A stretch of 32,000 bases of DNA from Staphylothermus hellenicus DSM 12710. GTDB taxonomy: Archaea; Thermoproteota; Thermoprotei_A; Sulfolobales; Desulfurococcaceae. The DNA lies in assembly GCF_000092465.1 (NCBI RefSeq), contig NC_014205.1:240001-272000 (forward strand). The letters are read 5' to 3'. A program made the translations under genes and the position numbers. How positions within the stretch are numbered: the stretch's first letter is position 1; the number at the start of each line of letters is the position of its first letter. Of this stretch, positions 1 through 32,000 are shown piece after piece. Below the pieces are notes generated by a model. It did no database searches, was not told the origin of the DNA, and saw only the letters and a program-made list of their open reading frames with translations.

Positions 1-1
1 A

Positions 2-187
2 CTACTAAGCAATGTAAAGAAGGAATATGAGGAAAAACTGAAGAAGCTCCAAGAAGAAATAAACAAGCTGAAAGCAGAAAATGAAAAGCTTAGATCAGAA
101 ATAGATGAGAAAAACCAAATAATAAACACTATAAAGGAGAAGCTTCCAGCTTTAAAGGAGCTTATCGAATATGTAGAGAAACTTTAA
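2..187 (+). CDS. 3' end of a coiled-coil protein (gene begins upstream of the window)
   Basis: The frame is open from the window edge to TAA at 185-187. The sequence is K/E/L-rich and heptad-like: ...KKEYEEKLKKLQEEINKLKAENEKLRSEIDEKNQIINTIKEKL... Confidence 0.4.
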   Translation, partial: LLSNVKKEYEEKLKKLQEEINKLKAENEKLRSEIDEKNQIINTIKEKLPALKELIEYVEKL

Positions 188-212
188 CTATAATTAATCA
201 TGTTTTTATTAT

Positions 213-572
213 CTAAGCATAATCATGTGGAACAATATCCATGTTCATAAACGCTTTTCCATTGGTCTCATAGATTTTTATCTGCACGCTTGAAACACCA
301 TCATATTTTAAAGTATTACTCTTAACTAAGCGTACCTCATACATATATCTGCTATTAATTCTGCCAACCATTTCATATGTGTATCCTCTATTAGCATCTG
401 AAATACTATTCGAAATGATCTTCTTTATCTTGTTAAATCCTAGATTACCTATACGTGCTGCTTCTACATTTCCCTTCCACAAAATATTCCTACTCCTAAC
501 TATGAATCTCTGCTTCACCATATCTTCGCCAACGAAATATGGTTGCTCAAGCATTATCTCCATACTTATCAC
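213..572 (-). CDS. hypothetical protein (119 aa)
   Basis: Longest ORF in this interval. I recognise no motif. The overlapping + strand ORF 379-636 looks like an antisense artefact. Confidence 0.4.
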   Translation of the reverse strand: MISMEIMLEQPYFVGEDMVKQRFIVRSRNILWKGNVEAARIGNLGFNKIKKIISNSISDANRGYTYEMVGRINSRYMYEVRLVKSNTLKYDGVSSVQIKIYETNGKAFMNMDIVPHDYA

Positions 573-760
573 CCTACTATATGTATTTTTATCATTTGTA
601 TATAGATTTAGATCGTTATATATATTTTTGGTATAGCAAATAATGTGTTAGCTCTATATACTAGAGTATATTATGAGTAAATACCGGTATTTTCCACTTT
701 TATATTTTTATTAATCAATTATTTGTTTGGAAAATAAAATCTGCGGGGAGAGCAAGTAGG

Positions 761-1066
761 ATGTCGATGGGATTTGCTGTAGCCGTCATTGATGATCAGG
801 GGAGAGTAATTGATTATAGTGCACCTATCAATATGAGTTTTGATACTTTACGTGAAGCGATTAGATTGGGATACGATGTTTTTAGAATGATTAATGTTAT
901 AGTTAGAGAAATTGGTTATGAAAAACCAAGAAATATCACGGTAAAAATGGATAATTATGAGATTACAGTATTTAGTCGGGGTTCGAAAATTGTAGTAGTT
1001 ATATTGAGCAATGAAGAAGCAGTTCCAGTAGCGGTGAATACTTCTAAAGCTACAATGGAGACTTAA
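761..1066 (+). CDS. small Roadblock/LC7 (MglB-like) domain protein, tentative
   Basis: 101 aa. The size and the alternating beta/alpha pattern (GFAVAVIDDQGRVI...ITVFSRGSKIVVVIL) resemble archaeal Roadblock/LC7 proteins. No diagnostic motif is present. Confidence 0.4.
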   Translation: MSMGFAVAVIDDQGRVIDYSAPINMSFDTLREAIRLGYDVFRMINVIVREIGYEKPRNITVKMDNYEITVFSRGSKIVVVILSNEEAVPVAVNTSKATMET

Positions 1067-1781
1067 ATAGTTTTTCATAATTATCATTAATTTTTAATAA
1101 AACATGCTCGACCTGGATATTTTTAACCTTTGCAATATATTCTACAGTTTCAATTACATAGTCAGGCCGCAGCTCTAAACCCTTATACTTGTATGGCGCA
1201 TCTGATTCAGTCAACATGTTTTCAAGAGATGCATACATGATTACTTTTCTATGCTTATCCTGTATTTTCCATGCTGGATTTATCCCTATATAATAGCCTG
1301 AACTAATAATTTCATCTAATAAGTTTAGGGGACCGGTATACCAGTGAAAATATGCTCTATTTATATCGTTTTTAACTAGTAACTCATATACTTCTCTCCA
1401 AGCACCTGCTGTGTGTAGGTTTAGGACTAGATCATATTCCTTAGCTGCCTTCAGGAAAATCTCGTATATTCTCAGCTGTCGATCATATGTTTTAGACACG
1501 AATCTCTTGTCTAATCCAACTTCCCCCAGACATTTAACATTATTTTTAACTGCTAATTCAACAATTTCTTTTGCATGTTTTTCACTATACTTGTGTGCTT
1601 CCCATGGATGAATACCTATACACGGCGTAATACCTAGTTTCTTCTTTAGTTCGAGGGTTTTCCAACTAGACACAGGATCATCTGATACACATACTAATGA
1701 AATGTTTTTTCCAATAAAACGGGATAGTTCTTCTACACTATATTCGTGGCAGTGACAATGCATATCAATGTATTTAATCAT
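1050..1781 (-). CDS. tatD: TatD-family metal-dependent hydrolase/DNase
   Basis: N-terminal IDMHCHCH (HxH metal motif). The later conserved H/E/D positions and the 243-aa length are typical of TatD amidohydrolase-fold proteins. Confidence 0.75.
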   Translation of the reverse strand: MIKYIDMHCHCHEYSVEELSRFIGKNISLVCVSDDPVSSWKTLELKKKLGITPCIGIHPWEAHKYSEKHAKEIVELAVKNNVKCLGEVGLDKRFVSKTYDRQLRIYEIFLKAAKEYDLVLNLHTAGAWREVYELLVKNDINRAYFHWYTGPLNLLDEIISSGYYIGINPAWKIQDKHRKVIMYASLENMLTESDAPYKYKGLELRPDYVIETVEYIAKVKNIQVEHVLLKINDNYEKLFKSPL

Positions 1782-1794
1782 GGGAAACCCTCCT

Positions 1795-2211
1795 CTACGA
1801 ACTCTTTACATATATGAAGTTATCTTGTATAAGGTCTTTATCACTTGGCATAATAAAGAACTTTTCAAACCCCGTATCCTTTTCCAGCTCTTGTATTATT
1901 TCTTTAACATAGCTAAGCTTATTTAATATAGTATCCGGAATAGAATAGGTGTCTTTCCTCGAAACATAATAGATATTCTCTATAATGGGTTGTAATACAT
2001 ATTTATCAACATAACATTTGATTTGCTCTCTATCCACGATCCATAATGATATTCTTTCCCCGCCCCATACGAATTCTTGGAAATCAATCCCATTACATAT
2101 GGCTCTGTATTTTGAAGGTGTAATGATTACTAGTGCTATGTTTTCTTCTTTAGAGATTTTATTAAGAACTATTTTTCCCGGCTTCTCAACTCTGTAAAAA
2201 ATATTTTTCAT
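1795..2211 (-). CDS. hypothetical protein (138 aa), probably co-transcribed with tatD
   Basis: Clean ORF ending 14 nt upstream of the tatD start. No recognisable motif. Confidence 0.45.
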   Translation of the reverse strand: MKNIFYRVEKPGKIVLNKISKEENIALVIITPSKYRAICNGIDFQEFVWGGERISLWIVDREQIKCYVDKYVLQPIIENIYYVSRKDTYSIPDTILNKLSYVKEIIQELEKDTGFEKFFIMPSDKDLIQDNFIYVKSS

Positions 2212-2303
2212 GTTGTATCAAGCCCCAAACATGTTTAAGATTCAGAGATATATAAATAATATTTATAGGAAACAATATATTCTGTGATGACAGGGTTTAG
2301 CAT

Positions 2304-2364
2304 AGATGATGAATTTGCCGATTACCGAGACAGTAGTCGATGCGGTTTCTCCCGAATACTGAAT
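2304..2364 (+). ncRNA. candidate C/D-box sRNA (weak C'/D' boxes)
   Basis: ATGATGA (2306-2312) + 12 nt + CCGA (2325-2328) ... GATG core (2339-2342) ... CTGA (2359-2362). The span is about 57 nt. A second GTGATGA lies at 2284-2290. The segment is locally GC-richer than its flanks. Confidence 0.3.
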
Positions 2365-2381
2365 ATTAAGGTGTAGAAGAA

Positions 2382-3065
2382 TTGGTGAGTATTAGAGCTG
2401 TATTATTGGATTATGATTTAACCTTAATGAATAACTTATTGGATTTCTATGATGCATACAATGAGGCTTTAAAGAAATTTGTTGGTAAAACATTGGGGTT
2501 TAACGAGTTTTATCGTTTATTGATAAATTATTCGTTACAAACATATATTCCGCCGGATGTTGACCAGTTAAGTTTTTGGAGATATTTTAGACAAGTATAT
2601 AGGACAAGATACGGTTACCCTATGGAGGGAGCTTATTATTTTCTATACTGGGTTAAAGCGCTTGGTTTGAAAACCATAATTATTTCTGGTAGAGAATGCC
2701 ATGAATCAAGTATATGGGAAGAGCTCAAGCGTTTCGGATTAGACGAATATATTGATAAAGTATATACAATGTTTAATACCTTTATCCTAGGAGGTGTTGA
2801 GGAAGAATTATTTGATAAAACCTGGCTAATAGGTTATGTTCTTAGTAGTTATGGGCTGGATGGAGACGAGGTTGTCTATATAGGAGATTATAGACAGGAT
2901 CTACTGAGTGCTCGGAGATCGGGAATAAGGTTTATTGGCATAGCTTTTAGCAAGGAAAGAAAGGAGTGTCTACAGAGACTGGGCGCTGAATATGTTGGGT
3001 CAAACCTATATGATGTAACATATTATCTATGGCGAATAATCGAGGAAATAGAATTTAAGAAATAA
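2382..3065 (+). CDS. HAD-superfamily hydrolase (phosphoglycolate phosphatase-like)
   Basis: Motif I LLDYDLTL (DxD), motif II IISGR, motif IV GDYRQD. 227 aa with a TTG start. Confidence 0.7.
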   Translation: MVSIRAVLLDYDLTLMNNLLDFYDAYNEALKKFVGKTLGFNEFYRLLINYSLQTYIPPDVDQLSFWRYFRQVYRTRYGYPMEGAYYFLYWVKALGLKTIIISGRECHESSIWEELKRFGLDEYIDKVYTMFNTFILGGVEEELFDKTWLIGYVLSSYGLDGDEVVYIGDYRQDLLSARRSGIRFIGIAFSKERKECLQRLGAEYVGSNLYDVTYYLWRIIEEIEFKK

Positions 3066-3090
3066 TGTTAATTGTTAGAAAAACCAGGCT

Positions 3091-3387
3091 TTAGAGTCCT
3101 GGAACAATAGAGTATCTACCATCATCATCCATAACGGCTAATCCGTCTTCTACAAGCGTTAATAGTGCTCGCCTTATTTTGTCTTCGCTTGCAATTCCTG
3201 ATAGTATTGTATGTATTTCTCTTAGATTCATGGGTTTTTCACTGATAAGCTCCTTTATGATCTCTATTAATTGGTCCTCGTTTGGAGCAGTCATTAATAC
3301 TACGTCATCGTCTTCGTGGAGTATTTTTAGTCTAACTTTCCTGGAAAAATACTTGATTTCATGTGGTGTTAGATTTATATTGCTCAT
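3091..3387 (-). CDS. small winged-helix-like protein (98 aa)
   Basis: The C-terminal half (MNLREIHTILSGIASEDKIRRALLTLVEDGLAVMDDDGRY) has a wHTH pattern. Function unknown. Confidence 0.45.
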   Translation of the reverse strand: MSNINLTPHEIKYFSRKVRLKILHEDDDVVLMTAPNEDQLIEIIKELISEKPMNLREIHTILSGIASEDKIRRALLTLVEDGLAVMDDDGRYSIVPGL

Positions 3388-3515
3388 GTTTTCGCCACCC
3401 TATGTGTTATATATCCATTTTATAGACCTTTAATCACAGGGTTATATAAGGGATTAGAACCGGATAACTTTTTTGGTCCGGCTACATGGTTTCAAAGCAT
3501 TGACAGGGCTGATCT

Positions 3516-4871
3516 TTGATGGTTGGAGATGTTGCAGTAATAATCTACTATGATCAAAGAGCTAAGTATAGTATACATGCTTTAACAGCCGCAATAGATC
3601 CCTTAAAAAATGTAGATGTCTACTTGGTCGAGAAAAAAAGCGGGTTCCTCGAGTTCGCCAGGAATATTTCTGGAAAATATAGGAAATGCATAATTGGACT
3701 AAGCATTCAAACAATAATGTTAGCTGATGATCCCTATCTAGACTTTATCATTAAACTAAATAAGCATAAAGGAAAGTGCATCTCAATAGCTGGAGGCCCC
3801 CATCCTTCAGGAGATCCTATTGGGACAGTGAAGAGTCTGGGTTTCGACTATGCATTTATTGGAGAAAGCGAGAAAACTATTCAGGATTTTGTATACGCAG
3901 TTATTAACGGTGATGACCTGTTAAATGTGAAGGGATTGTTTACTATAGTAGATGATAAACCAGTCTATACCGGGAAACAGAAGCCTATTAGACTAGATGA
4001 TTATCCCCCGTTTCCTTATTGGAGACCATTGTTTAATCCTATCGAGATAAGCCGTGGATGCCCCTATGGCTGTAAATATTGTCAAGTAAGCTATATGCAT
4101 GGATTCTTCATGAGACATAGAAGTATAGATAACATTGTAGAATATACTGGTTGCATGGTTGAAAAAAATATTAGAGATATCAGGTTTATTTCTCCAGATT
4201 CTCTCGCATATGGATTAAAAACTATGAGTAGAGAGCCGAGACTAGATTTAATAGAAGAACTATTATCTAGGCTTTATAAGAAATACGTGGAGAGGAAGGG
4301 GGCTAGAATATTTTATGGATCATTTCCCAGCGAGGTTAGACCAGAGCACCTAACCAGAGATGCTGCAAGGATCCTTAGAAAATACGTGGCTAATAAAAAC
4401 ATTATTCTCGGAGCCCAAACGGGGAGTGATAGGTTGTTAAAACTTATCGGTAGAAAACACAGTATTGAAGACGTATACAATGCTGTTGAGAACGCGGTAA
4501 AATATGGTTTCATACCCAATGTAGACTATATAATTGGATTACCTGGTGAAACACGTGATGACTTATATGAAACTATTCGTTCAATAAAGAAACTAGTATC
4601 TATGGGTGCAAGAATACATTTACACGTATTCCTACCATTGCCGGGTTCACCATATGCATGGATGCCTCCGGGAAAAGTGCCTAGTTGGGTGAGGAAGGAG
4701 TTAATGAAACTAATAGGAGCTGGAAAAGCATATGGTCAATGGATCCACCAGGAAAAACTTGCTTTAAAAATTGATATGTTGAGAAGGAGAGGAATAATTA
4801 TGCCAAGAATAAAAGCCGGATCCATGCAGCGCCCGGTCTCAACACATCTACACTATTCAGTTCCGCCATAA
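3516..4871 (+). CDS. B12-binding-domain/radical SAM protein
   Basis: CPYGCKYC (CxxxCxxC) radical-SAM cluster motif after an N-terminal Rossmann-like (B12-binding type) domain. 451 aa. The start is TTG 3516 or ATG 3519. Confidence 0.8.
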   Translation: MMVGDVAVIIYYDQRAKYSIHALTAAIDPLKNVDVYLVEKKSGFLEFARNISGKYRKCIIGLSIQTIMLADDPYLDFIIKLNKHKGKCISIAGGPHPSGDPIGTVKSLGFDYAFIGESEKTIQDFVYAVINGDDLLNVKGLFTIVDDKPVYTGKQKPIRLDDYPPFPYWRPLFNPIEISRGCPYGCKYCQVSYMHGFFMRHRSIDNIVEYTGCMVEKNIRDIRFISPDSLAYGLKTMSREPRLDLIEELLSRLYKKYVERKGARIFYGSFPSEVRPEHLTRDAARILRKYVANKNIILGAQTGSDRLLKLIGRKHSIEDVYNAVENAVKYGFIPNVDYIIGLPGETRDDLYETIRSIKKLVSMGARIHLHVFLPLPGSPYAWMPPGKVPSWVRKELMKLIGAGKAYGQWIHQEKLALKIDMLRRRGIIMPRIKAGSMQRPVSTHLHYSVPP

Positions 4872-4963
4872 AATCACATCATCTCCGGCTATGCAATACA
4901 CATATATAATATACTACTACCTGAATAATATTTTCCTAGAACAAAACGTGTAGAGGGAAATAT

Positions 4964-5296
4964 ATGAGCGAGAATAATGAAGTTATAAATAAAATACTAA
5001 AGATCCTCCAGGAATCCAGGGAGGGAGTCATTATACCAATATATGTTAAGCCTAATTCTGATAGGGACGCATTAGTACTTGAGGGAGACGAGCTTGTCTT
5101 TTATACTACAGAAATCCCTGAGAAGGGGCGTGCAAACGCTGCTCTAATAAGGTTTCTATCAAGAAATATTAGATTACCACATAACAAGATAGATATAATA
5201 TATGGTGCTAGAACGAGATCTAAGAAGGTCCTTGTTAGAGATATGGAAGCTGAGAAATTAGCGGAGAAACTTGCAGAGATTATTTCTTCTCAATAA
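4964..5296 (+). CDS. DUF167/YggU-family protein
   Basis: 110 aa. The GRANAALIRFLS...KKVLV pattern is typical of the UPF0235/DUF167 family. Confidence 0.65.
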   Translation: MSENNEVINKILKILQESREGVIIPIYVKPNSDRDALVLEGDELVFYTTEIPEKGRANAALIRFLSRNIRLPHNKIDIIYGARTRSKKVLVRDMEAEKLAEKLAEIISSQ

Positions 5297-5657
5297 TAAT
5301 GAAAGCTGGAGGAGAAATTCTCTCACTCTTACATCTAGGACACCTACTAGGTTTGCGAGGTTTTTTCAAATCCTTAAATACATATCCACACTTTAAACAT
5401 CGAGGAGGGATCATTACAAGCTCCATTCTATTATCGGTTCTCCTCCTAATAGTTTTAGCAATATGTTCTAATGCATCATATACTAGTCTATGATCTCTGG
5501 GTGATAATCCTAGATATGCTATGATCTCGTCAACAGTTAACGGTTTATCTGTTTTCATCAATAAATCCATTATTTTCTCTCTCAACGTTAAGAATTCGTC
5601 TTGACTCAATGCTTTAGCACCATATATAATCACTATGTTTTTAATCTTATAAGACAT
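5280..5657 (-). CDS. HTH transcriptional regulator fused to a C-terminal zinc ribbon
   Basis: wHTH segment (LTVDEIIAYLGLSPRDHRLVYDALEHI) followed by CLKCG...CPRCKS (CxxC-N-CxxC). Confidence 0.6.
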   Translation of the reverse strand: MSYKIKNIVIIYGAKALSQDEFLTLREKIMDLLMKTDKPLTVDEIIAYLGLSPRDHRLVYDALEHIAKTIRRRTDNRMELVMIPPRCLKCGYVFKDLKKPRKPSRCPRCKSERISPPAFIIIEKK

Positions 5658-5674
5658 GTAAATTAACTGATTGG

Positions 5675-6937
5675 GTGATGTTTATTACAGGCGGAAAAGC
5701 CTCCTATCCAGATATAGAAAGCATTTATAAGTTAAGCTTAGAAGCCCGTGAAGCAATACAGGAATTCATACATAAAACGCCCCTAGTATACAATTATACA
5801 ATATCCAATATTGTAGGCTACGATACGTATTTAAAACTTGAGAACATGCAGAAAACAGGAAGCTTCAAGGTTAGAGGAGCAGTTTTCAGAACATATACGT
5901 TGATCAAGGAATATGAGGGCAGAGGAGAAAAGCTTCCCGGAGTAGTTGCTGCAAGTAGTGGTAACCATGCACAAGGAGTAGCATATGCTGCTAAAGTATT
6001 TGGTATACCGGCAATCATTGTTATGCCTAAAACAGCTTCTTCTACAAAAATTAACGCTACTAAGAGCTATGGTGCAAAAGTAGTTTTACACGGTGAAATA
6101 TATGATGAAGCATATGAGAAAGCCATGGAGATAAGTAGGGAGAAAGGCTACGTATTTATTCATCCATATGATGACCCATATATTATAGCTGGCCAAGCAA
6201 CAATTGGGCATGAAATAATAGATGAGCTAAAGAAGCCTGGAGTAGTGCTGGTTCCTATTGGAGGCGGTGGATTAATATCGGGTATAGCAGTAGCTGTGAA
6301 GAAGAGAAGCCCCAGCACCAAGATCATAGGTGTTCAGCCAGTTAATGCATCAGCAATGCTTCACCTAATCCAGGGTAGAATTGAAGGATACAGGCCAAAG
6401 CCAAGTATTGCTGATGGAGTAGTAGTTAAGAAACCAGGCGATCTAACCAGCAGGATCGTTCGAGAACTAGTTGATGACATAGTAGTTGTTGATGAAGAAG
6501 ATATATCTTATGCAATAAACTTCTTGCTTGAAAGAGCTAAAATAGTTGCTGAGGGTGCAGGAGCCCTCTCAGTAGCTGCTCTACTATCTCGTCAATACTC
6601 GCCTATACGGGGACCTGTTGTCGCAGTTATCAGCGGTGGAAACATTGATCCAGCGCTTCTCTCGAGGATAATAATGCATGAACTAGCCAAAGATAAAAGA
6701 CTACTATCAATTACTGGTGAATTATGGGATAAACCTGGAGAGTTAGGTAAAGTAATAAGTGTGTTAGCCAAATATGATCTCAACATTGTTGATATAAGAC
6801 ATGATAGGTGGGATCCAAAGCTTCTACCATCAAAGGCAAAACTAGAAATAGTATTTGAAGCTAAAACATCGGAAGATGTAAAACTTGCTTTAGCAGAGCT
6901 AGAGAGGATTGGGTATAGGTTTAAGGTTAAAGAATAA
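5675..6937 (+). CDS. ilvA: threonine ammonia-lyase (threonine dehydratase), PLP-dependent, with C-terminal ACT-like domain
   Basis: SFKVRGA PLP-lysine motif, SSGNHAQG, GGGGLISG glycine loop, and a C-terminal regulatory domain of about 80 aa. Confidence 0.85.
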   Translation: MMFITGGKASYPDIESIYKLSLEAREAIQEFIHKTPLVYNYTISNIVGYDTYLKLENMQKTGSFKVRGAVFRTYTLIKEYEGRGEKLPGVVAASSGNHAQGVAYAAKVFGIPAIIVMPKTASSTKINATKSYGAKVVLHGEIYDEAYEKAMEISREKGYVFIHPYDDPYIIAGQATIGHEIIDELKKPGVVLVPIGGGGLISGIAVAVKKRSPSTKIIGVQPVNASAMLHLIQGRIEGYRPKPSIADGVVVKKPGDLTSRIVRELVDDIVVVDEEDISYAINFLLERAKIVAEGAGALSVAALLSRQYSPIRGPVVAVISGGNIDPALLSRIIMHELAKDKRLLSITGELWDKPGELGKVISVLAKYDLNIVDIRHDRWDPKLLPSKAKLEIVFEAKTSEDVKLALAELERIGYRFKVKE

Positions 6938-7604
6938 GTGATTTTTTACTATAGTAGTTCTCAATAATCTTCAATGTATCCAGTAGGTTTTTAACAGAAT
7001 AATCTGCTTCACTACATGCATCGCCGCATGGTTCGATAGCAATTGATAATCCTACCTCTTTGAAAACAGGAATATCCCATACACTATCACCAACATATGT
7101 TACTAGATCCATTGTTAAACCATATTGTTCAGCTAATTGCTTAATAATTCTAGCTTTTTCCTTTAATGGAACATATGGTTTTCCACCAGGTATTAATTCA
7201 TCATCTATAAACAATAATTCATTATATAAGCAGAAATCACTGCCTAACTCTTTACATGCTTGTTTAACTAGAACATCTACACCGCTACTAACAATACCGA
7301 CAGTAAATCCCATATCTTTAAGTTTTTGAAAAACTTGCTTAGCTTCCGGCACTATTTTTATTTGGCTAAGTGCTTCTATAACTTCTCTTCTATGTATAGG
7401 TTTACCATGGCTGTGGATCATTAATGCTATATCTATTTTCATCCAGTCCAGATAACTTATCAAATCTCTCCTATACAGTTCGGCAAAGTATCTATTATCT
7501 TTACTGCCAAAATACTCATGTAATAAAGCCCAGCTACTATAATGATTTGTTAATACACCGTCACAATCGAAAACTATTAATCCTAAATAATTATTTTTCC
7601 TTAT
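6927..7604 (-). CDS. HAD-superfamily phosphatase (phosphoserine-phosphatase-like). The 5' end is extended beyond the ORF-track start.
   Basis: Motif IV GDSVWD and motif II VSSG lie in the tracked ORF. The catalytic motif I (LIVFDCDGVL) is encoded in the same frame at 7560-7583, upstream of the first canonical start (TTG 7463). An in-frame ATA at 7602-7604 follows GGGTGG. Confidence 0.65.
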   Translation of the reverse strand: MRKNNYLGLIVFDCDGVLTNHYSSWALLHEYFGSKDNRYFAELYRRDLISYLDWMKIDIALMIHSHGKPIHRREVIEALSQIKIVPEAKQVFQKLKDMGFTVGIVSSGVDVLVKQACKELGSDFCLYNELLFIDDELIPGGKPYVPLKEKARIIKQLAEQYGLTMDLVTYVGDSVWDIPVFKEVGLSIAIEPCGDACSEADYSVKNLLDTLKIIENYYSKKSLIL

Positions 7605-8223
7605 TCTCAGCCACCCTTCTTGGTTCTTCTAGATTTAGTATTTCAGAGGCTTTTTTGAGTATTTCTTCTAGTTTTTCTGGCTTGATCTTAGTAGTTATAC
7701 TAATTATTGTTTCCAAGTTCGCTTCATATGGTTTAATCACAATTGATCCTTTATTAGGTATGCTTAGAACTATATCGTTGTCCCTAGTCTTAATGTCAGC
7801 TTTGATCTTTAATTCTTTGAGAATATTTTCAATTTTCAAAGCAAGATCTTTTAGACTAGTATGAGATACTATTGCTGCTCCTTTCTCGCTTTCCCTTATT
7901 TTCTCCAGAACCGTATCTATTGCTTTAACCACATTTGGAAGCTCACTATATGCTTTTTTAGCTTCAACCAAGATCTCCTCGAGGACTTTTATAGCATTAG
8001 CTGCTTTAAAACTGCTGATTAACAAGTTAAAATCATCGCTTAAAAGATAATTTGCTAGATTTTCGGGATTTCCTCCAAAACTGCTGAATTCATATTTTGG
8101 CTCAGCCTTGGAGATCTCCTTTCTAACCTCATCCAGGTGCCCAGCAAGTTCTCTATACTTATGGGATAATTCAGATAGTTTCGTGTTAACTATGTGTCTG
8201 AGAAAATCAGGGTATCGCACCAT
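7591..8223 (-). CDS. hypothetical alpha-helical/coiled-coil protein (210 aa)
   Basis: Clean ORF with E/K/L-rich helical repeats. Its stop overlaps the 5' end of the HAD gene. Confidence 0.5.
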   Translation of the reverse strand: MVRYPDFLRHIVNTKLSELSHKYRELAGHLDEVRKEISKAEPKYEFSSFGGNPENLANYLLSDDFNLLISSFKAANAIKVLEEILVEAKKAYSELPNVVKAIDTVLEKIRESEKGAAIVSHTSLKDLALKIENILKELKIKADIKTRDNDIVLSIPNKGSIVIKPYEANLETIISITTKIKPEKLEEILKKASEILNLEEPRRVAENKEK

Positions 8224-8353
8224 ATTTCATCCTCCCTATTAATCCTTAATCTAATTATTTTCTATATAGGGAAAATATTATAAGGCATTCATATGTTATA
8301 ATAACTGTAACCTATTAACTAGTAGAATATGCTGTATAGAAAGGGATGAGTTC

Positions 8354-8659
8354 GTGGCTAGGCATAAAGCAAGAAAACATAAATGGAACCCATATACAAG
8401 CGAGGTCCAACGCTTCAGTGTTTATCCTAGAATACAAACACCAAGAGAGGAATCAGTTAGGGTCGGGGAAACATTTACTGTTCCTATAAACGATGTCGAT
8501 GAGAAAGGTAGAGGGATAACATCTTACAGAGGTAAAAGGATCATAGTATATAATGCGAGTTTAGGATCCAAAGTTAGAGTTAAAGCAGTAAAAGTAGTTG
8601 GCGACACAATATATGCACAAATAATTAAAACACTTAGTGAAGCGGATACAGAGTATTAG
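8354..8659 (+). CDS. TRAM-domain RNA-binding protein
   Basis: VGETFTVPINDVDEKGRGITSYRGKRIIVYNASLGSKVRVKAVKV matches the TRAM beta-barrel pattern. GTG start. Confidence 0.65.
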   Translation: MARHKARKHKWNPYTSEVQRFSVYPRIQTPREESVRVGETFTVPINDVDEKGRGITSYRGKRIIVYNASLGSKVRVKAVKVVGDTIYAQIIKTLSEADTEY

Positions 8660-8682
8660 GGGAAAAACCTAGTATTTGATGT

Positions 8683-9042
8683 GTGATTGTTTTGGAAAAC
8701 AATGTTGTTCTTGATCTCCTAAGATTTCTTGGCCCCGAAAAAGCGAATCAGCTATTTATAGGTGAACCTATTAAGGGGAGAGATAGCTGGCGATTACTAG
8801 ACCATATTCGCAGTAAATATAGATATGAGAATCTCTACGAGGATGAAAGCGAGGAAACGGAATGCTATATAGTCATAGTGAGGTTTAGCAACAAATATAT
8901 TTACTCGTTGATAAAGGAGGGAAATGAGAGTAAGGGGTATCTATTAGAAATACTGAGTCCAAGCGACGTAACAACTACTATTAGGTTAGCGAAGGAAGAA
9001 TTCATGAAATGCATTAATAAATTAGAAAGCAGTAAAAAATAG
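8683..9042 (+). CDS. hypothetical protein (119 aa)
   Basis: ORF only; no motif recognised. Confidence 0.4.
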   Translation: MIVLENNVVLDLLRFLGPEKANQLFIGEPIKGRDSWRLLDHIRSKYRYENLYEDESEETECYIVIVRFSNKYIYSLIKEGNESKGYLLEILSPSDVTTTIRLAKEEFMKCINKLESSKK

Positions 9043-9062
9043 TTTTCACCAACATAAACTAC

Positions 9063-9557
9063 TCATTTTTTATAGCCAATTTTTCTTAAGAATTCATGTC
9101 TCTCCCTACGATCATCGTCTCCTTCTACTCCTAGAGGAGTATATCCATCCACTACTCCAATAACAGCCCTTCCCTGATCAGTTTCCGCCACAATAACCTG
9201 GACAGGATTAGCTGTAGCTACATATATGTTGACAACTTCTTGGACATGTTTCAACGTATTCAATATATTTATTGGCCAAGCATTCTTAATATACAATACA
9301 AATACGTGGCCAGCACCAATCTTTAAAGCAGAATCAATAGCATGTTTCTTTAAGTCCTCATCATTGGCTTCCCACCTAATCAATCTCTTACCACTAGCCT
9401 CGATAAATGCTAAACCAAACTTTATTCCAGGAACACTTGTTGCGAGGGCTTCATATATATCCTCTACAGTCTTAATAAAATGGCTTCTACCAATAATTAT
9501 GTTTGTACCCTTAGGAACCGGAATATCGAGGACATGGATTTTAATATTCGAATTCAT
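9063..9557 (-). CDS. adenosine-specific-kinase-like (DUF355/PF04008-type) protein, tentative
   Basis: 164 aa. The overall pattern ([16 protein letters not shown]...GAGHVFV...VVDG) resembles this small archaeal family. The assignment is from memory, not from a search. Confidence 0.5.
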
Positions 9558-9698
9558 AGTTGCACCCCAATAACTATGATGGTTTATGGTCCATAAATAA
9601 ATTATGAATACTTATACACGTTGAATTGTTGAGTATAACCGTTAAGTTTTAGAGGTAATACTTATAGACAATTAAATGTATCTCATCATGAAAATTGG

Positions 9699-10346
9699 TT
9701 GATCTTTATGGATGTACTTGTGAAAACAAAGATTCTAAGACCAGTTAGGATCGGGGATGACAAGGTAGAAGTAACCGTTTTCAGTGAAGAGGAGAAGTCT
9801 TGGGAGAAACACCGTATTAGAAGCTCTAAAAACATACTTGATAGAATGATGGCTATGGCTAATAACATGGTTATAATGAATCTCCAAGATAACGCATATG
9901 TTTTCTCCGAAGTAGAAGCTCCTGGGCTAAGAGCTATTGTTGGAGAAGGAATGGTTGAAGGAGTAGAGACAATACTGTCTCCTAAACCCTCATTACTATT
10001 ATCAATCGAGTTCGGCAAGAAAACAAATGATCATGGGGAGATCATTCATAAAATTAAGCCAGAACCAAATACATGGATATATGAAGGCAGTATTATAAAC
10101 AAAAACATTGATTATGACCTAGTAATTCTGAAAACAGCTGATGGGCCTAGGATAATTTTGCCTGACGAACTATATATTCCGCAGAGAAAGTCTAGTGGAG
10201 GAAAGAAGACTAAGAAAAAGAAGCGTAGAAAAAGAAAACATGCATCGAAAAAATCGGTTAAGAAATCAGCAAAAACAAGTAAAACAACTAAAAAATCTAA
10301 GAAAACAAAGAAAACTAGGAGGAGAAAGAGGAGGAGAAAGAAATGA
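9699..10346 (+). CDS. hypothetical protein with an extreme K/R-rich C-terminal tail
   Basis: A globular N-terminal part of about 160 aa is followed by GGKKTKKKKRRKRKHASKKSVKKSAKTSKTTKKSKKTKKTRRRKRRRKK. The stop overlaps the next gene's ATG (ATGA). Confidence 0.55.
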   Translation: MIFMDVLVKTKILRPVRIGDDKVEVTVFSEEEKSWEKHRIRSSKNILDRMMAMANNMVIMNLQDNAYVFSEVEAPGLRAIVGEGMVEGVETILSPKPSLLLSIEFGKKTNDHGEIIHKIKPEPNTWIYEGSIINKNIDYDLVILKTADGPRIILPDELYIPQRKSSGGKKTKKKKRRKRKHASKKSVKKSAKTSKTTKKSKKTKKTRRRKRRRKK

Positions 10347-11071
10347 ATGAGAAAACACTTCCACACATAAAAGCAAAGCCTGGAGAAATAGCTGAAAACG
10401 TTATAGCAGTAGGCGATCCTGGAAGAGTAAAGATTCTAGCAGAACTATTAGATGACTATAAAGTAGTTAATGAGCATCGAGGATTACTTGTTATAACAGG
10501 TAATTACAAGGATATACGAGTATCCATTGCAACACATGGAATGGGTTGTCCCTCAGCAGCTATAGTATTCGAAGAACTAGGAATGCTTGGAGCTAGGAAA
10601 ATTACGAGGCTCGGAACAGCAGGAGGTATGAGGGAGGATTTAGAGATAGGAGATATAGTAGTAGCTACTGGAGCAGCATATACGAGGGGCGGTTGTGGCC
10701 TAGGACAATACATGCCTGAAGCATGCGCGCCCACCTCTCCCGACCCAGTATTAACCACTAAGATCATGGAGAAACTAAGCGGAACAGGTACTAGATTCTA
10801 CTCTGGACCAGTATTTAGTAGTGATGCCTTCTATGCTGAAGATCCAGGTTTTGCCAAGAAATGGAGTAGTAGAGGAGTTATAGCGGTTGAAATGGAAGCA
10901 GCAATACTTTTCGCGCTAGGATGGATGCGGGGGTGGAGAACAGCCGCTGTATTGGTTATAAGCGATAATTTATTATCGGAAAAAGAAGAATTCGCTACAA
11001 GCGAGGAGCTCAAAGAAAAAATAAATATAGCGGCAAAAGCTGTTCTAGAAGCATACCGGTCCCTTAAGTAG
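10343..11071 (+). CDS. nucleoside phosphorylase, PNP/UDP family 1 (purine/uridine/MTA phosphorylase type)
   Basis: GDPGRV near the N-terminus, TRLGTAGG, and VEMEAAILF motifs. 242 aa. Confidence 0.8.
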   Translation: MNEKTLPHIKAKPGEIAENVIAVGDPGRVKILAELLDDYKVVNEHRGLLVITGNYKDIRVSIATHGMGCPSAAIVFEELGMLGARKITRLGTAGGMREDLEIGDIVVATGAAYTRGGCGLGQYMPEACAPTSPDPVLTTKIMEKLSGTGTRFYSGPVFSSDAFYAEDPGFAKKWSSRGVIAVEMEAAILFALGWMRGWRTAAVLVISDNLLSEKEEFATSEELKEKINIAAKAVLEAYRSLK

Positions 11072-11187
11072 TAACGAAAATTTTTGTCTCCCCTATTCTT
11101 CCAGAAAACATTTTAGAGCATACCTAAGCGTTAAAAAGGAGTTATGGCTTCATAAAATTATCAATAGAATAATAGGAGTGTTTTTGG

Positions 11188-12630
11188 GTGCTTTTATTGT
11201 ATGAGATCAAACTATATAATACGTTGACTAGGAAGATCGAGGAATTTAAACCAGTGTCTCCTGGATTCGTTAAAATGTATGTTTGTGGACCGACAGTATA
11301 TGATTATAACCATATAGGTCATGGAAGAGTATATGTTGTATATGATGCGTTAAAGAGATACTTTGCTCTCAGAGGATACCATGTTATTCACGTGATGAAT
11401 ATTACCGATATAGACGATAAGATCATTAATAGAGCAAATAGGGAAAAACGTGATTGGAGAGAAGTAGCTGAAACCTATACAAGAGATTATCTTGAAAGCC
11501 TCAGAAAATTAAATGTAAAAGTTGATCTTCATCCTCGAGTAACAGAGCATATTAAAGAAATCATTGAGTTCATCCAGACACTAATAGATAAAGGATACGC
11601 ATATATTGCTCCAAGCGGAAGCGTCTATTTTGAAGTAGACAAGTATCCTGAATATGGAGAATTATCCGGGAGAACCAACAAGGAGCTGTGGAGCCAGGAA
11701 AAAGAATTTATTAGTGAGAAAAAGAAACCATACGATTTCGCATTATGGAAGGCATGGAAACCCGGAGAACCATACTGGGAAGCTCCGTGGGGTAGGGGGA
11801 GGCCGGGATGGCATATTGAATGTAGCGTTATGAGCTCCAGATATTTAGGTAAACAATTCGATATTCATGGTGGAGGAACAGATCTTATATTTCCACACCA
11901 TGAGAATGAAAGAGCACAGAGCGAAGCAGCATTTGGTGTTAAGCCATGGGTAAAGTACTGGGTTCACACCGGAATGGTTATGATGGGCAGTGAGAAAATG
12001 AGCAAGAGTCTGGGAAACATTATACCATTAAGGGAAGCATTCAAGGAATGGGGTCCTGAAACACTGAGGCTATGGTATTTGACAAGTCATTATAGGAGGC
12101 CACTAGTATTTACTGAGGAATCAATAAAGCAGACACAGAAATACTATGAGAGACTTGTTTCAGTAACCAATACGATTAAGAAGTTGAGTAGAGAAGCGGT
12201 AGGTCTTCATAGAATGAACGATGAAGACTTAAAGATTCTCGATAAACTATTAGAGATCAGGTCGAGATTTCATGAAGCATTATCAAATGATTTCAATACA
12301 CCGCAAGCATTAGCTGTAATAAGCGAGTTTATGACTCTGGTGTTTAAAGAGATACAATATAATCCTAAATACATGCTAGTACTCACCGCTTACAAATTAT
12401 TAAGGGAGTTCAATATAGTGCTAGGAGTTCTAGATAAATACTTGGCTGAAACACCTGAAGAACTAGAAACGCTTCTAGACAATGTGATCAATATTGTTGT
12501 AGATATTCGGAGGGAGCTTCGTGAAAGAAAACTATATGACCTAGCTGATCGTATAAGGGCAGAGCTGGGAAAACATGGAATAATACTTATGGATCGGGGA
12601 AAGGAAACAACGTGGATGAGGAGGAAATAA
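11188..12630 (+). CDS. cysS: cysteinyl-tRNA synthetase
   Basis: Class I signatures HIGH (NHIGHGR) and exact KMSKS, plus WHIECS zinc/cysteine-site region. 480 aa. The start is GTG 11188 or TTG 11197. Confidence 0.95.
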
Positions 12631-13347
12631 TTGGTTTTATCAGCTAAACGTAAATGGAGGAGCAGCGAAGAAATAGCTCTCCAGTTCCTAGAACAACAAG
12701 GATTTAGGATCATAGATAGACACGTCAAGGTAAAAATAGAAGGTGTAGAAGTATCTGAGATCGATGCTGTGGTGGAGGATGGAAAAGGCGAGAAATACGC
12801 TGTAGAAATCAAGGCTGGAACAATTGATGTAAACGGTATAAGACAAGCATATGTGAACGCACAGCTAGTAGGATATAAGCCCCTCATAGTGGCTAAGGGA
12901 TTCGCAGATGACTCAGCAGCAGCTTTAGCAGAGAAGCTTGGAATCAAGGTTTACCAGTTAAAAGACTACTATCTAGTAGAAGCAGAAGAACTAGAAACAC
13001 TTGTAAAAGCTTCGATAAACAATATTATACAAGAACTACTAGACACATTGTTAACAGAGAAAAAACTAGGTCCTGAAGAATATGATTTCCTAGAAAAAAT
13101 GGCTACTACTAAAACAATAAAGGAACTAGCAGATAAACAGAACATAACAATAAATGATGTGGCAAGAAAAATAAGGAGGCTACAGAAAAAAGGTATACTA
13201 AGCTATAAACATAAAAACTACCAATATCTACGCCTAGAAGCACAACTACTCATCCTCCGAGAAAACATAAATAGAGCAATAAACAAGCTCAACCTCATAT
13301 TAGACCAGATAAGCAACTTATTAAAAACACCGAAAAACCAGCCATAA
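12631..13347 (+). CDS. PD-(D/E)xK (YraN/RecB-like) nuclease domain fused to a C-terminal HTH
   Basis: N-terminal EEIALQFLEQQGF...SEIDAVV...YAVEIKAG (E-x-D ... E-x-K nuclease core). C-terminal TIKELADKQNITINDVARKIRRLQKKGIL (HTH). The TTG start directly abuts the cysS stop. Confidence 0.55.
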   Translation: MVLSAKRKWRSSEEIALQFLEQQGFRIIDRHVKVKIEGVEVSEIDAVVEDGKGEKYAVEIKAGTIDVNGIRQAYVNAQLVGYKPLIVAKGFADDSAAALAEKLGIKVYQLKDYYLVEAEELETLVKASINNIIQELLDTLLTEKKLGPEEYDFLEKMATTKTIKELADKQNITINDVARKIRRLQKKGILSYKHKNYQYLRLEAQLLILRENINRAINKLNLILDQISNLLKTPKNQP

Positions 13348-13492
13348 ATTCTTCTATTTAGAAAACATTATTGAATTATGATGTGTTATTTAATAATTTG
13401 TAGCGAATACATTGCTCCGATACTCCTCTTATTCCTGCCTTTATAACTTTAGAAAGAGATTATATGGTGGCTAATAATTACATGTATTATTG

Positions 13493-13572
13493 GCTGTGAG
13501 GAGCGCGCCGGAAGAGCGTTGAGCCGATCCTAGGTGGCCAGGCTGGGATCGGGCGATGACTGGACACTTTTT
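13493..13572 (+). ncRNA. GC-rich structured element / candidate small RNA ending in T5
   Basis: An isolated GC-rich block sits in an AT-rich convergent intergenic region. It has a CCGATCC...GGATCGG 7-bp stem flanked by TTGA and GATGA (K-turn-like). It is followed by TTTTT at 13568-13572. Confidence 0.3.
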
Positions 13573-13582
13573 CTCCGAGCCA

Positions 13583-14608
13583 TTAATTCTCTAGGAAGTC
13601 TATTAGGATATATATGCCATAATCGCTTTTCAGAGGTTTGGGAATATTCTTTAAACTTACTTTTTTGAAGTAGTCTATTCTATTTAGAATTTTTAGTACA
13701 GTATCTGTGAATGTCTCCAAGGCCCATTTACTAAGAAATACTATGAGCCCAGTATCACTATATATGTAGGCCATTCCTATTTTCTTAGAGGAAATAACTG
13801 GTCTACCATTCATTATTGCTTCTACAAGTATTCTATTTGATTCTGGATTAGCTCTCTTTACAATAACTAATGTGGAATGTTTTATGATCTCGGAGATATC
13901 ATCGCTAATTATACATATGGCATTGTAGTTTCCATTACATGCATGAATTATAGGTTTAGAACTAACTATAACATATCTAACTTGCACGCCGAGTTCTCTA
14001 AACGTTTCTAAAGCATTATGGAACACTTGATCATTTATCCAATCATCATAGGAGATAATTATTAATGGCTTATCACTATAAATAAGTTCTCTAACCATAG
14101 ATACGCGGGGCTCTATCAGCGGTATATATATGTAATTACGGCTCCTAATAACGGTCTCCAAGTATTCTTTCTCATAGGGCGTAGTGAATACTAATAGAGT
14201 GCTTACTCCCAATAATCCTAGTAGGAACAAGGAAAATCTAAACAAGTATAGTTTAAACAGCCTCAATAAACCAAATATGTGCTTCGGGCTCGGCGGTATT
14301 ATGATCACGGTTTTTCTCGGCCTAGAAATAACTAGGCTGAAAACTTGAGATAGAAACCATGAATCCACAGGAGAACATATGATGAAATCGTAACTATTAG
14401 CTCGCTTAATCATTTCTAGGAGCAGTTTAAAAAATATTCTAAAACGCTTAACTAGTCCTAAGCCCTTGATATGTTCATAAACACTTGTAAGATCAGCGTA
14501 TTCAACACTAAACTTTTCCTTCACAAGCTTATCATAGATAAAATTATCTATGAAACCACATTCTCTAGATAAAAACAATATATTCTTATTAGCCATATTA
14601 GCACCCAT
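13583..14608 (-). CDS. putative glycosyltransferase (GT-B-like), low confidence
   Basis: The C-terminal PESNRILVEAIMNGRPVISS resembles the GT4 E-x(n)-E/nucleotide-sugar motif. 341 aa. Confidence 0.4.
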   Translation of the reverse strand: MGANMANKNILFLSRECGFIDNFIYDKLVKEKFSVEYADLTSVYEHIKGLGLVKRFRIFFKLLLEMIKRANSYDFIICSPVDSWFLSQVFSLVISRPRKTVIIIPPSPKHIFGLLRLFKLYLFRFSLFLLGLLGVSTLLVFTTPYEKEYLETVIRSRNYIYIPLIEPRVSMVRELIYSDKPLIIISYDDWINDQVFHNALETFRELGVQVRYVIVSSKPIIHACNGNYNAICIISDDISEIIKHSTLVIVKRANPESNRILVEAIMNGRPVISSKKIGMAYIYSDTGLIVFLSKWALETFTDTVLKILNRIDYFKKVSLKNIPKPLKSDYGIYILIDFLEN

Positions 14609-14663
14609 ACATGGTAAGTATAGATAATAATGGTTTGAAAATAATATTTTTCCGGGAGCGGAG

Positions 14664-15791
14664 TTGACGAATATACTTCAACTGAAAAAACAATTAAGAA
14701 AAACTATAGCTTCAAAGCTTACATCTAAAGAAATACGTGAAGCTATAAGAGATCATCATGCTAGGAGAAAACCCAGGCCTTGTGGAATGACCATACATAC
14801 AGGCATAGGGTGTAGTCTTAGATGTACTTATTGCTACATAGAAGATATGGGGTTTAACTGGATAGCTAAACCATATCCATTAACAGGTTTACAACTAGTA
14901 TACGCGCTACTATATAACCCATACTTTGTACCTGGAGAATATGGAACATTAATAGCGATGGGATCAGTAACCGAGCCATTTCTCGGGGTAACTCGTGAAA
15001 AAACATTTGAATACATAGAAGCCATTGCAACCTATCTAAAAAATCCAATACAGTTCTCAACAAAAATGTATCTAACCAGAAGAGATGCTTATAGATTAAA
15101 ACAATTAGATCCAGGCATATCTCCACTAATAACAATAGTAACTATTAGATACAAGGATAAACTAGAACCACTTGCTCCACCACCCGAGAAAAGATTTGAA
15201 ACAATAAAAAATCTTCGAAGCAAAGGATTAAAACCGATCTTATTTCTTAGACCAATAATACCGGGAATTATAGAGGAAGAATATGTGGAGATCTTGGAGA
15301 AAGCTAGGGATAGTGGAGCCGTAGGAGTTGTTGTGGGTTCGTTGAGGGTTACAAACAGAATACTTGATAGACTGAGAAAGGCAGGGTTAGATATAGGAGA
15401 AATAATTCGTAGGCTCCCTAGGAAACCACGTGGTAATGAACAAGTTCCAATAAATACTAGGGACTTGAAAGAAGAAATAATTAGATATGCTAGAAAAATA
15501 GGATTAGTAGCCTTTCCAGAAGCTTGTATGGCTAATATCTATACACATGGACGCATATGCTGGAAAATGATACATCATAAAATAGTTGTTCCAGGAGTAG
15601 AGCCTCCCCAAATAAGTATTGATGAATTGAAAAAGATTGCCGAAGAAAACAATGTTGTTCTTAAAAAAGCTACTAGGAAGAAATATTTTATAAAAATGCT
15701 CCTCGAAGGAGACCGTATTAGTAAAGCATTGTTTTCAGAATATGTGAAATGCAGGTTTGGATACTGTGTGAAAATACTGAGATCAAAGTAG
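14664..15791 (+). CDS. radical SAM protein (SplB/DNA-photolyase-like COG1533 type)
   Basis: CSLRCTYC CxxxCxxC motif about 50 aa from the N-terminus. 375 aa. TTG start. Confidence 0.7.
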   Translation: MTNILQLKKQLRKTIASKLTSKEIREAIRDHHARRKPRPCGMTIHTGIGCSLRCTYCYIEDMGFNWIAKPYPLTGLQLVYALLYNPYFVPGEYGTLIAMGSVTEPFLGVTREKTFEYIEAIATYLKNPIQFSTKMYLTRRDAYRLKQLDPGISPLITIVTIRYKDKLEPLAPPPEKRFETIKNLRSKGLKPILFLRPIIPGIIEEEYVEILEKARDSGAVGVVVGSLRVTNRILDRLRKAGLDIGEIIRRLPRKPRGNEQVPINTRDLKEEIIRYARKIGLVAFPEACMANIYTHGRICWKMIHHKIVVPGVEPPQISIDELKKIAEENNVVLKKATRKKYFIKMLLEGDRISKALFSEYVKCRFGYCVKILRSK

Positions 15792-15798
15792 TTAAAGA

Positions 15799-16035
15799 TT
15801 ATTTCTTTGAAACAAGCTCTTTTAGTTTCTCCTGTATATTGTTAGCCAATTCTGTAATTCTATCCTTATCCATATCGCGTACAAAAGTCTTGGTTTCATA
15901 TAGAAATACTTTTCCACTCATCTTATCTTTCACTCTTATAATGTCTTTTTCTTTTCCATGATATATATCTAGTAGTTCTAGCTGTCTTTTAGCCAGTTCT
16001 TCTCTAAGTATTACACTTGGTGTCTTAGGCATCAT
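15799..16035 (-). CDS. hypothetical small protein (78 aa)
   Basis: ORF only. The + strand ORF 15749-15961 is its antisense shadow. Confidence 0.4.
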   Translation of the reverse strand: MMPKTPSVILREELAKRQLELLDIYHGKEKDIIRVKDKMSGKVFLYETKTFVRDMDKDRITELANNIQEKLKELVSKK

Positions 16036-16110
16036 TATCAGCCTCTATCTCAACTAGTTAAATCCTTTAAATCCTTGTTGGTTATTAAAACCTTATTGTT
16101 ATAAATAAAT

Positions 16111-16557
16111 ATGTTGGTGAACAGGTATTTGAAGCTAAGGATGAAATGGGGAAATGGCTCATTATCTGTGGAGCTAAATGAAGATATATTAACTATTTAT
16201 TCACCTAATTTCCTGTTAGAGCTAAGGCCTAGAACAATAATTGTTGATAATTGTAGAGGGTATAGGGTTGGAGAAGATAATAAAAGAAAATATATCTACA
16301 TATATTTAAAAGAAAAAATTAATCCATACACGTCTCCGCCACAAATAACACCTACTAAGAAACCTATTCTATTAGGGAATTATCAATTAGTATACACTAC
16401 TACAAAATACGATTTATACTATACAATAATTACTCCAGGATACACCCTTTACGAATACGTTATTATCACAAATGATGAGGTAGGAATAGCGTTGTCTAGG
16501 AAGAGAGAAACATATTTCGAGGAAACCGATAACAAATTAGTTATTTACCTGGTATGA
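16111..16557 (+). CDS. hypothetical protein (148 aa)
   Basis: ORF only. Confidence 0.35.
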   Translation: MLVNRYLKLRMKWGNGSLSVELNEDILTIYSPNFLLELRPRTIIVDNCRGYRVGEDNKRKYIYIYLKEKINPYTSPPQITPTKKPILLGNYQLVYTTTKYDLYYTIITPGYTLYEYVIITNDEVGIALSRKRETYFEETDNKLVIYLV

Positions 16558-17367
16558 TTAGCTCATATCTATTACAGTACCCCTCAATACTTTACCATAC
16601 AATATAGCGTTTACAGCATTCTCAACATCGTGTCCCGATACAATAAATACAGGTATTCTCAGCTTTTTAGAGAGACTAGCCATATACTTTACTTTCCCAT
16701 AAATACTTCCAGTTTCATCCATATACATTGTCTCCTTAAGCCTGGATAGAACAGTATCTATATTGTTCCTGTCAATTCTAGGTATTAGTTCTGCGTCTTC
16801 ACATCTTTTAGGATCACAGGTAAATACTCCTTCAACATCCGTTAACAAGACAATTCTAGAAACCTTTATATGTTCAGCAAGAATAGAGAAAACCTCCTCA
16901 GTCGATACTATCCTAACAGCTTGGTTCTCATCAATAATGCACTCTCCATAAATGCTTGGAATAATATTGTTACGTAACAAATACTTCAGCGGCTTAATAA
17001 ATGATACAAAACCTCTTTTCCCACCATATATTATTGCTGAAGTCTGCATGGTTGAAACAAGTAATCCATGATCCAATAAGTAATCAACTATTATAGAGTT
17101 TAATAATCGAGTAGCTCTATGACAATTAACTAGTAAAATCTTCTCATCATACATCTTATATTTTTCTACAACGAAATGAGCAAAGCTTCCGCCACCATTT
17201 CCAAGCAATAATCTGGTCTTGCCATAAACACTGCTTAAAATATCAACAGTCTTCTTCAGAGCGGCATAATTGATACTATAGGGTTTATCCTTATATGTAA
17301 TAAAGCTTCCCCCTAATTTGACAAAAACGACATTATCGTGATCCCTATTAATACTCAAGTATAACAC
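16558..17367 (-). CDS. ipk: isopentenyl phosphate kinase (amino-acid-kinase fold)
   Basis: VFVKLGGSFIT (KLGGS) and GNGGGSFAH motifs. The 269-aa length is typical of archaeal IPK in the modified mevalonate pathway. Confidence 0.75.
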   Translation of the reverse strand: MLYLSINRDHDNVVFVKLGGSFITYKDKPYSINYAALKKTVDILSSVYGKTRLLLGNGGGSFAHFVVEKYKMYDEKILLVNCHRATRLLNSIIVDYLLDHGLLVSTMQTSAIIYGGKRGFVSFIKPLKYLLRNNIIPSIYGECIIDENQAVRIVSTEEVFSILAEHIKVSRIVLLTDVEGVFTCDPKRCEDAELIPRIDRNNIDTVLSRLKETMYMDETGSIYGKVKYMASLSKKLRIPVFIVSGHDVENAVNAILYGKVLRGTVIDMS

Positions 17368-17585
17368 CCCATTTACTTATGGTTGTTTTTACTTGTAAGC
17401 TAATACAATATATTGAGGCAATAAATAAATTAATAACTATATTACAACGATAATCATATTATATGTGCTTGATTGAGGAAACTTTTTCATTTACAATGTA
17501 AAAATAGGGATTAGAAAAATTATCATAGCATGTCTATATGTAATGTTTAGCGTGTATGTTGAGGAAGAATGAGTGTTTAGGGTAG

Positions 17586-18914
17586 TTGATTTTGGGATCC
17601 AAAATAGCTGAAAAGATTAGCATGGTGTTAACTTATCGAAACGGGTTGTTGCTTTTATTGCTCATAAATATTTTCTTGTTGTCAACTTCTATTTTTTCAT
17701 GGAACTATTATGATGTTAGATATTTTCTTGAATGGGCAAAAGTTGTCAGGGATCATGGGATATTATATGTATATAAGTATGCTAGAAAAGTTGCTTACCC
17801 CCCTATTGCGGTATTGACTTTTGTATTACCGCATCTCTTAGCAACATCGATTACAACGTCTCTCCCGATCATAAGATTGATTGATAAGTTACCATTAATC
17901 TTGGCTTTTAACTTGATCTTTATATTTTTAAGAAACAAGCATGGTTTAAAAACAGCTCATTACTGGCTAGCTAATACTGTTCCGTACCTTGTAATAATGG
18001 TTTATCAATTTGATCTCTTACCTGCATTATTTATACTCTTAGCTGCATATGAGCTTGCTAAGCCTGATAGAGATCCTTTAAAAACTGCTGTTTACCTTTC
18101 ATTAGCAATTCTTTATAAACAAATACTGGTATTTTTAGCATTAATACCTTTAATTATTTATTATAAGGAGAAACGTTTCAGAGATCTTAAAAAATATGTT
18201 GCTGCAGGAATAGCTGTGGCATCTATAGTTATTCTACCATTCCTAATTGTAGACCCCTATGCTTTCATCTATAAAGTCCTATTATATCATTCTCAAAGAT
18301 ATCCTCAAGAGCTTAGCTTATGGGCTATACCATTATACCTATACAACTATGATTATACTAGGCTGCCTTCATGGATAACCGATGCTTGGCTTCCAATATA
18401 TGTGGTTGCTTTGATACTTTATTTCATGAAGATCATAAAGATTAATAGGTTTGATGAACCAATTATCTACAAGTACTTTGTAATATATATATTGATGACG
18501 CTGATAATCAGTAAAGTTAACAACCTAGGTTATTTAACATGGGCTCTACCACTGTTAGCAATAATAATTAATAGTAAGAATAACATGTTCGATGGATTAA
18601 GGTTTCTATATATTGCTGTATCATGGATAGAGGGGATACTGTATCCTTTCGTAACATTATTTGCAGCATCAGTTGTTTATGGCTCAGTATTCATAGTTGA
18701 GGATTTATCGTATTACTCTGCATTATGGTCTATAGAGAGATCAATTGATAGAACAATGTTTGTATTCTCACTCATAGATTATATGAGAGTATACTTCTAC
18801 AATGTCTTCGAAGCTCTATATCGTGGAATGGGTATATCAGCCACAATATATACACTACTATACAACTGGTACTTAGCCCACACCATCTACAAAATATACA
18901 AGTATTATCCATGA
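17586..18914 (+). CDS. polytopic membrane protein, GT-C-like glycosyl/mannosyltransferase candidate
   Basis: 442 aa with about 11-12 hydrophobic segments. The architecture resembles the DUF2029/PMT type. No catalytic motif verified. Confidence 0.45.
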   Translation: MILGSKIAEKISMVLTYRNGLLLLLLINIFLLSTSIFSWNYYDVRYFLEWAKVVRDHGILYVYKYARKVAYPPIAVLTFVLPHLLATSITTSLPIIRLIDKLPLILAFNLIFIFLRNKHGLKTAHYWLANTVPYLVIMVYQFDLLPALFILLAAYELAKPDRDPLKTAVYLSLAILYKQILVFLALIPLIIYYKEKRFRDLKKYVAAGIAVASIVILPFLIVDPYAFIYKVLLYHSQRYPQELSLWAIPLYLYNYDYTRLPSWITDAWLPIYVVALILYFMKIIKINRFDEPIIYKYFVIYILMTLIISKVNNLGYLTWALPLLAIIINSKNNMFDGLRFLYIAVSWIEGILYPFVTLFAASVVYGSVFIVEDLSYYSALWSIERSIDRTMFVFSLIDYMRVYFYNVFEALYRGMGISATIYTLLYNWYLAHTIYKIYKYYP

Positions 18915-19004
18915 CAAAATTTTTCCAGACCAGCTAATGATTAATAATGGAGTCCATTAGTCTAAATATGTTTGTCTACATAATAGTTGCAGAGTGATCA
19001 TAAA

Positions 19005-19808
19005 ATGCTCTACTTTATCGGCTTAGGTTTATCAATAAATCATTTAACCCTTGAAGCAATCGATGCTTTGAGGAATGCGGATAAAGTATACATTGATACA
19101 TATACAAATATTGTGCCTGATTTCTCACTTGACAAACTAGTTGGTCTAGTGGGTGAAGAGAAAGAATTTGTTATGGCTAAAAGAGAACTTCTCGAGGGAA
19201 AAAACATATATTATATTGTCGAAGAAGCATCTAAGAAAAATATCGCTATTCTAGTTCCAGGAGACCCATTCATAGCTACTACCCACGACGCCATAAGGGT
19301 TGAAGCATTGAGAAGAGGAGTAAAGATAAGAGTTGTCAATGGCTTATCTATTTATTCATTAGCACCTTCAAGAACAGGTCTTCAAGCCTATAGGTTTGGG
19401 AAAACAGTGACTCTTGTTTATCCCGATTATTTTAAACCATACTCTACTATTGAAACAATATATGATAATCTAGATAGAAACCTGCATACACTTCTTCTCC
19501 TAGACTTGAAGATTGAAGAAAACAAAGCTATGACTATTCCTGAAGCTATCGATATACTTATTGAACTTGATGAAAGAAGGGTTTTAGAAAATATTATAGG
19601 AGTAGGATTGGCACAGCTAGGCTCTTCTATGGAGAAAATAGTTGCTGATCGATTAGCTGACCTGAAAAAATATGCTTATCCCTCGCCTCCTCACTCCATA
19701 ATAATTGTTGCCAAGCCTCATCCCGTCGAGCTCGATAATCTATACTATGTTTGTGGATTACCTGAACATCTTTATCGAAGATACAGTGTTTCGAAGACTT
19801 ATCCATAA
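19005..19808 (+). CDS. dph5: diphthine synthase
   Basis: MLYFIGLGL N-terminus and VPGDPFIATTH motif of tetrapyrrole-methylase-fold Dph5. The ATG at 19005 is preferred over the tracked TTG at 18987. Confidence 0.9.
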   Translation: MLYFIGLGLSINHLTLEAIDALRNADKVYIDTYTNIVPDFSLDKLVGLVGEEKEFVMAKRELLEGKNIYYIVEEASKKNIAILVPGDPFIATTHDAIRVEALRRGVKIRVVNGLSIYSLAPSRTGLQAYRFGKTVTLVYPDYFKPYSTIETIYDNLDRNLHTLLLLDLKIEENKAMTIPEAIDILIELDERRVLENIIGVGLAQLGSSMEKIVADRLADLKKYAYPSPPHSIIIVAKPHPVELDNLYYVCGLPEHLYRRYSVSKTYP

Positions 19809-19864
19809 ACTTTTAATTCCCAAATAATTCATATTATTGGGATAAGTTGGACGAGGTGTCCAAT

Positions 19865-21052
19865 ATGAGAAAGCTAATCATATACTTATTAATACTAGCA
19901 ATACTGCTCTATCCAGCTTATACTGGAGCAATAAAAACCAGTATCTCCAGTGTTATAGTAACAGATGCTCTAGGTAGAACAATAGTTTTAAACAAAACAC
20001 CTGAGAAAGTAGTATCATTGGCTCCAAGCATAACTGAAACATTATTCTATCTAGGATTACAAAGATTTATTGTTGGAGTTGATAACATATCATATACCGA
20101 TCCATATTTTGGCATTGAAGAATATGTTAAAAACCATAATATCTCACCAGTCGGAGGATACTGGTGGAGCACAATATCCGTTGAGAAAATACTAGCATTA
20201 AACCCAGATATAGTGTTTGCTGACAAAGGAGCACACCAACCCTTACTAAACGTGCTAGAACAATATAATATCACAGTAGTATATCTCAACGGAGGCTCAG
20301 CTAAATCCATACAAGATATATATTCTGATTTAGACATTATCGCACAAGTATTCAATGTATCAAGTAATAAAATATCAGAGTTCATAAATGATCTCGAAAC
20401 AGAAATCAATAAGTATCATAACTTAATCGCTGAGAAAGGAACAATTAAGGCATTGGCTGTAGTAGGAATTTATAATGGAATATGGGTTGCAGGTAAATCA
20501 ACATATATAGATGACCTATTAAGTAGGCTAGGACTAATCAATGCTGCAGAAACAATTGGTTGGAAAGCTGTCAATATCGAAACCATTGCGGAATGGAATC
20601 CAGACATAATACTGGTTACAAGTACTGGGATCGATAATCAAACTCTTAGAAACGCTGGATTATACGATCTAGGCGTTCCAGTAGTATTGCTTAATCAAAC
20701 AATAACCGATGCACTGAGCAGACCGAGTCCCTTAATAATTAATGTGCCAAGAATGATCTATAGTATTATAGATGAATATTTTGGAAGCAAAACAGTGACA
20801 ACTACAACCACTACTACAACTACTACAACAATCACCACCACGACAACAATGACGACTACTACAACAACCACTACTATGGCCACAACCAGTATAGAATCAA
20901 CAACTACAAATTCACCAAGCAATTCCATACATACCGCTACTGAGAAAGAGGTAGAGAAAGGAACAGATTATATAATGATAACTATACTCGTTGTCTCAGC
21001 GTTTATTATAGGCTTACTACTAGGTTATGCATTGTTCAGAAAAACAAGGTGA
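19865..21052 (+). CDS. ABC transporter substrate-binding protein (Fe3+-siderophore/cobalamin type) with Thr-rich stalk and C-terminal membrane anchor
   Basis: Signal/TM N-terminus. VVSLAPSITETLFYLG and DIVF motifs of Peripla_BP_2. A poly-Thr linker is followed by a hydrophobic C-terminal helix plus RKTR. Confidence 0.8.
   Translation: MRKLIIYLLILAILLYPAYTGAIKTSISSVIVTDALGRTIVLNKTPEKVVSLAPSITETLFYLGLQRFIVGVDNISYTDPYFGIEEYVKNHNISPVGGYWWSTISVEKILALNPDIVFADKGAHQPLLNVLEQYNITVVYLNGGSAKSIQDIYSDLDIIAQVFNVSSNKISEFINDLETEINKYHNLIAEKGTIKALAVVGIYNGIWVAGKSTYIDDLLSRLGLINAAETIGWKAVNIETIAEWNPDIILVTSTGIDNQTLRNAGLYDLGVPVVLLNQTITDALSRPSPLIINVPRMIYSIIDEYFGSKTVTTTTTTTTTTTITTTTTMTTTTTTTTMATTSIESTTTNSPSNSIHTATEKEVEKGTDYIMITILVVSAFIIGLLLGYALFRKTR
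20798..20889 (+). repeat. poly-threonine coding low-complexity tract (ACN codon run)
   Basis: TTTTTTTTTTTITTTTTMTTTTTTTTMATT is encoded by mixed ACA/ACT/ACC/ACG codons. Confidence 0.9.
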
Positions 21053-21063
21053 TCAATTGAGCC

Positions 21064-22017
21064 ATGAATACTAGGACAATATTTATTTTAATCTCTACTT
21101 TTTTACTCATATTATTATTTATAACTATGTATTTTTCTATATATGGAGGTCATCCATTAAGCGTTCTTGTTTTAAAATATAGGTTTTATAGAGTGATCGA
21201 AGCTGTTACTGCAGGTTTTGTACTGGGATTTGCTGGAGCTTATTTACAGGCTAGTTTGAGAAATCCTCTTGTAGACCATTATATTCTAGGTATTGGTAGT
21301 GGAGCTCTTTTCACTGTTTATTTAGCTTACTTGTTATTCTCATCTGTCCAGCTATTAGTTTATTCATCAATAGCTATTATTGGAGGATTAACAGCATTAG
21401 CGATCACGGTGCTCATAGCTGAATCTATTGGGGGAGGAGCAACATCTTATGTATTAGCGGGTCTCGGCGTTAACTCGTTGTTTTCAGGCTTATCTGTTCT
21501 ATTATCATATTTTATATTAACAGTTAACCCATACGCATTATATTTACTTGTAGGCTCATTTATTGTTGCATCTCCTGCTTATCTCCCAATAATAATTTTC
21601 TCTATAATACTTGTTGTAACGGGTTATTTCCCACTGGCTAAGCCGTTGAATGCTCTTATACTAGGTGATGAATATGCTTATCAACTAGGATATAATCCTA
21701 GAATATATCGTTTAGCATCTATTCTATTAGCTGGAATATCTTCCTCGCTCATAGTTAGTTGTTTTGGATTAATCGGTTTTCTAGGATTAGTAGCACCACA
21801 TATTGCTAGGCTATTGGTGAGAAGCAGTGATAATCGATACGTATTGTTTTTATCTGGTCTACTAGCTTCTATACTATTGTTGATAACCGATGATATCTCT
21901 AGAATACTCCTAGTATCAGTGACAGGAGAAGTTCCTGCAGGAGCTATAGTATCGGTCTTTGGCGCACCATTCTTTCTCTTCCTCATAGTTTCTCGTAGAA
22001 GAGGTGGGGTGAGATAA
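21064..22017 (+). CDS. ABC transporter permease, FecCD/BtuC family
   Basis: 317 aa, about 9-10 TM helices. GLIGFLGLVAPHIAR motif typical of FecCD. Confidence 0.85.
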   Translation: MNTRTIFILISTFLLILLFITMYFSIYGGHPLSVLVLKYRFYRVIEAVTAGFVLGFAGAYLQASLRNPLVDHYILGIGSGALFTVYLAYLLFSSVQLLVYSSIAIIGGLTALAITVLIAESIGGGATSYVLAGLGVNSLFSGLSVLLSYFILTVNPYALYLLVGSFIVASPAYLPIIIFSIILVVTGYFPLAKPLNALILGDEYAYQLGYNPRIYRLASILLAGISSSLIVSCFGLIGFLGLVAPHIARLLVRSSDNRYVLFLSGLLASILLLITDDISRILLVSVTGEVPAGAIVSVFGAPFFLFLIVSRRRGGVR

Positions 22018-22787
22018 TAAGATTTGAAAATGTAACAGTTAAGTATAGAGGAGTAATTACTGCTCTTAAAAACATAGATATTACTATAAAAGAACACATG
22101 GTAACATGTATTATCGGACCTAATGGCGCTGGAAAAACAACGTTGTTAAAAACAATTGCTAAAATAACAAGTTATGATGGATCAATATATATTGATGGAA
22201 GAGAACTACGTGAATATCCTCTCAGAACTATTTCGAAGCTAATATCTTATGTTTCACAAATAGAAGCTGTAGACATATTATCACTTACAGTTAAAGAAGC
22301 ATTATTAACAGCTAGGTATCCAGTATCTAAAGCTTTCTTCGAGACAAGCGAGGATCTCAGAATAGTAGAGGAGGTTTCAAAAATGCTACAAATAAATGAT
22401 CTACTTGATAGAAGACTCAGCGAGCTAAGCTCTGGAGAGCTTCAAAGAGTTGTGCTTGGCCTTGGACTAGTTAAGAAGCCGAAATATCTATTACTGGATG
22501 AACCAGATAACCACATGGATCTAAACTATAAGGCTCGCTTAATGGAATGGATCAGGGATTGGAGAAGGTTTTCAAACATTATATTAACAACGCATGATAT
22601 AATGTTTGGCACTGATATAGGCGAATACTTTGTAATACTACATAGAGGAACGCCTGTCTTTATTGGAGATAAGAATGACTTATTAAAACACTATGATATC
22701 CTAGAAAAAATCTATGGTGTCAAAATTGCTAGGATAAGTGTTAACGGCAAAACTCGTTTAGTACCATTATATGAGATAATATCATAG
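22014..22787 (+). CDS. ABC transporter ATP-binding protein. The 5' end is extended beyond the tracked ATG.
   Basis: Walker A GPNGAGKTT, signature LSSGELQRV, Walker B LLLDEP, H-loop TTHD. The conserved N-terminal strand/A-loop (IRFENVTVKYRG) is encoded in frame upstream of ATG 22098. There the only start-like codons are ATA 22014 and ATA 22017. Confidence 0.75.
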   Translation: MIRFENVTVKYRGVITALKNIDITIKEHMVTCIIGPNGAGKTTLLKTIAKITSYDGSIYIDGRELREYPLRTISKLISYVSQIEAVDILSLTVKEALLTARYPVSKAFFETSEDLRIVEEVSKMLQINDLLDRRLSELSSGELQRVVLGLGLVKKPKYLLLDEPDNHMDLNYKARLMEWIRDWRRFSNIILTTHDIMFGTDIGEYFVILHRGTPVFIGDKNDLLKHYDILEKIYGVKIARISVNGKTRLVPLYEIIS

Positions 22788-23375
22788 AACCTTGTATAGA
22801 GAAAATAATAGTATTGAGTCATAGATGTATTTCCGGTAATGATTCCACAGGATAAACAATGAATCATTCTCAACAAGATCTCTGACTAGCCTCTCATACT
22901 TGATAGCTAGTTCTCCAGGCAATCCCGGAATATCTATTTTATCCCCAATAGTATATCCTATGATTTCTAGAGAGCCTGGATCCATTGTATATATCACTAT
23001 GTAGTCTCGGAATCTCAGGATCTTATATTTTATATCCTCCAAGATCCCTTGTGGAAAACCATTCATTGAGACAAGAACTTGTTTTCCTAAATCATACCTA
23101 TTAATTACTAGTCCCCGCAATGTTTCGGAGGCTTGTTCGCTTATGCAGACACTATAGTTTGTTTTATGGAGAAAACCTTTATCCACCAATTTATTAATTC
23201 TACTACGGGTTTTTCTCTCAGTATATCCCAGTGTTTTATATACAAATACTCTTCCAGCGCATTTGTTTTCATAATATATTAGAATAATGGATAAATACTT
23301 GATCTTATCCTGCTCACTCATTCCAGGCAATTCGTTGATTAGCCTAGCTAATTGCTCCATATCTATACTGTTCAA
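22782..23375 (-). CDS. putative wHTH transcriptional regulator with uncharacterised C-terminal domain
   Basis: LGYTERKTRSRINKLVDKGFL wHTH-like segment. 197 aa. Overlaps the upstream isochorismatase-like gene by 4 nt. Confidence 0.45.
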   Translation of the reverse strand: MNSIDMEQLARLINELPGMSEQDKIKYLSIILIYYENKCAGRVFVYKTLGYTERKTRSRINKLVDKGFLHKTNYSVCISEQASETLRGLVINRYDLGKQVLVSMNGFPQGILEDIKYKILRFRDYIVIYTMDPGSLEIIGYTIGDKIDIPGLPGELAIKYERLVRDLVENDSLFILWNHYRKYIYDSILLFSLYKVL

Positions 23376-23920
23376 GCCTTACTCCCAAGAAGCTTGAGTG
23401 CCTCCTTTGTATCTACTATTTTAGCTCCATAGTTTTTCTCCATATATTTCAAAGCATATTCGTGGTCTTCCCGGCTGAAGGCTGCTACAGCATCTTTTAC
23501 AACGTATATATTGTATCCATAATAGAATGCATCCCATGCTGTGTGTAGAACACATATATGTGTATGTATTCCTGTTAAGAATACTGTGTCTATTCCTAGA
23601 TCTCTCAATAACATGTCTAGCCCGGTATCTCTGAAGCCGCTATAGCTCCTCTTATATAATACATAGTCCCTACTTGTTGGTTCAAGTTCTTTTATTATTC
23701 TTGATTCTTCACTATTTATTAATGCGTGTTCACCCCATAGTTTGAGTTCGTGATCTACTGGGAAATGCCTGTCAGCAACATATATTACTGGGATACCATT
23801 GTTTCTCGCAGTATCTATTAGTTTCTTAATGTTTGGAACAATTTTTTCAGCATCAGGGCTCTTAAGTCTTCCATGAACAAATTCTTCAAGCATATCAATA
23901 ACTATTAGTGCAGGCTTCAC
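23372..23920 (-). CDS. isochorismatase-family cysteine hydrolase (nicotinamidase-like)
   Basis: ALIVIDM (catalytic Asp region), KRSYSGF (Lys), and GIHTHICVLHTA (catalytic Cys). 182 aa. Confidence 0.75.
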   Translation of the reverse strand: MKPALIVIDMLEEFVHGRLKSPDAEKIVPNIKKLIDTARNNGIPVIYVADRHFPVDHELKLWGEHALINSEESRIIKELEPTSRDYVLYKRSYSGFRDTGLDMLLRDLGIDTVFLTGIHTHICVLHTAWDAFYYGYNIYVVKDAVAAFSREDHEYALKYMEKNYGAKIVDTKEALKLLGSKA

Positions 23921-23986
23921 AGGATATCACCTCTACATGAAAAATATTGTTTTCCGAGAATAACTATTTACATATAAGGCTTTATA

Positions 23987-24937
23987 TCATGTTTTTCTAC
24001 GGGGAACAATGAATTTCTTCCCATTATACTCTGCTATCATTGTTTTCCCAGTCTTCAATAGTTTATCTAGTATTTCCTCGAAGTTGGCGCCTCTCTTATC
24101 AGCTATGTATTTTAAATAGTCAAGTCTTATTGGGTGAACATTTATTGTTCTTAAAACCTCTTCTACAAGGTTTTCTGAGAATTTGAATAGGGGTTGCTCA
24201 GGATAATTTAGCACTTCTACTCTGTTCTCTCCAAGTTTTTCAGCGAAAATATTGTATGCGATCAAGAAATCATCCTTGTCGGGTATAGTAACGAATTTTT
24301 CTGCTGGAGGCCTTATGGGTGCTTGAATATATGCTTTATCAAATCTTATATTTGAGAGATAATCCGCTATTCCCTCGTATTCTTCGATACTGGTATTCAT
24401 GTTTTTGACAAGCATTGTTTCAGTTATTAATTTTCCACGGTATTTCTTCGAGAAATTAATTATTCCCTCGAGAATTTTTTCAAGCGATAGCTCGGGATGG
24501 GGTCTGTTAAGTTTTCTCCAAGTCTCCTCGTTTACAGTATCTACTTTTACAGAGACTATATCAAATAATAATAGGTCTTCGACAACGTCTTCCCTATATA
24601 TTAGAGAAGCATTTGTAAATATTGCTAATGGAACACTTATCCTCTCCTTGATCAACCTAGCTTCTAATCCAAGGTTTTTATCAAGTGTGGGTTCACCATT
24701 TGGAACAAAAGATACCACATCAGGCTTCTTCTCCTCAACCTCTCTAATAACAGCTTCAACAAGCTTGTAGGGGTCATAAAAACTTATCCTATCAATAATA
24801 AGCCTAGTTGTCCTTCCAGCCTGGCAATATACACAGCTATAACTACAATACTTGTTATAAACATTATTTACACCCAAACTCAAACCAAGCCTCCTAGAAG
24901 GAACAGGTCCAAAAACAATACTATCCATAGCCACCAC
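23987..24937 (-). CDS. radical SAM protein (FGPVPSRRLG-type, function unknown)
   Basis: CSYSCVYCQAG CxxxCxxC motif about 30 aa from the N-terminus. 316 aa. Confidence 0.75.
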   Translation of the reverse strand: MVAMDSIVFGPVPSRRLGLSLGVNNVYNKYCSYSCVYCQAGRTTRLIIDRISFYDPYKLVEAVIREVEEKKPDVVSFVPNGEPTLDKNLGLEARLIKERISVPLAIFTNASLIYREDVVEDLLLFDIVSVKVDTVNEETWRKLNRPHPELSLEKILEGIINFSKKYRGKLITETMLVKNMNTSIEEYEGIADYLSNIRFDKAYIQAPIRPPAEKFVTIPDKDDFLIAYNIFAEKLGENRVEVLNYPEQPLFKFSENLVEEVLRTINVHPIRLDYLKYIADKRGANFEEILDKLLKTGKTMIAEYNGKKFIVPRRKT

Positions 24938-25391
24938 TACATCACCAATACCAATCCATAGATTTACTTAACATAACAAACATAAACCAAAATAATCATT
25001 TCCAAAACCAGATCAACACTAGATAAGATAAGAAATAGAGATTTGAAAACTTATAATTTAGAAATCACCACCTTAGAACCCTGGTTTTGTCAATGAATGT
25101 ATAGGCCACTCTAGTTGTTCATGATAAATCTCTCCAATCCCCTTCAATGAATAAGAACAATAGATAGCTCATCATACCAAAAACAACCCTTTTAATACCA
25201 GAAAGAAATATTAACCCGATAAAAACGTTCAATCCGATGATAACTATTTATAAAAGGATCTTATCATAACATTCTAGGAAAGATTATTATTTCGCCGTTA
25301 TACCTAATTATTTATGCTGAGAATTTAAAGCCCCTTTATAAACCATAATTAATATGCATAGTTAATATAATTGTTTAAACAGAAGATAAAA

Positions 25392-25476
25392 GGGTTCCTG
25401 GTGGTTTATGTGGAGCTCCAATAGGTCCCTCATCGAGGGAATGAAAACCCGATCCAAGAGGGGGAGCTCATACAAA
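25392..25476 (+). ncRNA. GC-rich structured block A (possible H/ACA-like guide RNA; unassigned)
   Basis: GGAGCTCC (25412-19) can pair with GGAGCTC (25463-69), and ACA follows at 25472-74. Inner hairpin TCCCTC-ATC-GAGGGA (25426-40). The ATGA-containing loop is K-loop-like. Confidence 0.3.
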
Positions 25477-25507
25477 ACTAATACACTAGCAACCATAAAA
25501 TATTATT

Positions 25508-25566
25508 GGATGATGAGCGACTTCGGTGTTGAGCTTATGCGATGAAGAACCGTGTGAGGGCTGATA
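25508..25566 (+). ncRNA. C/D-box sRNA (2'-O-methylation guide)
   Basis: C box ATGATGA 25510-16; 12-nt guide; D' TTGA 25529-32; 9-nt spacer; C' ATGAAGA 25542-48; 12-nt guide; D box CTGA 25561-64. A T-rich tract (TATTTTGTTT) follows. Confidence 0.65.
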
Positions 25567-25584
25567 TTTTGTTTAATAATTTAA

Positions 25585-25760
25585 CGCCCCCTCTGCTCAG
25601 GCGGGCTTACTGCCTATGGGGGTGGCTATAGTCTTCGGATGTGGGGCCTTCTGGGGTTGTCCTGAAAGGGAGCAAGCTCCTCTAAGGGGTGATGGGCTCA
25701 AAGCCTATGCAGACTAAACCCCACAGTTGACGTATATACATGTGGGGAAAGCGCTTCATT
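25585..25760 (+). ncRNA. GC-rich structured block C, unassigned RNA of about 175 nt
   Basis: Multiple strong helices: CGCCCCC/GGGGGTG (25585-91/25617-23), a CTTCGG loop (25633-38), TCCT-GAAA-GGGA (25660-71), and GGGGTT/AACCCC (25653-58/25717-22) followed by ACA. There is no ORF. Confidence 0.4.
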
Positions 25761-26079
25761 GAGAGCATTCAGCTATATCGTGGAGAAACCAAAACCAAAA
25801 GAATACACAGTAAACTATGCTGATAGAACACAGCTCTTAAAACGCTAAAAACGATCAAATTTATGAAAACACATAATATTTTCCTAACCAGTTTCTTCAT
25901 TGTATAGTTCCAATACTTAACTAATGAATGAATTACTTAATCAAGAATTTTCAGAAACAAAATATTTCTGCTTAGTAAAAAATACTGTGCTGATACACAA
26001 TATTATGTTTAGCCTATATTTATGAAAGAGAACTTTATAATATGAGAAACACATAGACTGTATATATGGTGTATATACC

Positions 26080-26331
26080 ATGAGCGATTTAATAACCGTT
26101 AGAGTTCCCCGCGAAATTAAGGAGAAGATGAGGAAATACCGCAATATTAACTGGAGCGAAGTTGTGAGAAAAGCCATTCTAGAGAGATTAGCAATTGAAG
26201 AGGCTAGGGAAAAGAAATTGATGGCTTCTAAAGTTATGGATAGTATTAGGGAAAAAATTCTTAGAACACATGGTCCAACAAATTATGATTCATCAGAGGC
26301 GATTAGGTATTGGAGAGAGTTAAGAAAATAG
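26080..26331 (+). CDS. vapB: VapB-type antitoxin (ribbon-helix-helix/CopG-like)
   Basis: N-terminal MSDLITVRVPREIKEKM (RHH beta-strand). 83 aa. A PIN-domain reading frame follows immediately and overlaps it. Confidence 0.8.
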   Translation: MSDLITVRVPREIKEKMRKYRNINWSEVVRKAILERLAIEEAREKKLMASKVMDSIREKILRTHGPTNYDSSEAIRYWRELRK

Positions 26332-26497
26332 TTGTTGATGCCAGTGTTGCTGTAAAATGGTTTGTGCCTGAAAAGAACTATGAAAAAGCGTTGTGATCCG
26401 TGATAAATATATTAATGGAGAGTTAGAAATCTACGCACCAAACCTATTAATCTATGAAGTTGCAAATGCTTTAAAACTTCGTAGAACCTATAAACTT
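26310..26497 (+). pseudogene. vapC: vapC (PIN-domain toxin) 5' stump: frameshifted and truncated
   Basis: MERVKKIVVDASVAVKWFVPEKNYEKAL* (first PIN Asp) continues in another frame from 26393 as IRDKYINGELEIYAPNLLIYEVANALKLRRTYKL (PIN Glu). The PIN-like sequence ends at 26497, where IS-derived sequence starts. Confidence 0.75.
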
Positions 26498-26729
26498 ACC
26501 GTTTGTCCCTACCGTATCATTCTATATTTATGTATCTTCGGTGAGGACTTCCACCTCTCCCATAGTCTTTTCTCGAAGGCTATGGGGTCATGGGCGGCTG
26601 TCGAGGCCAACGGCACGGGCCTCCCATCTACGGTGATCCCTAGGGGTTTTGGAGCATTGCTCCCATCAACCCCTAGAGCATAAACCAACACAAGAAAACA
26701 TAATCCAAAAAACTTAAAGCTTACTGCCC
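26498..26729 (-). mobile_element. tnpB-less mini-derivative (MITE/PATE-like) of the neighbouring IS: an LE stub fused to the terminal 179 bp
   Basis: 26498-26676 is the reverse complement of 30158-30336 (10 mismatches, no indels by eye). 26685-26729 aligns with 28808-28870 upstream of tnpB. The junction lies at a CTAGGG microhomology. Confidence 0.7.
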
Positions 26730-27916
26730 TGCCTCTTATATCCTAGATAGTATCCAGTTAGGAATGCTACGGATACTAATGTTATAAATATTGTTAAGAC
26801 GAGTACTAGTGGTGTATGAGGTTCCTTGGAGGAGGTACTGTTAGTGCTGACTGCTTCAGTTGATGATAGAATACTTTCCCAATCGATCCTAATACCTTTA
26901 TCCTCGTTTCCACTACTAAATCTTCCACTATCAAGTAGTCCTGCACTTGGTCCTGGTATTGGGCCGTCCTTTCCAAGCTCGACCCAAAACAGAGTATAGT
27001 CTTTCCTTAGAAGTATTATTGGAGAGAGCGTGCCGTTGCCCCTATGAAGATACATGTCTTCAATAATCAAATCATCATAGCTCTTAACATTCATACCAGC
27101 TTGTTTTGCAAGCGAAACTATTTTGTTGAGATAAGCCTCATCCACTCTAAAGACATCCACTCTACTGGTGAGCCAAGGTATGAATCCTTCAACGTAGACT
27201 GCACGCAAACCACTATTATACTCTGGAACACAACACCTCACTCTAATTGGTGGCTCAACTCTATAGCCATCAATGTAGATATAGTAGACTTCGTAGGGGT
27301 TATAGAGTATTTTCTGGACACTTTGGTTCGCAGGTACAGTACATGTTGTTGTTCCTCCTGAAACATTACATATATACCCTATTCTCTCATAAGCTGTTCT
27401 CTCACCATACTGACCAGCATATTTAATAGAATATCTCGTGGAGACTGTCATGGTCTTCTTGATGATATTAATATAATTATATGTCATATAATATGACATA
27501 TATGACCCTGTCCGGCCATCACCGATCCTTATGAGGAAGCTACCCATATCACCAAGTGCTACAACAACATCTTTACCACTATAGACACCATGGAATACAT
27601 AGATCTTTTCCGGACCAAGTTCTCTAGTACCGACTAGTTCAAGATGTCCGGCGATCGAGGAAGGATCGTCTGATACAAGATATAAGATCTGGTTAAGTCG
27701 ATCTACAACCTCACCCTCCCTATGAATATAGAATACTTTAAACTCCTTCCCCTTAAGATCACTGAGATTGACGGCTGAATACTCCTCAACGGCCTCGAGG
27801 GGCACTCCATAGCTACTAGAATTCTGCTGACCAATAGTGATAGGATACTGCATAATCAATGAAGCAATAATCACAACTATAACTATGAAGGCTGGAATAA
27901 TCTTCTGCATTATCAA
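26714..27916 (-). CDS. secreted/membrane-anchored protein of unknown function (400 aa)
   Basis: N-terminal hydrophobic signal/anchor (IIPAFIVIVVIIASLIM). C-terminal S/T-rich segment plus TM helix (LVLVLTIFITLVSVAFLTGYYLGY) and KRQGSKL. The last ~5 codons and the stop lie inside the mini-element's LE stub. Confidence 0.7.
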   Translation of the reverse strand: MIMQKIIPAFIVIVVIIASLIMQYPITIGQQNSSSYGVPLEAVEEYSAVNLSDLKGKEFKVFYIHREGEVVDRLNQILYLVSDDPSSIAGHLELVGTRELGPEKIYVFHGVYSGKDVVVALGDMGSFLIRIGDGRTGSYMSYYMTYNYINIIKKTMTVSTRYSIKYAGQYGERTAYERIGYICNVSGGTTTCTVPANQSVQKILYNPYEVYYIYIDGYRVEPPIRVRCCVPEYNSGLRAVYVEGFIPWLTSRVDVFRVDEAYLNKIVSLAKQAGMNVKSYDDLIIEDMYLHRGNGTLSPIILLRKDYTLFWVELGKDGPIPGPSAGLLDSGRFSSGNEDKGIRIDWESILSSTEAVSTNSTSSKEPHTPLVLVLTIFITLVSVAFLTGYYLGYKRQGSKL

Positions 27917-28863
27917 TTACCTTTTCCTTCAAGCTCTACTACATACTATTTATAATTATTTATCTTATATAGCTAATCATTATACAGAATTGTTCGAATA
28001 CTTGGACAATAGTAATCATAATTTTGTGTTACAGCAGAGCATGTAGATGGAGGTGTTTGGTTTGTTTTAGCAATTACATGATCTGTTGGTCTCTATCTTT
28101 AAACAGTACATAGTTAATTCATTATTTCTTAATATCTGGTATGGTATTGTAATTAATGGAGCCCATTTTCTTGGCATGGCTGCCTAGTGCTCATGCCTAC
28201 ATAGTCTCTACCAAGCTTGTAGGTTTATTTCCAGCATGATCTATTCCCCGATCCATATATATTCGATTATGGAAAGTAGTGATGGGAAGCTTTGAGGACA
28301 ATCCATGGATCATTAGCTAGGTATTAGCTCAGGGTATGTATCGTGAGTAGCGATAACAGGCATGGCCTCTAATAACGGTTCCATAATAAATTCATTTCAA
28401 AATATTTAGCCATACTTAAGAATTATTAATATAAAAATAATATTGTGTAATGTAAATAATAATATAATAGTTTTATAGCTCGGCGGTCTCTCTAGTATGG
28501 AAGTGTGTAAGGAGAAGTCTCTTCTACAAGATCCATTCTCAGGATTAGTGGTTGGAGAATAAGTTTTGAATAGCAAATTGTATTTCAAGGAGATCAGGGT
28601 ACAGGTAACTACTACCCGGTGTTAATAATGACTATATACATTGTTTCCGAAGTAGCGGAGAGGAGTTCTATGACATGGATAAGAACATGTTCTACAAAAT
28701 AGTCGATGAAGCTGTAGAATCTAGTGTTTCGAAGATAAGTTGCTTGAGGGGAGTGAAACCCATAGTACACCCAGATATTATTGATTCCCCATTCTACGCC
28801 AATTGAAGGGGCATAAAACTTTAAGTATTTCAGATCGTATCTTTCTGTATCGGATGATGTTTT

Positions 28864-29046
28864 GTGTTGGATAGGTTGTTGCCTCCTAGGGAGGCTTGTC
28901 GTAGGCTTGGTATTAGTTTTATCACTTTGAAGAGATGAATTTATTCTGGTAAGATACGTGCTGTCAAGACACCTACTGGTAGGTGGATGATCCCTGAGAG
29001 TGAAGTGGAGAGAATCATTAGTGGGGGCGAGGGGACAGACGGTTAG
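28864..29046 (+). pseudogene. MerR/excisionase-type HTH ORF (IS607 TnpA N-terminal-domain-like) with an in-frame TGA
   Basis: VLDRLLPPREACRRLGISFITLKR*IYSGKIRAVKTPTGRWMIPESEVERIISGGEGTDG*. The TGA at 28936-38 sits where the conserved Trp of the TL(R/K)RW motif is expected. No serine-recombinase catalytic domain follows. Confidence 0.6.
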
Positions 29047-30325
29047 AGTTGCTAGGACGGTTGTGGTTGAATCTGCTCGGATTCCTAGGAAGTTGTTCAA
29101 GGTTTTTGTTGAAGTTGAGGGTATGTATCGTAACATGGTTGAGCAACTAACAATATATGCTGTTAGAAACACTATCACCAGTTTTACAAGGCTTAAAGCA
29201 CTAAAATACCGTGAACTCAGAAGGCTCTACCCCAAACTACCATCACATTATGCATATACTGCGTGCCAAGACTCATCAACAAGAGCTAAGAGCTTCATAC
29301 GCTTGAAGAAGCTTGGACAGATAGATAGTGATTATCCTAGAGTTGAGAAGGTATCAATATGGCTTGACGACCACTTGTGGAGACTGGAGGGATACACATC
29401 TATTAAGATAGCAACTCATAAAGGCTGGATAAGGATCGAATTTGAGCCACACAAGCAGTACTGGAAGTACATCAATGGTGGATGGAAGCCCGCATCAGAG
29501 GCAAAAATAAAACTTGATAAACGAAACAAGAAGATCAAAATATATCTAGTACTAATCAAAGATATTGAACCCTACAAGCCTAGGGGATACATCCCGGTAG
29601 ACGTTAACGAGGACAATATAGCAATACTAGTTGATGATAAACCAGTCCTGCTTGAAACAAATATGAAGAAGATCACTCTGGGATACTATTATCGGAGGAA
29701 GAGGGTTCAGGAAAAATACGATAAAATCTACGGTGTAAAATCTAGAGTTAAGAAGAAAATATTAAGGAAACTTAGAGAGAAGAAAAAGAAGCATAGTATT
29801 AGGTGGAAGACAGCAAACATTATTGTAAGGGAAGCTGTTAGGAGAGGTTATGGGATAGCTCTTGAACAACTAGGTAGAAGATCAGCAAACAATATGATTA
29901 AGAAGGTAAGGGATAGACAGCTGCGGCACAGAATATATCAGGCATCATTCAAGAGCATACAGAACGCTATAGCTGAGAAGGCACGAGAGTATGGGGTTCC
30001 AGTGATATATGTCGATCCAAGGAATACTTCAAGACAATGCCCAATACACAGGGCACCAATATTATACGATAACGGGTCTAGGATTGGAAAATGCAGTATC
30101 GGTGGAGAATTCTGGCACAGAGACGTAGTCGCATGCTATAATATTCTCTCCCGCACCCTAGGGGTTGATGGGAGCTATGCTCCAAAACCCCTAGGGATCA
30201 CCGTAGATGGGAGGCCCGTGCCGTTGGCCTCGACAGCCGCCCATGACCCTATAGTCCTTGATAGAGGACTATGGGAGAGGTGGAAGTCCCCACCGAAGAT
30301 ACATAAATATAGAATGACACGGTAG
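29000..30325 (+). CDS. tnpB: TnpB (IS605 OrfB-type RNA-guided nuclease family)
   Basis: RuvC-like motifs YIPVDVNEDNIAI (D), GIALEQLG (E), and WHRDVVACYNI (D), plus a TSRQC...C zinc-finger region. 441 aa by the tracked start; a GTG at 29021 is an alternative start. Confidence 0.9.
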   Translation: MKWRESLVGARGQTVRVARTVVVESARIPRKLFKVFVEVEGMYRNMVEQLTIYAVRNTITSFTRLKALKYRELRRLYPKLPSHYAYTACQDSSTRAKSFIRLKKLGQIDSDYPRVEKVSIWLDDHLWRLEGYTSIKIATHKGWIRIEFEPHKQYWKYINGGWKPASEAKIKLDKRNKKIKIYLVLIKDIEPYKPRGYIPVDVNEDNIAILVDDKPVLLETNMKKITLGYYYRRKRVQEKYDKIYGVKSRVKKKILRKLREKKKKHSIRWKTANIIVREAVRRGYGIALEQLGRRSANNMIKKVRDRQLRHRIYQASFKSIQNAIAEKAREYGVPVIYVDPRNTSRQCPIHRAPILYDNGSRIGKCSIGGEFWHRDVVACYNILSRTLGVDGSYAPKPLGITVDGRPVPLASTAAHDPIVLDRGLWERWKSPPKIHKYRMTR

Positions 30326-30336
30326 GGACAAACGGT
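30158..30336 (+). ncRNA. presumed omegaRNA/right-end RNA scaffold region of the tnpB element
   Basis: This is exactly the block retained in the tnpB-less mini-copy. It overlaps the tnpB 3' end and runs to the element terminus. It contains several hairpins: GGAGC-TAT-GCTCC, the 30248-30275 stem, and GGTGG...CCACC. Confidence 0.5.
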
Positions 30337-30338
30337 TA

Positions 30339-30446
30339 GCTAAATCTATGGATTCATTGTTTGTAACGTGTGATAAGAAACTATATGATAGTCTTGTAGG
30401 AGAAAATGATATTAGAATAACGTTGCTGGATGATCTGATAATATAA
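30339..30446 (+). pseudogene. vapC: vapC (PIN-domain toxin) 3' stump
   Basis: AKSMDSLFVTCDKKLYDSLVGENDIRITLLDDLII* matches the PIN C-terminal pattern (..lvT.D.kl, last acidic residue). It starts 2-3 nt after the IS right end. Confidence 0.65.
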
Positions 30447-30468
30447 TTTGTATTCTGTAACAAATTAT

Positions 30469-31332
30469 TTATTGTTTCTTCACTATTGATTCAACTGTTC
30501 TTTTCACCATTTTCAGCCATTCATCAGATCCGTTTCTACATGTTATGGTTAGGTTGTTTTTGTTGCTGAGTTCCTGGATAATATCTTTTCTACAGTTTAG
30601 GAGTATTGAGTAATCTGTTGTTTTAAGCATTGGTATGTCATTGTATCCGTCTCCAACACCTATTGTTACTATGTTTTTATTGAATATTTCTTTTATGATC
30701 TCAATTGTTCGCTGAGTTGCTAAGCCTTTATCATGGTTTCCTGTTATAAGGTATATGGTTCCAGAACCTGTTGAAACATTTAGGCCTCTAGCCTTGATCT
30801 CTTCCACTATTTTATTGATTATTTCCCCCCTGACTAGTGGGTGGAATAAGTATGAGTATTCACGTTTGAGAGCCAATATTGATTGTTCAATGGGTAGACG
30901 GGTTAATTCAGAGAATTTCTGAGGCGTAAAATCTTTGAGCCACAATATTTTTTCCCTTGTCTCCTCAATTATATCAATTATTTTCTGCTCAATAATACTT
31001 GTTTTCAACCCATTTACTATAACAATGTATTCATCAATTATGGAGTGCTCATATTTCTTCAGCATATCATGAACTAGCGAATTCTTATCAACAAGTTTTT
31101 TGGGGATAAAAGTTGCTGCCCCATTCTCCACTGTAAATATTGTTTTGCCGTGTAGACCCCATTTTTCAATATAGTATTCAATCTCATATCTTGTCTTCGA
31201 AGAATTTAGGATGAGTAAAATATTGTTTTCCAAAACATACTTTATGGCATCAATACTTTTCCTATAATCATATGTTTTATTAAGTAAGCAACCATCCATA
31301 TCCGATATAACTACTATTTTCTCTCCGCCCAT
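30469..31332 (-). CDS. mpgP: mannosyl-3-phosphoglycerate phosphatase (HAD-IIB)
   Basis: VISDMDGCLL (motif I), LNSSKTRYEIEYY (motif II; closely resembles Pyrococcus MpgP FNSSKTRAEQEYY), ENGAATFIPK, GDGYNDIPML (motif IV). It lies next to mpgS. Confidence 0.85.
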   Translation of the reverse strand: MGGEKIVVISDMDGCLLNKTYDYRKSIDAIKYVLENNILLILNSSKTRYEIEYYIEKWGLHGKTIFTVENGAATFIPKKLVDKNSLVHDMLKKYEHSIIDEYIVIVNGLKTSIIEQKIIDIIEETREKILWLKDFTPQKFSELTRLPIEQSILALKREYSYLFHPLVRGEIINKIVEEIKARGLNVSTGSGTIYLITGNHDKGLATQRTIEIIKEIFNKNIVTIGVGDGYNDIPMLKTTDYSILLNCRKDIIQELSNKNNLTITCRNGSDEWLKMVKRTVESIVKKQ

Positions 31333-31428
31333 AGCTTATCACATGTTTAGACATATTGTTCTATGCCAAAATATGAATACTGTTAAAACATTGTTGGTAA
31401 ATAGATATTATTGTTTGGAGGGATTGTT

Positions 31429-32000
31429 ATGAGAGTTGAGATGCCAAGATATATGGAGAGATTTGGAGCTATTAGGTTCTATAATGTTCAGAGAGTATTG
31501 GAGCTTAGCGGCGGTAAAACAAGTGATTTCAGCGGGGAAGTTCCGGGAACGATTAATGTGGGCAGTGGTGATATTGAGGAAATAGAAGCTAATATGACTA
31601 TTATTGTTCCAGTGAAGAATGAGAACCCGAAAGTCCTCGAGGGTGTGTTGAGTGGAATACCACATGATGCATTCATAGTTGTTGTGTCTAATAGTAAACG
31701 TGAACCAATAGATAGGTATAGGATCGAGCTCGATACATTGTTTCAATTCTACAGGTTAACACGTAGACCATTAATGGTTGTTCACCAGAAAGACCCCGTG
31801 CTCGGGCAAGCCCTCAAAGAAGCTGGTTATCCATATATAGTTGGAGATAATGGATACGTGAAGGATGGTAAGGGCGAAGGAATGATTATAGGATTATTAC
31901 TGGCTAAGTATCTGGGTAGACGATATGTTGGATTCATCGATTCCGACAACTATATCCCAGGAGCTGTTAACGAATACGTCCACATATACGCCGCCGGATT
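31429..32000 (+). CDS. mpgS: mannosyl-3-phosphoglycerate synthase (GT55), 5' part; runs off the window
   Basis: Not in the ORF track because it has no stop within the window. MRVEMPRYMERFGAIRFYNVQ...IIVPVKNE...VVSNSKRE...VHQKDP...GKGEGM...GFIDSDNYIPGAVNEYV matches the Pyrococcus/Thermus MPGS pattern almost motif by motif. GGAGGG lies upstream of the ATG. Confidence 0.9.
   Translation, partial: MRVEMPRYMERFGAIRFYNVQRVLELSGGKTSDFSGEVPGTINVGSGDIEEIEANMTIIVPVKNENPKVLEGVLSGIPHDAFIVVVSNSKREPIDRYRIELDTLFQFYRLTRRPLMVVHQKDPVLGQALKEAGYPYIVGDNGYVKDGKGEGMIIGLLLAKYLGRRYVGFIDSDNYIPGAVNEYVHIYAAG

Follow-up and report, generated by a model that had tools for sequence, protein, structure and literature searches.

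A Staphylothermus hellenicus vapC toxin gene split by two inverted IS607-family copies with other DNA between them

The disrupted vapBC locus

The locus studied here belongs to Staphylothermus hellenicus DSM 12710 and lies at 26080-30446 of a 32,000-nt stretch of DNA (NC_014205.1:240001-272000), which was analysed as a whole and is called the window. It comprises an antitoxin gene, two pieces of a toxin gene and the DNA between them, each of which could be identified, delimited and checked for integrity:

26080..26331, plus strand: vapB, antitoxin gene of 83 aa, intact (exact protein ADI31433.1)
26310..26500, plus strand: N-terminal stump of vapC, a PIN toxin gene (family profile and alignment to the vapC of the related locus L004)
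26499..26729, minus strand: MITE-like IS607 derivative, copy B, inverted, 231 bp (ends by family alignment)
26714..27910, minus strand: gene of a 398-aa protein, signal-anchored at the N-terminus and with a transmembrane helix at the C-terminus (homologues)
27911..28808, no strand assigned: 0.9 kb upstream of the 398-aa gene, including an orphan ORF (no remnant matches)
28809..30335, plus strand: IS607-family element, copy A, with tnpA deleted (Pfam matches, collinearity with the related locus L032, ends by family alignment)
28866-29046, plus strand: HTH_17 remnant of tnpA (HTH_17, 1.7e-10)
29021-30325, plus strand: tnpB, intact (ADI31435.1; Pfam PF07282, 2.1e-12)
30156..30335, plus strand: structured RNA module, presumed omega RNA scaffold (covariation and folding)
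30336..30446, plus strand: C-terminal stump of vapC, LAKSMDSLFVTCDKKL...LLDDLII* (shuffle tests and BLASTP positions)

The product of vapB is a VapB-type antitoxin by its UniRef name, and its precomputed Pfam family is RHH_12. The toxin gene starts with TTG at 26310 and overlaps the end of vapB (stop codon 26329-26331), which is the type II VapBC layout of a small antitoxin gene followed by an overlapping gene for a PIN-domain toxin. An intact orthologous pair is found at L004:9493-10157, where vapB (63% identity) adjoins an intact vapC (69% identity). The N-terminal stump is 59-69% identical to intact VapCs, the best VapC match among 5.8 billion proteins being at 69% identity. A profile of the 83-member family matches it in two frames (26313-26393 and 26375-26491), and the DNA alignment to the intact L004 genes, which extends to 26499, reveals a 1-nt deletion near 26390-26396, where a frameshift had indeed been noticed (near 26391-26396). 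Compared with L004, decay of this stump is minimal, with one frameshift and no stop codon. Its last codon is Thr (ACC), the CC of which is the IS607 crossover core.

The C-terminal stump (36 aa) carries the fourth acidic motif (TCD) and reaches 10.4 bits with the family profile, a value that 0 of 500 shuffles attained. BLASTP maps it to residues ~104-150 of family members. Joined, the two stumps score 90-98 bits against the family profile and 23.5 bits against Pfam PIN, for which the Pfam cut-off is 23.6. The profile, the L004 alignment and BLASTP place both stumps in the same PIN family, in agreement with the split vapC of the preliminary description. The third acidic residue is missing, as that description held; the loss amounts to ~46 central codons by alignment and not to 30-35 residues. 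Asp (VVDAS), Glu (YEVAN) and the last Asp (TCD) of the PIN active site are kept, and the complete four-acidic PIN fold is absent. The toxin gene of this vapBC locus is dead, and its antitoxin is intact. Other type II VapBC loci disrupted by insertion sequences likewise combine an overlapping vapB-vapC operon, an inactivated toxin and an intact antitoxin, but here the central codons have been replaced rather than simply interrupted.

Two IS607-family copies and the DNA between them

Between the stumps lie the inverted 231-bp MITE, 2,079 bp of other DNA and the 1,527-bp IS607-family element. By family alignment, the elements end at GG cores (26499-26500, 26728-26729, 28809-28810 and 30334-30335); the boundaries drawn earlier exist, with exact positions off by 1-3 nt. 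Each stump adjoins the conserved right-end (RE) terminus GGGACAAAC-GG at a GG target dinucleotide, vapC homology reaches the GG core on both sides, and neither copy in the window shows a target duplication; by sequence, the stump borders look like canonical IS607 insertion junctions. Right ends face outward at both stumps and left ends (LEs) face inward over ~2.08 kb with a membrane-protein gene, as had been claimed. The inverted repeat formed by 26495-26676 and 30158-30339 (182 nt, 94% complementary) is the sole long one within the window. The REs of the two copies are 94% identical, the LEs ~78% over their first 27 nt, after which there is a 21-nt indel; one stretch of 73 nt is fully identical between the copies. 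A single canonical insertion cannot give such an RE...RE unit, a point already made, but for another reason than single-strand asymmetry: the arrangement is odd because LE and RE differ and the GG crossover core is directional. Inverted RE fragments clustered beside LEs recur in two other loci, L017 and L041.

Element A begins with GG-GCATAAAAC... and ends with ...GGGACAAAC-GG. It is collinear with positions 1-207 and 687-1995 of L032; the ~479 bp that are absent (208-686) correspond to the catalytic domain of tnpA, with the deletion joint at ~29016-29038. The HTH_17 remnant contains, in addition, an in-frame TGA at 28936-28938 (TGG to TGA). Having lost the catalytic domain and carrying a nonsense codon in the HTH, element A is incapable of moving alone. 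Downstream of the remnant on the same strand, the TnpB ORF (434/441 aa) shares 61-68% identity with its counterparts in relatives and has a Cas12f1-like TNB domain with recognisable RuvC and zinc-finger motifs.

Close relatives of element A are common across Desulfurococcales MAGs, and relatives collinear at the DNA level encode a TnpA of 212 aa (L032) or 191 aa (L004), that of L032 consisting of HTH_17 (1.3e-9) and Resolvase (1.5e-26) domains. In about 20-48 relatives, LE starts with (G)GG-GCAGAAAC and RE ends with GGGACAAAC-GG. The base before the LE core is G in 13/18 distinct flanks (p = 3e-5), and (G)GG is all that the flanks upstream of LE have in common. A subterminal motif is repeated in direct orientation (GGGCAGAAAC in LE, GGGACAAAC in RE), and terminal inverted repeats are absent. 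GG termini, a (G)GG target and insertion without target duplication are hallmarks of IS607 (Chen et al. 2018, PMC6188088). Element A belongs to the IS607 family, with serine-recombinase TnpA and TnpB. It resembles IS607, IS1535 and ISC1926 in having an HTH-first tnpA followed by tnpB, GG termini, a (G)GG target and a direct subterminal motif, with neither target duplication nor terminal inverted repeats. The window copy differs from these elements in being non-autonomous and in facing a MITE derivative, in opposite orientation, across foreign DNA. An assignment to the strand-specific IS200/IS605 type (Y1 HUH, single-strand), as first suggested, was rejected, given the HTH_17 and Resolvase domains of the relatives' TnpA, and the GG termini with (G)GG preference as the only shared flank, where that type would have a Y1 tyrosine transposase, or ends with subterminal hairpins and insertion 3' of a constant target of 4-5 nt.

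Copy B consists of ~53 bp of LE including a TATA-like box, an 8-bp joint and 179 bp of RE. It is short and non-coding and keeps both ends of its parent IS, like other MITEs derived from IS607 or IS605 by internal deletion, and it would presumably be mobilisable only in trans. Its internal deletion stops <=2 nt from the first stem of the structured RNA, the complete module of which is retained in its RE. Unlike in other MITEs, the LE (tnpA) promoter region is here fused within ~10 nt to what would be a complete guide-RNA scaffold.

This RNA module corresponds in position to the 182-nt inverted repeat; in element A it extends over RE and the 3'-terminal part of tnpB. RNAalifold on 49 sequences found compensatory changes in 29 of the 38 consensus base pairs, and both copies fold alike (z of -6.9 for A and -4.9 for B); a search of Rfam returned no family match. 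The covarying RNA is presumed to be the TnpB guide RNA (omega RNA) scaffold. Since it ends at the transposon boundary, the flank (30336 onward) would act as guide. OMEGA systems of IS200/IS605 and IS607 likewise combine this TnpB domain set (TNB, RuvC, zinc-finger) with a covarying RNA of ~180-200 nt that overlaps the end of tnpB. They differ from the present block, which has two outward guide modules, one of them on a MITE and fused to the tnpA promoter region.

The DNA between the copies (26730-28808) gives the locus a composite-like layout, two inverted copies around passenger DNA. The final 5 codons and the stop codon of the 398-aa gene come from the LE of the MITE. A 400-aa membrane-protein gene had been described inside the block, together with decayed sequence; the gene is present and not decayed, being full-length compared with its homologues (381-412 aa, 35-47% identity), which occupy ordinary chromosomal contexts among housekeeping genes. 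AlphaFold2 gave a beta-rich model (mean pLDDT 77) without a match in a PDB fold search, and the protein is conserved, uncharacterised and membrane-anchored. Its own S. hellenicus entry aside, no match exceeds 47% identity, so that no genome has a close orthologue or paralogue; judged by the databases, the interior appears to come from outside the genus. In the 0.9 kb upstream (27911-28808), no PIN, TnpA or TnpB remnants were found. The orphan ORF there (43 aa, 28675-28806, WP_281058483.1), whose open frame borders on the LE of copy A, matched only itself in a sensitive library search.

Possible origins of the arrangement

The locus is real but largely an ordinary transposon scar, not a transposon. 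Our leading reading, to which we give a probability of about 45%, is that two IS607-family elements inserted head to head in vapC and that the interior was exchanged later; it is the best fit of the three explanations offered in the preliminary description. Two members of one IS607 lineage would have recombined into vapC in opposite orientations, at GG dinucleotides ~140 bp apart. These insertions were most likely independent, one being the 231-bp MITE and the other a 1.5-kb element without tnpA and with tnpB. Opposite orientations would leave an RE-GG/target junction at each stump and the LEs face to face. As the N-terminal stump has barely decayed, the divergence of the copies (REs, LEs and the 21-nt indel) should predate their insertion. 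The ~140 bp of vapC between the LEs might then have been swapped for 2.08 kb of foreign DNA with an intact membrane-protein gene, most likely by recombination with other genomic copies of the element ends, either homologous or catalysed by TnpA between one element end and a GG target. We infer both this exchange and the order of events. Functional consequences may also follow from the surviving tnpB and the two guide-RNA modules, each of which reads outward into a vapC stump. TnpB requires a TAM, a short motif next to its target. So guided, TnpB would target an intact vapC allele, which might favour retention of the block.

Several points speak against two insertions followed by exchange. Two insertions in a 440-bp gene of a 1.58-Mb genome are improbable without targeting or relaxed selection, and catalytic TnpA is absent from the window copy. 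The exchange requires either element copies flanking the former site of the interior or end-by-target recombination, of which we know no demonstration for IS607 TnpA. A rearrangement driven by the inverted repeats (179 bp in the earlier estimate), another of the explanations offered, would flip the interior only, and the stump junctions cannot arise in this way.

A rather unlikely alternative is that MITE, interior and IS element were built into one block elsewhere, in the genome or in a donor, and entered vapC whole, deleting ~140 bp, either by homologous recombination with copies resident in vapC or by TnpA joining the outward RE junctions to GG targets. The apparently foreign interior would fit such an entry, as would the element ends exactly at its two borders, with the last codons of the gene supplied by the MITE, and the RE fragment clusters of L017 and L041. 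The layout also mimics classical composites such as Tn5 and Tn10, in which two inverted IS copies likewise turn the same type of end outward around passenger DNA; however, those have DDE transposases and equivalent inverted-repeat ends. Serine recombinases acting on inverted directional cores give inversion, not excision, and a composite cargo-carrying unit, the remaining explanation offered, is therefore mechanistically disfavoured. Because the ends of IS607 are non-equivalent and its GG core (PMC6188088) is directional, the RE-bounded block should not be excisable. Moreover, right ends are paired poorly by IS1535 TnpA in vitro, and entry by homologous recombination would require two head-to-head copy pairs, one per site. 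No further copy of the MITE-interior-IS block is known, and no sign of its mobility was found.

It is improbable that element A is a simple insertion, with the 43-codon ORF at 28675-28806 as the decayed middle of vapC and the MITE with ~1.95 kb (26499-28674) as a separate insertion. The ORF belongs to a 65-codon open frame that abuts LE on the vapC strand in an otherwise stop-rich 0.9 kb, its size is near that of the missing part, and its 'IIDSPFYA' is loosely like the third acidic PIN motif. When the ORF is included, the match to Pfam PIN extends from end to end, and its score goes up from 23.5 to 24.9 bits. Against the family profile, however, the score of 102.2 bits is not significant (shuffled 99.4 +/- 2.7; 31 of 200 shuffles as high), a middle-only profile has no match there, and pairwise comparison with the middles of 83 family members yields p = 0.4-0.6; the library search, as said, returned the ORF alone. 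At the GG boundaries it would end in TGA and be +1 out of frame with the C-terminal stump, and the two Asp would be spaced by 21-22 residues rather than 18.

Quite improbable, too, is the proposal that the stumps derive from two vapC paralogues joined by an IS-mediated rearrangement. Hyperthermophilic archaea usually carry multicopy PIN toxin genes, and the C-terminal stump is short and weakly family-like (E = 0.45 in a six-frame profile search). Nevertheless, the stumps share strand and correct order, the family members closest to the N-terminal stump are also those to whose C-termini the C-terminal stump aligns, and the interior contains no further PIN remnant. The identity of the C-terminal stump to family members (0.25-0.29) is as expected for one gene from family pairs of equal N-terminal identity (0.26-0.32), and both stumps appear to fit one single vapC.

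Least probable is one element duplicated inverted in place (replicative inversion or template switching), or an assembly artefact across the 182-bp repeat: the N/RE'..LE'/segment/LE..RE/C topology is that of an intramolecular replicative inversion product and the 73-nt identity suits either, but serine transposition is non-replicative, the copies are 6% apart in RE and ~22% plus the indel in LE beside a nearly undecayed stump, an alternative path via the 73-nt repeat still yields the RE-out structure, and the source is a finished JGI genome, with finishing by PCR and Sanger sequencing. Logan contigs from independent short reads equal the window at 100% identity over 25615-26609, 26628-28867 and from 30308 onward; the left stump junction, the two LE junctions and the internal joint of the MITE are all present in contigs from up to 4 runs, which speaks against the artefact that the earlier description had considered, and at the right junction the contigs extend 29 nt into RE. 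Their breaks, 29 nt inside RE (30308) and 59 nt inside LE (28867) of copy A, suggest that other copies of the element ends probably exist in the genome. Despite these breaks in both ends, the TnpB cluster at 90% identity contains this locus alone.

The split vapC gene and its inverted flanks

The block that interrupts the vapC toxin gene is bounded by an inverted repeat, 26495-26676 versus 30158-30339 (182 nt, 94% complementary), and no comparable inverted repeat was found anywhere else within the window. The preliminary description, which had placed inverted copies of one IS right end at the outer ends of the block, was borne out by this repeat. vapC starts with a TTG codon at 26310, overlapping the end of vapB (product ADI31433.1). 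A profile of 83 homologues (137-161 aa) matched the N-terminal remnant (N stump) at 26313-26393 and 26375-26491, in two frames, and in an alignment of the DNA with an intact vapBC pair from a Thermoprotei MAG (L004:9493-10157) the match extended to 26499. VapB and VapC of this pair are 63% and 69% identical to those of the window, the latter being the best VapC match found. The same alignment revealed a 1-nt deletion near 26390-26396, in agreement with the frameshift first noticed near 26391-26396. The C-terminal remnant (C stump, 30336-30446) scored 10.4 bits against the family profile, a value reached by 0 of 500 shuffles, and BLASTP always aligned it to the final ~35 residues of family members; judged from these comparisons, it is a short, yet genuine vapC remnant.

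Since the N stump reaches the 'YKLT' columns of the family alignments and the C stump begins at about residue 111, the missing portion amounts to ~46 residues. It includes the third acidic motif, as initially proposed, and is larger than the 30-35 residues then estimated. An origin of the two stumps from different paralogues was also considered. Among family pairs, 50-70% identity in the N region goes with 26-32% in the C region; the C region of the window stumps, at 25-29%, lies near this range and is consistent with a single gene, as had been supposed. A metagenome scan for an empty site or a same-species orthologue, using the adjacent MPG phosphatase gene at 30469-31332, returned nothing. 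Upstream of the L004 vapBC pair, the closest intact one, a complete IS607-family element (tnpA and tnpB, L004:5314-7312; host Thermoprotei MAG AUK080) is found at a distance of 2.2-2.4 kb. It belongs to the same lineage as the element in the window, and the proximity may be a coincidence or reflect a shared mobile neighbourhood.

A tnpA-deleted IS607-family element and its MITE

In the block, a 59-codon HTH_17 remnant lies upstream of tnpB (product ADI31435.1, PF07282). When one genome per species was scanned, 80 related loci turned up in Desulfurococcales and allied MAGs, whose TnpB proteins show 41-72% identity. Two of these archaeal loci, L032 and L004, share the left end and HTH, which there run on into a TnpA of 212 aa and 191 aa, respectively, and the L032 TnpA has a Resolvase catalytic domain. 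An HTH-first serine recombinase is a hallmark of the IS607 family. The tnpB-bearing element of the window (copy A) aligns collinearly to positions 1-207 and 687-1995 of L032; ~479 bp of the tnpA catalytic domain are gone, and within the HTH a TGG codon has become TGA. The IS200/IS605 type assumed in the preliminary description was not borne out, as collinear relatives encode an HTH plus Resolvase TnpA and the termini are GG. On sequence grounds, the 'IS605 OrfB' gene of S. hellenicus DSM 12710 is part of a tnpA-deleted IS607-family element: copy A is a new, defective member of the family, and the inverted copy B is a MITE derived from that family.

Element boundaries were set by aligning the ends of relatives. 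Their left end (LE) begins (G)GG-GCAGAAAC and their right end (RE) terminates GGGACAAAC-GG, followed by any base; of 18 distinct flanks, 13 have a G immediately before the core (p = 3e-5). Experimentally, IS607 uses a GG target with a (G)GG preference, carries GG at both termini and makes no target duplication (Chen et al. 2018, PMC6188088), and the (G)GG start, -GG finish and G preference of the window family agree with this. The positions of the GG cores, the crossover dinucleotides, thus fix the extents of copy A, the MITE and the DNA between the two inward-facing left ends (interior).

GG cores, the segments that they delimit, and the interior gene
26499-26500: GG core, equal to the CC of a vapC Thr codon (ACC)
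26728-26729: GG core
28809-28810: GG core
30334-30335: GG core
26499-26729: copy B (MITE), boundaries from the cores
28809-30335: copy A, boundaries from the cores
26730-28808: interior, between the cores
26714-27910, minus strand: gene of a 398-aa protein with an N-terminal signal anchor and a C-terminal transmembrane helix

Alignment of the last 200 nt of 49 copies yielded a consensus structure of 38 pairs, 29 of which show compensatory double changes, and both window copies adopt this fold (z = -6.9 and -4.9). No Rfam family matches the 182-nt repeat RNA. The structured RNA overlaps the 3' end of tnpB and stops at the transposon boundary. The omega RNA of TnpB systems likewise overlaps the tnpB 3' end and ends at the transposon boundary, and the flank serves as guide. 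By analogy with this established knowledge, the 182-nt repeat would be an RNA gene, located as an omega RNA with the adjacent flank as its guide. The internal deletion of the MITE stops at most 2 nt from the first stem, which it fuses to ~53 nt from the start of the left end; in relatives, these nucleotides include a conserved TATA-like box that lies ~30 nt ahead of the start codon of tnpA. The MITE would then amount to a promoter, a guide-RNA scaffold and a flank-derived guide, and the locus represents a natural example of a MITE keeping exactly the presumptive promoter-bearing left end and the whole guide-RNA module. The main value of these results is a corrected annotation, which assigns the 'IS605 OrfB' gene to an IS607 family that is widespread in Desulfurococcales; the ends of this family, bounded by GG, are sharply defined, and its guide-RNA scaffold is well supported.

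The initial 20 nt of the copy A right-end flank (the would-be guide, TTAGCTAAATCTATGGATTC; 30334-30355, plus strand) recur at 24952-24971 on the minus strand, just upstream of the start of the radical-SAM gene at 23987-24937, with 17 of 20 matches (18 of 20 counting the preceding G). None of 100 shuffles gave a second match, and the similarity goes no further. Inverted fragments of the same right-end/RNA module also occur in other archaeal MAGs (L017:5450-5680, L041:4796-4926, L057:5346-5448, L061:7716-7803), where they either precede the left end of an IS607-family copy at close range, in head-to-head arrangement, or follow directly on a right end; in L017, the neighbouring copy likewise lacks the tnpA catalytic domain. 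Clustered inverted fragments may be a recurring trait of this IS607 lineage.

History of the block and its interior

The S. hellenicus genome was finished by JGI, with gaps closed by PCR and Sanger sequencing (PMC3236042). Moreover, Logan contigs from independent short reads (SRR3925462, SRR3925463) are 100% identical to the window over three stretches.

Stretches reproduced by Logan contigs
25615-26609: left stump junction, plus 110 nt within the inverted right end
26628-28867: MITE internal joint, both left-end junctions and the entire interior
from 30308 onward: right junction

A k = 31 graph would be ambiguous at one place alone, a stretch of 73 nt that copies A and B share without a difference; the alternative path through it changes only which side carries the MITE. 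Given these perfect matches, junctions included, the assembly artefact against which the preliminary description had cautioned is very unlikely.

Both stumps meet the elements in canonical RE-GG/target junctions of opposite orientation. The topology first described, with right ends facing out and left ends in, was right; the element family and mechanism have to be replaced by an IS607 serine recombinase. The right ends of copies A and B are 94% identical, and their left ends ~78% with a 21-nt indel; from this divergence, the copies are not recent duplicates of each other. Because their ends diverged although the N stump decayed by one frameshift alone, the divergence would predate the insertion, which points to two independent insertion events. 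We worked through the one-step histories, namely single inversions, whether A and B recombined homologously or the ends recombined at their cores (LE x RE, LE x LE, RE x RE). None of them restored an intact vapC and the interior always stayed between the stumps, so at least one further exchange is needed. This exchange could plausibly have been a recombination with other copies of the ends, or the action of TnpA on one end and a GG target; the IS1535 TnpA paired left ends readily in vitro, and right ends poorly. The Logan contigs (L001, L002, L084) stop at 30308 and 28867, i.e. 29 nt inside the RE and 59 nt inside the LE of copy A. The window locus is the sole member of its TnpB 90% cluster, and exact-protein look-ups with three start codons found no gene on record for this TnpB. 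That the contigs break inside both termini although TnpB is single at 90% identity suggests further, MITE-like copies of the ends elsewhere in S. hellenicus. A true composite transposition of the block is disfavoured, since with a serine recombinase inverted directional GG cores lead to inversion rather than excision. Copy A and the MITE together form a head-to-head scar that encloses captured DNA, in a toxin gene that is dead.

As a minor rival, copy A might be a plain insertion, with the ORF 28675-28806 as the vapC middle. Indeed, a 65-codon open frame that includes this annotated 43-aa ORF abuts the copy A left end on the vapC strand, ends in '...IIDSPFYAN' and, with cuts placed at 28804/30337, continues in frame through the C stump. 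When the boundaries are instead set at the GG cores defined by the family, the ORF terminates with TGA, its frame is shifted by +1 relative to the C stump, and the spacing misfits. The family profile gave 102.2 bits versus 99.4 +/- 2.7 for 200 shuffles, a middle-only profile found nothing in six frames and sliding windows, and pairwise scores against 83 family middles reached p = 0.4-0.6 (300 shuffles). HMMER against 1.84 billion representatives returned the ORF itself alone, the Pfam PIN model gave it no support, and we rejected it as the vapC middle. A word-index homologue search with the joined middle and C sequence gave no candidates.

The 398-aa protein of the captured DNA is full length relative to homologues of 381-412 aa (35-47% identity), which are encoded among housekeeping genes and not beside IS elements; the last five codons and the stop of its gene come from the MITE left end. 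Nothing above 47% identity was found besides its own S. hellenicus entry, with no close orthologue or paralogue in any genome and no Pfam family match, and its AlphaFold2 model (pLDDT 77) has no significant PDB fold match. It belongs to a small, Pfam-less family of Desulfurococcales-like genomes and metagenomes. Many residues of this family are invariant, two Cys among them, a further three Cys are nearly so, and a beta-rich ectodomain is predicted between two membrane helices. The other 0.9 kb of the interior holds no recognisable PIN, TnpA or TnpB remnant. Searches of the interior for IS remnants by tblastn (TnpA, TnpB) or blastn (full relative) were negative, and neither a tRNA gene nor an Rfam match was found.

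Possible homing activity and other features

The 3.8-kb block might also be a double-ended RNA-guided homing cassette carrying cargo, a reading to which we give rather less than one chance in ten. One intact tnpB would serve two omega RNA genes reading outward into both vapC stumps; that of the MITE, with the tnpA TATA box joined directly to a complete scaffold, would be a minimal stand-alone guide-RNA gene. If TnpB cut one of the two sites in an intact vapC allele, be it on imported DNA or a sister chromosome, repair would be templated by the window locus and would copy the passenger membrane-protein gene together with the elements. If true, TnpB elements could spread cargo without any transposase. 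If the outward guide modules are expressed, the locus would be a natural test case for TnpB homing with passenger DNA, and also for IS607 TnpA recombining a single end with a target. Without homing activity, it would be an ordinary scar of IS-mediated rearrangement, left in a toxin gene that is dispensable.

Two further features of the window were observed. A C/D-box sRNA candidate at 25506-25566 (plus strand) has clear C and D boxes; its best Rfam match, sR5, scores 32.9 bits (E = 1e-5), below the gathering score of 40. It is flanked by G+C-rich stretches (25395-25465 and 25585-25725; 44-48% GC versus 36% for the genome) that may be further non-coding RNAs. Units of 9 nt, rich in ACN codons, are arrayed at 20791-20880 and form a Thr-rich linker within a 401-aa ORF (19847-21052), whose product is probably a surface protein.

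Follow-up and report, generated by a model that had tools for sequence, protein, structure and literature searches.

The window, the 32,000-nucleotide stretch of Staphylothermus hellenicus DNA that was analysed, carries two copies of one transposon right end in opposite orientations. The shorter copy, referred to here as the mini, is a tnpB-less element of 231 bp on the minus strand (26499-26729). The longer copy, referred to as the full copy, is 1.53 kb in length and contains tnpB. The features of the locus are as follows.

26314..26498, plus strand: N-terminal fragment of vapC (PIN), about 60 codons (Pfam PIN E 8.7e-5, repaired translation)
26479..26498, minus strand: predicted guide of the mini ωRNA, TAAGTTTATAGGTTCTACGA, antisense to the N-terminal fragment of vapC
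26499..26676, minus strand: ωRNA scaffold and right end of the mini, complete, 94% identical to 30158-30335
26677..26729, minus strand: left-end stub of the mini, 53 bp, homologous to 28808-28891
26711..26718, minus strand: TATA-box-like TTTAAGTT in the mini, with purine-rich GCAGTAAG just before it (from the family left-end alignment)
28809..28884, plus strand: left end of the full copy with the degenerated start of tnpA (canonical left-end HMM E 1.2e-10, best in the window)
28870..29046, plus strand: tnpA remnant, HTH_17 only, with an in-frame stop (Pfam HTH_17 E 1.4e-8)
29021..30325, plus strand: tnpB, apparently intact, 434 aa as annotated (441-codon ORF 29000-30325)
30158..30335, plus strand: ωRNA scaffold and right end of the full copy, overlapping tnpB codons 386-441 (the last 56 codons)
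30336..30355, plus strand: predicted guide of the full copy, TTAGCTAAATCTATGGATTC, which follows the conserved GG and lies inside the vapC C-terminal fragment
30337-30450: C-terminal fragment of vapC, 37 codons, translated as LAKSMDSLFVTCDKKLYDSLVGENDIRITLLDDLII and a stop, with …FVTCDKKLYDSLVGENDIRITLLDDLII and a stop, adjoining the full-copy right end

The family to which both copies belong was characterised using relatives at 80 metagenomic loci (TnpB 62-68% amino-acid identity). Comparison by blastn with 26 related loci places the boundaries of the element where DNA homology starts, at 28807/8, and where it ends, at 30335-30345. In most related loci the left end lies approximately 680 nt from tnpB, versus 229 nt in the window. 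The extra DNA in the related loci codes for a protein of 212 aa that combines an HTH_17 domain with a Resolvase domain (an intact TnpA in locus L005), and tblastn detects both the HTH and the resolvase segments upstream of TnpB in about 80 related loci. NCBI names the relatives of this TnpA as IS607 family transposases. The canonical element of approximately 2.0 kb reads GG followed by GCAGAAAC, the TTTAAATA box, tnpA, tnpB, and ...GTGGAAGTCC-N33-47-TAGGGACAAACGG. On these sequence comparisons the parent family is IS607-type, with a serine-recombinase TnpA that has an N-terminal HTH, followed by TnpB. An assignment to IS200/IS605 was rejected because the associated transposase is a serine recombinase. 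TnpA is the more conserved of the two proteins, with identities of 80-90% at the amino-acid level in the best 120 of 2816 relatives, which include Archaeoglobus profundus and Asgard MAGs, versus 62-69% for TnpB.

The full copy of the window departs from the canonical element. Its left end is clear, with GG at 28809-28810, GCATAAAAC from 28811, and a TATA-like CTTTAAGTAT. Of tnpA, tblastn finds the HTH in the window but not the resolvase segment, and there is no TnpA gene in the window. Judged by its gene content, the full copy is thus itself non-autonomous, because the resolvase domain of its tnpA has been deleted. A sequence-only reading that preceded this work had described an HTH ORF within a full element; the ORF is present, but it is an N-terminal remnant of tnpA that lacks the resolvase, and the element is therefore not full. 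The same HTH-only state of tnpA is seen in a few related loci (L031, L116, and L104). No Staphylothermus TnpA occurs among the best 120 of 2816 TnpA relatives.

The tnpB gene of the full copy encodes a protein 100% identical to P0001, annotated in S. hellenicus as 'IS605 OrfB family', with the Pfam Cas12f1-like TNB domain. All columns that are invariant across 22 family members are kept in it, including D201, E289, and D375 in the motifs VDVNE, ALEQLG, and HRD, which we take to be its RuvC residues. Solved TnpB structures gave no significant match to this protein, the best PDB hits having E values of 0.002-0.005. With every family-invariant residue retained, the proposal that an apparently intact tnpB lies 2.3 kb from the mini holds. 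A second S. hellenicus TnpB, P0077, is encoded outside the window; it is 86% identical and 337 aa long, and it stops short of the zinc-finger and RuvC-III region, so that the ωRNA-overlapping stretch of tnpB is missing from its gene.

The ends of the element are not inverted repeats. Instead, a direct motif lies beside the core GG at each end, GCAGAAAC on the left and GGGACAAAC on the right, and the left GG-GCAGAAAC and right GGGACAAAC-GG arrangement (e.g., 28811-28819 and 30325-30333) is a candidate TnpA-binding site. A GG core is found at both junctions: the right end reads ACAAACGG in nearly all copies, and the left GG is present in most full copies. Inspection by eye of both flanks in 47 minis and 51 full copies showed no target-site duplication beyond the GG.

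The mini is composed of two parts, both of which are homologous to the full copy. The right part ends in ...GGGACAAACGG, with the terminal GG at 26500-26499, and is followed by unique flanking sequence. Together with a few flanking bases it forms an inverted repeat of 182 nt with the full copy (26495-26676, minus strand, versus 30158-30339, plus strand; 94% identity). In the window, a family HMM based on 116 related copies has exactly two scaffold matches, with E values of approximately 1e-44 each (nhmmer, 1.5e-44 for the mini and 2.7e-44 for the full copy). The right part had been described as the last 179 bp of the element; the homology is confirmed at 94% identity, but the end falls at 30335/26499, one base short of 30336/26498. 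The sequence of the mini and its new flank, AAGTTTATAGGTTCTACG, had been read correctly. The only ORF in the mini is a 60-codon tnpB tail, and tblastn detects only residues 379-441 of TnpB. Thus, the mini is bounded by transposon ends and has neither an effector gene nor a transposase gene.

The left part of the mini begins with GG followed by GCAGTAAG, with the GG at 26729-26728 and GCAG at 26727-26724, in agreement with the GG-GC(A/T)G terminus of 47 other minis and with the family left-end consensus. Beyond this terminus, the stub corresponds to the sequence that separates the left end from the tnpA start, which has been deleted. Its similarity to 28808-28891 is significant, in line with the alignment to 28808-28870 proposed earlier: an essentially ungapped alignment was matched by 1 of 2000 shuffles, and a gapped alignment that extends into CCTAGGG was matched by 0 of 2000. 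A canonical left-end HMM, built from other organisms with no window sequence included, ranks the mini left part (26731-26690) second in the window and in the right position and orientation, albeit weakly (E 0.27). The description of the mini as a left-end stub joined to an ωRNA-encoding end is therefore upheld by the homology of both parts, and the same design is found in 64 copies elsewhere. The mini in the window is the only one known in S. hellenicus, a count that covers the window. An exact 36-mer common to both window copies had no match in the searched genome contigs, and the Logan contigs of SRR3925463/2 break off within the right end.

The motif CCTAGGG is present both in tnpA, where it falls in the conserved codons for PPRE, and in the 5' arm of helix 1 of the scaffold, as the sequence-only reading had stated, but at 28885-28891 and 30157-30163 rather than from 28884 and 30156. 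A microhomology-mediated deletion at CCTAGGG is a plausible origin of the mini. The gapped alignment is compatible with it; an equally significant collinear alignment ends approximately 25 nt earlier. The left parts of the mini and the full copy are about 70-86% identical, depending on the alignment, and the right parts 94%. Given that the left parts are far more diverged than the right, the event cannot be reconstructed with confidence. Different junctions occur in minis from other genomes.

The retained right part coincides with an RNA structure. The alignment used to establish this comprised the terminal 200 nt of 116 non-redundant copies, of which 58 have tnpB and 58 do not. From it, RNAalifold predicts six helices with 40 pairs in total that span from CCTAGGGG (30158) to the right end, and 26 of these pairs show compensatory double changes. 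Standard pairs occupy 94.8% of cells, versus 35-45% when the partners are slid by 1-3 columns, and none of 500 column shuffles reached any of the observed pairing measures. In the minis alone, 92.4% of cells are paired and 23 pairs are compensatory. A frame without stops over 50 codons or more is present in 52% of minis versus 100% of full copies. Pairing has thus been kept in the minis while the frame has been lost, indicating that the constraint acts on RNA and not on the protein tail. The S. hellenicus mini forms 37 of the 40 consensus pairs and the full copy 38 of the 40, and the mini RNA folds into the same helices with a minimum free energy of -75.5 kcal/mol (z -3.26). In each of the 116 aligned copies, conservation ends directly behind the terminal GG, at the point where an ωRNA guide would be expected to start, and the flanks beyond it are unique. 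The 5' limit of the block retained in the mini is the first helix. No Rfam family matches the scaffold. The retained 178 bp is one conserved, covarying RNA structure, and its coincidence with the retained block supports the view that what survives in the mini is the guide-RNA scaffold.

The TTTAAGTT box of the mini corresponds to the TTTAAATA box of canonical left ends, which is the tnpA promoter box. The best TATA-like match in the mini is at -43, with the first scaffold stem following approximately 43 nt downstream, and agrees at 6 of 8 positions. We infer that this box is a promoter. By inspection, helix 1 is preceded in all minis by an A/T-rich, TATA-like box at a distance of 20-55 nt. The strict TTTAWATA consensus shows no enrichment upstream of minis, and a relaxed TATA-like motif is weakly enriched there, by approximately 3-fold.

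For the guides, a length of 20 nt was assumed from published TnpB systems. A similarity of 11 of 15 positions between the guide flanks of the two window copies was judged to be due to chance. Likewise, the full-copy guide matches 24952-24971 on the minus strand at 17 of 20 positions (14 of 16 for a 16-mer), which is probably also chance (p about 0.1 by rough estimate). That site lies just upstream of a radical SAM gene (23987-24937) and is preceded by ATG, which is not G-rich, and the mismatches to the guide fall in the TAM-proximal seed.

The surroundings of both copies consist in part of broken genes. The vapC fragment next to the mini is frameshifted near 26390 and stops at the mini right end, and the mini left end lies within the last three codons of a gene for a 400-aa membrane protein. 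An orthologous empty site was sought by way of this 400-aa neighbour, the closest relatives of which are 38-41% identical; they therefore offer no ancestral state for comparison. The earlier suggestion that the mini reads out into vapC antisense is right as to orientation, but vapC is a frameshifted and truncated pseudogene, which leaves the read-out with no evident target and no obvious regulatory meaning. Hence the proposal that the transcript is a cis-antisense regulator of a vapBC toxin-antitoxin locus, into whose vapC and vapB it would run antisense, is most improbable: the truncation at about codon 60 leaves no toxin, and minis elsewhere adjoin unrelated sequences.

At the other copy, a radical-SAM-like N-terminal fragment (…KIVDEAVESSVSKISCLRGVKPIVHPDI…; 28600-28806), assigned by eye, ends at the full-copy left end. 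The two vapC pieces face outward from a 3.8-kb block that is bounded by inverted right ends. Fused at the GG, the two pieces share one reading frame, with approximately 35-40 codons of a normal PIN domain missing. A composite insertion into one vapC gene would thus be in frame but would lack those 35-40 codons. Inversion, replicative intramolecular transposition, and homologous recombination between copies were rejected, none of them yielding two right-end/vapC junctions from one target, and no standard model of transposition or of recombination accounts for the arrangement. Elsewhere in the window, 20785-20907 holds 9-nt-periodic repeats of the ACTACTACAAC type (direct-repeat family D1), presumably a Thr-rich low-complexity coding sequence.

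We searched for minis in other organisms with the pattern GTGGAAGTCC-N30-50-TAGGGACAAAC, which covers the last ~60 nt of the right end, in one genome per archaeal and bacterial species. The probe is independent of upstream sequence and requires exact motif matches. It returned 115 loci with 122 motif hits, nearly all of them in Desulfurococcales and other Thermoproteota. The 122 hits were classified as follows.

64 hits: complete scaffold, no tnpB
31 hits: full copies
6 hits: 5'-truncated tnpB
7 hits: fragments or probable chance hits
14 hits: cut by a contig end

The ratio of minis to full copies is inflated, as short-read MAGs under-assemble 2-kb repeats. The minis elsewhere are 220-318 bp in length and have a GG-GC(A/T)G left terminus, with the GG present in 46 of 47 unique copies. 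In these 47 minis, the left GG is preceded by G 24 times, by T 15 times, and by A 6 times. Their flanks are all different on both sides, indicating that they are independent insertions. A 63-nt canonical left-end model retrieved 6 of about 80 mini left ends with nhmmer, and the GC(A/T)G terminus and inspection of the flanks were used instead. The minis belong to several lineages that differ in their left-end bodies and deletion junctions. All of the junctions lie at or upstream of stem 1; in some minis helix 1 is still preceded by as much as ~50 nt of coding sequence from tnpB, and others, including that of the window, are joined at helix 1. The MAG KUA_Bin18 (JAGDWD01, Desulfurococcales) has at least 15 minis of approximately 300 bp (GGGGCTGTTCTGTTTTTGATT…; loci L087, L090, L098, L112-L114, L120, L121, L138, L146, L147, L160, and others) versus one full element with the exact motif. 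Two covarying versions of helix 3, GGGAGCCC/GGGCTC and GTGTCCCG/CGGGAC, occur among these KUA_Bin18 minis. From these motif and alignment comparisons, the mini design of a left end and a complete scaffold turns out to be common and structurally conserved in hyperthermophilic archaea.

Taken together, these observations suggest that the mini is probably a protein-less, non-autonomous IS607 derivative that serves as a trans-dependent ωRNA module driven by the left-end promoter. An internal deletion would have brought the left terminus and the promoter region of tnpA into direct contact with the scaffold start. The left-end promoter would then transcribe the scaffold from a start some 10-15 nt before helix 1, and the transcript would continue through approximately 20 nt of flanking sequence (TAAGTTTATAGGTTCTACGA) in antisense to the dead vapC. 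The TnpB encoded 2.3 kb away, which has a 94% identical scaffold of its own, would take up the mini RNA in trans. After excision of the mini, TnpB with the mini RNA would cut the vacant site, where xGG lies beside the guide match, and recombination would restore the mini, which would constitute a homing role. The read-out into the flank, the loading into TnpB, and the cleavage are modelled on the homing mechanism that experiments established for an IS607-family TnpB (PMC10690162). Movement of the mini would need TnpA in trans. Several points count against activity of the S. hellenicus copy: position -3 of its left junction is A (G or T in 39 of the 47 minis), three consensus pairs are unpaired versus two in the full copy, and its flanks are scrambled gene fragments. 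Given the A at -3, the empty site of this mini may be a poor TAM.

An alternative explanation, which we regard as unlikely, is that the mini is an inert fossil: a young, one-off internal deletion of a now immobile element, with no functional RNA and no role. The absence of TnpA from the window and the loss of the resolvase from the full copy would fit this, as would the patchwork of gene fragments at the locus (the vapC halves and the radical-SAM-like fragment), the atypical -3 base at the left junction, and the lack of any other retrieved Staphylothermus copy. The ORF of the mini is also still intact, which fits youth rather than selection. Against a fossil, the promoter-bearing left end with a complete scaffold, and never a shortened one, recurs in 64 copies elsewhere. 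Those minis keep their pairing by compensatory change after the frame has decayed, which argues for selection on the minis as a class, and in the S. hellenicus mini itself 37 of 40 pairs are intact.

Still less likely is that the ~180 bp has been kept for TnpA synapsis on a long right end, such that minis are ordinary non-autonomous transposons to which the RNA is irrelevant. IS607 ends do bear multiple TnpA-binding motifs (PMC6188088), both ends of this family share GCAGAAAC or GGGACAAAC beside the GG, and the unique flanks of the minis imply that they have been mobilised. Binding sites in double-stranded DNA, however, predict no compensatory changes in four separate helices across 180 nt, and they provide no reason for a 5' retention limit at the first helix. 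For the last ~40 bp, TnpA binding and an RNA role are compatible and not mutually exclusive.

A trans-dependent ωRNA module of this kind has precedents. Stand-alone mobilised ωRNAs of OMEGA systems act in trans, according to the summary of Altae-Tran et al. 2021 in PMC10691335, and the PATEs of the IS200/IS605 family often encode ωRNAs (Meers et al., PMC10055086). Like these, the mini is bounded by transposon ends, has lost its genes, has kept the scaffold, and has in each copy a predicted guide from the flank of that copy, and a compatible effector gene is present in the same genome (tnpB, 2.3 kb away). Unlike them, its parent is IS607-type, with a serine recombinase, a GG core, and no subterminal hairpins, and it is archaeal and hyperthermophilic. 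The left-end tnpA promoter region of the mini is, moreover, fused directly to the scaffold, and its activity in trans is predicted. Classification as a PATE in the strict sense (IS200/IS605, Y1 HUH TnpA, subterminal hairpins) was rejected, given that the associated transposase is a serine recombinase. Stand-alone mobilised ωRNAs are thus already known, and the mini is their IS607-type archaeal counterpart. We found no description of an archaeal IS607-type class of minis in the searched literature.

The closest parallel to the parent family is the CboIStron, an IS607 element of Clostridium in which GG serves as the core for TnpAS and the donor joint is cleaved by TnpB-ωRNA (Zedaveinyte et al., PMC10690162). 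The CboIStron has a TGGG TAM and a scaffold ending in ...CGG (PMC10690162). The archaeal family likewise has a serine-recombinase TnpA together with TnpB, a GG at both junctions, a scaffold that ends in ...CGG, and a G-rich motif upstream of the left end (G/T-G-G, compared with TGGG in Cbo). By analogy, the expected role of the archaeal TnpB would be cleavage of the empty donor joint. In contrast to the CboIStron, the archaeal element has no group I intron, its TnpB is only distantly related, and neither gene is present in the mini. A laboratory analogue of the natural mini is the engineered 'mini-IS' described in PMC10690162. Among named insertion sequences the closest is ISDka1 of Desulfurococcus amylolyticus 1221n (orfB = P0112), the OrfB of which is 66% identical over 94% of the window TnpB. 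Unlike the window mini, ISDka1 is full-length and comes from a different species, and the comparison was made by OrfB.

The mini also resembles archaeal MITEs (Sulfolobus SM1-4 and SMN1), which are short, non-autonomous derivatives of insertion sequences that are mobilised in trans. The defining features of a classical MITE are its terminal inverted repeats and a target-site duplication. The mini has neither of these; its designation as a strict MITE was rejected, and it is MITE-like only in a loose sense. Guide-RNA content is not known to form part of the descriptions of archaeal MITEs.

What is new here is class-level evidence for selection on a promoter together with a complete scaffold. 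The S. hellenicus mini provides a natural case of a predicted trans-acting ωRNA for an archaeal, thermostable IS607-type TnpB, at a locus where a single nuclease gene is accompanied, within 4 kb, by two scaffolds that have different guides. The scaffold model of approximately 180 nt, absent from Rfam, describes a minimal ωRNA for this clade of TnpB, and the G/T-G-G junction motif is a candidate TAM for it. That the promoter and the whole scaffold are preserved after loss of the genes supports a part for RNA-guided homing, beyond transposase binding, in transposon survival. More tentatively, and with rather more doubt than belief on our part, the archaeal IS607 minis may be a selected, 'guide-only' class of parasites that hijack TnpB for their retention and TnpA for their movement, that outnumber their parents, and that form a dispersed library of guides for one nuclease. 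If this is true, recurrent deletions would fuse the transposase promoter to an intact ωRNA scaffold, and the minis would represent a natural intermediate stage on the way from transposons with one guide to arrays with several.
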